From NCBI GenBank assembly GCA_965112735.1, contig OZ218962.1:2480001-2544000 (forward strand): a DNA stretch of 64,000 nt, given 5' to 3'. Every line of letters begins with the position of its first letter. Positions within the stretch are counted from its first letter, which is position 1. The notes beneath the pieces are model-generated. The model was not told the origin of the DNA and did no database searches. It saw nothing but the letters and a program-made list of their open reading frames with translations. This stretch comes from Phaeosaccion multiseriatum. Taxonomy: Eukaryota; Protista; Ochrophyta, other classes. Of the stretch, positions 1-64,000 are shown in pieces. Made by a program: the position numbers and the translations under genes.

Positions 1-251
1 CTATTGTCATTAAAGCATCGCCTTGTTCTGGGGACACCTCCCCCCTTCCCCGTATTCAGTTCCCCGCTTGCTTCTCGCCCCGCCCTACCCCCACACCAGC
101 TGTCTTCGCTTGTCCCCAGCCCCTCCTCTCTCCGACATTAGTAACTGTCCGGTCTCTTGCTCTTCTTCGCTCCTTGGTCGTATCTGCGGGATGGTTGCAC
201 GCAGGCAAGTATTACGCGGTTAGTAGGGGTCTACCTATCCATTTATCCATA

Positions 252-283
252 CAGGCAGGCAGACAGGCACACAGATAACAGAT

Positions 284-346
<63 letters not shown>

Positions 347-438
347 CACACACAGACAGACACACAGACACACAGACAGACACACAGACAGACAGGCAGG
401 CAGGCACACAGACAGGCAGGCACACAGACAGACAGACC

Positions 439-486
<48 letters not shown>

Positions 487-489
487 GGC

Positions 490-574
<85 letters not shown>

Positions 575-579
575 GGCAC

Positions 580-610
<31 letters not shown>

Positions 611-631
611 GGCACACAGACAGACAGGCAC

Positions 632-710
<79 letters not shown>
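252..710. repeat. (GACA)n microsatellite tract, ~460 bp, with GGCA/CACA variants
   Basis: Direct tandem repeat, lying just downstream of the stop of the minus-strand gene at 764. Confidence 0.97.
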
Positions 711-763
711 TGCTTCTAGACGCGCAACCTGAACAGGAAGAACCTCGCCCTCTTCACGTAGTC

Positions 764-2520
764 TTACGTGTGTTGGGCGATCCTCTCCGCATCCGGAGAG
801 GCGTCGCCAGGCATGCAGATGGCCTTCCAGTAGCCCACCTGTATGCAGTTACGAAAGGTTACGAAAGCGATGTAAGGGTGAGGCTATGTAGGGCAGGTCA
901 GATGATGTCGACTGACCGACTGGCTGGCTGACTGACTGACTGACTAGGTGACTGGCTGACTGTCTGAGTGAGTGAGCGAGTGAGTGACTAACTCACTGAG
1001 TGACTGACTGAACAGCTGCCTGCCTGGCTGCACGCCTGCCTGTCCCACTGACTGCCTCCCGCCCTCCCCTACCCTCGCCTCCCCTCCCTTCCCTGCCCCC
1101 CTCCCTCCCTCCCTCCCTCCCCTCCCTCCCTCCTTCCCTCCCTCTCTCGCTCCCTCCCTCCCTCACCTCTGCGTCGTCATCGTCGCCCTCGTGCTGCTTC
1201 ATGTCCCCCGAGAGGATGATGGCGTCCGTAGTCTTGAGATGTTCGTCAAGGAAACCGTTGAGCACTCGAGTCACAGTGTAGGGCTCAATTTTGGCATCGA
1301 AAGTGCGCGTGAGGCTCTATATATGATGTGCATGCGTGTGTGGGGGAGGGAGGGGGTTGCATGTGTGTGTGCGTGTGTGCGTGGGTACGTGCGTGGTGGG
1401 AGTTTGATTCGAGTGTGTGAGACAAAAGATAAGAGAGGGGCGGGGGGGGGGAAGGACGTGTGTCAGAGAGCAACCAGAGAGAGGGAGAGGAGGAGGGAGA
1501 AGAAAGAGGAGGGGGGAGAGGAAGCGCAATATGGGGATTCAATCATCCTGCATCAGCCCTAGCCTATTCCACCTTCTCCTTGACTCTTCCCTTTTCTCTT
1601 CTCCTCCTCAACCCCCTTCAATCCTCTCCTCCAATCCTCCTCCTGCTCCTGCTCCTGCTCCTTCTCCTCCTCTCCTTCCTCCTCCTCCTCCTCCTCCTCC
1701 TCCTCCTCCCCCTCCTCCTCCTCCTCCTCCTCCTCCTCCCCCTCCTCCTCCTCCTCCCCCTCGTCCTCCTCCCCCTCCCCCTCCTCCCCCTCCTCCCTCA
1801 GCCATCCTCCCCCTCCCCTTCCTCCACTCCTCCCTCCAGCCTCCTCCTCATCACCCACCCGCCCCTCCGCTCGCTTACAATGTGAATTGGTCGTTCCCCT
1901 CCCCGCAGCTCCCACTTCCCCCAAGAGCCTTCCTGGAAGAGGGGTCCGTCTGTCTGTCCCAAGGTGACTGTACCGTCGCCATTCAGCGTCATGGAGGTGG
2001 TACATCCTTCGGAGTCCTCCAGCTCCTCCAGCTTTTGTGTGTTTGGGGGTTATCCGTTCGGTGTTGGGGGGGGGGGGCAATCATGAAGGGTGAGTTGGTA
2101 ACGCTGAAAAGGATCGACGTATGATATGATAGAGCGCTACAAAGACGGACATGTGACAACAAGGTGGCTGGAAGTAGAGCTGTGACTCACCTGAAACTCC
2201 CGATCGACGAGGAGAGCCATCATCTCCGTGCTAGAGTAGTCATCCACAGACGGTTCAGACGCTGCAGACGCCCCGGAGAGGGCGGAGGAGGAGGACACGC
2301 AGGAGGAGACGGGGGCGCCCCACGCGCCTCTGCGGCTCGTGCGACAGCTGCTGCAGCTGCTGCAGGTGGTGGTGGAGGTGCTGGTCGCTGCACGAGAAGC
2401 AGTATTGAGGCGAGGAGAGGCAGCGCTGGCAGAGGCAGGCCTGGCCATTGGGGGCAGGAAGGCTTGCGCGCTCATGACGAGCGAGCAGGCACCCAGCACG
2501 AGGGGGAGGAACCGCTGCAT
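764..2520 (-). CDS. Plastid-targeted hypothetical protein, 4 exons, ~235 aa
   Basis: Exons 2520-2191, 2031-1879, 1316-1167 and 838-764 have GT-AG boundaries and all join in phase 0. The signal peptide ends SAQA-FLPP (ASAF-type motif) and is followed by a Ser/Ala/Arg-rich transit peptide. The mature part reads FQLEELEDSEGCTTSMTLNGDGTVTLGQTDGP...VGYWKAI. Confidence 0.82.
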
Positions 2521-3046
2521 CCTTCCTGTCGCCTTGCGATCTCTCTCTCTCTGTAGTATGCTGTCTCTCTACCTCTCTCTCTTTCTCTGTGTGTAGGTTT
2601 GTGTGTCACCAGGTCAAAGACAAAAAAGAGAGAGAAAGAAATACTCTTCTGAGACGGAGACTTCACGGCAATGAGTCACAAACATGCAGCAGCACTTCAC
2701 GCTTTCTCTCACTCATCGGCGTCGCATCAGGCCCGTCTTCTTCTTCCAGAGGAGGGGAGGAGAGCGGCCTTCAACCAGGAAGCGGCTTGTTCCTCCTACA
2801 CACAAGGGCAGGAACAAGCTCCGATCTTACGCCTCCTTGCCTTGCCCAATCACCACAAAGCAGCAGCACCTCTCACCTCCTGTTATCTCCTCTTCTTGCT
2901 GCTCCTTCTTGGTGGACAATGCACAATGATTGCCGCTTTGCGGCGAAGTCAACAAATCGAGCATACGTAAGGTCCTTACGTAAGGTTATCCTTATTTGGC
3001 ATTTGGCGTGGTCAAGCGAGAGGGAGTCAAGAAGAGGCGTAAGAGG

Positions 3047-6000
3047 ATGGTCAAGGCCACAGCAGCAACTGGGGCGGCCCTCGTTTGCCTGGGCTGCGTG
3101 CTTGTTTCATCGACAGCGAGCAAGGTAGGCTAGGGTGTAACAAGGACCGCAAGAGAGCGGGGAGAAGGGAGGGGAGGGGGGAGGAGAGAGGGAGGAGAAG
3201 AGGAGGAGAGAAGATAGAGGGAGAGCGTGCCAAGGCGAAGAGGAGCTGCGCGGATCTTCTGGACGGGGAAGGCTCTCTCGTGGAGGCAGGCTGTCCTTTG
3301 TGGCCTGCAGGACGGCAGAGTGGAGCCAGTGTTGGACACACACGGCCCTGAGCACCATCGGGAACGGTCGCCATCATCGGAGGAGGGCGCAGTGGGAGGT
3401 GCACTGAGAGTTGAGACGCAGCGTACACGAGTGACGCAAGGACTGTGGTACGGGGCGCTCGCTTTATTGCACAGGAGCAGCAGAGAGAGAGGGGCGGGTG
3501 ATACCCTCCTTCACATGCCGAGCCGAGCTCCTGGAGTTCTGCAAGGGGGGCGCTTAATTGGGCCTTGACAATAGCATACGCGAGCCCTTGGAGCGCATAA
3601 TCGGTTCCTACGTTGATGCCTCTGCCTTGTCCTCCTAGATTACAGATTAAGTCTACGTAGCCCCTCACCTCCCCCCCCTTCTTGCTCTTTCTCTCGGCCT
3701 CTTTCCCTCTTCGCTCTGTCTCTCTCCCTCCCTCTCGAATCGAATCGAATTCATATCCACTCCCTCCCTCAACTTACCCATCCTCACCCCCTAACAGTTA
3801 GCTTTTGTGGCCCAGCCTGGCGCGTTTTCAGCAGCAGCAGGAAGAGTGCGAATAGGGGCCGGGGGGGTGGCAGCAGCAGCAGGGGGGGCGACTGTGGGAG
3901 GGCAAGAAGTGCCACCGTCATCAATATCATCAGGAGTGTCAGCCGCAGTAGGGCGGAGAACAGTACAGAGGCATGTATGCGGGCGTACTGGGGGGCGACC
4001 TGGGTGGGCACCACATCAAATGGTGGCGACTGAGGAGGGCATGGGAGAGAGCCAGCAGCGGAAGGAGGGGGGCGGAAGAAAGCCCATTCGGGTTTCTCCC
4101 ACTGCGCACGACCTGGGTGAGTGAGTGAGTGAGTGAGTGAGTGGGTGAATCGTTAGGGTTGACCTGCCGTATGCGTGAGTGAGTGAGTGAGTGAGTGAGT
4201 GAGTGAGTGAGTGAGTGGGTTATAGAGTGAGTTCCTGCGTGAATGGGTCGGTGAGTAACTCCGTAAATATGAGTGTAAGCTGCTGACTTGACATGTGCGT
4301 GCAATGCGTTGGAGAACAAACCAAAGCAAGGCTTGTGGTGGGTGTTTTGGTACAAGGACAAGCCTGTGGATCGCCTGTGGATCGCCTGTGACTGTGGTGG
4401 GTTGTGGTGGCTCCCCCTGAGTGCTCGAATGCAACCCCAATGTGCTCCCCCTGAGTGCTCGAATGCAACCCCAATGTGCTCCCCCTGAGTGCTCGAATGC
4501 AACCCCAATGTGCTCCCCCTGAGTGCTCGAATGCAACCCCAATGTGCTCCCCCTGAGTGCTCGAATGCAACCCCAATGTGCTCCCCCTGAGTGCTCGAAT
4601 GCAACCCCAATGTGCTCCCCCTGAGTGCTCGAATGCAACCCCAATGTGCAAGTGCGTGTGCAAGGGCGCGCGCGGGCGGGAGGCGGCTGGTGCGGTGTGG
4701 TGGGGTGGGGTGGGGGGGGATGAATGGGCGGGCTAACTTCTGAAACACCCTGTGACCGACCGTCACTGAGCCCTTGTCCACAACAAACACAAATGCAACG
4801 TTTTCTATATTTCTCACCTCCCTCCCTCCCTCCCTCACTCACTCACTCACAACCGCCTCCCATCCCATCCCATCCCATCCCATCCACTGCCATCCCATTT
4901 CGTCCCGGCCACCCACCCACCCACCCACCCACTCCTACCGACCTACCAGCCACGGGCCGCGACCCCACTCGAGTGAAAGTGTTTGACACCACTCTGAGAG
5001 ATGGAGAGCAGTCGCCGGGCTGCACTCTCAACGGGCAGGAGAAGATGGCGGTGGCCAAGCAGCTGAGTCGCCTGGGGGTTGACGTCATTGAGGCGGGCTT
5101 CCCTGTCGCCTCCAAGGGGGATTTCGAGGTACGTACGTGTGTGTGTTGTGTGTCTCTTTGGGGTCCCTTACGTAGGTACTTTTTGTCTCTTTTGTCCGCC
5201 TACCTCATTGTACGTACCTACATATATACCCACCTCTATCTCTCTCTCATCAGTCTACCTACCTATCCACCTCTCCATACGTTCCTACCTACCTTTGGAA
5301 AGGCTGTGGCTTCCATCGCGAAGGTGGTGGGGAACGGAAGCAATCCGCCCATCATCTGCGGTTTGGCCAGGGCTTTGACTAATGATATTGAGGTGAGAAT
5401 GGATGAAGGGGGGGGGGGGGAGGGAGGGAGGGAAGGGAGGAAGGGGAGAGAGATGGACCAAGAGGACGAGGAGAAGGAAAGAGAGGGGGGAGGGGGGAGA
5501 GAGAAGGAGGAGAGGGAGGATAAGAGGATAAGGAAGGAGCTTAGTATTCACTCCTTCCTCCTCTCAGGTGTGCTACGAGGCCATCAAGGGCGCTGCCTTC
5601 CCTCGCATACACACCTTCATCGCCACCTCCGACATTCACATGGAGCACAAGCTGCGCAAGAGCAGGGATCAGGTGTGTGGAGGATAAGTGCTGTCTTTTA
5701 CCCTCATATATGTATGGTCACTCTTTTCTCTCTTCTCTATTGTTGTCTCTCTCCTTCACTCCCTCAATCTTCCTCTCACGTTCTCAGTCCCTCTCCCTCA
5801 CTCTCTCTCTCTCACACACACTGACTCGCTTCTCAGTCAGTCTCCCTCTTCCTCTCACTCACTCACTGACTAACTCCATTCTTCTTGCACATTCGACTTT
5901 CCGCTTTGCACATCGACTTTCCATGTCCAGGTGCTCGACATCACGCGCGAGATGGTGACTCTGGCCCGTTCCCTCGTTGACGATGTCGAGTTCTCGGCCG

Positions 6001-7136
6001 AGGATGCGCTTCGTTCAGACCTCGACTTTCTGTCGGAGGTGTACAGCGTTGCGGTTGAGGCGGGAGGTGAGGGAGGCGAGAGCAAGGAGAGGGGGAGAGG
6101 GACGGAGGGGAGGGGAGGGGAGGGAGGGGGCCACACCATCCACTACCATTCATTACCCCCCACAGCAACGACTCGTAACGTACCGGACATGGAGGGCTGC
6201 ACTACCACTCTTAACGCCCCGCTTGTCATCAATGACTTTCTTAACGCCCCGCTTGTCATCAATGACTTTCAATTCCCCAGTAACCATCCTTTGTGGGAGA
6301 GAAAGACTTTCCCATTACAAAAGATTACGTACCACCCCTGTTGACGCCCGTTCGCCATCAATGAATTTCTTCATTTACCACACTTTAGGAGAAACACTTT
6401 CCCATTACGAAAGATTGCGTAGTACGGCTAACCTCCTTTAACCTCCCATTCACGCCCTATTGTGGGCTACACCACCCCCATTTAACCTCCCATTCAGTTT
6501 CTTTTAATCATCCGTTAACCTTTCATTAACCACCATTGACCCCCCTACAGCAACGACGCTTAACGTGCCAGATACGGTGGGGTACACGACCCCCGTGGAG
6601 TTCTACAACCTCATGACGCACCTCCGCAGCACGGTGAGAGGTTAAAGCACCTTAGAACTGTCATGAGTACACACACACGAAGAGAAAGAAGGGTTGATGG
6701 ATAGGTTGTATCAATCACAATTGTCAGTCCACCTCAAGGCCATCAGATCCGTCACCTCAAGCGCAGTAGGTAGATAGGGGTGTCAGAAACCCTCACCTCT
6801 GTCTCACCGCCCCGTGGACAACGTCTCATTGTCTTTTAGCTTTCTCTTCTGAACGCCTCTTTCCCTGCTTTAAACCCCTCTTAACTGTCCGTTAACCCTG
6901 CCTAGCCCCTCTTAATTGTCCGTTAACCCTGCCTACCCCCTCTTTACTGTCCGTTGACCCTGCCTAACCCCCTCTTCACTGTCTATTGACCCTGCCTAAC
7001 CCACTCTTGACAGGTGCGCGGCATCGAGGGCGTGACCATCTCTGTGCACGGACATGACGACTTGGGCATGGCGGTGGCAAACTTCATGAGCGCCATCGAG
7101 GGGGGCGCACGGCAGGTAAGGGATCGTACACACACA

Positions 7137-7181
<45 letters not shown>

Positions 7182-7327
7182 CACACACGTTCTAGCTCTC
7201 ACTCTCACACATACATATATACACACACATACAAACACACACGCTCTCGCTCTCTCTCTCTCACACATACACACACCCGCCCGCCCACACACACACACAC
7301 ATACGCATTCCTCGCTCTCTCTATCAC

Positions 7328-7363
<36 letters not shown>

Positions 7364-8661
7364 AGAGTGCACCATCAACGGCATCGGCGAGAGGGCGGGC
7401 AACGCAGCGCTGGAGGAGATCGTGATGGGCCTGCATGTGAGGAAGGCGTACTACAACACCGCCTTCGGGAGGGACGAGCTGTCGGACAAGCCCCTCACCA
7501 ACATTAACACCAAGTACGTCAACGGTCACGCACGTTATGTTTGCGTAAGCTTTTTCGTTGGTGTCTCTCTCCCCTCTCCCCGGTCCCTCACTCCAGTGGC
7601 TTCCTCCCTCCTTCCCCACTCCTCCCTCTTTCCCTCCCTCCCTTCCTTTCTTCCTTCCGTCTCCCTTCCTCACTGCACTGACTCCCTCCCTTTCCTTCCT
7701 CTCCCTCCCTCTCTCCCCCCCTCCCTCCCTCCCTCCCTCCCTACCCACCTCTCTCCCTCTCCTCCCTCCCTCCCTCCCTCCCCGCCTCAAAGGGAGATTT
7801 TCAAGTCATCTCGTCTGGTGTCTACTCTGACGGGCATGATGGTGCAAGCCAACAAGGCCATCGTTGGGGCCAACGCCTTCGCTCATGAGTCAGGCATTCA
7901 CCAGGTGGGAGAGGGAGGGAGGGGGGGGGTCGAGGGAGGGAGGGAGAGAGGATGGGGTAAGGGTTGTAGGGAGGGAAGGAGGGAGGGAGGGGGGCGTGGG
8001 AAAGAAGAGGAAAGGAGAGGGAGGGGCAGGGCAGGCGGAGGGAAGGAGGGAAAAAGGTGGGGAAGGAAGGGAGGAATGGAGGGACGGCAGAAAGTATTGA
8101 CCCTCCTCTCTCTCCCATCTCCCACTCCTCCCTCAGGATGGCGTGCTGAAGAACAAAGAGACGTACGAGATCATGGACGCCGCCCTCGTTGGGCTCAACG
8201 CAGAAGACAACGGACTGGTGCTGGTAAGAAGTACTAAGAGAAGCGGATGATAAAGAAACTTTAATCGTCCATGTTCAGTCCAGCGTCCCACCTCCATCCA
8301 TCCACCCACCCATCTATCCACCCGTATACCCTGCGCACATCCATCCACCCACCCACCTACCCGCCCACCCATCCACCCCTCCTACCCTCTGCTGTATCAC
8401 CAACAGGGCAAGCATTCAGGCCGGGCTGCCTTCCGTGCTCGCATCGCGGACCTCGGCTTCGCTGAGATGCCTCCCGACGACCTCGACAGGGCATTCGCAC
8501 GCTTCAAGGTGGGTGTGTTGGTGATATGGAGGGAGCGAGGATAGAGAGCAGGAAGCAATGCTGGTGCTGCTCTTTCCTGGGATTGACCCGTCCTTCCTCC
8601 TCCCCCTCCCGCCCTCCCTTTCTCCCTCCCCCTTCCCCCCTTACTACACTCACACACAACC

Positions 8662-8697
<36 letters not shown>

Positions 8698-9901
8698 GGA
8701 GCTGGCCGACAAGAAGAAGACGCTTACAAACATGGACATTGAGAGCATCCTCTTTGATCAAATCCGCGAAGTGGACAGCGAAACCTATGAGTTGCGTAGC
8801 ATTCAGACGCTGTCCGGCACCACGAGCACGCCCACAGCCACCGCTACGCTCTATGACAAGGTAGAGAGGGAAGGGAGGAGGGAGGATGGAGGGAGGGACG
8901 GAGGGAGGGAGGGGAGGAGAGAGAGGGAGGGGAGGGAGAGAGGAGAGGGAGGGAGGGGAGGGAGAGAGAGGGAGGGGGAGAGAGAGAGAGAGAGGGGCGG
9001 TGGATGGGCAGAGTGCATGGCAGTGGATGGGCAGAGGGAGGAGAGGAGAGGAGCGGAGAAGAGATGTGAGCAGGGGAGAGGAGGTGAATGAAGAAGAGAG
9101 GAGAGGAGAGACAACAAGCAGAGAGTAGGGAGGCGTGAGAGTCGAGGACGAGCCCCTCCTGTTCTGCGCTGAGGTGACACAGCCACGTCTAAAGCTCTTC
9201 CCCCACCACCCCCACCCCCTCCTTCTCCCTTCCTCCCTCAGCGCCTGGGCGAGACCATCACCATGCCCTCCATCGGAACGGGCCCTGTGGACGCCGCCTT
9301 TGTGGCCATCAGCAAGGCATGCAGCCTCACTGATGACGTCACGGACCTCACGCTCCTTGAGTATTCCGTGGCGAGTGTGACTGCGGGCATTGACGCGATT
9401 GCCGAGGTTACCGTCAGGGTTCGGGTGAGTGGAGAGAGGAGACGGGGGGGAGGGATGAAGAAAGGTCAGCCCTCCCTCAGGCGAGGGAGAGGAGAGGAGG
9501 GGAGGAGAGGGGAGGGGAAGGAAGGAGGGGGGAGGGACGTGACACATGCCCCCATACTTACGATAAACCCTACTTTCTCTGTCTCTCTCTCTCCTCCCTC
9601 TCTCTCACATACACACACACACAAACACACACACACTCACTCACAGGATGGCGACGAGACGGGCCGTGTGTACTTCGGTCGCGCCTCCGACAACGACGTC
9701 ATCCAAGCTTCCTCCCTCGCCTACCTCTCCGCCATCAACACCGTTCTGGCCCAGAGGGGTGGTCCTGTCAAGGGCCATCCGCAGAGGGACACGCTGCCCG
9801 CAGAGGCGTTTCCTTCTTCTGTATTACCAGCTGCTCCAGTGGGTGCTGAGGCGCTGACGGCTGCTGCTCCTACCGCTGCTGCTGCGTCGGCAGGTGCTTA
9901 A
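3047..9901 (+). CDS. leuA: 2-isopropylmalate synthase, plastid-targeted, multi-exon (~15 exons)
   Basis: Motifs [92 protein letters not shown], plus the regulatory domain GTGPVDA...LLEYSV. Exon 1 (3047-3124) is a signal peptide. Exon 2 (3798-4116) starts LAFV and is a transit peptide. The catalytic domain starts at 4950. Confidence 0.95.
4411..4648. repeat. 34-bp minisatellite, 7 identical copies, in leuA intron 2
   Basis: Unit CTCCCCCTGAGTGCTCGAATGCAACCCCAATGTG starts at 4411, 4445, 4479, 4513, 4547, 4581 and 4615. Confidence 0.95.
6864..7013. repeat. ~31-bp degenerate tandem repeat x5, ending at a splice acceptor
   Basis: Unit ~CCCTGCCTAACCCCCTCTTAACTGTCCGTTGA. The last copy carries CTAAC and ends at the acceptor AG (7013). 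Confidence 0.85.
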
Positions 9902-10264
9902 CTGCACAGCGGCTTTCTGTAGCGTGGTTGCGATAGATATGTAAGTTTTTTGTTTAGTCTCTTCTTTTTTTTTGTGTTACAATAACTCTCTTTTCCTTTA
10001 TAATGCAACATTTAGCACACTCAAGTGTATACATTAACGATTGGGTGTATACAATATACAGAGACAGAGAGAGATCTCTCGCTCTAATCAGCAATCACCG
10101 TATCACCACTCACTGTCGCCCCACTCCTGTTCGACAGCCCTGCCGCCCCTGCCCCGCCCCGGGTCGGTGTATCAACATGCAAGGTCTTCTTGCTTCTCTC
10201 TATTCTCTTCTCTCGTCTCTCTCTCTCTGTACCACCAACAGTTGTAGCTGAATCATGTCATTTT

Positions 10265-11882
10265 TTAATTGGAAGCCACCACATAGCAAGGCCCAGTGAG
10301 CAATGGCAGCTCTCCCCCCCCCCCTCCTCCTCCTCCTCCTCCTTCCCCATTCCTGCCACCGCCACCGCCACACCCGCTGCTACCCTTGCTACTCCTTGGC
10401 GACTCATAGCAACCGTAGCCGGCTCCGTGGGGAAAGCCCCCTGCGCTACCACACACAACCTGCCGCACAAAGAAGCTCGGCATGGCGCTAGAGAAGAAGG
10501 TAAGGCAGTCGTCAGAGCCCCACTTGAAGAGCTGCATGAGAGAGGTGTGGGAGGGTGAGGATGTGGAATCCAGCTCTGAAGGCGGTGAAGGCTTTACGGT
10601 AGTGAGAGTAGGATCTGTTCCTCCTCCTCCTCCTCCTCCTCCTCCTCTTCCTCCTGCTTCTCCTCCTCTTCCTCCTGCCGCTCCTCCTGATCCTCCCCCT
10701 CTTCCTCCTGCTCCTCCTCCTGCTCCTGCTTCTCCTCCTCCTCCTGCTCCTCCTCCACTTCCTCCTCCTCTTCCTCCTGCCCCTCCTCCTGATCCTCCTC
10801 CTCTTCCTCCTGCTCCTGCTCCTACTGCCCCCACAGCGCGGGACGAAACGGTCGACGCCCCCACCATGCTGTCGTACATGCGTTGCAGACAGGAGAGGCA
10901 AAACACAGTCAAAGCACAGTCAAAACACAGTCAAAGCACAGTCAAAACACAGACACGTTTGTTTCCATGTTCATCGTCGTTGACAGGTGACAAGTCGCAC
11001 GAGGAGTGGAGGGGGGGGGGGTGATAACGGTGGGAGAGATGGAGAGAAGACAGGAAGGAGGGGGTGATAACGGTGGGAGAGATGGAGAGAAGACAGGAAG
11101 TGAGTGAGGGGGTGATAACGGTGGGAGAGATGGAGAGAAGACAGGAAGTGAGGAAGGGGGTGGGGCAGGACGTCTGAGTTTTGGAAATGAGCGAAGCGAC
11201 CTCTCTCTCATTTCCGAAAGATTACAGGGACAGAGAAGCGCAGGTATATATAGACAGAGACAGACAGACAGACAGACAGACAGACCTATATACATACATA
11301 CATACATACATACATACATACATACATACATACATACATACATACATACATACATACATACATGCATACATACATACATACATACATACATACATACATG
11401 CATACATACATACATACATACATACATACATACATACATGCATACATACATACAGACAGACTATCCCGACTATCCCGACCCCTCACCTTCCTCTGGCGGA
11501 CAGACCGGCGATCTCGCTCAATAGGGCCTCTACATCCTTCTCCTCGAGATACATGAGTAGCCCCTCCAGCACCCAAGCCGTCGGGAGAAGAGGGTCAAAG
11601 CCCGCCGAGATAAGCACCTCGCTCATCACTCTCACTCCCATATGCCCTTCTCTCTTCTCCTCTTCTCTCCCGTCGGGTCCGACAACATTCGCTCCCCCAA
11701 CGCACCCTTCTGTCCCTTCTGTCCTCCTCGCCTCCCTCTTCCTCCTCCTCCTGGCCACGCCACTTCTGCTGACCGAGGACGATACACTATCACCACCATC
11801 ATGGTCATGACCACCGCCGCTGTTCGTGTCGGGACTGATGCTACCTTCACTACGATACTTACTGCTCTCGCTGTTACCGTTA

Positions 11883-11917
<35 letters not shown>

Positions 11918-13248
11918 ATTGTTGCTGCTGCTGCTACTACCCAAGACGATGGGCACAGGTACCACTGTCTGTGTGGTGTGATGCCTGCCCTTCCTTCCGT
12001 CGAGCAGCACCGCCTTGAGCTCGAGAACCTCGCGCTGATCCACCTCGTACACCTATTGCATAGGGCAAGGGCAGACAGGCAGTCATACGGGCAAGGGCGA
12101 AGGGTCCGGGCAGAGGTGAGAGGCAGGGGTAGAGGCAGCGAGAGGGAGAGAGATGATTAAGAGAGGGAGAGAGAGGGGGGGGGTTGGGGAGAGGGAGAGA
12201 GGGAGAGGGAGAGGAGGGGGGCAGAGAGTCAGGGGCACGGGTAGAGGATGGGGCAGAGGAGCAAGGGGGAAGGCGTGGAGGGTCAAAGGTGTAGGCCCCC
12301 ACACGAAAAGACGAAAGACATCACTCCCACCTGTCACACCTCCACCCCACCCCCATCCACATTACCTTGGTGCCTTCGCCGAGATACAGCCGCAGTGCTC
12401 TGCTGTCCATCCCTGCCCCAACTATGACCACTTGTCGAATGCCTCTGAGGCATCGGAGGCAGAGGTTTCGTTCAAGTCAAAGCAGAGGAGGAGGAGGCGG
12501 GCGGACGGGCGGGCGGGCGGAATGTGGAGAGATGGTGATTGGGGAAGAGAGGGGGGGGGCGTTGAAAGCCCGGGACGATACGATGAGGTTACGAATAAAA
12601 ACAGGGGAATAAAAGAGAATTCATTAAACACCTGCGAGGGGGTGTTGTCTTCCCTCCGAGTTCACAAGTATACACAGCTGAACAGATGGAAAGTAATGAG
12701 CATATGTATTAACACAATAGCTCTGAGAGGGTGGTGCCTTACCTCCGAGTGGTGGCGTCTACCAGAAAGTCATCGAAGAAGCGCGTGCGGACGGCCAAGC
12801 GCCGGTGGTTCCTCCCCCAAGCACTTACAGTCCCACCACCTCCACGTCCTTCCCCTGGTTGATCATCCCCACCCGTAAAACCTTCCTCGATCTTGGCCTC
12901 CCTATCCATCTCAGCCCTCCTCTCCAAGACCTTTTGCATCTCCTCTTGACCAGCTAAGAGCTCAGCGAATTCGTCCTGGAAGAGGGAGTCGCCTTTGCCT
13001 CGGAGGCTTTCAATCGCACGCGCAGCAGCGATTTTGCGGCAACTGTTACGGATTGGATCGGCACTGACAGCTTCCACGTACTTCGCATCAACTCCTCTGT
13101 CGGCGCTCCCGCTCACAGTCAAGGGAGGTTGAGGAGTGGGAGTGGCAGCAGCAGTTGACGCTGAACCCCCCACTACCGAAGCGTCTGTCACCGCCAGCGT
13201 TGACAACAGAAGCGCATGAAGAGGGTGTCCCCCTCTCCTTCTAGCCAT
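10265..13248 (-). CDS. SAM-dependent methyltransferase, leucine carboxyl methyltransferase (LCM)-like family, ~4 exons
   Basis: IAAARAIES...FQDEFAELLAG, LAVRTRFFDDFL, VVIVGAGMDSRALRL (~12370-12430), VYEVDQREVLELK, AGFDPLLPTAWVLEGLLMYLEE and LFKWG. Contains Gly/Ser/Asn low-complexity inserts. Confidence 0.88.
11021..11150. repeat. ~42-48-bp intronic repeat x3
   Basis: GTGATAACGGTGGGAGAGATGGAGAGAAGACAGGAAG occurs three times. Confidence 0.9.
11288..11453. repeat. (TACA)n microsatellite
   Basis: Direct tandem repeat inside the methyltransferase intron. Confidence 0.95.
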
Positions 13249-13824
13249 ATCTCTTCGGTTGGCCGCCTACAAGAGACCCTTTGTAAGCAGAGACGAGGAC
13301 AAGGAAAGAGGAGAACGGAATGCGGCAGAGCAAGGGTGAGAAAAAGATAAAGGGAAGGCTTAGAGGTTCACGGTACACACTTGAAGGGGAACCTGCTTTT
13401 ATCTTGGACTTCTCGCTCGTTTGTGAGGGCAAGGCTTTTTCCTTGTGAGAAAGGACTTTACTTTTCTTGCATTGCTTGAGACAGGGGGGGCTTCTCTCTC
13501 CGAGCGAGCGACACGAAGGCATAAATAAAACACAAACAAACAAAACAAAGCACATAGACGGCATATAGGCTGGTGACCCGAGCAAGGGCCACAGAGAAGA
13601 GTTCTTGTTCAGGACTGACTTCATTTTAGGGTGCATGGGTCGCCGCCGTTGGCTCTCTCAGTCTAACAATTAAATCTCGCTCTACTTACGCAGGGTCTCT
13701 CATTCCAAAACGTCTGCGACCCGCCCTCTCATGGCAGTGGAGGGGCCCTCCACTCCCGTCTCCTGCCCCCTACCCCCCTTATCTTCCGATCAGCCTCTCA
13801 GCTAACCTCCCTGCAAAGTCATCC

Positions 13825-13953
13825 TTGATGGTTTGCTCAGATGCCCTCCTCCTCTCCAATTCTTCCTCAATGCCTTGCTCAGATGCACAGAGCGTACGAC
13901 CAAGCCATCAAGGAAGAATTGGAGAGGAGGAGGGCATCTGAGCAAGCCATCGA
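13825..13953. repeat. Inverted repeat / long hairpin (53-bp arms, 23-nt loop)
   Basis: 13833-13867 is the perfect 35-nt reverse complement of 13911-13945. The arms extend to 13825-13877 and 13901-13953 with about 5 mismatches. Confidence 0.92.
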
Positions 13954-14923
13954 GCAAGAATTGGAGAGGAGGACATTGCTCTGGAGCAGGTAATCGAGGC
14001 TGAGCTTTTCCTTCTCCTCCATCACACCACGAGCGAGGCAAAAGTGCCAGGGGAGACCCACGCAGATTCTCCAATACGCGCAGGCAGCCATCCTCGGCAG
14101 CAAACTGGGCGCGGTACCTAGGCGTATTCTACACCTCAAGGAAAGATGCAAAGTCCCTTCCTTCCTGACCTTTCAAGACGGAACCTAGCCATCCAGGAGT
14201 GGAGAGCGGAGGGGAGGATGGTGGTGGAGGTAGCTCTTTGACGTGCACTCCAGCCTTGCTTCGCCTGGGCATGACTCTGAAGGAGGCCCTGGATGACAAG
14301 CTAAGTGAAACCGCGGGGATGCTGCAACAACCCCGCCGTTTCACTCAGTTTGGCATCCAGGGCCTACTTCAGAGTCGTATGCCCAAGCGAAGACTGGAGT
14401 GCACGTCAAAGAGCTATCTCCACCACCATCCTCCCCTCTGCTCTCCGCTCCTATATGGCCTCCTGCATGGTGCGGGTCTTGCCCAGAACTTGCCGCTCCA
14501 CACCATCAGGACGTGCCTTTTCTTCAGAGTCTTCAGGTCGGCGCTGGCTGTGATTGATGTGGGGCAGCTCCTCCGTGCGTGATACACAACGAACAAAAGC
14601 CCGACGTGGCCGCACGAGAGCTCGCCTTCTTCTACACCAGCCCACGCCATGGCTCGTACCTTCCCACCGGCTTGAAGGAGGATCCGCGCCATCTTTCTAC
14701 ATGTGCAGTACAGAAGACACCACGCCTTTTCGACAGGGGCCGCTCAATACGGCCCGGCCCCTTCCGGGGCCTGCCGTGCCGTACGAAGCCCAGCAGGAAA
14801 GAAAGCCGGAGCGTGGTCTGGGAAGAAGTAGGGCGCATAACACAGGCATATGTCACAGGGTGCACGGGCAGGCACGAAAGATGCGAAGAGAGCGCGATAG
14901 AGACAGTGAACACACAAGACTGA
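13880..14923 (+). pseudogene. Probable decayed coding sequence of unknown family
   Basis: Microsatellite-free, protein-like frames broken by stops and frameshifts. An internal peptide repeat reads ARYLGVFYTS..LPS*PFKTEPSH versus ARELAFFYTS..LPTGLKEDPRH. Confidence 0.4.
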
Positions 14924-15877
14924 CACCCTCAGAGGCAGAGGGAGAAGGAACTAAGAGAGAAATTACACGCGCCCATGAGGGACAAACCTACCCCAAAAAG
15001 ATCATGAAAGAAGCCATCAAACGGCGTGGGGGGGGGGGGGTGGGGCGGGCACAAAGTGGGGATTCATGGCAATGAAGAAGAAGAAGGAGAAGAAGAAGAA
15101 GAAGAAGGGTTCTCACATACCCCAAACCGCGTCTCCACCCCTCCTACACACCCACCACACTGGTGCTCTTACATTGTCACTTCATGGTCCTGGTCGGCGC
15201 TACTGTTGCGGTAGAATGTGGCCGGTCGAGATTATCCCGCCGATGCACGAGCCAGCGCTGGTCCAGAAGGCAAGTCCATGGTACGCGTTGGGTGATCAAG
15301 AGGAACATTTCCCCTAAAGTGCCATCTATGTCCTAAAGTAACGTCTCACCGCCCCGGGGAACTTAGCCCCTCACAGAGAGATCGTATCCTTCCGAGTCCT
15401 TCCCATCGGCATATAAAGTTGATACCAGCCAGGATCCTGTGGCGAATCGACCGTTAGTGTCGGGCCCGCTGGAGCGCTACGGCCAATCGCGCCGGGGAAC
15501 TGGTGAAGACGGTGGTTTTTATATGTTGGTTCTCCATTTTTTACACGTATCGCCCCCCGACGGAAGAGAAATTCTACCCTCGAAGTCTTCGCTTCGCGTC
15601 TCGCGTCTATCTGTCTACCCACCTATCTATCCACCTTCACCTTCCATTGCGATCATATATCAATCGCTGCCTATTTGCTTACCTGCCTGCCTGTCTGCCT
15701 ACCTATCGGCAACCGTTTGCGTGTGCCTTTTGAAGGCAAGTCACGTCACGTGCCGACGTGATTCCCTGCTGTTTACATACTAACATGCTACCCATCTACG
15801 CACCTACCTACCGACTGCTGTGGCTGCCACCATTTCTCCCACCAGCTCGCAATGGTCTCCACATAAAGGACTTCGGG

Positions 15878-17863
15878 TCAGAGAGAGAGGCGATAAAACC
15901 TCTCTCTGATTTGCCATTTGAGACTGCGTCAGTCGGTACCCCGGAGGGTGGCACCCACACAAAACGTATACCCACAACCCCCCACACCCGTACCCACCCT
16001 CCACCTCCACCCCTCCACACACACACAATACACACACACACGCGCGATCTTCCCTCATTGGTTCCTTGCACTCGCCAGCTGGAGAGCTCACGCAGGCAGA
16101 CCGTTGCTGCTGCTGTTCCTGCCGCTGTTCTTGCTGCTGTTTCTGTCCGTGCAGGTAGCAGCAGCACGACCACCACCACCATTCGCATTGGAGGGGCTGT
16201 GCCGTGTCAAGTACTCCACCAGCACGTGAAGATTCCCCTCATCACGCAGCGTCTCCTCCTCGGCGGGGTGAAGGGCCAAATGCCATCCCGTCAGAGAGGG
16301 AATATGGGCCTCCAGAATGGGCGTCAAAAGGGGACCCAATGTCTTGTACGTTATGACCATGTGCGTGACGAGGAAAGCCCGTCTGTTGATTCCAAAGCGA
16401 TCGTCTGCGCCGGTCCAAACGGCGGAAAGCATGTCACCAAGAAAACCTCCTCCTCCTCCTCCTCCTCCTCCTCCTCCTCCTCCTCCTCCTCCTCCTCCTC
16501 CTCCTCCACCACCACCACCACCACCACCACCACCACCACGCCCACCACCATCACCGACTTGTTCAGAGCTCTGCTGTGGTGAACGGCCATCACCGAGCGG
16601 CTTCGGACCTCGTCCTACTCCTCCTGCTGCTATCGCGGCTCCTCCTCCTTTCCCTCTCTTCGCTTCACTGAGCACCCTGCTGTACTCCCACGCCCTCTCT
16701 CTGCTGAGGTCTGCGCGTAAGTTAATGAGCTCCTGCCGCGTCTGTATCGTAGGGGGGTGCCAACAGAAAGGGCACACACGCACACAGACACACATACATC
16801 GCAAAGAGACAGCGCGGCAGCAGAGATTGTCAGCGCGTAAAAAAACAAAGGCCCGCAGTATCAAGGCTGAGTAAGCAGGGGAAACACACGTGCACACACA
16901 CGTACTCTTAAGTACGCCCATACGTACTTGGTCCAGGAGCGCCTCAACGTCGTACATGGCACTGGCGCCAGCGGAGATGCAGTCCTTCATCTCCATGAAA
17001 TCGGAGGTTTCCATGATGACATCTGTTGAGGAGGGGGAAGGAGGAGCGGAATCAGGATGCTTGTAGACTGAGCGCCTGGATACTCTGATTCACACACACA
17101 CACACACACACACATCCACGTACACACAATTGCACGCGTAATAAAGACCCTTCTCCTCCTCGTTGTTGTCGTCCTCATCCCCTCTCCCTGCTTACCCTGA
17201 TGCAGGCGCAGGAAGGCGATGGCGACGCAGGTGAGGGCGATGCTTCCCTCCACCATTGTGACCTCCAGGACGCGAAGGGCCGTGGGGGCCGGGAAGGAGT
17301 TGACGAAGCAGCACAGGAACCAAGGGGTTAAGAACATGTGGAGCGGGAAACCTGCACGAGGAGAGAGAGAGAGAGAGGGAGAGGGAGTGACATACAGAGA
17401 GGGGGAGGGAGAGGAACAAGGAGAGAGGCGAGCGCGTGAGAGACAACCACAGAGCGGAAACTCTTGTAGTCAACGTGGGAGCAGATATTCGCCCCGCAAT
17501 CGCGAGGGAAGTGCGCCCCATCCTGCACACATCACACTTGACGAAGCTTTACTGCACACCCACGCATGCACGCACACACACACACACGCACACGCACACG
17601 CACACACACACGCACCGTATTCTTCAGCCCTTTCATAGATGAGCCTCAGGTGGCGCTGCATGACAGCTTGCGCAGCCACCAAGTCGCTCTTCGCCTTAGC
17701 CATGCAGGGGGGCAGGGAGCGGTAGTAGTCGGCGTTGATCTTCTCGCAAAAGGTCGTGAGCACCCAGAAGGCAGGCTCCTCCGGCAGCAGCTGAGGAGTG
17801 AGTGGGGTGATATGTGGATGGAGTACACCCACGCAAAGGGAGAGAAGTGAGAGAGAGAAAGAG

Positions 17864-17909
<46 letters not shown>

Positions 17910-19937
17910 ACAGAGAAAGGCAGATGAGTCGACGGGTCGAGGGGGCGCGGGTGGTGGAGAGCGAAGAGCGAACAGCGACGCCCACCGTGGCTGGCCCTTA
18001 CACCCCTCACCTCCTTTTCTACAGACACATCTCCACAGATACACGTCCCCTCCTCTCTTCTCACACACGCACGCACCCACGCACTTACGCACTCACCAGC
18101 AGGAGGAAGCCCGCCAGGATGTTGAGGCTCTGGCAGTAGCCGACGGAGGGGTTCCGCAGCGCGTTGGCCCGCAGGACTCGCTGGGTAGAGGCATATGGTG
18201 GAGGCATATACATTCGTCGGGGGTATGGGGGTGGGTATGTGAGGAAAGAAGGGAGAGAGGAAGCGAGGGGGCGAGGGAAAGACCGAGGAAGTGACTAACG
18301 CCAGGAACGGACGGGCATCAGGAAGTGACCGGCCTTACCTTGAGGGACTTCCTCCCCACGTCCGTGTTGATGAAGGTCCTGCTCCCCCCAAACACGCGCC
18401 CCACGTCCACGTCAATGGTGCGGAATTGGTCGTACAGCCATTCGCGCTCCTCTGGAATCAGTCCATCTGTGACAACATCACTCGCCTCGACAGCAGCAGT
18501 AGCAGGAGGAGGAGCCGTCGGGGTGGTCTCTCGCTGCCCTGAGTCGCCGTCAGCGCCCACCTTCACCCACTCGCCATCCTCTCCACTCGACCCGCTCTCC
18601 TCCTCGTGATGCTGCTGCTTCAGCAAGGCTCGCTGCCTCGCCGCTGCCTTCTCCTTGATGGTAATCACTTCCAACGCTTGTCCCACTCGCTCCCCCCTTC
18701 TCACCAACCGCTCATAATACCCCTCGCCTCCTACTCCTCCTCCTCCTCCTTCTCCTCCTCCTCCTCCTTCTCCTCCTTCTCCTCCTCCCCCTCCCTCGTG
18801 CTGCATCCCCTCCAGCACATACCTCAGCTCCTCCACCACTCGGCTGTCCTCAGCGCCGGACACCAACATGTACACCGCCTCTCGGCACTGCACGGGCACC
18901 CCGTCCCACATGGATAGCTTCAAAGCCCTCCTCGCCCCCGCCTGCTCGGACCTCATCTCCTTAAGTAGCATCTTCTCGAAGCGAGCACCCTCCTCCTCCT
19001 CCTGCTCCTCCTCCTCCTCCTCCTCCTTCCCTTCCTCCTTCTCTCCCTCTTCCTCTTCTTCTCCGCCCCCTCCGCCCCTTTCCTCTCCTCTTCCCTTCAG
19101 CCCAGCGCCCGTCCCGGCCTGGGAAAGCCCTGTGCCGCCCCCAACATTGTCCCACACCCGCCTCCTCCCAACCAATGCTGCCGCTGCTCTGGTTGCCTCC
19201 CCGCCCTGCCACTCCTCCTCTCTCCTCCACACAAGCCCCATCGCCCTTCGTGCTTGTCTTATGTGCTCAGCGGGGACCACATGACCCTGAGGGTCGTAAT
19301 AGACTCTGTTCTTGCATTCGGGACCCGTGCCTTGTTGTCCTTTCCTCTCCTCCTTCTCGTCCTCCTCCTCCTCGCCGTCCTCCTCCTGCTGCGCCTTGAC
19401 CACTCCCACGGAAAGACAAAGGTCGATCCCATACCTCCTGGTAACAGTGCTTCCATCCATCCCTGTCACCTTGTGTACCACCTCTCCTCCGCTCCACCGA
19501 TCCAGCTCCACGTCCACTATTGCGCTGCTGCCTCGGCCGCCCCGCTGCAGCTGCTGCTGCTGCTGCTGGTGCTGCTCCTCTCCAGAGGGCTGCCCTTCGG
19601 AGGGGGTCCGCGGGCTCACCCGAAAGGTGTAACGGCCACCGTCCACGGAGCGTTCCGAGGGCTGTGCGGTTGGGAACCCAGCTGCCTTCCACCTCCTACT
19701 ACCAGCCTTACCAGCACTACCAGCAGGGTCGATACCCGCATACCAAGCGGTTGCAGCGTCGTCCTTGTCGCCCTCCTCACTGCTTACCAAGACGGCACGC
19801 TCTGCAGGCTTTTCAGGAGACTGAGGCGGCGACTTGGGGCCTCCTTCTTGAGGCAAGTCCCTCGCTCCACTGCCGGTGCCCTCACCCCCGTTGGTGGTAC
19901 GGCTGCTCACTGCAGTCGTCGCACTCTTGCTACCGTT

Positions 19938-19970
<33 letters not shown>

Positions 19971-21137
19971 GAAGCTCTGGGAGGGACCGTCACACTCCCC
20001 TGGTGGTGCTGGAAGCAAGTTGGCTCTCCCGATCGGCCTGCCCGTACCGTTGTTGCTGCTTGACTTGGTCAGTGGGAACTTGTCCTTCCTCCTGCTGTTG
20101 CTTGTGCCCACATCATTCTCCTTGTTCTTCGTGACGCATTCGACGATGGCTGTTCCTCCTTCTCCTGCCCCGAAGGGTCTCGTGCCCTCCTGTCTCGCCT
20201 CTCCGGCAGAGACAAGAGGAGACGAAGAGGAGGAGGGAGCAGCAGCAGTAGAAGCAGCTACCACCGTCATTGGATAGCTTCCCAGGAGCTCGTGCAGTGA
20301 GATCTCAAAGCGCCCGAACCGCTGCGGACGGAAGTTTGAGTCCATGTCATCCTTACCGTCGGTCTCGCCCTTCGATGGTGGCTGGGATTGGGTCCCCTGC
20401 CCTCCTTTGCCCCCCGCCCAATCTTCTTCCCCATACGGATCCACCCATGGTTTCAGCTTTCGGACCCTGTGCGTTGGGTCTTCGTAGACCTCCACTGTCA
20501 CCACCCGACCTTGCCTTCCGCCTCCTCTCGCCCCTCCTCCTCCTTCTTCTTCTTCTTCTTCTTCTTCTTCTGCTCCTCCTCCTCCTCCTGCTGCTGCTGC
20601 TGCCGATGGCACACCTCCTTCCAAGGAAAGAGCTGACACAGGGACACGCAGAACCCACACACCGGCCACCTTCAGCTTGCACGCCCTCTTACTGGGTGGT
20701 GCGGCTCGCCATTTGCCGTTCAGAGCTGAGTGTTTTTTGAACCGCACAGCCGCCGCTTTCGCTGCCGTCAGGGCCGAGTGCTCTGCCTCAGTGCCACTCT
20801 TGCCATCACCATCTCCATTATCATGGCCGAAGTGCTCCTCTCCCTCAATGCCTGTTCCTTCTGTCTGCCGGCATGTGCCCAGGGTGCAGCAGGACAAGGC
20901 GCAGAGAGGAAAGCACGCGCTGCTGTGGTGCTGGTCACCGTACCGAAGCACGACGTAAGGTCGCTCAGGAAGCGGAGGCACAGAGTCCGAAGGAGAGAAC
21001 AGCCCCACGTGCTTGTTCACTCTGTCTTTCTCCTCGCCCTTTCTGCTCAGCTTGGTAAACTGCAAGTGCTCACGACAGAGCAGGCCTTCCACCTGAATAC
21101 ACACAGGCACCGTTGGCTCCTCCACCGAGTTGGCCAT
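15878..21137 (-). CDS. TBC-domain Rab GTPase-activating protein with a long low-complexity N-terminal region
   Basis: GVPVQCREAVYMLVSG, TIDVDVGRVF (R-finger), RVLRANALRNPSVGYCQSLNILAGFLL (Q-finger), EEPAFWVLTTFCE, FLTPWFLCCFVNSFP. The large first exon runs 21137 to ~18339. A predicted last exon at 15923-15878 reads LKWQIRERFYRLSL*. Confidence 0.9.
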
Positions 21138-21313
21138 GGCTCCTCCACGACACACGTAGTCCGGCACTTAATAAGGTGTCACATCTCCTAGAGAACAGCG
21201 TTCTTGGTGTCGATTGTGCCTCGGCTGGGTACGGCCGGGTACCAACTGAAATTCACACCCCCCTCTTCTCCCCTCCCCCATTTCTTTTCTTCTCTCCCTG
21301 CGGCCTCTGCAGG

Positions 21314-22122
21314 ATGGCCACCGAAGTGGTGCGTTCTTTAGTTGTCAGTGCTCTCTTTTGCCTCTTGCTGCTGTGTGTTGCTGCTTCTCTGTGTCTCTAT
21401 TTCGCTCTCTCGTTCTCTCTCTTTCCCCTCCCCCCCCTCGCTCTCTCACTCTCGCTCTCTCTCTCTCGCTCTTGCTCTCTCTCATCCTCCTTTGAAATCA
21501 TTCAGCACCAGTCGCTGCACAAGCTATGTGAGCGAGTACTACAGCGGTGTACGGACATGCGAGCCATTGTCATCAGCACGGGGGAAGGCGTGCCCATAGT
21601 CAAGGCAGTCGAGGCCGAAATTCTAGAGGAGAACAGCCCTGAGAACGCGGCCATTTTGGCTGAGATTGAGACAGTCATGGCCCACCACTTCTCCTCTGCA
21701 GCTGAACAGGTGGGTACATGCACTGTGTCCAGGAGAAGATGGTGGTGTCTTAATGCTTTCGGACACACCCCGCCTCCTCTCCCCCCTCCAGCTACAGTCC
21801 ACCCTCACCCACCTCACCCACCCACCCCGCACCCCTCCTCTGCCCCTCTCTCCATTACCCTTGCTGTCCTTCTTTCTCGGCGTGCAATTGTGCTGCACTG
21901 CACCAGGCGGGCAAGATCGGTCTCGGCCAACTCAACGCCTGCACCACCTTCCACTCCAACCTCATCCTTGTGCATCTCAACCTGTCCCCCATTGTAGTTA
22001 GCTGCGTTCACTTCGCGACCCCCACCACCAACGTGGGTACCACCTTGGACATCTTGCCAGAGCTGAGAGAGGCGCTGGCTCCGATGCAGCTGCAAGTAGA
22101 GAGGTTCTATGAGGGTTCATAG
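21314..22122 (+). CDS. LAMTOR3: Ragulator subunit LAMTOR3/MP1-like roadblock protein, 3 exons
   Basis: Spliced product MATEV-HQSLHKLCERVLQRCTDMRAIVISTGEGVPIVK...HFSSAAEQ-AGKIGLGQLNACTTFHSNLILVHLNLSPIVV...NVGTTLDILPELREALAPM matches the MP1 pattern (GVP; EQAGKLGLG; N-x-G). Confidence 0.85.
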
Positions 22123-22665
22123 TCAGCGATGTACACACACACACACACACACGTGGTGCTTCGTGTAGTAAGTGGCAGAGCTCTTTGAGAGGAGTGACTG
22201 AGTCGGGGTCTTCGGAAACGAAAGGATAGAGCATTGCTCGCATGTATATATAGAGAGAGAGAGGGAGAGATGGGGCGGGGGGGAGGGAGAGGGAGACAGA
22301 CAGAGAGCGCACGTTGAGACAGGATGACAGCGGGAATGGCGGTGATGATGGGGCGCGAACAGTATGCGTGTGTGCTTGTGTGCGTGTACCTTTGCGTGAG
22401 TTTGATATCAGCGACACAACACCACCAAATTAGGTCGCTTGACGGTGAGTCGACAAAGAGGAGGAGGGGGGGAAGAGAGGGAAGTGCGTGGAGCAGTCCC
22501 CACGCCCGTGACTAGTGTCTGTGGCAATGCGGAGAGCCTACAAGCCGACGTGCTGCTTTGAAGCTCTCTCTCCCTCTGTGTGAGACTCGACTTGACTCAA
22601 TTTGAGAGGGCGTCAGAACAGTGTGTGCGTGTGACAGAGGAGGAAAGAGGAGAATAGAGAGCGAG

Positions 22666-22703
<38 letters not shown>

Positions 22704-23276
22704 CGCTTCAGACTAGCAACTCGACTGGTGAGCGCATCAGGACAGGACCTGATGCTGCAAGAGTGCCGCCCGGCAGAGGCAAGAGAGAAGAGAGAATCAG
22801 TCAGGGCTTGTGCTCCTTTCTGCGGAGCCCCACACCGGAGAGAGGCAGGCAGGGAGGGAGGGAGGGAGGGAGGGAGGGAGGGAGGGAGGGAGGGCATCAA
22901 CGGCGTGCTGCAGAGAGAGAGGCAGGGAGGCAGGCAGGAAGGCAGGCAGGCAGGGGGGAGGCATTGATGCAAGAGAGGCAGGCAGATCGTGAGGCCATTT
23001 TTGGAATTTGGCAAAGCGGTGGAGGCCAATCAGAGGAAACGGACATATGACCTTTTGGAGACAATGGTGCGGTTTGTTGGAACTGTCCTCTCCTGTCCTG
23101 CTTGGGTGCTCTCTTCATTTGGGAGGATGCGGCTTCGCCCACCCTCCGGGGTGAGTGGGGGTGAGTGGGGGGTGGGGGAGGGCATTGGGACAAAGCGCCG
23201 AGATGGAAGTGGAGGGCCCGTGCCCTATCCTACACGCCAAGCACCAATGAAAATACATGGTGCATAAGATCTTACA

Positions 23277-23316
<40 letters not shown>

Positions 23317-23469
23317 TCAAGTATGACACTACGAAGCCAAAGGGTGAACACATACTTACCCCCGCCGTCTCTCTCCATCCACACGCCATTTGAGAACCAT
23401 AGAGGACCATGGCACAGGTCGAATGATAACTTAACACATGTAAGAAGAGAGGGATTTGTGGCCTCCCTC

Positions 23470-23906
23470 CTACTCTGCCGAATCACCAACTGCTGCAGCT
23501 GCTACCGCTGCTGCAAACTTGGCGGTCCTCTCTCTAAAAATGCCCTCCACCGCTTCCCTCATGCCGCCACTCGTCTGCGCAGGGAGGGCAATGAACTGGT
23601 CCTGGTCGGGGTGCAAGGCAACTATCCAACACCCGGTAACCTTCCTGCCGTAGTGCTTGGCCAGTATGTAGCGGTAAATGTGCAGCTGCAGACTACTCGG
23701 TGTCAGACCATTGGTATCGGGTCATTGGCGTCGGGTCATTGGCGTCGGGTCATTGGCGTCGGGTCATTGGCGTTGGGTCGGGTCGGGGGCAGAGTGGTGG
23801 GGGGAGAAGGGAAGGTCAGGCATGCGAAAGAGGGTACCGAGCTGCTGTGGACATAGCCGCGCACGCAGGCACGCAGGCACGCGCGCACGCACACACACAC
23901 AACCAC

Positions 23907-23953
<47 letters not shown>

Positions 23954-25799
23954 CACACACACACACCTCCGCGCCTCCCCCCCCCACACACACACGAAGC
24001 AGCACCTCCCCAAGACACTTGTCTTTTGTTTCTTCAGACTTCAAAAGATCAAAGGAGCCCCCACGAACCCCTTCTGTAACTGTCTGATGACCTGTATCGG
24101 ACGTAGTTGCAGTCGCCCAGAGTCCTTGTGAGCGAATGCGTGCCCGTCTGGTAAGTATTGTCCTAGGAAGGAAGGAAGGAAGGAAGGAAGGAAGGCAGCG
24201 CTAAGGTAAGCACTTCGATCATCAACAACACACCAAGAGCAAGCAACCCCACAGCGTTTCGCTTCGCTTCGCTTCAATTCCCTTCCCTTCCCTTCCCTTG
24301 CCTTGCCTTGCGCGTACCATATTGAGCTGTTTGCTTCTCTTCCAATCACACATGATAAGGTTGCCTTCCGCGTCCTCGTAGAGCATATCAACAGTGCCTG
24401 CCATCCGAGCCTGACAGAGGCAGCGGCAGGGGAGGAGGGGAGGGAGAGGGAGAGGGAGAGGGAGAGGGAGATGGGAGACGGAGAGGGACAGGGAGAGGGA
24501 GAGGGGGAGGTAGAGAGGAGGAGGCAGGGGGGAGGAGGAGGCAGGACAAAATGAGGGGGGGAGCAGTAGCTGAAAGCGATGAGGAATTGGGAGAAGAGAA
24601 AAGAAGAGAAGACAGGAGAGGGGAGACGACAAGGGTAGGAACGCAAAGTGCGTGCGTGCGTGCGTGGGTGGGGGCGTGCGTGCGTGCGTGCGTGTGTGCG
24701 TGCGTGTGTGCGTGCGTACCTCTTCGTCGTACATTCTCCACTCCACCCGAAAGGGCTTTAGATTTCTCTTTCTCACAAAGTCTCGCTCGAAGTTGGCGAA
24801 GAGCTCCAGCTCTTTCCGAAACTGTCCACTACTGTCTACTCCCTCACTACCCTCCAGGTAGTGCTGCTCTGGAGAGGGGAGGAGGAGGAGGAGGAGGAGG
24901 AGGAGGAGGAGGAGGAGAGGGGCCATCGCGCAAGAGGACGGCAGCAGATGGTGGTGGTGGTGGTGGTGGTGGTAGGGGGGGGAGGGGGTGAGTGAGATGG
25001 GGGAGGGTCTCAGAATCGATGATGTGCAGTTGCCTCCTCTCTTGTCTCCATTCGGAAATCTGAGGAAGACTGTGTCTTGTGTTGCAGCAATGATTTGTTG
25101 TTTTGGGTGTGCGATCGTTTCCGCAACGACAGTTGCTGTCAAGCTTCAGGCCGGTGGTGTCAGGCGTTATGTCAAGCAGAAGTGCTTCCCCCCCCTTCCT
25201 CTCAAAAGAACAATCGTACAACACCCCCAATAACAAAGGCTTAATAAACCTTAAACCTATCCTTTAGACCCGCGGCAGGCCAGCGCTATATGATTCTCAC
25301 TCTCGAAACGACTCACCGATTTCTTCATGTAGCCCTGTGCCTAGCGCAGCTGCCTCCTTGCCTTGCGATGCCCACTTCTCTTTGATTTCTTCCTTGCTCA
25401 TTCCGCCGTACTCAGGATGGGGTTTCTCCTGTGGGGACGAGACAAAAAGAAGAGCCAGCAAGGAAGGGAGGGCGGATTGCACAAATCAAGGGCAGTCAAC
25501 GGCAACAATTGTATAAATCAAGGGAAAATAGACAACAGCAGAGCATACCTGCCAGTAATCGTAGTTCTGAGCGATGATGCGGTCGGGGTCAAAGGGCCTA
25601 AAGTACTTGCCGATGACAGTGGTCACAGAGCTGAAGGGAGGGCCCCCTTCGCAGCCCGAGACTGAGTACACGTGTGCCCTTTGGGTTGGAGGGAGGTGAG
25701 TCAGTGTGTTGGTCAGTGGGGTGACAAGGAGGGGGAGGGAGGGAAGGAGAGGGAGAAAGGGGGGGGGGAGGAGGGAGGGGGGGGGTAGTAGTAGTAGTG

Positions 25800-25830
<31 letters not shown>

Positions 25831-26880
25831 GAGGAGGAGGAGGAGGAGGAGGAGGAGGAGGAGGAGGAGGAGGAGGAGGAGGAGGAGGAGGAGGAGGAGG
25901 AGGAGGAGGAGGAGGAGGAGGAGAAGGAGGAGGAGGAGGAGGAGGAGGAGGAGGAGGAAGAGGAGGAGAAGAAGAAGGACAAGAAGGAGGAGAAGATGAA
26001 CACATCCCTTACCGCTTATCAAAGGTGAGCCTGCTGTCTCGCGGGTGAGCATTGGCGATGTTGCAGTTCATCCTCCCGCCACTCTTCTCCGCCGGTGGGC
26101 CCTTGACTTCCCCTTCTGGCGGGGGCTGGAAGTCCTTAGGACTAGTAACCGGCTTCGGAAGTGGTCTCTTGCCCATCCTTCTGGTTGGGTTCTTTCCGGG
26201 AGGGGCACCTCCTCTCCCTGCTGCTGCTTTCGGGGCTGGGGATGGGAAGAGGAATTGGATGTGGATCAAGGACAGCAGTAGGCCCATGGTGGGAGGATCA
26301 CGGGACGAATAACTAAAGAGGCGTATCAGGAGGCACTTTGAGATCGCATTGGCGACTCTGTGCAGCTTCTCCAAGAGGTTCCGCCCTCTCCTTGATGAGG
26401 TCATTCCCCTCTAACCCATAGAGGATGAACCCATCCGAGTCAGCATGTCGAGAGGGTTGGTGCTTTCCCTCTACTCGAGCTTACACATCAACACCACTGC
26501 CTACTTCAACCGAGAATAGGAGGCCCGCATTTATTCATTCTTCCACCCGCGCTCCCCTTCTTACCCTCCGGTGGTGATGACGCCCCTTTCAGACGACTTC
26601 TCTCTCCCCTCGCAGCTGCTCCTCCTCCTCCTGCTGCTGCCGTAGCGAAAGCACGTGAGGCTATGCTCGAGGAACGCTTTCTGATGGCGTTCACTGCTGG
26701 AGGAGCCTCTACTCGGGAGCAACAGGAGGAGGAGGAGGTGGCTGGTTGAGAGGCACCAGCAGAGGACAGGATATAGCGAGACAGGGTCCCCTGGGTGTAG
26801 CCCCACGCCCCTAACAAACGACCTCCGTACCCGACCGGCACACCCAAGTGCAGCATCGTTGATAGAGACGATAGCCTCAT
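23470..26880 (-). CDS. RecB-family PD-(D/E)XK nuclease with a probable mitochondrial/organellar presequence, 8 exons
   Basis: Spliced product NAHPRDSRLTFDKRAHVY...SVTTVIGKYFRPFDPDRII...YGGMSKEEIKEKW...AAALGTGLHEEIE...KPFRVEWRMYDEEARMAGTVDMLY...IMCDWKRSK...GDCNYVRYSLQLHIYRYILAKHYG...VALHP...*. It has catalytic D and DxK plus the RecB QxxxY motif. Exon 1 (26880-26565) is Arg/Ser/Ala-rich and includes 'SRAFATAA'. Confidence 0.88.
23716..23778. repeat. 14-bp tandem repeat x4 (GTCGGGTCATTGGC) in a nuclease intron
   Basis: Direct repeat visible in the sequence. Confidence 0.9.
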
Positions 26881-27025
26881 AGGAGCGCTTTATTTTATCA
26901 CAACATTGAACAGAAAAAGGTTTGTATGTCAACAAAAGGGCGGCGCGCGAGGAGGGACGGGAGGGAAGAGAAAAGAAAACATCAAGGAGAGAGGGGAGAA
27001 GACGAGAGAGAGAGAGAGAAGAGAG

Positions 27026-27132
<107 letters not shown>

Positions 27133-27285
27133 CATAGATTAGCGGTGGGGAGCTCAATGTGAGAAGTAAGTCTTCTCACAGAATGGGGTGTCGAAGATAT
27201 CAGGGACGCGAAGGAGAGAGAGGCAAGCAAATAAACAATGACGTCCCCAAGGTGGTAGTGTGAAGCACCGTGGACGTCATTAGGT

Positions 27286-27545
27286 ATGCCTCAGCTATGC
27301 TTTCTTGGAGTGGACGAGAACACTCTGAACATACTAAGCAGTCTCCGGCTGCCCATAAAAACAGCGGAAGGTGCGTTCTCGAGAGAGGGTATGTGGTATC
27401 CGTCTGTATATGCCGTGAAAAGCAGAGCAGCAGGTCTTCCGGAAAGGCCCAACATCGGCCGAGAGGGGGGTCACGCTAAGGTTACCCTCCTCACTATCCC
27501 TTGCAGAAGATTGATTTCTCTCTGTGTCACTCTCTCTCCCGCGCG

Positions 27546-27578
<33 letters not shown>

Positions 27579-28775
27579 CGTGTCTCTCCTCTTTTCTCTC
27601 CCTCTTCTCTCGGGGCTGTTTCTGCACTACATTTGTTCATTTCCTCTCCCCGCGCAAGGCCTGCTGTCAAGGAATGTGGAGGAGCTCGCTAGAGACTTGC
27701 GCGTCAGCGAGCGGCGGCTGCTGAAGCTGCGCTACCAAGTCAGCCTGCGGTGTAGCTTGGAGCTCCTCAAGACCGACCACCCCCTGCTCCAACCACCCCC
27801 TCCATCCTCCCCATCCTCCCCATTCCTTACCGCTCCGACTCCAGCGCGTACCCCAGACCGAGGAGGAGGAGGAGGAGGAGGAGGAGGAGGAGGAGGAGGA
27901 GGAGGAGGAGGAGGAGGAGAAGGAGGAGGAGGAGTCGGCCTACAGGAGCAGCAGGAGCAGCAGCAGCAGCAGCAGCAGGAGGATGGCATGGGTCAGGGGC
28001 AAGGGATGGGGTCGAGGACACCCAAACGCAGGCGGCTAGCCGTGGCATCCAACAGCAGTATTAACAACAACAGCAGCAGCAGCCGCAGCAGCAGCAGCGA
28101 GGAGCGCTACCGCCGCCTTCTGGACCCTTGCTGCGACTCTTCCTGGGAGAGCGGGGCCGGCCTGTTCAGGCGGCTGATATCACAGGGAGGCGTCATGGGG
28201 ACGGGATCGGGCCGGCTGGACGCACTGCTGCACAGCGGCCTTCTCATTCACCAGGTAGAGTAAGGTGGGGTGGATGGGTCAGGGGGGGCGTGGGTGGGTG
28301 GGTGGGTGCGTGCGTGCGTGCGTACGTGCGTGCGTGCGTGCGTGGGTGGGTGGGTGGGGTACACATGTCGTATTGCAGCGGGTTTGAAGAAAGGAGGGGG
28401 CGGAGGAGGGGGGGGAGGAATCACTTGGTCATTTGTGCTTCATTCACCCCCCTCACTTCCTTCAAGTGCGTAGAGGCATATGGGCCTATCCCTACGCACC
28501 TGCTCACTCTTGTACTCGCTACTCTTGCTGGCTGATATTGGGTACGGTCTACTGAACTGAACCTAAACTGCATGAAACTAAACTGAATGTCTTGCTCAGC
28601 TGACGGAGGTGGCCGGTGCTGCAGCGACAGGAAAGACGCATCTCTGCAAGACGGCAGCGGTCATGGCCGCGGCAGGGGGGGCACACGTGCTCTATATCGA
28701 TACTGGAGACTTGGGTACGTGAAGGAGGGAGAGTGGGAGGATGGCATATAGTGTTAAAGATCGAGACAGGGAGAG

Positions 28776-28814
<39 letters not shown>

Positions 28815-30818
28815 GGGGGAGAGAGGGACAAGCAGAGAGAGAGAGAGAGAGGGAGAGAGAGAGAGAGAGAGAGAGATCGGTAGAGGGGCCGTATAGAGAG
28901 GGAAAGACACAACGTGTGCGTGAGAGAAAGACAAAGATGTGTGCAGGTGTGGGTGCGTGAGAGGGATAGAATGGGAAGGGGAGACAAGGATGAGCGAGAG
29001 AAGAGAGAGAGATGAGAAGAGAGAAGAGGGGCCAGGGTATGACACGAGAGGGGAGGAGAGAAGAGAGGGGAAAAGGAGAGGAGTATGTCCGCCCCGCCCC
29101 CCCTTTAACGATCTCCAACCTTACGTGACTCCCCCTCCCTCCCGCCCTCCCCCCCTCCTTCCCTCCCTCCCTCCCTCCCTCCTTTCTTCCTTGCGTCCCT
29201 CCCTACCCACCCACCTACCTACCTACCTACCTACCTACCTTCCGTATAGGAAACGTCTTTGGCCTCCGGCAGATCGCCCGGTGCCGCTTGGGACTGGCAA
29301 CAGGAGGTGCCAAGAGATCTGGTGGCAGAGGGGGGGCACCTCCGGCCCTCAATGAGAGGGAGGAGGAGATCCTTTCTCGCATCAGCGTGGTTCGGGTGTA
29401 TAATATCCAGCAGGTAAGCACCTTATGCAATAAGGTGTGGGTGCTTATGTATCAAATTGATACGTTTTAAAGCGTCCAAATCTCATCTCATCTTAACACA
29501 AACAATGGAGAAACGTAGGACGGGTGCTTTTTGCTTTACTTTACTTTACTTTACTTAGTTTTGCTTTTGTTTTTGCACCTGGAGGATAAAATTAGGAGCG
29601 GGGGGGGGGGGGGCGATGACGCTGGACTTCGTCTTTAGCTCTGCTCTCTGTGTGCTGCGGCCTTAGTCTTTAGTTCTGCTCTCTGTGTGTGCTGCGGCTA
29701 TGTGTGCTTTTTATGACGCTTAATTCTCTTCCATCGTCGGTACCACCCACCGAACAAAATGTGATGAACATTCCTTCCGTTGGTTGGTCGGTTGGTTGGT
29801 TGGACAGGCGATCGACGCGTTGGAGACGGCGGAGTACGACATCATGTACCACCGCCACCAGCAGCAGTTGGTGATACAGCAGCAGCAGCAGCCTCCGTCT
29901 CAGCAGCAGGAATGGCAATCACAGTTTCAGTTTCAGTCTCGGTCGTCGGAATCACAGTTCGAGTCGCTTTCTTTTTCGCACCCCTCGCAGGCCCCCGGGG
30001 ATGTCCGCCTCATCTTGCTGGACTGCGTCACCTCACTGGTCTTGCCAGAGCTTGGTGCGTGCCTGCGTGTGTGAAAGACTCGGGTGGAGGATCGGGTATC
30101 CGACAACGCTCTGTGGAAGGCCCTCCTCCACCCGCCCACCCACCCCCACCCTCTCTCTCTCTCTCTGTGTCTGTGTGTGTGTGTGTGTGTGTCACTCCCC
30201 CTCTCCCTGTCATTCTCAGTCTCTCCCTCCCTCCCTCTCACCCTCTCCCTCCTCTTGACCTCCCCCACCGCGCCCCACTTGCCCGCCCCCCCGCGCCGGT
30301 CCTCTACTTGCCTCACACACACAGGCAAGGCCAAGTCAGACCCGGGCAAGATCCTCATGTCAAGTCTCGGAGAGCTGCTGACAGGGATTGCATTTCGCTG
30401 CAGCGTGGCCGTCCTCGTCACCAACAATACGGCCAGCGGGCAGTCTGACAAACCTTCTTTGGGGGCCCAGTGGGCCTACGAGGCCACCACAAGGGTGCTT
30501 CTTCTCGCCGACGACAGCTCTGCTCCTGCTGCTAGTGCAACAAGAGGAGGAGATCGGGGTCGGTCTGAACGATCTTCGGAGCGTTCCTTGGAGTCGGAAT
30601 CGGAGTCCCAGTCGGAATCGGAAGACTCCTTACGAGCAGGGGGGGGTGGGACATCAAGCCGTAGTGGTGGTGGAGGTGGTGGTGGTGGTGGTGGATCTGC
30701 GCGCAGAGGGAGGGGCAAGAGGATAAAGGCCTCTCTGCTCAAGCACTCCAGTAGGTCGCCTGGCGCGAGCACGACTTTTGTCATCACGGATGGGGGCATC
30801 GCGGATGCTGAGAGCTGA
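27286..30818 (+). CDS. RAD51D: RAD51 paralog, RAD51D-like, ~6 exons
   Basis: GTGSGRLDALLHSGL, LTEVAGAAATGKTHLC (Walker A), VLYIDTG, ILSRISVVRVYNI, RLILLDCVTSLV (Walker B), AVLVTNN, KPSLGAQW and a C-terminal FVITDGGI. Confidence 0.85.
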
Positions 30819-31228
30819 GAGAGCTTGCATCAAGTGTTTGCCGAGTAAGTAACCAGTGTATAGCCGAGAAAGCAATCAGTGTATATGTATATTTCGTCGT
30901 AGAGCCACCACCAGGCGTGTAAGCGCTTGCGGTCTACCCACAGTTTCAGATTCAGTTTCAATTTACTAGCCCTTTGCCGCCGCCCCCGGGGGAACAGAGC
31001 TCCAGAGCCGCCTCCGTGCGGTCCTGACACCCCTCCCTGCTGGGCCGACTGGACTCTCAGTTTCAGTTTCAGTTCCATACACCTCTACCCATTGAGCCGC
31101 ACTCTCTTTCGAATACCCCTCTCGCTTGGGTCTGTACCGATCGGACACTCCGACTGATGAGTCCAAGCCGCAAGTCCCCTGAGCCAGTAGGGAAAATGAG
31201 TTTCAGTTCGACCAAATCGCTGGCCCTT

Positions 31229-31315
31229 TCGGCCCCTGACATGCTTCTGAGACAGGCCAGCCCAGAAGAAGGAAGCAGGCCGGCTGGCGCCGGCGAGAAG
31301 CATGTCAAGGGCCGA
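31229..31315. mobile_element. MITE copy (87 bp), TCG(A/G)CCCCTGAC-TIR family
   Basis: 20-bp TIRs TCGGCCCCTGACATGCTTCT and rc TCGGCCCTTGACATGCTTCT. Flanks GCCCTT/ACCCTT (6-bp TSD, one mismatch). The internal GCCGGCTGGCGCCGGC motif is shared with the 48.6-kb element. Confidence 0.78.
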
Positions 31316-31652
31316 ACCCTTGTCGCCCTTGGTTTGTGGAGCATAGCTAGTCTATCCTGCCTTCTCATTTGCTAAGCTTTGCCAAAAGGAGGAGTTCCAA
31401 ACGTTTTTCCCTGTACACAGTACGGTACTTGGTGCTATATATATATATATATATTATATATATATATATATCGTATGATTTGATTGTATACCAAAATGTG
31501 CCACTTTGCCGTCATCGCGGTGCATCAAAGTGCGCCGGTGAAAGTGACAGGGCCCAAAAAATATGCGCCATCTGTAAGCGTGATGCTGTAGTACCACGTC
31601 CCCTGCCACCCTCCTGCCATCTGTAAATCGTGGTGCTGTAGTATCACATCCC

Positions 31653-37579
<5,927 letters not shown>

Positions 37580-38150
37580 GTTCGCCACGCCGTGCTCGTC
37601 CGGTGCTGCTGTTGTTGCTGCACCTAATGTTGAGCGGATGAGATCGGATGATTTCGCTCGTGCTCGACAAGAGGGCAACGGTGTTTTGCCTTCTCTATTG
37701 GCACCGCTCCTGCTCCGACTTGGTCCCTTGAAAACACGTCTATATTACTCCAAGCTTAAGCTTGAGGAAGGGAAGCGCACCGACCAGCTGCACCCAATCA
37801 CACTGTGGGAACGACTGTATCCCACGTTGTCCTGCTGGTGCGCTCCCTCTTGGGCCGTGTAAGTAGCAGGCTTATTTGGCGGCGCCGTGTGCCACTGCGT
37901 TTCACACAGAGGACCAAAAAATCCCCTATTTGAGCAAGGTACGTGGTGCACACCCGTGGCTGGTCACGTATCAAATAGAAGGCGAGAGATGGATTCTCGC
38001 TGTATGTTGTTGCTGTGATCTACCCCCCTCTGCTACAGAAGCAGCAGAAGAAGGTCTAAATAAGCCAACAAAAAGCGCGTGACACGCTGCGCCAATTGTT
38101 GCAAGCATGAACGCCAAAAAAGAAGGAGGAGGAGTGGGAGGAGCCGAAGC

Positions 38151-40015
38151 ATGGACTGCGTTTGCCCGTTAACCGCTACCAAGGGCGCCACGCTTTTGCT
38201 CCTCCTCCTCCCCTGTGTGCTACTCCCTTCGTCCGATGGCTTCTTCCTTTCTGGTGCTGCTGCTCCTGCGGCCTCATTCTCTACGGAAAGATGTCCCTCG
38301 GGGAGAGGAGGGAGGGGAACGGCTTCCCGGCGGTCAGAAGGGGCCTTAGGAGAAGCAAGATTAGATCGGGGATGTGGGTGGAGGAGAAGGAGGGGGAGGA
38401 GGGGAGGGCTGGGAGGTGGAAGGCCCGTGATGCCAGCAACGGCCCTTGGCATGGCTGAGGACGAGGACGAGGATGACGACGAGTTTGAAGCCATGTTCAG
38501 CACGAAGAAGATCCGGTTGGAAGACCCTGAGGACGAAAAGAGGAGACAGCAGAGGCAGGAGCAGGAGCAGCAGCAGGAGCCTGCCAACTTGAGCGACGCT
38601 TTCAAAAATGTGCAAAAGACCTACGGAACAGAGCAAGGAGGCGGCGTGACAATGAAGTATGTCGCGATGCTGAGAGAGAGCAAAGGGGCTCTCCTGGCAA
38701 GCCTCCGAGGTGAGCGAGCCGCAGCAGGAGGGAAGGACGATGGGTGTGGGCGGCGAAGCATCAAAGAATAGCAGAGATATACTGGAGGGCCATTGTGAAG
38801 CACGAGAATTCTGATACGAAATAGCTGGCTCGCGCATGTGCACGGCTGTTTTGGTTTGTGAGTTCATTAATCCCAACCCCATCCATTCACCCGAACATCA
38901 TCCACCACTACCACACAGATTCCAAAGGCATTGTCGGAGTGGAGGATCTGGCTATAATACTGGACCTCTCCTCTGTCAACCCCACGGCGGGCCGAGCCAC
39001 CAACTGCCGAGACCTGCTCGAGGGTTCGTGGCAGATGCTGAGCGCAGGTACGTAGTGCTTCGTACAACGTGTTACATACTGTCGAGAGGGAGCGCATGAT
39101 GGGATAGAGACGATAGCATCTGATTGGAGCCGAGTGCGAGGGCCGTTGCTCCGTGCGAGCGAAGAGTTAAGGGGGGGGGGGTGCGTGCGTGTGGGCTTGA
39201 TAGAGAGATATGGAAACAGAGAGAGAGGCAGTGTATGTGTGTGTGAGAGAGAGAGGGAGAGAGGGAGGGTGCGGGAGAGACAAGGAGAACCGGCGATATA
39301 GAGAGAGAGAGAGAGAGTGAAGGAGAGACATACATAGAGAGAGAGGAGACAAAAGCTTTCCTGGTTGGGGAAGAGGGGGCATGATTTTGTTGGCTTTCTC
39401 AGTACTCAACTACTCACATCCATCTGTTCACCCCCTCCCTGCACACCTCGACACGGGTGCCCGAAATCGAAACGAAACAACAACAAAACAAACCGAAAAC
39501 GAAAAGGCTCGTATCTATTCAGAGCCGGAGAGGGACGAGGCAAAGGCTGGGGCTCAGAGGCAAGCATTCAGAGTGCACTGGCCTGGCTACAAGGGGTTGC
39601 AGTGGAGAACTTGAGCGAGAGAGAGGGATCGTCTCCGGACGAGGGAGGCCAGAGAGGGGTTTTTGTATCGGGACAGCTCACTTTCGAGAGTGACGAGGAG
39701 CGCAGGCCTCAGCTGAGTTATCGAAGCACCCTGCGCTTCATCCCTTCTTCAGCCCAGGAAGTGGAAGAGAAGGAGGAGGAGGAGCAGACCGTGTCTGTTG
39801 TGGGCGCGTGCGAGAAGAAGAGCAGCGACCACTGGTTGTGGACCCAAGACCACGAGCAAGCCGCAAGCAGCGGCAAGGGCAAGGGCAAGAGCAAGGGGCA
39901 CCGAGAGCATGTGGTGTATCTGGACCAAGATATGTGCATTCTCTCGAGGCAAGAGAAGCCGACTCAGCCCAGTGATGTGCTTGTGTTGAGTGTTGTACCT
40001 GCAGACGAGGTGTGA
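38151..40015 (+). CDS. Plastid lipid-associated protein (PAP/fibrillin)-like, plastid-targeted
   Basis: The signal peptide ends SDG-FF and is followed by a transit peptide. LSSVNPT...LLEGSWQML and the C-terminal VVYLDQDMCILSR...VLVL are typical of the fibrillin/lipocalin fold. Confidence 0.7.
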
Positions 40016-40448
40016 AAGGGTGAGAAGCGATGGCACTAGACGGGGCGGGGGGGTGGGGGGGGGTGCGTGGTGATGGTTCACTGATTGATTGCTCCGTTCG
40101 TGAAGAGGGAGAGTGAGTCAAGTGACAGACAAAACGGTCCGAATACAGTTTCGTACCTTGGCACTCACCGCTCCTCATGGGCCACATACGTGTGGGCGAG
40201 TCTACTTTTGCTTGCCCCACTCTTCACTCAGAGCGTGCCTTTCCCCCACATGTCCAACCAAGGCCGTTTCGGCCGTTTCGGCAGGCAACCCAACCCCCGT
40301 TTGCGGCGCTCTCGTCGTGTGTAAGTATATACATTGTATTGAAAACGTTTCAATTATCCTGGTGACGAACGAGATCATAGAGCAATCCATCCATCCATCC
40401 ATCCATCCATCCATCCATCCATCCATCCATTGCCATGCACACCTCGTG

Positions 40449-42413
40449 CTAGCTTACTTTCTTGCCAGACGGGTCGGCATACTTGGCCTTGTAAAAGACG
40501 AGGAAGAAGAGCAGGTACATGAGATACAAGCCCACACCCACAAGGATGGGAGGGAGGTGATTATAGCACTCTTCCTCCCCATACCACCCAATCCTACCTT
40601 CTCCCTTCCCACCTAACCATCCCCGCTCGGAGACAGCCGCAACGGCCGCCAGCGCTGTGATGTACACGGAGCTTCCTAGGACGGACATGTGCTGCAAAAT
40701 TTGCGCTTTGGTGAGGAATTTTCGTGACCATCGCAGGAGGGCGGGCTGGGCATAGTAGCCGTACATCCAAAAGTGGACGAAACTGAGGGACAGACGAGGG
40801 TGCAGAGGGGAGGGGGAGAGCAAGAGAGAGGGGGGGGGGAGGGAGAAAGAGGAAGGCACAAGTGAGCGAAGAAGAGAGAAGAGGGAGGGAGAAAAGGGGG
40901 GAAGGAGAAAGGGAGAGTGGTTACTGACTCATAGGAATCCACACAAGAACTACGTATGAAGGACGTCTAGGGCACAAAAGCACAGGCGAGACTCTACGAA
41001 AGCAAAGGAGGAATGGGGATGAGGGTAGAAGCGAAGGAGAGCGGTGGAGGCGCCAGGAGCAGGGGCTGCGGGGGGTGGGATCCGCCAAGGGTAAAAAGCT
41101 TCGCTGCGGCACTGTACCTGTTGGTGATACACACGACGCTCCACACCGCGTTGTACTGTGGAGTCATGTTGAGCCCTGAGAGAGGCGCGCAAGCATGCAT
41201 GCAAGCAAGCAAGCATGCAAGCAAGCAAGCAGCAATTCAAACCCATTCATTTCAATCAGACAGCAGCGGCGGTGTCAGTTTGGACTCTTCCGAATTCCTG
41301 TTTGTTGAACTGTGGAAGACACGTTACGCACACGACAACACAACATGCCATTCGGCGAAGCTAGGAGCTGTCGTGCGATGCAGTGAGTGTGAGTAAAGGA
41401 GTGAAGGACCAACTGTGAATGCGTGAGTGTATGACTAACCCGTGAGGAAGGCCGTGGAGGCGTGGTGCGTGTAGTGCAGCCAAGTCACCTTCTTGCCCTT
41501 GGCCACGAGTAGCGCTGTGTCCACCCACTCCCAGTACTTGCTGTAGAAGAACGCCCACGCCGTCCACACAAACACATCGTCCTGTTGACCGTTTGGTTGT
41601 TTGTGGGGCATGGTGTGGGTGGGTGAGTGAGTGGGCTAATAGGAAGGGGGGGGGGCAGACTTAAATCAAGTTGGGATGAAGAGATGGGTTCAGGGATTGA
41701 ACACGCACCTCGTTGAAGCGTTTGCAGATGAAGGTGTGGACGGAGTGATGCTTGCCGCTGCTTGCTACGGATCGACATATCCCCACCAACATTGCCAGGC
41801 TGAGCAGACTCAAGCCCGCATTGTGCAGGCCCTCCACTCGCTTCACCAAGGAAAGCAGGCGGGACATGTAGCGAGTAGCCAGTAGCTCCACGAACACAAG
41901 GTAGGCCAGCACGGAGCTCCAGAACAGGAGCTCATGGGCGTTACGAGGGCTGGTCATGGCCGTCTCGGCTCCTCCGTGCAGAGAGGCAATCGCCCGTGGG
42001 CTGAAGCAAAGTTGCCAACAGATGTACACCGCTCCGCACATGTGCAGAAAGGATGCGCTCGCCACGGCTTTAGCATCCCCTCCCACCTCTCTAACGCGCC
42101 TTCTACCCGCGTTGCTTTCCCTGTCCGCCGCCATCTCTACGGGTGAGGTGCGATGCACGATGAGTGTCAAAAGCAAGCTCATGAGCGCGATCTGCCAAGC
42201 CACCAAGACGGCCGTAGTGAGGCCGTATGGACTCCCGCCGCCGCCAAGGCTACTGCTGTTTGTGTCCTCGGCCGCACCGCCTATTCGCTCGAGAAGAGGC
42301 ACACTGCAGAAGCACCGCAAGGCACAGATGAGAGAGGGACAGAGGGCGAGACTCAGCAGCTTAAGAGACGGGCCGCTGCCTCGGTTTATCGAGTACTCTG
42401 GCTTGGCTTCCAT
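40449..42413 (-). CDS. Fatty acid elongase (ELO/GNS1/SUR4 family), 4 exons
   Basis: [29 protein letters not shown] (HxxHH), [28 protein letters not shown] and a C-terminal KKVS di-lysine ER retrieval signal. Confidence 0.93.
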
Positions 42414-42748
42414 TCTTCCCAGCGAGTGCCTACGATCCTCCTTCACTCTCTGTTACGAGGAGTCATCGTGCTTTGAAAGAGAGAGAAGAGGAGAAAGAGA
42501 CGGATGGGGCGAGACAGTCATTGACTTAGAGAAGGGGGCGCGGCGGGGGGGAAATAAAAATGTGAGTTTCAGTTCCCTTGGAACTGCTGCTGAGAAATCT
42601 TCACAACCGCCCCAAATCCCCAAAGAGACAGAGAGAGCCCCAAGGTGAGAAGCGTGAGAAGCGCGGAATGTATGTTGACGTAGATGGAGACGTATCGTAG
42701 AGAGGGGACCGTGCCGTTTGTTCCGCCGTTGTCTTGTGTGGGGAGTTG

Positions 42749-42795
42749 GCGCCCCTCTTCAATTGAAGAGCCCCTCCTTCAATTGAAGAGGGCGC
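42749..42795. promoter_or_regulatory. Tandem palindromic element (CTTCAATTGAAG x2) between divergent genes
   Basis: Perfect 16-bp palindrome CTCTTCAATTGAAGAG with a second copy 20 bp on, bracketed by GCGCCC/GGGCGC. Confidence 0.4.
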
Positions 42796-43492
42796 GATCT
42801 TTTAGCTCCGGAAGCAGAGGATGGAACGCAAGGGTACCTCCAGCGACACCATTGATATGAAGTGGACGCAAATACTCTTCTTCGTAGAACAGGGCCTTGA
42901 CAGGGAGGAGTTCTCGGTGCGAAAGCTCCTATTTTGTTGTATGTTCTTCCATCTTCAACTTGGGTTTTCTTACCGCCTACCTCGCTGTCTGAGAGGGCGG
43001 GGCGCGATAGAGTGGATCTGTGGTGTGGGTATACCTTCTACTACAAAGGGGGGAGATCTGGGAGCTGTTACAATGGCGCCCGCCGTGAAAAATATCCTCC
43101 TCGTTTCCTTCATACAAAACAGGATCCATTTTTTTTTCGCTCTCCGTTTCTCTCTCTCCCATGGCTCTCCTCCTCGCTCTTTCTTCCTCCCATCCGTCTC
43201 CTTGTCTCTCGCCGTCTTTCTGTTCTTGTCTCTCTCCATCCCTCTCTGCTGGTCGCTCTCTCTTTCATGTCCCTCTCCCTGTCTCCCCCCCTCCTCTCTC
43301 CCACCTTCCTTCCTTCCTTTCTCTCGCTGTCTCACTCTCTCTCACGTTGCCTCAGCTCGACATGTGCTCATGCCTTCCCCCTCTCTCCTCCTCTCCTTGT
43401 GTCTGTACATCCCTCTAGAATCGCTCAGTCACACAACCATCCTCAAGTAGAAATCGTTTTACGACAAAAGAAGCAGTCAGCAACAAGCAAGC

Positions 43493-43690
43493 ATGGCAGG
43501 AAACAAGAAAGTCAAGGACGTGGAGGTGACATACACAAAGAAGGAGCTCAAGAAGATGGAGAAGCTACGAGGGAAGGCGTCCTACCACGAAGCTCGTCGA
43601 GAAAAGGCGGAGGAGCAGAAGGCCTTAGAAGGTATCAAGGAAATTGAAGCCGCTGCGATGCAGAGAGAGATCGATTCCATGGAGGCGTAA
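43493..43690 (+). CDS. Small charged protein (65 aa), uncharacterised
   Basis: Clean single-exon ORF MAGNKKVKDVEVTYTKKELKKMEKL...SYHEARREK with coding-like composition and no microsatellite. Confidence 0.72.
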   Translation: MAGNKKVKDVEVTYTKKELKKMEKLRGKASYHEARREKAEEQKALEGIKEIEAAAMQREIDSMEA

Positions 43691-44563
43691 ATGAGCAAAG
43701 TGCATCAAATGGAGGAGGGTAAGGGGTTGGGGTTTGGGGTGTAGCAAGGGAAGCATTCCCCTCCGGTGAAGGCGCAGGCAGGGCGAGGAGAGGTAGAGAA
43801 TGAATAGACTTGACGAAGCAAGTAGTAAGTAAGTAGGGCAGGTCGATTCAATTCAAGCGTCGTCTGTGTAAGAATGAAATAGTGTAATGTAGAAGATGTA
43901 AATCAAGGTGAGGGTGTGAAGAGAGAGGGGTGAGAGAGGAATTATACCCGTACTACTCTATGTTACGAAAGGGGTGGGGCACGGAATGAGCCAAGCACAA
44001 ACAAGAAAGTGAGGGATATCAAAAATTAACTTGAAAATGAATGTACGCGTTGAAGAGAAATATATGGAGGAAGGAGGTCCCTCCCCCCCTTTTTTTTCTG
44101 TTCTTTTTTCTTTTAATTTTACTACTACTAAACTAAGGTCGTTAAACTACACGTGTACAAGGTGGACTCCATCATCACACCCTTCCTGCTTGTAATGAAC
44201 ACTCTCGAGAACCTAGTTCTCCTCCCCCTTCCCTTCCCCACCCACCTACCTATTTTACCGCTACTATTTCCACGAGAACTCACTATTACACATTTTTACC
44301 CTTTCTCCTGCTACCACCCTTACCCCCGTCGCTTGCACAGTTACATGCAATCAGACGGACGGCACGCGTACTTTCACCTTTACATCGTGCAGCGTGTGCA
44401 TGCGTGTGCATGCGTGTGTGCATGCGTGTGTGCGCGCGTGTGTGCGCGCGTGCGTGGGTGGGACCCTCCCTCTTCTCACGTACGCCACCCTCCTCCGCGT
44501 GTTGGTGCTCCCTCCACGCTTCCCCTGCTGTGCAGTGAGGGGGGTATCCCCTCCACCTCGGAC

Positions 44564-45382
44564 CTAGACGAGGTTGGAAGGCACTGGAGGGCAATACCCT
44601 CCTCGCTGCTGCTGCTGCTGCTGCTGCTGCCGCTGGAGCCATTGATGAGCATCCGAAGAAGAGGAGGACGGAAGAGGAGCAGACGGGCCCACCGGTACGC
44701 CTGCAACAGCCCTGATCACATCACCTCGCTCGTTTGCGTCCGTGCCAGTGAAAGCCGTGTAGGCGAAGTCCGGGCTCGAACCTGGCACCACCAACGTGGT
44801 CTCCACGCGAGTGGATGTGAAGTAGCTCGGAAGGTTGGACAGACGGGGCACCCACTCCGGCAGGAGAGGTTTGCCGGACTCGGAGCCGAAGCCAGAGGAG
44901 CCAGAGGAGCCCGAGGAGCCCGAACCGGACGAGCTGCAGCCGGAGGAGCGGGAGCTGGAGGAGTAGAACAGCCTGCTGCCAAGACGCACAACCTTGACGA
45001 GGAGGAGGAGGAGCACCGCCGCTTGCAGCATGAAAGCGACGCCCACCAACACGCGCAGGCCCTGTGCCAAGGGGTCATGCGAGGCGTTGCCGTAGTGCGC
45101 GTGTTGGTCACCACCTGCCACGCCGTCTTGATCACTGAACATGCCGAAGCTGCTGCTGAAGCTGCTGCTTATGATGCTGCTGCGAGGGCCGAACGCCCTT
45201 CGACCACGCATGCGACTCCATCTAGACCCCCCGCTCCCAGGCACTCCACCCAAGCTCTCGTCTCTGAAGGTGGTGGCCCTAGTTGTGCTACTACTGCTCA
45301 CCGCCTCATCGGCACCAGATAAAAGCATGTCTCCCCAGCGGAAGTGAGCCTCCCGTCTGTCGAGGTTCCTCATGGTGCCTAT

Positions 45383-45421
<39 letters not shown>

Positions 45422-47701
45422 GCCAAGGTCACTCGGCATGTCATCCGATGAAATGGAGCCAGAGCTTGCACCATACCTATCGCTATAGCTATCGCTCTCG
45501 CTGCTCAGGCTGCCACCAGACGTTGAGGTCAAGGTGACGTCGTCCGTCGAGAGAGAAGAGGGAGCCAGTCTGTTCCACAACACAGAGCCGACTGAGGCCT
45601 CGCACCGCTTGGAGAGCAGGTTCATGGACAGCATCTTCATCATACACTTGTCAGTGCTCATCGCACCGAAGCCTAAGTGCATACACATGATTGCATGGAG
45701 CATGGCCAGAGGAGGGGGGGGGGGGAGAAGGAGAGGGGGGAGGAGGACGAGGAGGAGGAGAAGAAGGAGAAGAAGGAGGGGGCGGAGGAGGAGGAGGAGG
45801 AGGAGGAGGAGGAGGAGGAGGAGGAGGAGGAGGAGGAGGAGGAGGAGGAGAAGAAGAAGAAGGAGAAGAAGGAGGGGGCGGAGGATGAGGACAGGCACAC
45901 ACGATAAGGCAGAAATGAGAGGAGAGGTCACAGAGGCACGCATGCTTGGCCTAAGAGGTTTGGAGAGAGGCTTAGACAGAGACATATGCGCAGACAGGCA
46001 GGCGTGCTCGGGTTCCCGGTTGGAGGTCATGCCGGAACCACACAACACCCCTCCCCCTTCGCTTCACGTACCGATCATGACGGGGCCCGCCCAAACGTCC
46101 TCCAGCTCCTGACTTGTGAACACCCTGGCGCTGCTGCTGCTGCTGCTGCCGCTGGCGCTGTGGCTGATGTCACTGCTGCTGCTGCTGCTGCTGCCGCCAA
46201 CGTCACTCCTGTACGAGCTGGGAAGGGCAGCTTCGATGAGAAGCCAAGCCCTGGAGGCCAGCCTCCTTCCCATCGAACGTACGTGCTGCTGCTGCTGCTC
46301 CTCCTCCCTCCATTCTGCTCTTCCCCCACCTCGCTGTACCGAAAGAAAAGAATCAGCAACGCCAGCAGCGGCGCGAGCAAATGCCTCTACAGGGCCTCTG
46401 GCCCACAAGTCTTGTTGACCGTCCCCATCCTTTCCTTCTTCAGTGGTAGGCAGACCAGAGGACGTCTCTGAGGAGGAGGAGCCATAGAACGCGTCGTCGT
46501 CATCATCGTCGTCGTCCCAATAAGCACCCGCTACGTCGGGGTGCCTTTGCTGTCCCCCCTGCGACTTGATCTGCTGGAAGAAGTCGATGAAGGCTCGTAC
46601 CACATCCGCAGAGTGCAGATCGAGGGCCATGTGAGAAGTGAAGGTGCTGCCCTCACCCCCCCCCCCCCCAGTCTCCTCCTCCTCCTCCTCCTGCTCCTCC
46701 TCCTCCTCCTCCTCCTCCCCTTCGAGCCGCTGCTGCTGCTGCTGCTCCTGCAACTTCACCTGCTGGAAGAAGTCGATGAAGCCTCGGACGACATCGACGG
46801 AGTCCAGACCCATCATGGCCATGTCGGAAGTGAAGGTACTATCCGTACTTTCCCCCCCCCCCTCCTTCTCCTCTTCTCCCAACACTTGCTCCAGCCAAGC
46901 GACGAGGCCTTCAGCCCCCCCTGGTGCGTCTCGCCCACCGGAGGGGCACAAGACGGCAAGGTCCACTCGGCACGATCCCATCAATGTGCTGCGAGCACGC
47001 AAGTGGACGAGAGGGAAGGAGTGAGCGGGAGGGAGAGGGAGGGAACATAGCGATCGATGGGTCGACTCGAGTCATTTAATAGAGTCACGATGCAGAGTAG
47101 TCAAGACGGAAGGAGAGAGAGATCATACGCGAGACATCACAAATGTACTCCCGAGAGCACGAGGGAATACGCTTCATGCGCTTGCAGCACAGCACGGCAC
47201 GTCACCCCAGCCCAAGCCAGCCTCCGCCGACGCCGTAGGGGTGGGCGGTGCCGTATGTACTCACTCGTAGGTGTTGCCCAGCGTGTCTGCGTAGGAGCGA
47301 TAGTCTCCTTCAGATGATTCCAAAAAGTGGGTCGGCGCGGAGAGGGACGTTGAGTCTGGGAATGCCACCCCGGCGTGCGTCGGACTCCCTCGTTGGTGGA
47401 GGTGGTGGTGGTGACGATGAACCACGACGTCAGCGAAATTGCCCTGCGCCTCCTCCCCCCCGTAGTCCTCCTCCTCATCGGTTATCCATGCCTGCTCATC
47501 ATCCCCCACCCCCTCCTCACTCCCCCTCTCCGGCGGCGGCTGCTGCTGCTGTTGATGCTGTTGTCTCTCCCATTCAATCCTGTTGGTCTGCTTGAGCATA
47601 CCGCTCTGGGCCTCAGCCCACCCGGCATCGTGGACACGGCCTGCTCCTACTCTTGATCTCGACGCGCTCCCCCCCACCTTCCTCTCCTCTGTCCCTGTCA
47701 T
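44564..47701 (-). CDS. Single-pass membrane protein with a split Cys-rich motif (paralog A); start uncertain
   Basis: Exons ~47701-47266, ~47010-46074 and ~45680-44564. Contains CRVDLAVLC...HLGFGAMSTDKCMMKM..LLSKRC and the TM segment LVGVAFMLQAAVLLLLLVKVV. Confidence 0.65.
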
Positions 47702-48559
47702 GGTGCTGGCCCTTCGGTTGGGTGGCTCCCTGACTGAAAGGCACCTGTGAAGGTAGGTACGCGGAGAAAGGGCAGTGGAGAGGGAAAGGAGGAAAGAGGT
47801 GGAATAGGGGGGGGTCAGAGTGACACAAAGGGGGGAGACGTGGGTTGAAAAGAAGGTACGGAGGGTGTACGGGACAATACGTTGCCAAGGCCGCGAGGCA
47901 GCAAGCCGCAGCTGGGCTTGGGGAGAGTGAGACAAGATTACTTTGTGCAGGATGATGGTGTAGGATGGAGGTACAGTGGAGCGAGGTGCTTCGTTAAGTG
48001 GGGGGGGGGGCTTCTCAAGGCCGTCAAGGCCGACGGCCGGCAACGTGATAAGTTCCGTCGCAGTAACACACCACTGAAAGGATTAGCAACAGGTGCAACC
48101 CAGAGCAGTAGCCAGAGTAGCAGCGGGGGGAATGTCACGCAAGAGAAGAAAGAGCATGCCAGAGCGCTGTGAACGGAAGGAGCACAGGCGAGGAAGGTAA
48201 GGGAGGGGACGGAGAAAAAGGCGCACGAGGAGGCCGGAAGGAAAGATCCATCCCTGCTTTTTTAATTCACACGGCAAAAAATAGGCAAGAACTCACCAAG
48301 AAAGGGGTGGGGAGTGGTAGCCGTGTGGCAGGGCTCGACTTCACACCTCCGCTATGATGCTTTTCTGCTGTCTCTCTCTACAAACCCTTCCTTTGAAGCG
48401 AGCTCGGCCAAAATTGCAAATTTTCACGAAGACCCCCTGGGGGCCACACTTGGTAATTCGCCATTGATTCACAAATGGCGCCCGCGTACAGGGGGAGGAG
48501 GGAGGAGGAGGAAGAGGAAGAGAAATTACGGGAAAGTGTTTTTGACTACCACAACACGA

Positions 48560-48796
48560 TCGACCCCTGACACACTATCCGCTATCCGCTATCGCCGGCG
48601 CCAGCCGGCGCGCTATCCGCTATCGGCCGGCGCCAGCCGGCACGCTATCCGCTATCGGCCGGCGCCAGCCGGCGCGCTATCCGCTATCGGCCGGCGCCAG
48701 CCGGCACGCTATCCGCTATCGATAGCGCGCTATCGGCCCCCGGGGGGGCCGATAGCGCGCTATCGAGAATGTGGGCGATAGTGTGTCAGGGGTCGA
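48560..48796. mobile_element. MITE (237 bp) with perfect 20-bp TIRs and a 6-bp TSD
   Basis: TIR TCGACCCCTGACACACTATC at both ends. TSD ACACGA at 48554-48559 and 48797-48802. The interior holds a 32-bp tandem repeat (~4.4 copies) and a nested palindrome at 48719-48766. Confidence 0.92.
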
Positions 48797-48879
48797 ACAC
48801 GACAACCGCCCTCCCTCTCAGTATATAATCCCTACTTCTCCCCTTTTCTCTGTACGATAGCATAGCCCTGTGGGCTATT

Positions 48880-48949
48880 GGCCGCCGGCTGGCGCCGGCG
48901 GTAGCAAGTAGCACGTCGGCTTGGCAGCAGGTAGCACGTCAAGGGTCGA
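48880..48949. mobile_element. Orphan end of a related MITE
   Basis: GCCGGCTGGCGCCGGCGGTAGCAAGTAGCACGTCGGC...GCACGTCAAGGGTCGA shares its motif and terminus with the 31.3-kb and 56.6-kb copies. No partner TIR was found. Confidence 0.7.
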
Positions 48950-49789
48950 CTCTTTTGTTTCTCTTCCCTATTTTATTTTATTTTTCGACCTAGATCTACC
49001 TAAGATTACGTAAGAGGCGGCTCTGTTACCGCCTCACTCCCCACCGCGCAGGACTTGTGCATCGCACACTGTAGGGTTATAGTCTCCCCCTCCTGCATAC
49101 ACACTAACATACACTAAAATACATTCCAAGAGCCCCTGCCTTGCCTATTTGCACTCACGCACTCACCCCTCTCGGAAGTGGGAAGGGGCGTGCTTCTCTC
49201 TTCTCCTGGTCCATACTTACAAACACATTGCACCTTCTGCGGGTACTGTAGCAAGTCCCCTCGCTGAAATCACACTCCCAACGCACAAAAAAGAGGGCGG
49301 GGAGAAACAATCACAAATGGCGGCCCTTCTCAGTGTGGCAGAGGTGGTTCATCAACCGGTCCACCGACCGCTCTAGGTCCATGCTCTGGCCTGCAGCCCA
49401 ACCGCCCGCCTTGCTCTCTCGCGAGCTTACCCCCCCCCCGCCCTCCCTGGTGCCGGATCCAGTCATCACTACTCTTGACCCTCGCAAGGCCTTCCCCCTC
49501 CCCCTGACTGTCTGAGGCCCCGTCCTTGCCTCCTCTAGTCTCACCGCTCGGAAACAGCGTCATACCCTCTCCTCACTCCCTCGTTGGTCCTTCCCTCCCT
49601 CCTCCACCACCGAAACACTGAAGAGGAACATGAACATGAGCCTTCGATCCTCCCCCTCCCTCTTTCGATACACCCACCCACCCACCCACCAACACACCCA
49701 TCCACCCACCGATACACCCACCCACCTCCCACGTTATACACCACATGATACACCTACCCACCCACCCACCCACCCACCCACCTACCACG

Positions 49790-52700
49790 TTACACCACAT
49801 GGGCACGAGTCGGCGGCTGGTACGTCCCTCGCTGGTGCGCAGAGGGCGAGGCAGGGTCCAGTGATACCCCCGTCACGGCAGTGGCAGCAGCAGCAGGATC
49901 CGTGCCAGTGAGGGCCACACGCAGGGAAGAGGAGTCAGAGTCATCATCCGCCGGCAGAAGCAAAATGTTCCGCACCCGGGTTGAGCCCAAGTACCCCCCG
50001 GGGAGAAACCTCCTCCAAGCAGTGGTCGTCGTGGTCGTGGTGCAGGTGGAGGTGGTGGAGGTAGTGGTCGGGCTCGCGCTAGTCGTCCCAAGAACAACAG
50101 GAGTGGGGGGAGACGGAGACGGAGACGAAGATGGTGGGCGAGCGCGAGCAGCTGCAGTCCTCCTCCCCCACGTCCTCCAAGGGGCGCTCTTGAACGCCTT
50201 GAGGGCAAGCACGACCACAAAGAGCAAGGCCACAAGCAGCTGCAGGGAGAGAGCCACCCCCACCAGGCAAGAGTTGCCCACCTCTGTGCGGCGGCAGCCG
50301 AAAGAGAAAGCGGTGGGGTTCATGTGACCGTCCCCACTTCGCCCTCCGCCCCTTCCCACTCCATGTGCCAGGTGATGGTCTGCCCCAGGCTGGTGGTGGT
50401 GCTGCGGGGGAGCTCGGAAGAGATTGAGGAAACCGTCGACAATGGTGCGACTACCGCGGCTGCTGGGGTTGTTGATTTCCGCGCTGGCGTAGTCGGGGAA
50501 CTCCTCAAACAGCTCAATGGTGTCTAACACATTGTTGGCACAGGCCGGGGACAGGGATCCGATGCGCTTAACCATGCATACATCGGCGGCAGAACTTCCG
50601 AAACCTGGATACAACACAAGATAGGGTTACGTAGGTAGTACGCAGAGACGACAAAGAAGGACAACACGTGAGAGGGGTGAATCACCTTGCAAGAGGAGAT
50701 ACTCAGGTAGCAAGGAAAGGTTAGTGGGGTAGGGAGGTGGCGTAAACATATAGACAGAGGGCGATGGGTGACAGGGGGGCAGGGGGAGAGTTGAGAGGAA
50801 ACACAAAAAGAAAACACATGCGAGAATGGGGAAGCCATCTTATACAATGAAAACGCGCATTCACCCGCTCACTCGCTCTCTCGTGCGTATGCGTGTGTAC
50901 TCACCCAGCTTCATCGGTGGAGCTCTCTTGCCGCCCTGCAGGAAGGTCTCGAACTCTCCCTGGCGTAGCAGTCGGTCCACCAGCCTCTCCGTCTGCCCGC
51001 GGTTGGTCGCCAACTCTATGAATGCATCGACCTGCTTCCTCTTGGCCTTGATCTCGTCCAATTTTTCTCTGTTGGACATGACCATCCGTTCCAAGAACAA
51101 CTCTTTCGTCCACCCGCTCATGGCCTTGTAAGGAAGCTCCTCGTTCAGGTGCTCTCGAATGAGGTCATTCACCTGCACCATGCCCGGCGCCGCGGGTCTG
51201 ATGTTGGCATTATCCAGCCACACTTCGTAAAACTCCTCTCTCTTGCGCCCGTCCATCCACATGTCGAACAATTCCTCATTGTGGGGATCCTCCTTCCACA
51301 TCCTGTCCAGCTCATCTCGCATGCTCCTCCAATTCTCCTCCACATCCTCTCTCCTGACCCCCTCCACCCCGATGGCGTCCAGCTGCGCTCTCTCTTCCAT
51401 CCACATTACATCGTTCAGTATGTCCCTCCGCTCCATCCACATCTCGTCGTTAGCAGCGCCCATCATCATCATCTCCTCCTCGCTTTGGGGCGTGTCAGTC
51501 GAGTTGGCGTCAACATCCGGGCGTGCGAGAAGCATAGCCAAGAGCCTACCGCCTCGAAGCTCCAAATTGAGGTCCTGTCCGTCTGCGCGAGCCCCGCAGT
51601 ACGACGCAGCGTCCGACAGACAGATCTTCTGATGCTGAAGAGAGGAGGCCCTCTTCACAGCACCATCGCCTTCGTCTCTGCTTCCAGGGAGCAAGTAGTG
51701 GTTGTCCATCCAAAAGTAGGGATCCACCTCGAAGCGGGGAGCCGCTCCGCTCTGTTCGAGACGGTCAATCTGCAGGCGATATAGGAACCTTTGCTCGTCC
51801 GTAAGTCGGGGCTCGGGTTCAGCTCCGGCTTCCTCCGGACCTTCCGCGATGGAAGAAGAACTAGGGCCTCGAGAGACACCATGGGGCTTTCGGTTTCGCC
51901 CGCGGCCACCACCACCGCCGCGTCGCCCTCCACCCCCGCCCCCTCTCCCCCGTCGTCCTCGGCGCTTGTTACTCCCCTTGCGCTTGTTGTTCTTGTTCTT
52001 GGTGCCAAGACCAGGATGCGAAAGGCGCTCCAGCAGGCCGGAGAGGGGGGTAATCCAGAGATGATCCAAATGAGCAAGCTGCCGGTTCAAAGAAACTCTC
52101 TCGTCCCTCATTGTTTGCACACTCGGCGGCGACCCAGGAGGGGCAGGGGCCTCATCATCATGGCTGATCGATGTTGACATGATGGGGTCCTGAACAACCA
52201 TCCTCTGGGGCGGATGAGAAGAAGAAGAAGAAGAAGAAGAAGAAGAAGAAGAAGAAGAAGAAGAAGAAGAAGAAGAAGAAGGAAGAAGAAGAAGAAGAAG
52301 AAGAAGAAGAAGAAGACGAAGTACAGAAACGACAACAGAGTTGTGAGGCACTGCTACGAAACAATACCCTAAACATAGCGGAGTTAAAAAATGGTAAAAG
52401 ACAAGAGGCATTGAAAAAAAAATACGTTCGTGAGGGGCACAAGCTACTCAAGGGTGAACTGAACTCTCGACTCACGTACCTCATCCCCAATGAGATCTGA
52501 CGCATACTGAACCAGCCCCCTCACCGACCGCCTGTCTCGGTCACGGTAGGACGCTTCTCCACCGTCCCCGAAGAAGCGGACGGAGGGAAAGGAATGGATT
52601 TTGAAGCTGCATCGCGTTTCCATGCGTTGTAAAGGTGGAACGCGGGGAGAGGGAGAGAGAGAGAGAGAGAGAGACAGGGAGGGGGGGTTGAGAAAAGAAG

Positions 52701-55144
52701 TGAAAACGTGAAGAGTGGGGGGGGGGGGGTTACAAGTGCAGTAAAATATGAGCTGCATAGAAAAGAAAATAAAGGAGGAGGAGGAGGAGGAGGAGGAGGA
52801 GGAGGAGGGTTCAGTCAGCGTTTCAATCTTGTTCGAATCACTCGCTCATGCACAGCTCTGCTCCCTCCCTCCTGTCCCCGACAGCCCCTGCCTGGCACAG
52901 ACGCCGCTTACCGATCGCAAAGGAGCTTGTCCTCCTGACAGTTCACCTCGCCGACAGGTAAATTCAAATTCCAATTCCCACTCGCCTGCGAGGAGAGAGA
53001 AAGAGAAAAGAAAGAGAGGGGGGCGGAAGCGTGAAAGGGGGACGGAAGGAAACAACAATGACGGAGCGGAAATCGGGAAAAATACACCCAACCACGCTAG
53101 AAAATTTTGTGCTGTACACAGAGAATTACGTGATGAACACGTACCCTTGCGAAGGCTTTCCAATGAGGATCGAAGGATGCACTAAATGGGCTGTAGGGAT
53201 GGAAAAAGTTGACTGCGCTGAATTCGCTGTTGCGAATAAATCGCTGGAATTGGTCCCCATGCAGGAGATGGACATGCTCGCTACCAGAGGTCTCCTGGGA
53301 AGGGGGTAGGAGGGGGCGAGCACGGTACATAGGGGGGAGGGAGGCAGAATGTTTGCAACCAAGTGAGAGCACGCAAAGCGAATGACTAATCTGCCGCTCG
53401 GTCGTTTCGCAAGCCTCTGACTGGAGGAAAGTGATCACATTCATCATCCATGTCTTGGAGCATTTTTGAGGCACAAAATGTGTACATATATAGCGCAAAC
53501 TCGGCATTGTGGCGACGAGACGGAAAGAGATTGCCCCTCCCCTCCCGTATAAATGCGTCCACCATGTCGCTTCCACTCCACCACTCACCCCCTGGGGGCA
53601 TGGGAGGGGGGGGCTAGAAGGCAATAGACGGCCCACTCACCTCAGGCACGGTAACACGGAACTGCATGTCAGCCTGGAAATCCTTCGTGAAGGCGAGGAG
53701 ATTGGCCACCGTGGGCGTTCCATCGAAAGCCATCGGTTCAACAGTGCCGTTCATCGAAAAGAAGGTGATCCGGGGACCGGCATAGCGATGCAGTTCAGTG
53801 ATATGCGACCTGTGGTGCGGGCCAGCGGGAGGTGAATCGAACGCAACGAATGGATTGGAAAAGGAAATACGGTGAGTGCATAAACCAGTTGCTGTTGTTT
53901 ACTGTAAGAAGAAGAAAAAACGCAAAGGGCTATCACATCACACCATCGGTCGTACATGGGGGTCCCGACAGGCCCGTAGCATCATGCATTTGCGTGAGGA
54001 GGTCAAATTCTGTAGTCACCTCCTGCTCCACAATGATATGTGTATGGCTGAACCAACCGCCCGGGCTCTGACCACCCCCGCAAAGCCCTCCTTACGCACC
54101 GTAGGCACACTTTACTCCTGACCCTGCAGTCCACAGCCGCGACTGTCACTGGAGTCCCGACACTTGCCTGCGAGAAGTCAAGGGGGTGGGTTTATATATA
54201 TATATATATATATATTTATATACATATGTATTGTTTTGTTACAACAAGGTCAGGGGGTTGGGTACTATGAGGAGTAAAGATAAATCTGGTGATAAAGAGT
54301 CAGAGACTGCGACGACAGAGAGAGGAAGCTTACTTACCCTTGCAAACTCAGCCCAGATGGGTTGAAAACTCTCGCTCTCCTTGTTGTCGTAAAGTACCGC
54401 TACAACGTCATTTGTTGAGGTGGTAACATGGTTGTCGAAAGAAAAGTCCTCGAGAGAGTTCACTTGGGTACCCACCCAATGCTTCTCTTGAGCCAGTCGC
54501 ATCTGCCCAAAGGGAGGGAGGGAGAGATGGGAGGGGTTAGAGGTTTGGGGGGGGAGAAAGAGCTTAAAGAGAGTGAGCCAGAGACAGGCAAGGAGGTGTG
54601 CTTGCGGCTAATCCTACACCCACTGAGGCAACATGAAAACGTTGAACAAACGTTCTGCTCAGCACATTTACAACCTTGATATGATCCAGCTCCCCCCCGG
54701 CCCTCCGACCAAATCGGTTGAGTCTGGTTTAGTACGCTGTGATAGGAAGAAGAAGTGTAAAGGGGGGACGGAGCGTAGGAGGGACGGGCGTGAAGTAGCA
54801 TCAACGTCGGAGAGGAAGGAGGGACGGAGAAAAGAAGAAGGAAGGAGGGTGAGAGGGAGGAAGAAAATAAGGAGTAGTCAGAGAGGGAGAGAGAGAATGT
54901 TGGAGTAAGCAGGGATGCTGCTACAGGTTGTAGGGAGGAAGGGGTGAAGGGAAGAGGCTCTTGAAGGACGGGAGGTGACGTCGTTGAGGCGAGGGAAAGA
55001 GTGGAGGACGCCCACGCAAGAGAGCTTAAGGAAAGCGGGAGGAGATGAAGAAGAGCATATCGTCCCGACACAGCCTTACCTTCTTATCAAAGCCTTGCCC
55101 CTGTCTGACGCTTTTAGGGGCCCGAATTGAGTAAGAGAGTTCAT
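49790..55144 (-). CDS. Membrane protein with two redox-inactive thioredoxin-like domains, a split Cys-rich motif and one TM helix (paralog B); start uncertain
   Basis: In-phase splicing gives LEDFSFDNHV...FQPIWAEFAR...VAAVDCRVRSKVC and LHGDQFQRFIRNSEFSAVNFFHPYSPFSASFDPHW...VGEVNCQEDKLLCDRFKIHSFPSVRFF, then ICLSDAASYC...KLGFGSSAADVCMVK..SLSPAC and the TM segment LVGVALSLQLLVALLFVVV. Confidence 0.7.
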
Positions 55145-55264
55145 ATTTGAGTTTCCGTTTCCCGTGTTTTGAAACTCACAGATGGTTTGGAGAACTAACC
55201 GATTTGCACGATATATAACAATACGATCTGCAAAGAGAGTGGAAAATTGCCGCGTAGGACAAGG

Positions 55265-58200
55265 ATGGTATCCCGAAGGGTGCAGGCCACAGTTTTACTG
55301 TATACCACGAAGCCGGTCGCTTCTGGATATTCGTCCGCCGCTGCTGTTGGAGACAGAAATCATGCCTTGGCTTTTGGAGGCAAACCCGCAAAGCCTTTGC
55401 AAAGAGCGCTCTCAACATTCATTGGAAGAAAGAGACCGCGGGGAGAATGTACCAACCATCAGACGGCCAGACGGTCTCGACGTGCAAGACCCTACGGCAG
55501 CGCACCTGGCCGAAGCGACCTCTCCTTTGTTCGTTGCTCGTTTGCCTTCAATGCCCCTCGCGGGGGGAGCAATACGCTCAGCAGTAGTGGCAGCAGCAGG
55601 AGCAGCATAAGCGGTATCAGTGGTGGCGGTGGGGAGGTTCACCTGTATATCCGGCAAGGGCTGAAATGCGGAGGATGCGTTTCCAAGGCAGAAGGTAAGG
55701 GCGAGTGGGAGTGGGAGTGGGGGGGATGGCCCACAGTCAGGAGCGCTTCGGCAATAAGAAGTAAAAGGGCGGAAGCCTTTTTTGGTAGTGTGGATAAGCA
55801 TCTGAACCCTGACCCTGACCTTGACCTTCGTGTGCTGCTGCTCTCACGTAACACAATTCTCCTCGCGGAAGCGGCACTTCTGGGCGTGGCAGGCGTAGAC
55901 AAGGCTGCGGTAGATCTCCTCACGGGCCGAGCTACAGTCACCTTCAAGCATCAGCAAGGCTTGCCCGAAGAGCAACTCTCCCTCCCCCAGCCTGGCGATC
56001 CTTCAGGTAGTTGGGCCTCTGTTGCCTGGCGTGGCGTCTCTCTCTCTCTCTCGCATGCTCTCTCTTTTTCTTTTACTGGCTCGCGCGCTCTATCTCTCTT
56101 TCTTTCGCTCTCGCTCGCTCTCTCTTCTCTCCCTCTCTCTCTCTCGCTCTCTCTCCGTCCTTTGCCATTCGTCGCATTTAGGCAGCCTCGCCTCCGAATC
56201 CATGCAAAAACGCGCTGTGCCCCTCCCCACTTGCATTGAATGTTTGGTATGTACCCAAGAGAAAACATACGTAAGTGATGAATTCTCTCTCTCTATGTGT
56301 GTCTACTCGCGCTCTCTACCAGCTTCCCTCCCGGGGCCAGGAGACGTGCTTGTCGCCGCGCTGTCGAGGTCCGGGTTTGAGGCCGTCGAGCTACCTCCTT
56401 ACAGCAGCAGCAGCATGTCCCACGGAACTGGCACTGACACTGGCACTGCCTCTGCGCTGGATAGGCTCAGGGAGGAGCACAGAGAGACGCGCCGCAGAGT
56501 GCTCATGAGTGCGGGTGAGTGATTCAATACAGGCGCCTAGGCGAGAAATAGAGGAACGTAGGCTAGAAAGAGTTGACCCTGACGTATTATATACACGCCT
56601 TCTCGGTGGCATGCTACTGGTCTCCGGCCGGTAGCAAGTAGCACGTCGGCTGACGCCGGCGGTAGCAGGTACCACTTCAGGGGTCGAAAATAGTAGTGGA
56701 GAGTGAATGAATATAGGATGGATTTGTAGCAGCCACCCTTTCCTTGATTCTTCTCTCTTCGCCCACCCCTCCCTCTCCCTCTCTCCTTCCCCACCTTCGA
56801 TCCTTGTTTCCTTCCTTCCTTGCTTGCTTGCTTCTCTCTCTCCATGTGAGTAGGGCTGGTGGGTGCGGCAGGCTTGGGGCATGCGGCTCATGTGTGGGGC
56901 TCTCTCCACGAGGTATTGCCCGCCTTCCTGTCCTCGAATACGTTCCAAGCAGTGCTGGCGACGCTCACGTAAGTTAAGGAAAGAGGGAGGGAGAGGAAGA
57001 AGTGAGATCGAGAGAGAGGCAGACAGACAGAGAGAGAGGTGGAGGAAGGAAGGGAGGGAGAGAAAGAGAGAGAGGAAGGGAGGGTGGAGCGAGAAAGTGC
57101 CATCTGCTCTATGGGCAAACAAGAAGGCCTGTATTCGGTGCTAACACCTCCTCCGCCTTCTCTTCCCCTCCTCCCCTCCCCCCCCCTCCTCCTCCTCCTC
57201 CTCCGTACCCTCTCCTCAGCCTCGCCGGCCCTGGGCGGCATATCCTTCGGGACGGCTTTGCCAGCTTGGGTCGCGCGAACCCCAACATGAACAGTCTCGT
57301 AACCATGGGCAGTGTGGCTGCCTACGTGTCCAGTCTCTCCGCCTGGCTGGGATTGCTCCCCGGGGGGCTCGGGGTGCACCCCGTTTGCTTCCACGAACCT
57401 GTTATGCTAATTGGAGCTATCCTGGTAAGCGGTAAGCTTGCTTCGTTACCCACCTCACCTCACCTCACCCACCACCCACCCACCCACCCACCCATTTTGT
57501 ACACACATTTATTGTGTAGGTCTAGTGCTCTCTTGCTTAATGCACCCTTTTGCTAAAACCTTTGTCCTTTTTTTCCCCCCTCTACTGTCCATTTCCTTGT
57601 CTCGTGCTGCATGCATCTATACCACCTACGTACCTACATACGTATATCTCCAATGTCATCTCATCTCACCTGATCGCATGTCTCTGCCCATATGCCTGCC
57701 TTCCAACACAACCATTAATATTATAATTATTATTATTAGCTCGGCCGCTCTCTGGAGGTGGGCGCTAAGCTGCGGGCCAGCTCGAGTCTCCAGGCCCTCC
57801 TGAAGCTGCAGCCCTCCACCGTCACGCGCATCGTGTCTCACTCCACAAGAGGGGTAGCACGAGGAGGAGGAGGAGGAGGAGGAGGAGGAGGTGGTGGAGC
57901 AGCAGCAGAAGGAGGAGCAGGAGAAGGAGGAAGAGGGGGAGGAGGAGGAGGAGGAGGAGGAGGAGGAGGAGGAGGAGGAGGAGGAGGAGGAGGAGGAGGA
58001 GGTGGTGGAGCAGCAGCAGAAGGAGGAGCAGGAGAAGGAGGAAGAGGGGGAGGAGGAGGAAGAGCAGCAGCACCACCACGACCAGCAGCAGCAGTAGGAG
58101 GAGGAGGAGTGGAAGTATTCGAAAGTGTGCCCCTGGAAACCGTCGCCGTCGGAGATGTGGTCCTCGTCCACCCCGGGGACCGCATCCCTGTTGATGGAGT

Positions 58201-59068
58201 TGTTGTCTCAGGTTAGAGAGTCTCAGTGCCCCCCCTCGCCCCCTGGGCAGGCATCGGAGTCTCAAGCAACGCGTGCCCCTTTTTCCTCTCCCCTGATCTC
58301 GCTCGCTCTCTCGCTGTCTCTCTCTCTCTGTGTGCGTGTCTCTCTCTCTTTGATGCCCTTTCCCCTGCACACACGCACACACACACACATATATATATAC
58401 ATATATATGTAGGCGCCGCTGCCGTGGACGAGTCAAGCGTCTCCGGAGAATCCAATCCCGTGCGCAAGCAGGAGGGTGAAACCGTCACTTCCGGCTCCCT
58501 CCTCCTCGGAGACGGCTCGTCCCTATCCATCCGAGCCTCGGCAGCGGGAAGCGAGGGTATGATGAGTCGAGTAGTGCGACTTGTAACAGCCGCGCAGCTC
58601 TCCAAGCCAAAGGTTCAGCGGTTGGCGGATGCCATTGCAGGTCACTTCTCGTGGGGGGTGCTCGCTGTGGCCTGTGGAACGTTCTTCGGCTGGGGACTGT
58701 TCTCCCCCGCCTCCGCCTCCGTTGCTGCTGCAGCTGCTACTGCTGTTGTGGAAGGCTCTTGGATGATGGGCTTCAACGTTAAGTGCCATCTCCCCCCCTT
58801 ACTAGTCGTATCCCTCGCCGAAATGGACTTTTGACTTTCTTTACTGTGAGAGGCCTGCCTCGGCGTGTGGTTGCATAGTATATGCCAGGGTGTTGGTATA
58901 GTATCGTATATGCATCACATGTAAGCACGCACGCTGCTCACCACTCATCTCACGTACACGATGCCCCGCTATTCATCGCCTCCGTTGGTCCACTCACATG
59001 TAAGCACGCACGCTGCTCACCACTCATCTCACGTACACGATGCCCCGCTATTCATCGCCTCCGTTGGT

Positions 59069-59132
<64 letters not shown>

Positions 59133-61156
59133 ATACACACACGACCTATACACACTCCACATTCGTATCACTGACTCACAGCGGGCGGTGGACGTCCTCG
59201 TTGTGGCCTGTCCCTGCGCCCTCGGCCTGGCCACTCCGACGACGGTCATGGTGGGCTCGGGCTTCGCTTCTCAGCAGGGCATCCTCTTTCGGGGAGGGGC
59301 AGACACTATTCAGAACTTAAGAGGTCAGAGAGTGGGGGGGGACGGGGGGGTGAGCGTGGGAGGGGCGAGGGGAGAGGGGAGAAGGAGGAGGGGAGAGAGA
59401 GGGGAGGGAGGAGAGGGACGGGAGGGAGAGTAGTAGATGCGATGCATCGAAAGAGGAAAGAGAGTGGGTGGGAGTGGAAGGGGGGGCTTTTATTGACTCA
59501 CAGGAATCACATCTTTTGCAGGAATTAACCTAAGAATTACGTATGTGTGTGTGTGTGTGTGGGAGGGAGGATGCATGCGCGGTGCCGTTCATTGCAACTG
59601 TCACGCCACAGTGGTCGCGTGTGTGCCATTCTCACGTCTCACTTTTCTCGCTCGATGCGTCGAGGGGTCGATGGATCGATACTTGATGCTCGGCATGTTG
59701 CTCCCTCCCTCCCTCCCTCCCTTCCCTCCTCCCTTCCTTCCTTCCTTCCTTCCTCACTTCTAATGCTGTCCCTCCACTGTGCTTCAAAGATGTCCAAACC
59801 GTGGTCTTCGACAAAACGGGTACGTACGTAAGAGTCTGTACGATATGGGTATTATGTGTGGGTACGTGTGTTACATTGTGTGACTGGTGTCAGGACCCAC
59901 TGATGGGGCTGGGAGGATGGCAGCATCATCGTAACTACACATCCATGCCCGTATCCGCCTCTGACACACACACACACACGCACGCACGCACGCACGCACC
60001 TACACACACACGTGCGCACGCACACACGCACACACACGTACGTACGCACACAAACGCACACACACACACGCACGCCCACACACGCACACACACACGCTAC
60101 ACACAAGGCACGCTCACGACAGGCCAGGCCCGGGTAGAGCACGTGGAGTGCTTCGGTGCTGGCGCCATGACCCGACACCAGGTACTGGCCTATGCCGCCG
60201 GAGTCGAGGCTTCTTCAAAGCATCCTTACGCCTACGCCATCATCCGTGCATATGCAGAGGAGGCGGGGGGTGCAGCAGAAGGAGGAGGAGCAGAACGAGG
60301 AGGAGGTGGAGGGGGGGGATATAGAGACGACCTTTCGCAGGACGAGGGGGGGCAGTCAACATTGATATCGACCTCGATATCCACAGGGGAGGGGTTACAA
60401 CCGCCACCGTCGTCGGACTTCGTAAGCGAGGCAGGGCGAGGAGCAACAGCTCGGGTTGGGGTAGGGGTACTGGGGGGAGGAGGGGAGGAGAAAGCGGTGG
60501 TGATGGTGGGGAGTGCGGCCTATCTGCGAGAGAAGGGAGTACGCATCTCGTCCGAGGAGGAGGAGGGGAAGGCAGGACGAGGAGGGGAAGGCGGTGCATC
60601 CAAAGGTGAGGGGAAGAAGAAGGGCACAAGAACCAAAGGGCTCTCCCTCAAAAACTCAAACTCAAAGCTTTACCGCTGCTTTCCCTGCCTCATCCCGCGT
60701 GGCTTGTCTTGCCCTTCTCCTTGTGGTGCAGTGTTTGTGAGCGTTGACGGCTCTCTTGTGGGGGCTTTGAGTCTCTCTGATACCCTGCGAGCTTCCTCCG
60801 CTGCGGCGGTTGAGCATCTGCGTCGTCGAAATCTGTCAGGGGGTCTGTCAGCCCGGGGCGTGAGAGTGTGTATGCTTACCGGAGACTCACCAGCAGCAGG
60901 TACAGTACGGGGAGTCTTTCACTGTTTCTTTATGTCGCATTCCCCCCCCCCCCCTTCCTTGCTTGTCCCACTACAACGCACCATCTGCGACCATCTGCGG
61001 GCCCTTTTTTGCCATCTGTTGCCATCTGTTGCCACCTGCCCAGCTCTGAAAGTGGCCTCTCAGCTCGGCCTGCCCGCAGAGGACGTGCGTGCGGGGTGCA
61101 GCCCCGAGGACAAAGCGGCCTTCATTCGAGGCCTGAAGGTGGGATAGCCCCCCTCC

Positions 61157-61196
<40 letters not shown>

Positions 61197-62170
61197 CAGA
61201 GTGTGTAGTGTGTGTGTATGGGCCTGTGCGGATGTGTGAGTGTGTGTCTGTGTGTTTCTGTGTGTATCTCCCTCTCCCTCTCTCTCTCTGTATGTGTGAG
61301 GTGTGAAGCAGGCTTTTGTCTTCTCTCGTCCGTGTCGTGCGCAAACTTGGAGCGAATGTCTTCTCTTCTCCTGTGCTGCTCTCCGTACTACCAACACGCC
61401 CACCAACACGACGAGTACGCGTGCTACCCATATGACTGCCTTGTTGCTGTCTCACCTTCCAAGGCGGAGTACCAGGACAGCAACCAAAAGAAGGGGCGGG
61501 AATGGGGGGCGGGCGCAGCAGGAAGGACGCCCTTAGTCGCTTTCGTCGGGGACGGTATCAACGACGCGATCGGTGAGGGATGAAGATGCACGAAGGCCAC
61601 GAATGAGCCGAGCTGGGGTGGGGTGCCTGCGAAGGGGTGCTGAATCCTCCGAACACCGAACCTTGAGCCCCCCACCCTCGCCCTCACCCTCACCCTCACC
61701 CTCACCCCCCTCACTCTCTCCCTGACCCTGACGCTGCCTCTGTCCTTGAACTCACAGCTCTGGCGGAGGCCGATGTGGGTGTGGCAATGCGCAGCGGGTC
61801 AGACCTGGCAACCGAGGGGGCCGATGTTGTGCTAATGCACAGCGATCCCCTTGACTTGTGCAAGGCCCTCACCATCAGCGACAACACTATGCGTACAGCA
61901 GTCGCCAACCTCGCTTGGGCTCTAAGCTACAACGCCGTCTGCCTGCCCGTGGCCGCTGGGCTTTTCGCCATCATGCCCCTCACCCCTGCTGCTGTATCAC
62001 CAACTGGTGTACTGGGTGGCGTTTTGGCTGGGGCAGCGCTGGGTCCTGCTCTAGCAGGAGGTTTAATGGCGGCGTCTTCTGTAACTGTCGTGTGGAACGC
62101 CGTGCTGTTGCGCTGGAGACTCGCTCGAGAACTTTCCAGGAAGTTTCCTCTTTCTCGGCACAAGGAGTGA
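55265..62170 (+). CDS. P1B-type copper-transporting ATPase (HMA/CopA/PAA-like), multi-exon
   Basis: HMA domain [77 protein letters not shown] and MAASSVTVV. The CPC/YN/MxxSS set is the P1B-1 Cu+ signature. Confidence 0.95.
56573..56687. mobile_element. MITE copy (115 bp) in an ATPase intron
   Basis: Ends TTGACCCTGACGT and ACTTCAGGGGTCGA. Flanks AAAGAG/AAATAG (6-bp TSD, one mismatch). The internal GGTAGCAAGTAGCACGTCGGC is identical to 48900-48920. Confidence 0.8.
58916..59072. repeat. 79-bp exact tandem duplication in an ATPase intron
   Basis: CACATGTAAGCACGCACGCTGCTCACC...CCGTTGGTCCAC occurs twice, 79 bp apart. Confidence 0.9.
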
Positions 62171-62339
62171 GGAGTTGTATCGTGGGAGAAGAAAAGCACA
62201 CAACACAAAATAGACACCCCACAAAACAGAAAGGAGTTTTTTTGATGTAGTTTTGGTAGCCCCGCTCCCCCCCCCACACCAGGAGGGGTGGGGTGGGAAA
62301 CCGGGCTTTCGTTTATATGTAAGTCATTATTTATAGCAT

Positions 62340-62765
62340 CCTCCCACTCGGGAGGGTAGGAAACTCTGAAAAGCGTAAGGGAACGCACAATTCAGTAGAG
62401 AGACGGACGGACAGACAGACAGACAGACAGACAGCTAGAGCCCTCCCGCAATCGGGAGGGTGGAATCTGAAAGGCGTAGGGAACGCACAACTCAGTGGAG
62501 AGGCACATAGACAGACAGGCAGATAGACAGACAGACACACAGACAGTGTCAGCCAGCGAGCCAGGCACCAGCCCGACAGAACAAGGCAGCCTTACAAGGC
62601 CGTCGTCGGAGAGGGAGGAGAGTGATTCGTCGCGCATTCGCCACCTAGCACAAGCGCGCAAGTGTGCTTCGCTGGTACCACCCAAGCAGGCTCGGCAGGT
62701 GAACTGGAGCCTCTCAAGACACTGGAGGAGTCTTTTTTCGCGCTGCTGGTGCCCTGCTGCTCTAC

Positions 62766-62797
<32 letters not shown>

Positions 62798-62878
62798 CCT
62801 CCCCCTCCCCCCGGCTCCCCCTCCCACACTTAGGAGGGCAGGAAACTGAAAGGCGTAGGGGTTACGAACAACTCAGCC

Positions 62879-62930
<52 letters not shown>
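62340..62930. repeat. Three diverged ~60-bp direct repeats, each followed by (GACA)n
   Basis: CTCCC..GGAGGG..GAAA..CTGAAA(A/G)GCGTAGGG..ACAACTCAG at ~62340, ~62442 and ~62820. Confidence 0.8.
62594..62729 (+). pseudogene. Inverted, decayed copy of the cyclin last-exon 3' end
   Basis: The plus strand reads ARKCASLVPPKQARQVNWSL; the cyclin on the minus strand reads ERKFASLVPPKQALQLDWSL. The DNA matches the reverse complement of 62933-63075. Confidence 0.85.
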
Positions 62931-62944
62931 CATCCTCCGTATCT

Positions 62945-63284
62945 TTAGAGGCTCCAGTCCAACTGCAGAGCCTGCTTGGGCGGCACCAGCGAAGCAAACT
63001 TGCGCTCCTCGGTGCTGTATCTGCGGCGAACGACGCCTCGGCTGATCTCTCCTCCCTCTCCGAAGACGGACTTGTGTACGCGATGCAAGTCTTGCACGCA
63101 CGCACGCACATCGCCGAGCTCGAGCTTCATCATCAGAAGCTCCTTTCCCTCGCGGTCAGTGCCGATACAGCTGGTACTGCTCCTGCTACCATCACCGCCA
63201 TCACCCCTCCTTCCGCGGCCACTGCTGTCGCCGTAGCTGCTGCTGCCATCGTAGTTGCTAGTGCTACTGCTGCTGCTACTACTG

Positions 63285-63318
<34 letters not shown>

Positions 63319-63962
63319 AGCCTGTCACGCTTGTGAAGGCGACGCTGGAAAGCTCCTCAGGCCAATACGGCATATCGAGTAAGTAGAGGGCGAGCACAAA
63401 GCAGCCAATGGCCACCACAGACGGACGGTAGCTGCTGGTGACCTGTGGTGGGCAGAGAGAGAGAGAGGAGGTGGAGCGAGGTAGTGCAGAAGGGGGAGGG
63501 GCCGCGAGAGGGGGACAGACAGTGAGAGGGAAAGAGAGAAACAGAGCGGCCCTTGTGGTTAGTGCGATGCTGGAAGGAAGGAAGGAAGGAAGGAAGGAAG
63601 GAGTCTACCCATACACGCATCGCACCCCCCCTACAATTGTTCTTTGTCTTCCTCCCGTCTGCCTGTGCCCCATTGGCCCATGTGCCTCTGCTTGCCCTAC
63701 CTACCATGCACTACCTACCATGCCCTGCATCCCCTACCCTCCCTGACCCTCTGCCCTTCCCTCCCCTCTCCTCCCCTCCCCTCACCTGAATGTCCCCCAG
63801 AGAGGCCTCAGCAATGAACATACTCAGGTACAGCACCCTTCCCTCCTGCATGCGTTTGAGCGCGTCACAAGCCTCCACCGCCAGTCGGAGGAAGTCCAAC
63901 GAGGTGGGCACCACGAGACGAAAGTGTGTGGTGTTGAGGACCTGCTCCTCCATGTCGAGCAC
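62945..63962 (-). CDS. Cyclin (A/B-like), 3' part only; the gene continues beyond the window
   Basis: VLDMEEQVLNTTHFRLVVPTSLDFL...LYLSMFIAEASL, YRPSVVAIGCFVLA...W, DVRACVQDLH and VRRRYS...ASL form the end of the cyclin box and the cyclin C-terminal domain. Confidence 0.88.
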
Positions 63963-64000
63963 CTGAACAAGAGGGGCGGGAAGAAAGGAAGGAAGGGAGG

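What the first reader, a model, noticed from the sequence alone, without database searches (positions are those of the whole stretch)
48554..48802. MITE family with TCGACCCCTGAC termini and 6-bp target-site duplications, four copies in 64 kb
Seen: 48560-48796 has perfect 20-bp TIRs flanked by an exact ACACGA duplication. Related two-ended copies lie at 31229-31315 (GCCCTT/ACCCTT) and 56573-56687 (AAAGAG/AAATAG), with an orphan end at 48949. The copies share terminal and sub-terminal motifs (GCCGGCTGGCGCCGGC, GTAGCAAGTAGCACGTC) but have different interiors. Known: 6-bp TSDs are uncommon among eukaryotic TIR elements (Polintons, IS3EU, hAT6), and TCGAC ends match none that I recognise. Inference: an abundant non-autonomous family moved by an unclassified transposase, possibly recently, since one copy has perfect TIRs and TSD.
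Basis: partly seen in the sequence, partly recalled or inferred. Interest (0 to 1): 0.8.

Follow-up and report, generated by a model that had tools for sequence, protein, structure and literature searches.

The report
Short inverted-repeat transposons, 6-bp duplications
Three complete and one or two broken copies of a tiny, non-coding "jumping DNA" family lie in non-coding stretches of an intron-rich, alga-like genome; the copies are real and the family cannot yet be placed in a known group, but it is an ordinary kind of element (a MITE).

Summary
Copy A (48560-48796) has perfect 20-nt inverted ends and a perfect 6-nt flanking repeat. Copies B (31229-31315) and C (56573-56687) have related ends and 5/6 flanking repeats. 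D (to 48949) has one end only, and a fifth, degenerate end may lie at 48338. Six nucleotides is the only flank-repeat length that fits all three two-ended copies.

The copies share a lopsided design. One end carries the 12-nt terminus, short 7-nt repeats and a 16-nt motif made of two GCCGGC hexamers. The other end carries only the terminus. Copy A's internal 32-nt tandem array is that module amplified.

None of the copies can code for protein, and no transposase, integrase or reverse transcriptase domain was found in any ORF of 150 aa or more in the window. The host is an unsampled ochrophyte-like eukaryote. Scans of viral, metagenome and prokaryote collections gave only chance hits.

The best reading is a non-autonomous inverted-repeat transposon family moved in trans by an unidentified enzyme. 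Genome-wide abundance, recency and "unclassified" status could not be tested. This is a new member of a known kind, of modest interest.

The parts
48560..48796 (-). Copy A, 237 bp, two-ended. The motif-bearing end is on the left, so A is inverted relative to B, C and D.
   Evidence: Perfect 20-nt inverted ends (I3). Stop codons in all six frames. Strong hairpin potential, z = -9.1.
48554..48559 (.). Left copy of the 6-nt target duplication of A
   Evidence: Identical to 48797-48802.
48797..48802 (.). Right copy of the 6-nt target duplication of A
48580..48721 (.). Tandem array inside A: period 32, 4.5 copies. Each unit is the 16-nt motif plus two 7-nt repeats. Units alternate, giving a 64-nt higher-order repeat whose copies are 100% identical.
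   Evidence: period 32, 96% matches; D1.
48719..48766 (.). Perfect 23+23-nt palindrome inside A, next to the end that lacks the 16-nt motif
   Evidence: I2.
31229..31315 (+). Copy B, 87 bp, two-ended, with one exact 16-nt motif at 31279-31294 next to the right end. Flank repeats lie at 31223-31228 and 31316-31321 (5/6).
   Evidence: Hairpin z = -5.2.
56573..56687 (+). Copy C, 115 bp, with a degenerate left end and a diverged 16-nt motif at 56645-56660. Flank repeats lie at 56567-56572 and 56688-56693 (5/6). It lies inside the span of a heavy-metal P-type ATPase gene on the + strand, 57 nt after a GTGAGT at 56515.
   Evidence: Stops in all three + frames.
48854..48949 (+). Copy D, one-ended: the motif-bearing right end (terminus 48938-48949, 16-nt motif 48884-48899) and a small hairpin. 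No left terminus is present, and the left bound is uncertain.
48315..48338 (+). Candidate E: a possible fifth, decayed right end (2 mismatches in the 12-nt terminus, preceded by one 7-nt repeat). Weak.

Best explanation
[quoted passage not shown] They are short, non-coding derivatives of a DNA transposon and carry only the sequences an enzyme needs at the ends. An enzyme encoded elsewhere in the genome would bind the roughly 12-nt inverted termini. It probably also binds the sub-terminal 7-nt repeats and the paired GCCGGC hexamers that sit at one end only. It would then insert the element at cuts staggered by 6 nt, and repair of those cuts leaves the 6-nt duplication. Shown here: the inverted ends, the 6-nt duplications, the relatedness of the copies, the lack of coding capacity, and the absence of a partner gene in the window. 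Inferred: action in trans, the DDE-type chemistry, and a binding role for the sub-terminal motifs. The 32-nt array in A is best read as slippage-type amplification of the sub-terminal module after or during the spread of its subfamily.
For: Perfect 20-nt ends plus a perfect 6-nt flank repeat in A. The same flank-repeat length fits B and C at 5/6 each, and no other length from 2 to 10 fits. The motif-bearing ends of A, B, C and D align module by module (alignment A1), and the other ends share the terminus only. Most ends differ by at most 1 in positions 1-11, and all copies have the same duplication length. That meets the Repbase rule for filing non-autonomous elements together (PMC4455052). 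Within a copy the two ends agree (0/20 mismatches in A, 1/20 in B), while between copies they differ at 4-7 of 20, as expected of subfamilies. The 16-nt motif is confined to the copies. A has stops in every frame and C in every frame of its host gene's strand. No transposase, integrase or RT domain was found in the 85 of the 86 ORFs of 150 aa or more that were scanned; the one left unscanned runs through copy A and found no relatives.
Against: Only five ends at three independent loci were seen. No long, coding copy, no empty site and no copy from any other sequence could be found. Two of the three duplications are imperfect, and C's left end is poor. Nothing shows when, or whether, any copy last moved.
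Confidence: 0.8

Rival explanations
1. The family is moved by a retroviral-type (rve-like) integrase, that is, it derives from a Polinton/Maverick or Polinton-like virus, or from an IS3EU/GingerRoot transposon. This refines the main explanation rather than denying it.
For: Six-nt duplications are the stated norm for Polintons, IS3EU and GingerRoot (PMC10045372), and 5-6 nt for rve-encoding Polinton-like viruses of algae, ochrophytes included (PMC12220804). The observed length here is 6.
Against: The ends here read TC..GA. IS3EU is always TA..TA, GingerRoot is TA..TA or TG..CA (PMC10045372), and vertebrate Mavericks end in AG/AGT repeats (PMC8097293). No polymerase, capsid or integrase domain was found in the window. 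There were no matches in the viral contig collection.
Confidence: 0.2
2. The copies are not mobile. They are structural or regulatory palindromes, such as protein-binding sites or hairpins, and their flank repeats are coincidence.
For: The 16-nt motif is two palindromic hexamers one helical turn apart, typical of a dimer-binding site (read directly from the sequence). A and B fold far better than shuffles.
Against: The joint chance of 6/6, 5/6 and 5/6 flank repeats at bounds fixed by the inverted ends is about 2 in 10 million from the window's own background. The interiors differ while the ends are kept.
Confidence: 0.03
3. They are introner-type elements, that is, transposons that create new introns by bringing or completing splice sites.
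For: The host is intron-rich, and C lies in intron-like DNA of a gene.
Against: No copy, with or without one hexamer, begins with GT and ends with AG on either strand in a way that would restore the target (read). C lies 57 nt inside a stretch that already starts with a GTGAGT.
Confidence: 0.02
4. Whatever their origin, the copies now act as hairpin sources of small RNAs or as gene-proximal regulatory modules. This is a reading of function, compatible with a MITE origin.
For: Strong hairpins in A and B. A, D and candidate E cluster within 635 bp of non-coding DNA between long ORFs.
Against: No expression data are available. C and D do not fold better than shuffles. No Rfam family matches.
Confidence: 0.1

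Closest known systems
MITEs with sub-terminal repeated motifs, e.g. Arabidopsis Emigrant bound by the Lemi1 proteins (PMC1636448, title and abstract)
   Same: Short, non-coding, with inverted ends and repeated sub-terminal motifs, and dependent on an enzyme made elsewhere.
   Different: By that paper's title Lemi1 is pogo-like, and the Mariner/Tc1/pogo group generally makes TA duplications (PMC10045372). Here the duplication is 6 nt, and the sub-terminal motifs sit at one end only.
IS3EU / GingerRoot DNA transposons (PMC10045372)
   Same: 6-nt target duplication and short inverted ends.
   Different: Their termini are TA..TA (occasionally TG..CA). The termini here read TC..GA. No transposase is available to compare.
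Polinton/Maverick elements and Polinton-like viruses (PMC8097293, PMC12220804)
   Same: 5-6-nt duplication and inverted ends. Polinton-like viruses are reported in ochrophyte genomes.
   Different: Those are elements of tens of kilobases (Polinton-like viruses 14-40 kb) with inverted ends of hundreds of nt and their own genes. Vertebrate end motifs are AG/AGT repeats. Nothing of that kind is in the window.
Dada transposons (PMC3706591)
   Same: 6-7-nt duplication.
   Different: Dada has no terminal inverted repeats and inserts into U6, U1 or tRNA genes. Here the ends are inverted repeats, and the window holds no tRNA or Rfam RNA gene.
TcMar-N1_Ec32 and other MITEs of the brown alga Ectocarpus (PMC12477816)
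   Same: MITEs of about 200 bp in a related algal lineage, frequent in introns and near genes.
   Different: A different superfamily. No sequence relation was tested or expected.

Membership tests
MITE (generic) | Short (tens to a few hundred bp), with no coding capacity | tested here: met
   Lengths are 87, 115 and 237 bp. A has stops in all six frames and C in all three frames of its host gene's strand.
MITE (generic) | Terminal inverted repeats | tested here: met
   A 20/20, B 19/20, C about 10/12 with one gap.
MITE (generic) | Target-site duplication of constant length | tested here: met
   6 nt in 3 of 3 two-ended copies (6/6, 5/6, 5/6). No other length fits.
MITE (generic) | High copy number in the genome, and a related autonomous element | not testable with these tools
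   Only this window is available. All routes to more of the genome failed.
One family/superfamily by the Repbase rule (PMC4455052) | Same duplication length and at most 1 mismatch in terminal positions 1-11 | tested here: met
   A(left)/A(right)/C(right) have 0 mismatches to one another, and B(left) and D have 1 to A. B(right) has 2 to A but 1 to D. C(left) fails because of its indel.
IS3EU / GingerRoot | 6-nt duplication | tested here: met
   PMC10045372.
IS3EU / GingerRoot | TA..TA (or TG..CA) termini | tested here: not met
   The ends read TC..GA in every copy with a good end.
Polinton/Maverick, Polinton-like virus | Protein-primed polymerase, rve integrase and capsid genes between long inverted ends | tested here: not met
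   No such domain was found in any scanned ORF of 150 aa or more in the window. A derived MITE would lack them anyway, so this test says little.
Polinton/Maverick | AG- or AGT-repeat end motifs (vertebrate elements, PMC8097293) | tested here: not met
   The end motifs of protist elements could not be compared.
Dada | No terminal inverted repeats, and insertion into small-RNA genes | tested here: not met
   Inverted ends are present. The window has no tRNA or Rfam hit.
Introner-type elements | Element plus duplication supplies GT..AG bounds and forms the whole intron | tested here: not met
   The bounds were read, and no GT..AG pair restores the target.

The most novel reading that the evidence does not exclude
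The copies are the first sighting of an undescribed group of inverted-repeat DNA transposons in an unsampled ochrophyte-like lineage. Its marks would be TC..GA ends, a 6-nt duplication and a one-sided array of paired GCCGGC hexamers as the enzyme's landing site. Its partner would be either a new transposase lineage or the integrase of an endogenous Polinton-like virus that these small elements exploit.
Probability: 0.12. Interest if true: 0.55.

Novelty: new member of a known kind. Interest (0 to 1): 0.3.

Why it matters
MITEs are everywhere, so the kind itself is not news. There are three points of modest value. First, few groups of eukaryotic inverted-repeat elements make 6-nt duplications, and this family's ends match none of those I could check. 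A coding partner, once found in the source genome, could therefore extend the catalogue or link MITEs to virus-like integrases in algae. Second, the lopsided end design and the freshly amplified binding-site-like module in copy A give a clear, testable picture of which sequences the enzyme reads. Third, for annotating this poorly sampled genome the family marks introns and gene-flanking DNA, and copy A creates a false 155-aa ORF (48314-48781).

Tried and rejected
1. More copies elsewhere. I used short IUPAC scan patterns built from the letters seen at the terminus and the 16-nt motif. Viral contigs gave 0 hits in three scans. JGI metagenomes gave 2 hits and prokaryote genomes 3. All five lie in bacterial DNA, and three of them are one bacterial repeat. 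They have no second end and no 7-nt repeats, so I take them for chance.
2. The word search with the false ORF that runs through copy A gave no hit.
3. Exact look-ups of three window ORFs, to reach the source genome, found nothing on record.
4. The isopropylmalate synthase ORF piece found only relatives at about 57-72% identity. No close relative's genome could therefore be fetched for an empty-site test.
5. 46 kb around the same gene in Chrysoparadoxa and Choristocarpus holds neither motif. This is a small sample of distant algae.
6. A literature search for the motifs as text gave one irrelevant hit.
7. I considered and dropped a second two-ended pair at 11475-12133 (coding-like low complexity) and a match at 35611 (microsatellite).
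8. A left end for D at 48854 with a 5/6 flank match is not significant, because about 0.4 such matches are expected over the range searched.
9. Two pattern calls failed on syntax and were corrected, and one literature search failed on a disallowed term and was resent.

Full report
OBSERVATION. Every coordinate in the finding checks out. Copy A (48560-48796, 237 bp) has 20-nt arms that are 100% complementary (I3). The hexamer ACACGA abuts both ends. Copy B (31229-31315, 87 bp) has ends matching at 19/20, with flanks that agree at 5/6. Copy C (56573-56687, 115 bp) has a good right end and a left end with one substitution and a 1-nt deletion in the terminus. Its flanks also agree at 5/6. D is a right end only, at 48938-48949. 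A possible fifth, decayed right end (E) lies at 48315-48338.

STATISTICS. The 12-nt terminus with up to 2 mismatches is not rare on its own: 13 matches against 8.4 expected. The six best matches, however, are exactly the family's ends. The 16-nt motif occurs 6 times exactly, against 0.04 expected, and only inside the copies. Terminus and motif within 35 nt of each other occur 3 times, against none in 100 shuffles. A window-wide scan of my own for inverted ends plus flank repeats returned A as the only clean case. For flank repeats I tried every length from 2 to 10, and only 6 gives 6/6, 5/6 and 5/6. Against 200,000 random site pairs from this window, 6/6 has a frequency of 0.0015 and at least 5/6 a frequency of 0.011. 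The joint chance is therefore about 2 in 10 million.

ANATOMY. The copies are built alike and are lopsided.
- Read inward from one end, each copy shows the terminus, one to three 7-nt repeats of one loose type, and then the 16-nt motif. That motif is two palindromic GCCGGC hexamers set 10 nt apart (alignment A1).
- The other end has the terminus and then unrelated sequence (A2).
- The motif-bearing end is on the right in B, C and D and on the left in A, so A is inverted relative to the others.
- A's 32-nt tandem array (4.5 units) is this module (motif plus two 7-nt repeats) amplified. Units alternate at one base, and 64-nt double units are 100% identical (D1), so the amplification is young.
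- Within a copy the two 20-nt ends agree (0 mismatches in A, 1 in B), while ends of different copies differ at 4-7 of 20. The copies therefore belong to different subfamilies that keep the outer 12 nt or so.
- A and B fold into strong hairpins (z = -9.1 and -5.2). C and D do not exceed shuffles.

CONTEXT AND HOST. The window is from a eukaryote with 57% G+C, many microsatellites and many short introns. An isopropylmalate synthase gene appears as 12-13 exon-like pieces between 4952 and 9790. Its nearest named relatives are brown algae, Chrysoparadoxa and dictyochophytes, at about 57-67% identity, and unnamed metagenome proteins reach 72%. The host is thus ochrophyte-like, with no close relative in the collections. 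It is not human. Other host domains found were LCM methyltransferase, cyclin, ELO, and HMA plus E1-E2 ATPase.

Copy C lies inside the span of the heavy-metal ATPase gene on the + strand. It sits 57 nt after a GTGAGT at 56515 and has stops in all three + frames, so it most likely lies in an intron (inferred). Copy A has stops in all six frames and creates a false 155-aa ORF. A, D and E lie within 635 bp of one another, between long ORFs. This clustering is unlikely for random placement (roughly 1 in 1000 by a simple estimate). It suggests a favoured landing zone or local movement.

Exons were searched apart, by reference only.

PARTNER AND RELATIVES. No transposase, integrase or reverse transcriptase domain appears in the 85 scanned ORFs of 150 aa or more. 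The one ORF of that size left unscanned is the false one through copy A. Shorter exons could be missed. Scans of viral, metagenome and prokaryote collections, a word search with the ORF through A, exact look-ups and two loci from distant algae gave nothing beyond chance bacterial hits. The family is therefore known only from this window.

MECHANISM. The best-supported reading is a MITE family (confidence 0.8). An enzyme made elsewhere binds the inverted termini, and probably also the one-sided sub-terminal module. It inserts the element at 6-nt staggered cuts, and repair of those cuts gives the duplication. The ends, duplications, family structure and lack of coding are shown. Action in trans, the chemistry and the binding role of the motifs are inferred.

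COMPARISON.
- By the Repbase rule (same duplication length, at most 1 mismatch in positions 1-11; PMC4455052), most ends fall into one group.
- By duplication length the family fits IS3EU/GingerRoot and Polinton (6 nt), and Polinton-like viruses with rve integrase (5-6 nt) (PMC10045372, PMC12220804).
- By termini it fits neither IS3EU/GingerRoot (TA..TA, rarely TG..CA) nor vertebrate Mavericks (AG or AGT repeats; PMC8097293).
- Dada shares the duplication length but lacks inverted ends and targets small-RNA genes (PMC3706591). The window has no such gene.
- The copies are not introner-like, because no GT..AG pair at the bounds restores the target.
- Other superfamilies have other duplication lengths according to PMC10045372, apart from MuDR (4-10 bp), which overlaps 6 nt. 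I could not compare ends for MuDR or for hAT without Repbase or Dfam.

VERDICT. The feature is real. It is a new member of a known kind, and its superfamily is open. Interest is 0.3. The main limits are the small sample (three loci), the lack of a coding partner, the lack of an empty site and the lack of a repeat library.

Noticed in passing
window 14188-14459: A 272-bp near-perfect palindrome (arms about 136 nt, 86-91% complementary), unrelated in sequence to the family. It may be another hairpin-type element or an inverted duplication, and a 3-nt flank repeat is doubtful.
   Followed up: partly
window 13806-13973: A 168-bp hairpin built from 42-nt units in inverted pairs (83-93% complementary), 215 bp upstream of the palindrome above.
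   Followed up: no
window 62594-63075: Nested inverted repeats (arms of 29 and 67 nt, 88-93%) beside (CAGA)n-rich direct repeats of about 100 nt at 62332-62939.
   Followed up: no
window 4410-4649: A 68-nt unit repeated in tandem about 3.5 times at 100% identity, about 300 bp upstream of the first exon-like piece of the isopropylmalate synthase gene.
   Followed up: no
window 48315-48949: Three family ends (E, A, D) lie within 635 bp, while the other two copies are 17 kb and 8 kb away. This is a local cluster that random placement would rarely give.
   Followed up: partly
L001 796-844; L003 5284-5332; L005 5037-5085: My scan pattern hit one and the same bacterial sequence in a soil metagenome contig and twice in one alphaproteobacterial MAG. 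It is a repeat in that bacterium, with no second end and no 7-nt repeats, and I take it as a chance likeness.
   Followed up: partly
window 18318-21167 (- strand): A 949-aa open frame rich in G, E, A and S, in the most G+C-rich part of the window (62%). It has no Pfam domain and no exact record, and it may be a low-complexity gene or not a gene at all.
   Followed up: partly
window 30000-58000: Very dense microsatellites: long (GT)n, (CA)n, (AGGA)n, (GTGA)n, (GAGT)n, (GAAG)n and (GAG)n runs, 57 tandem-repeat rows in 28 kb.
   Followed up: no
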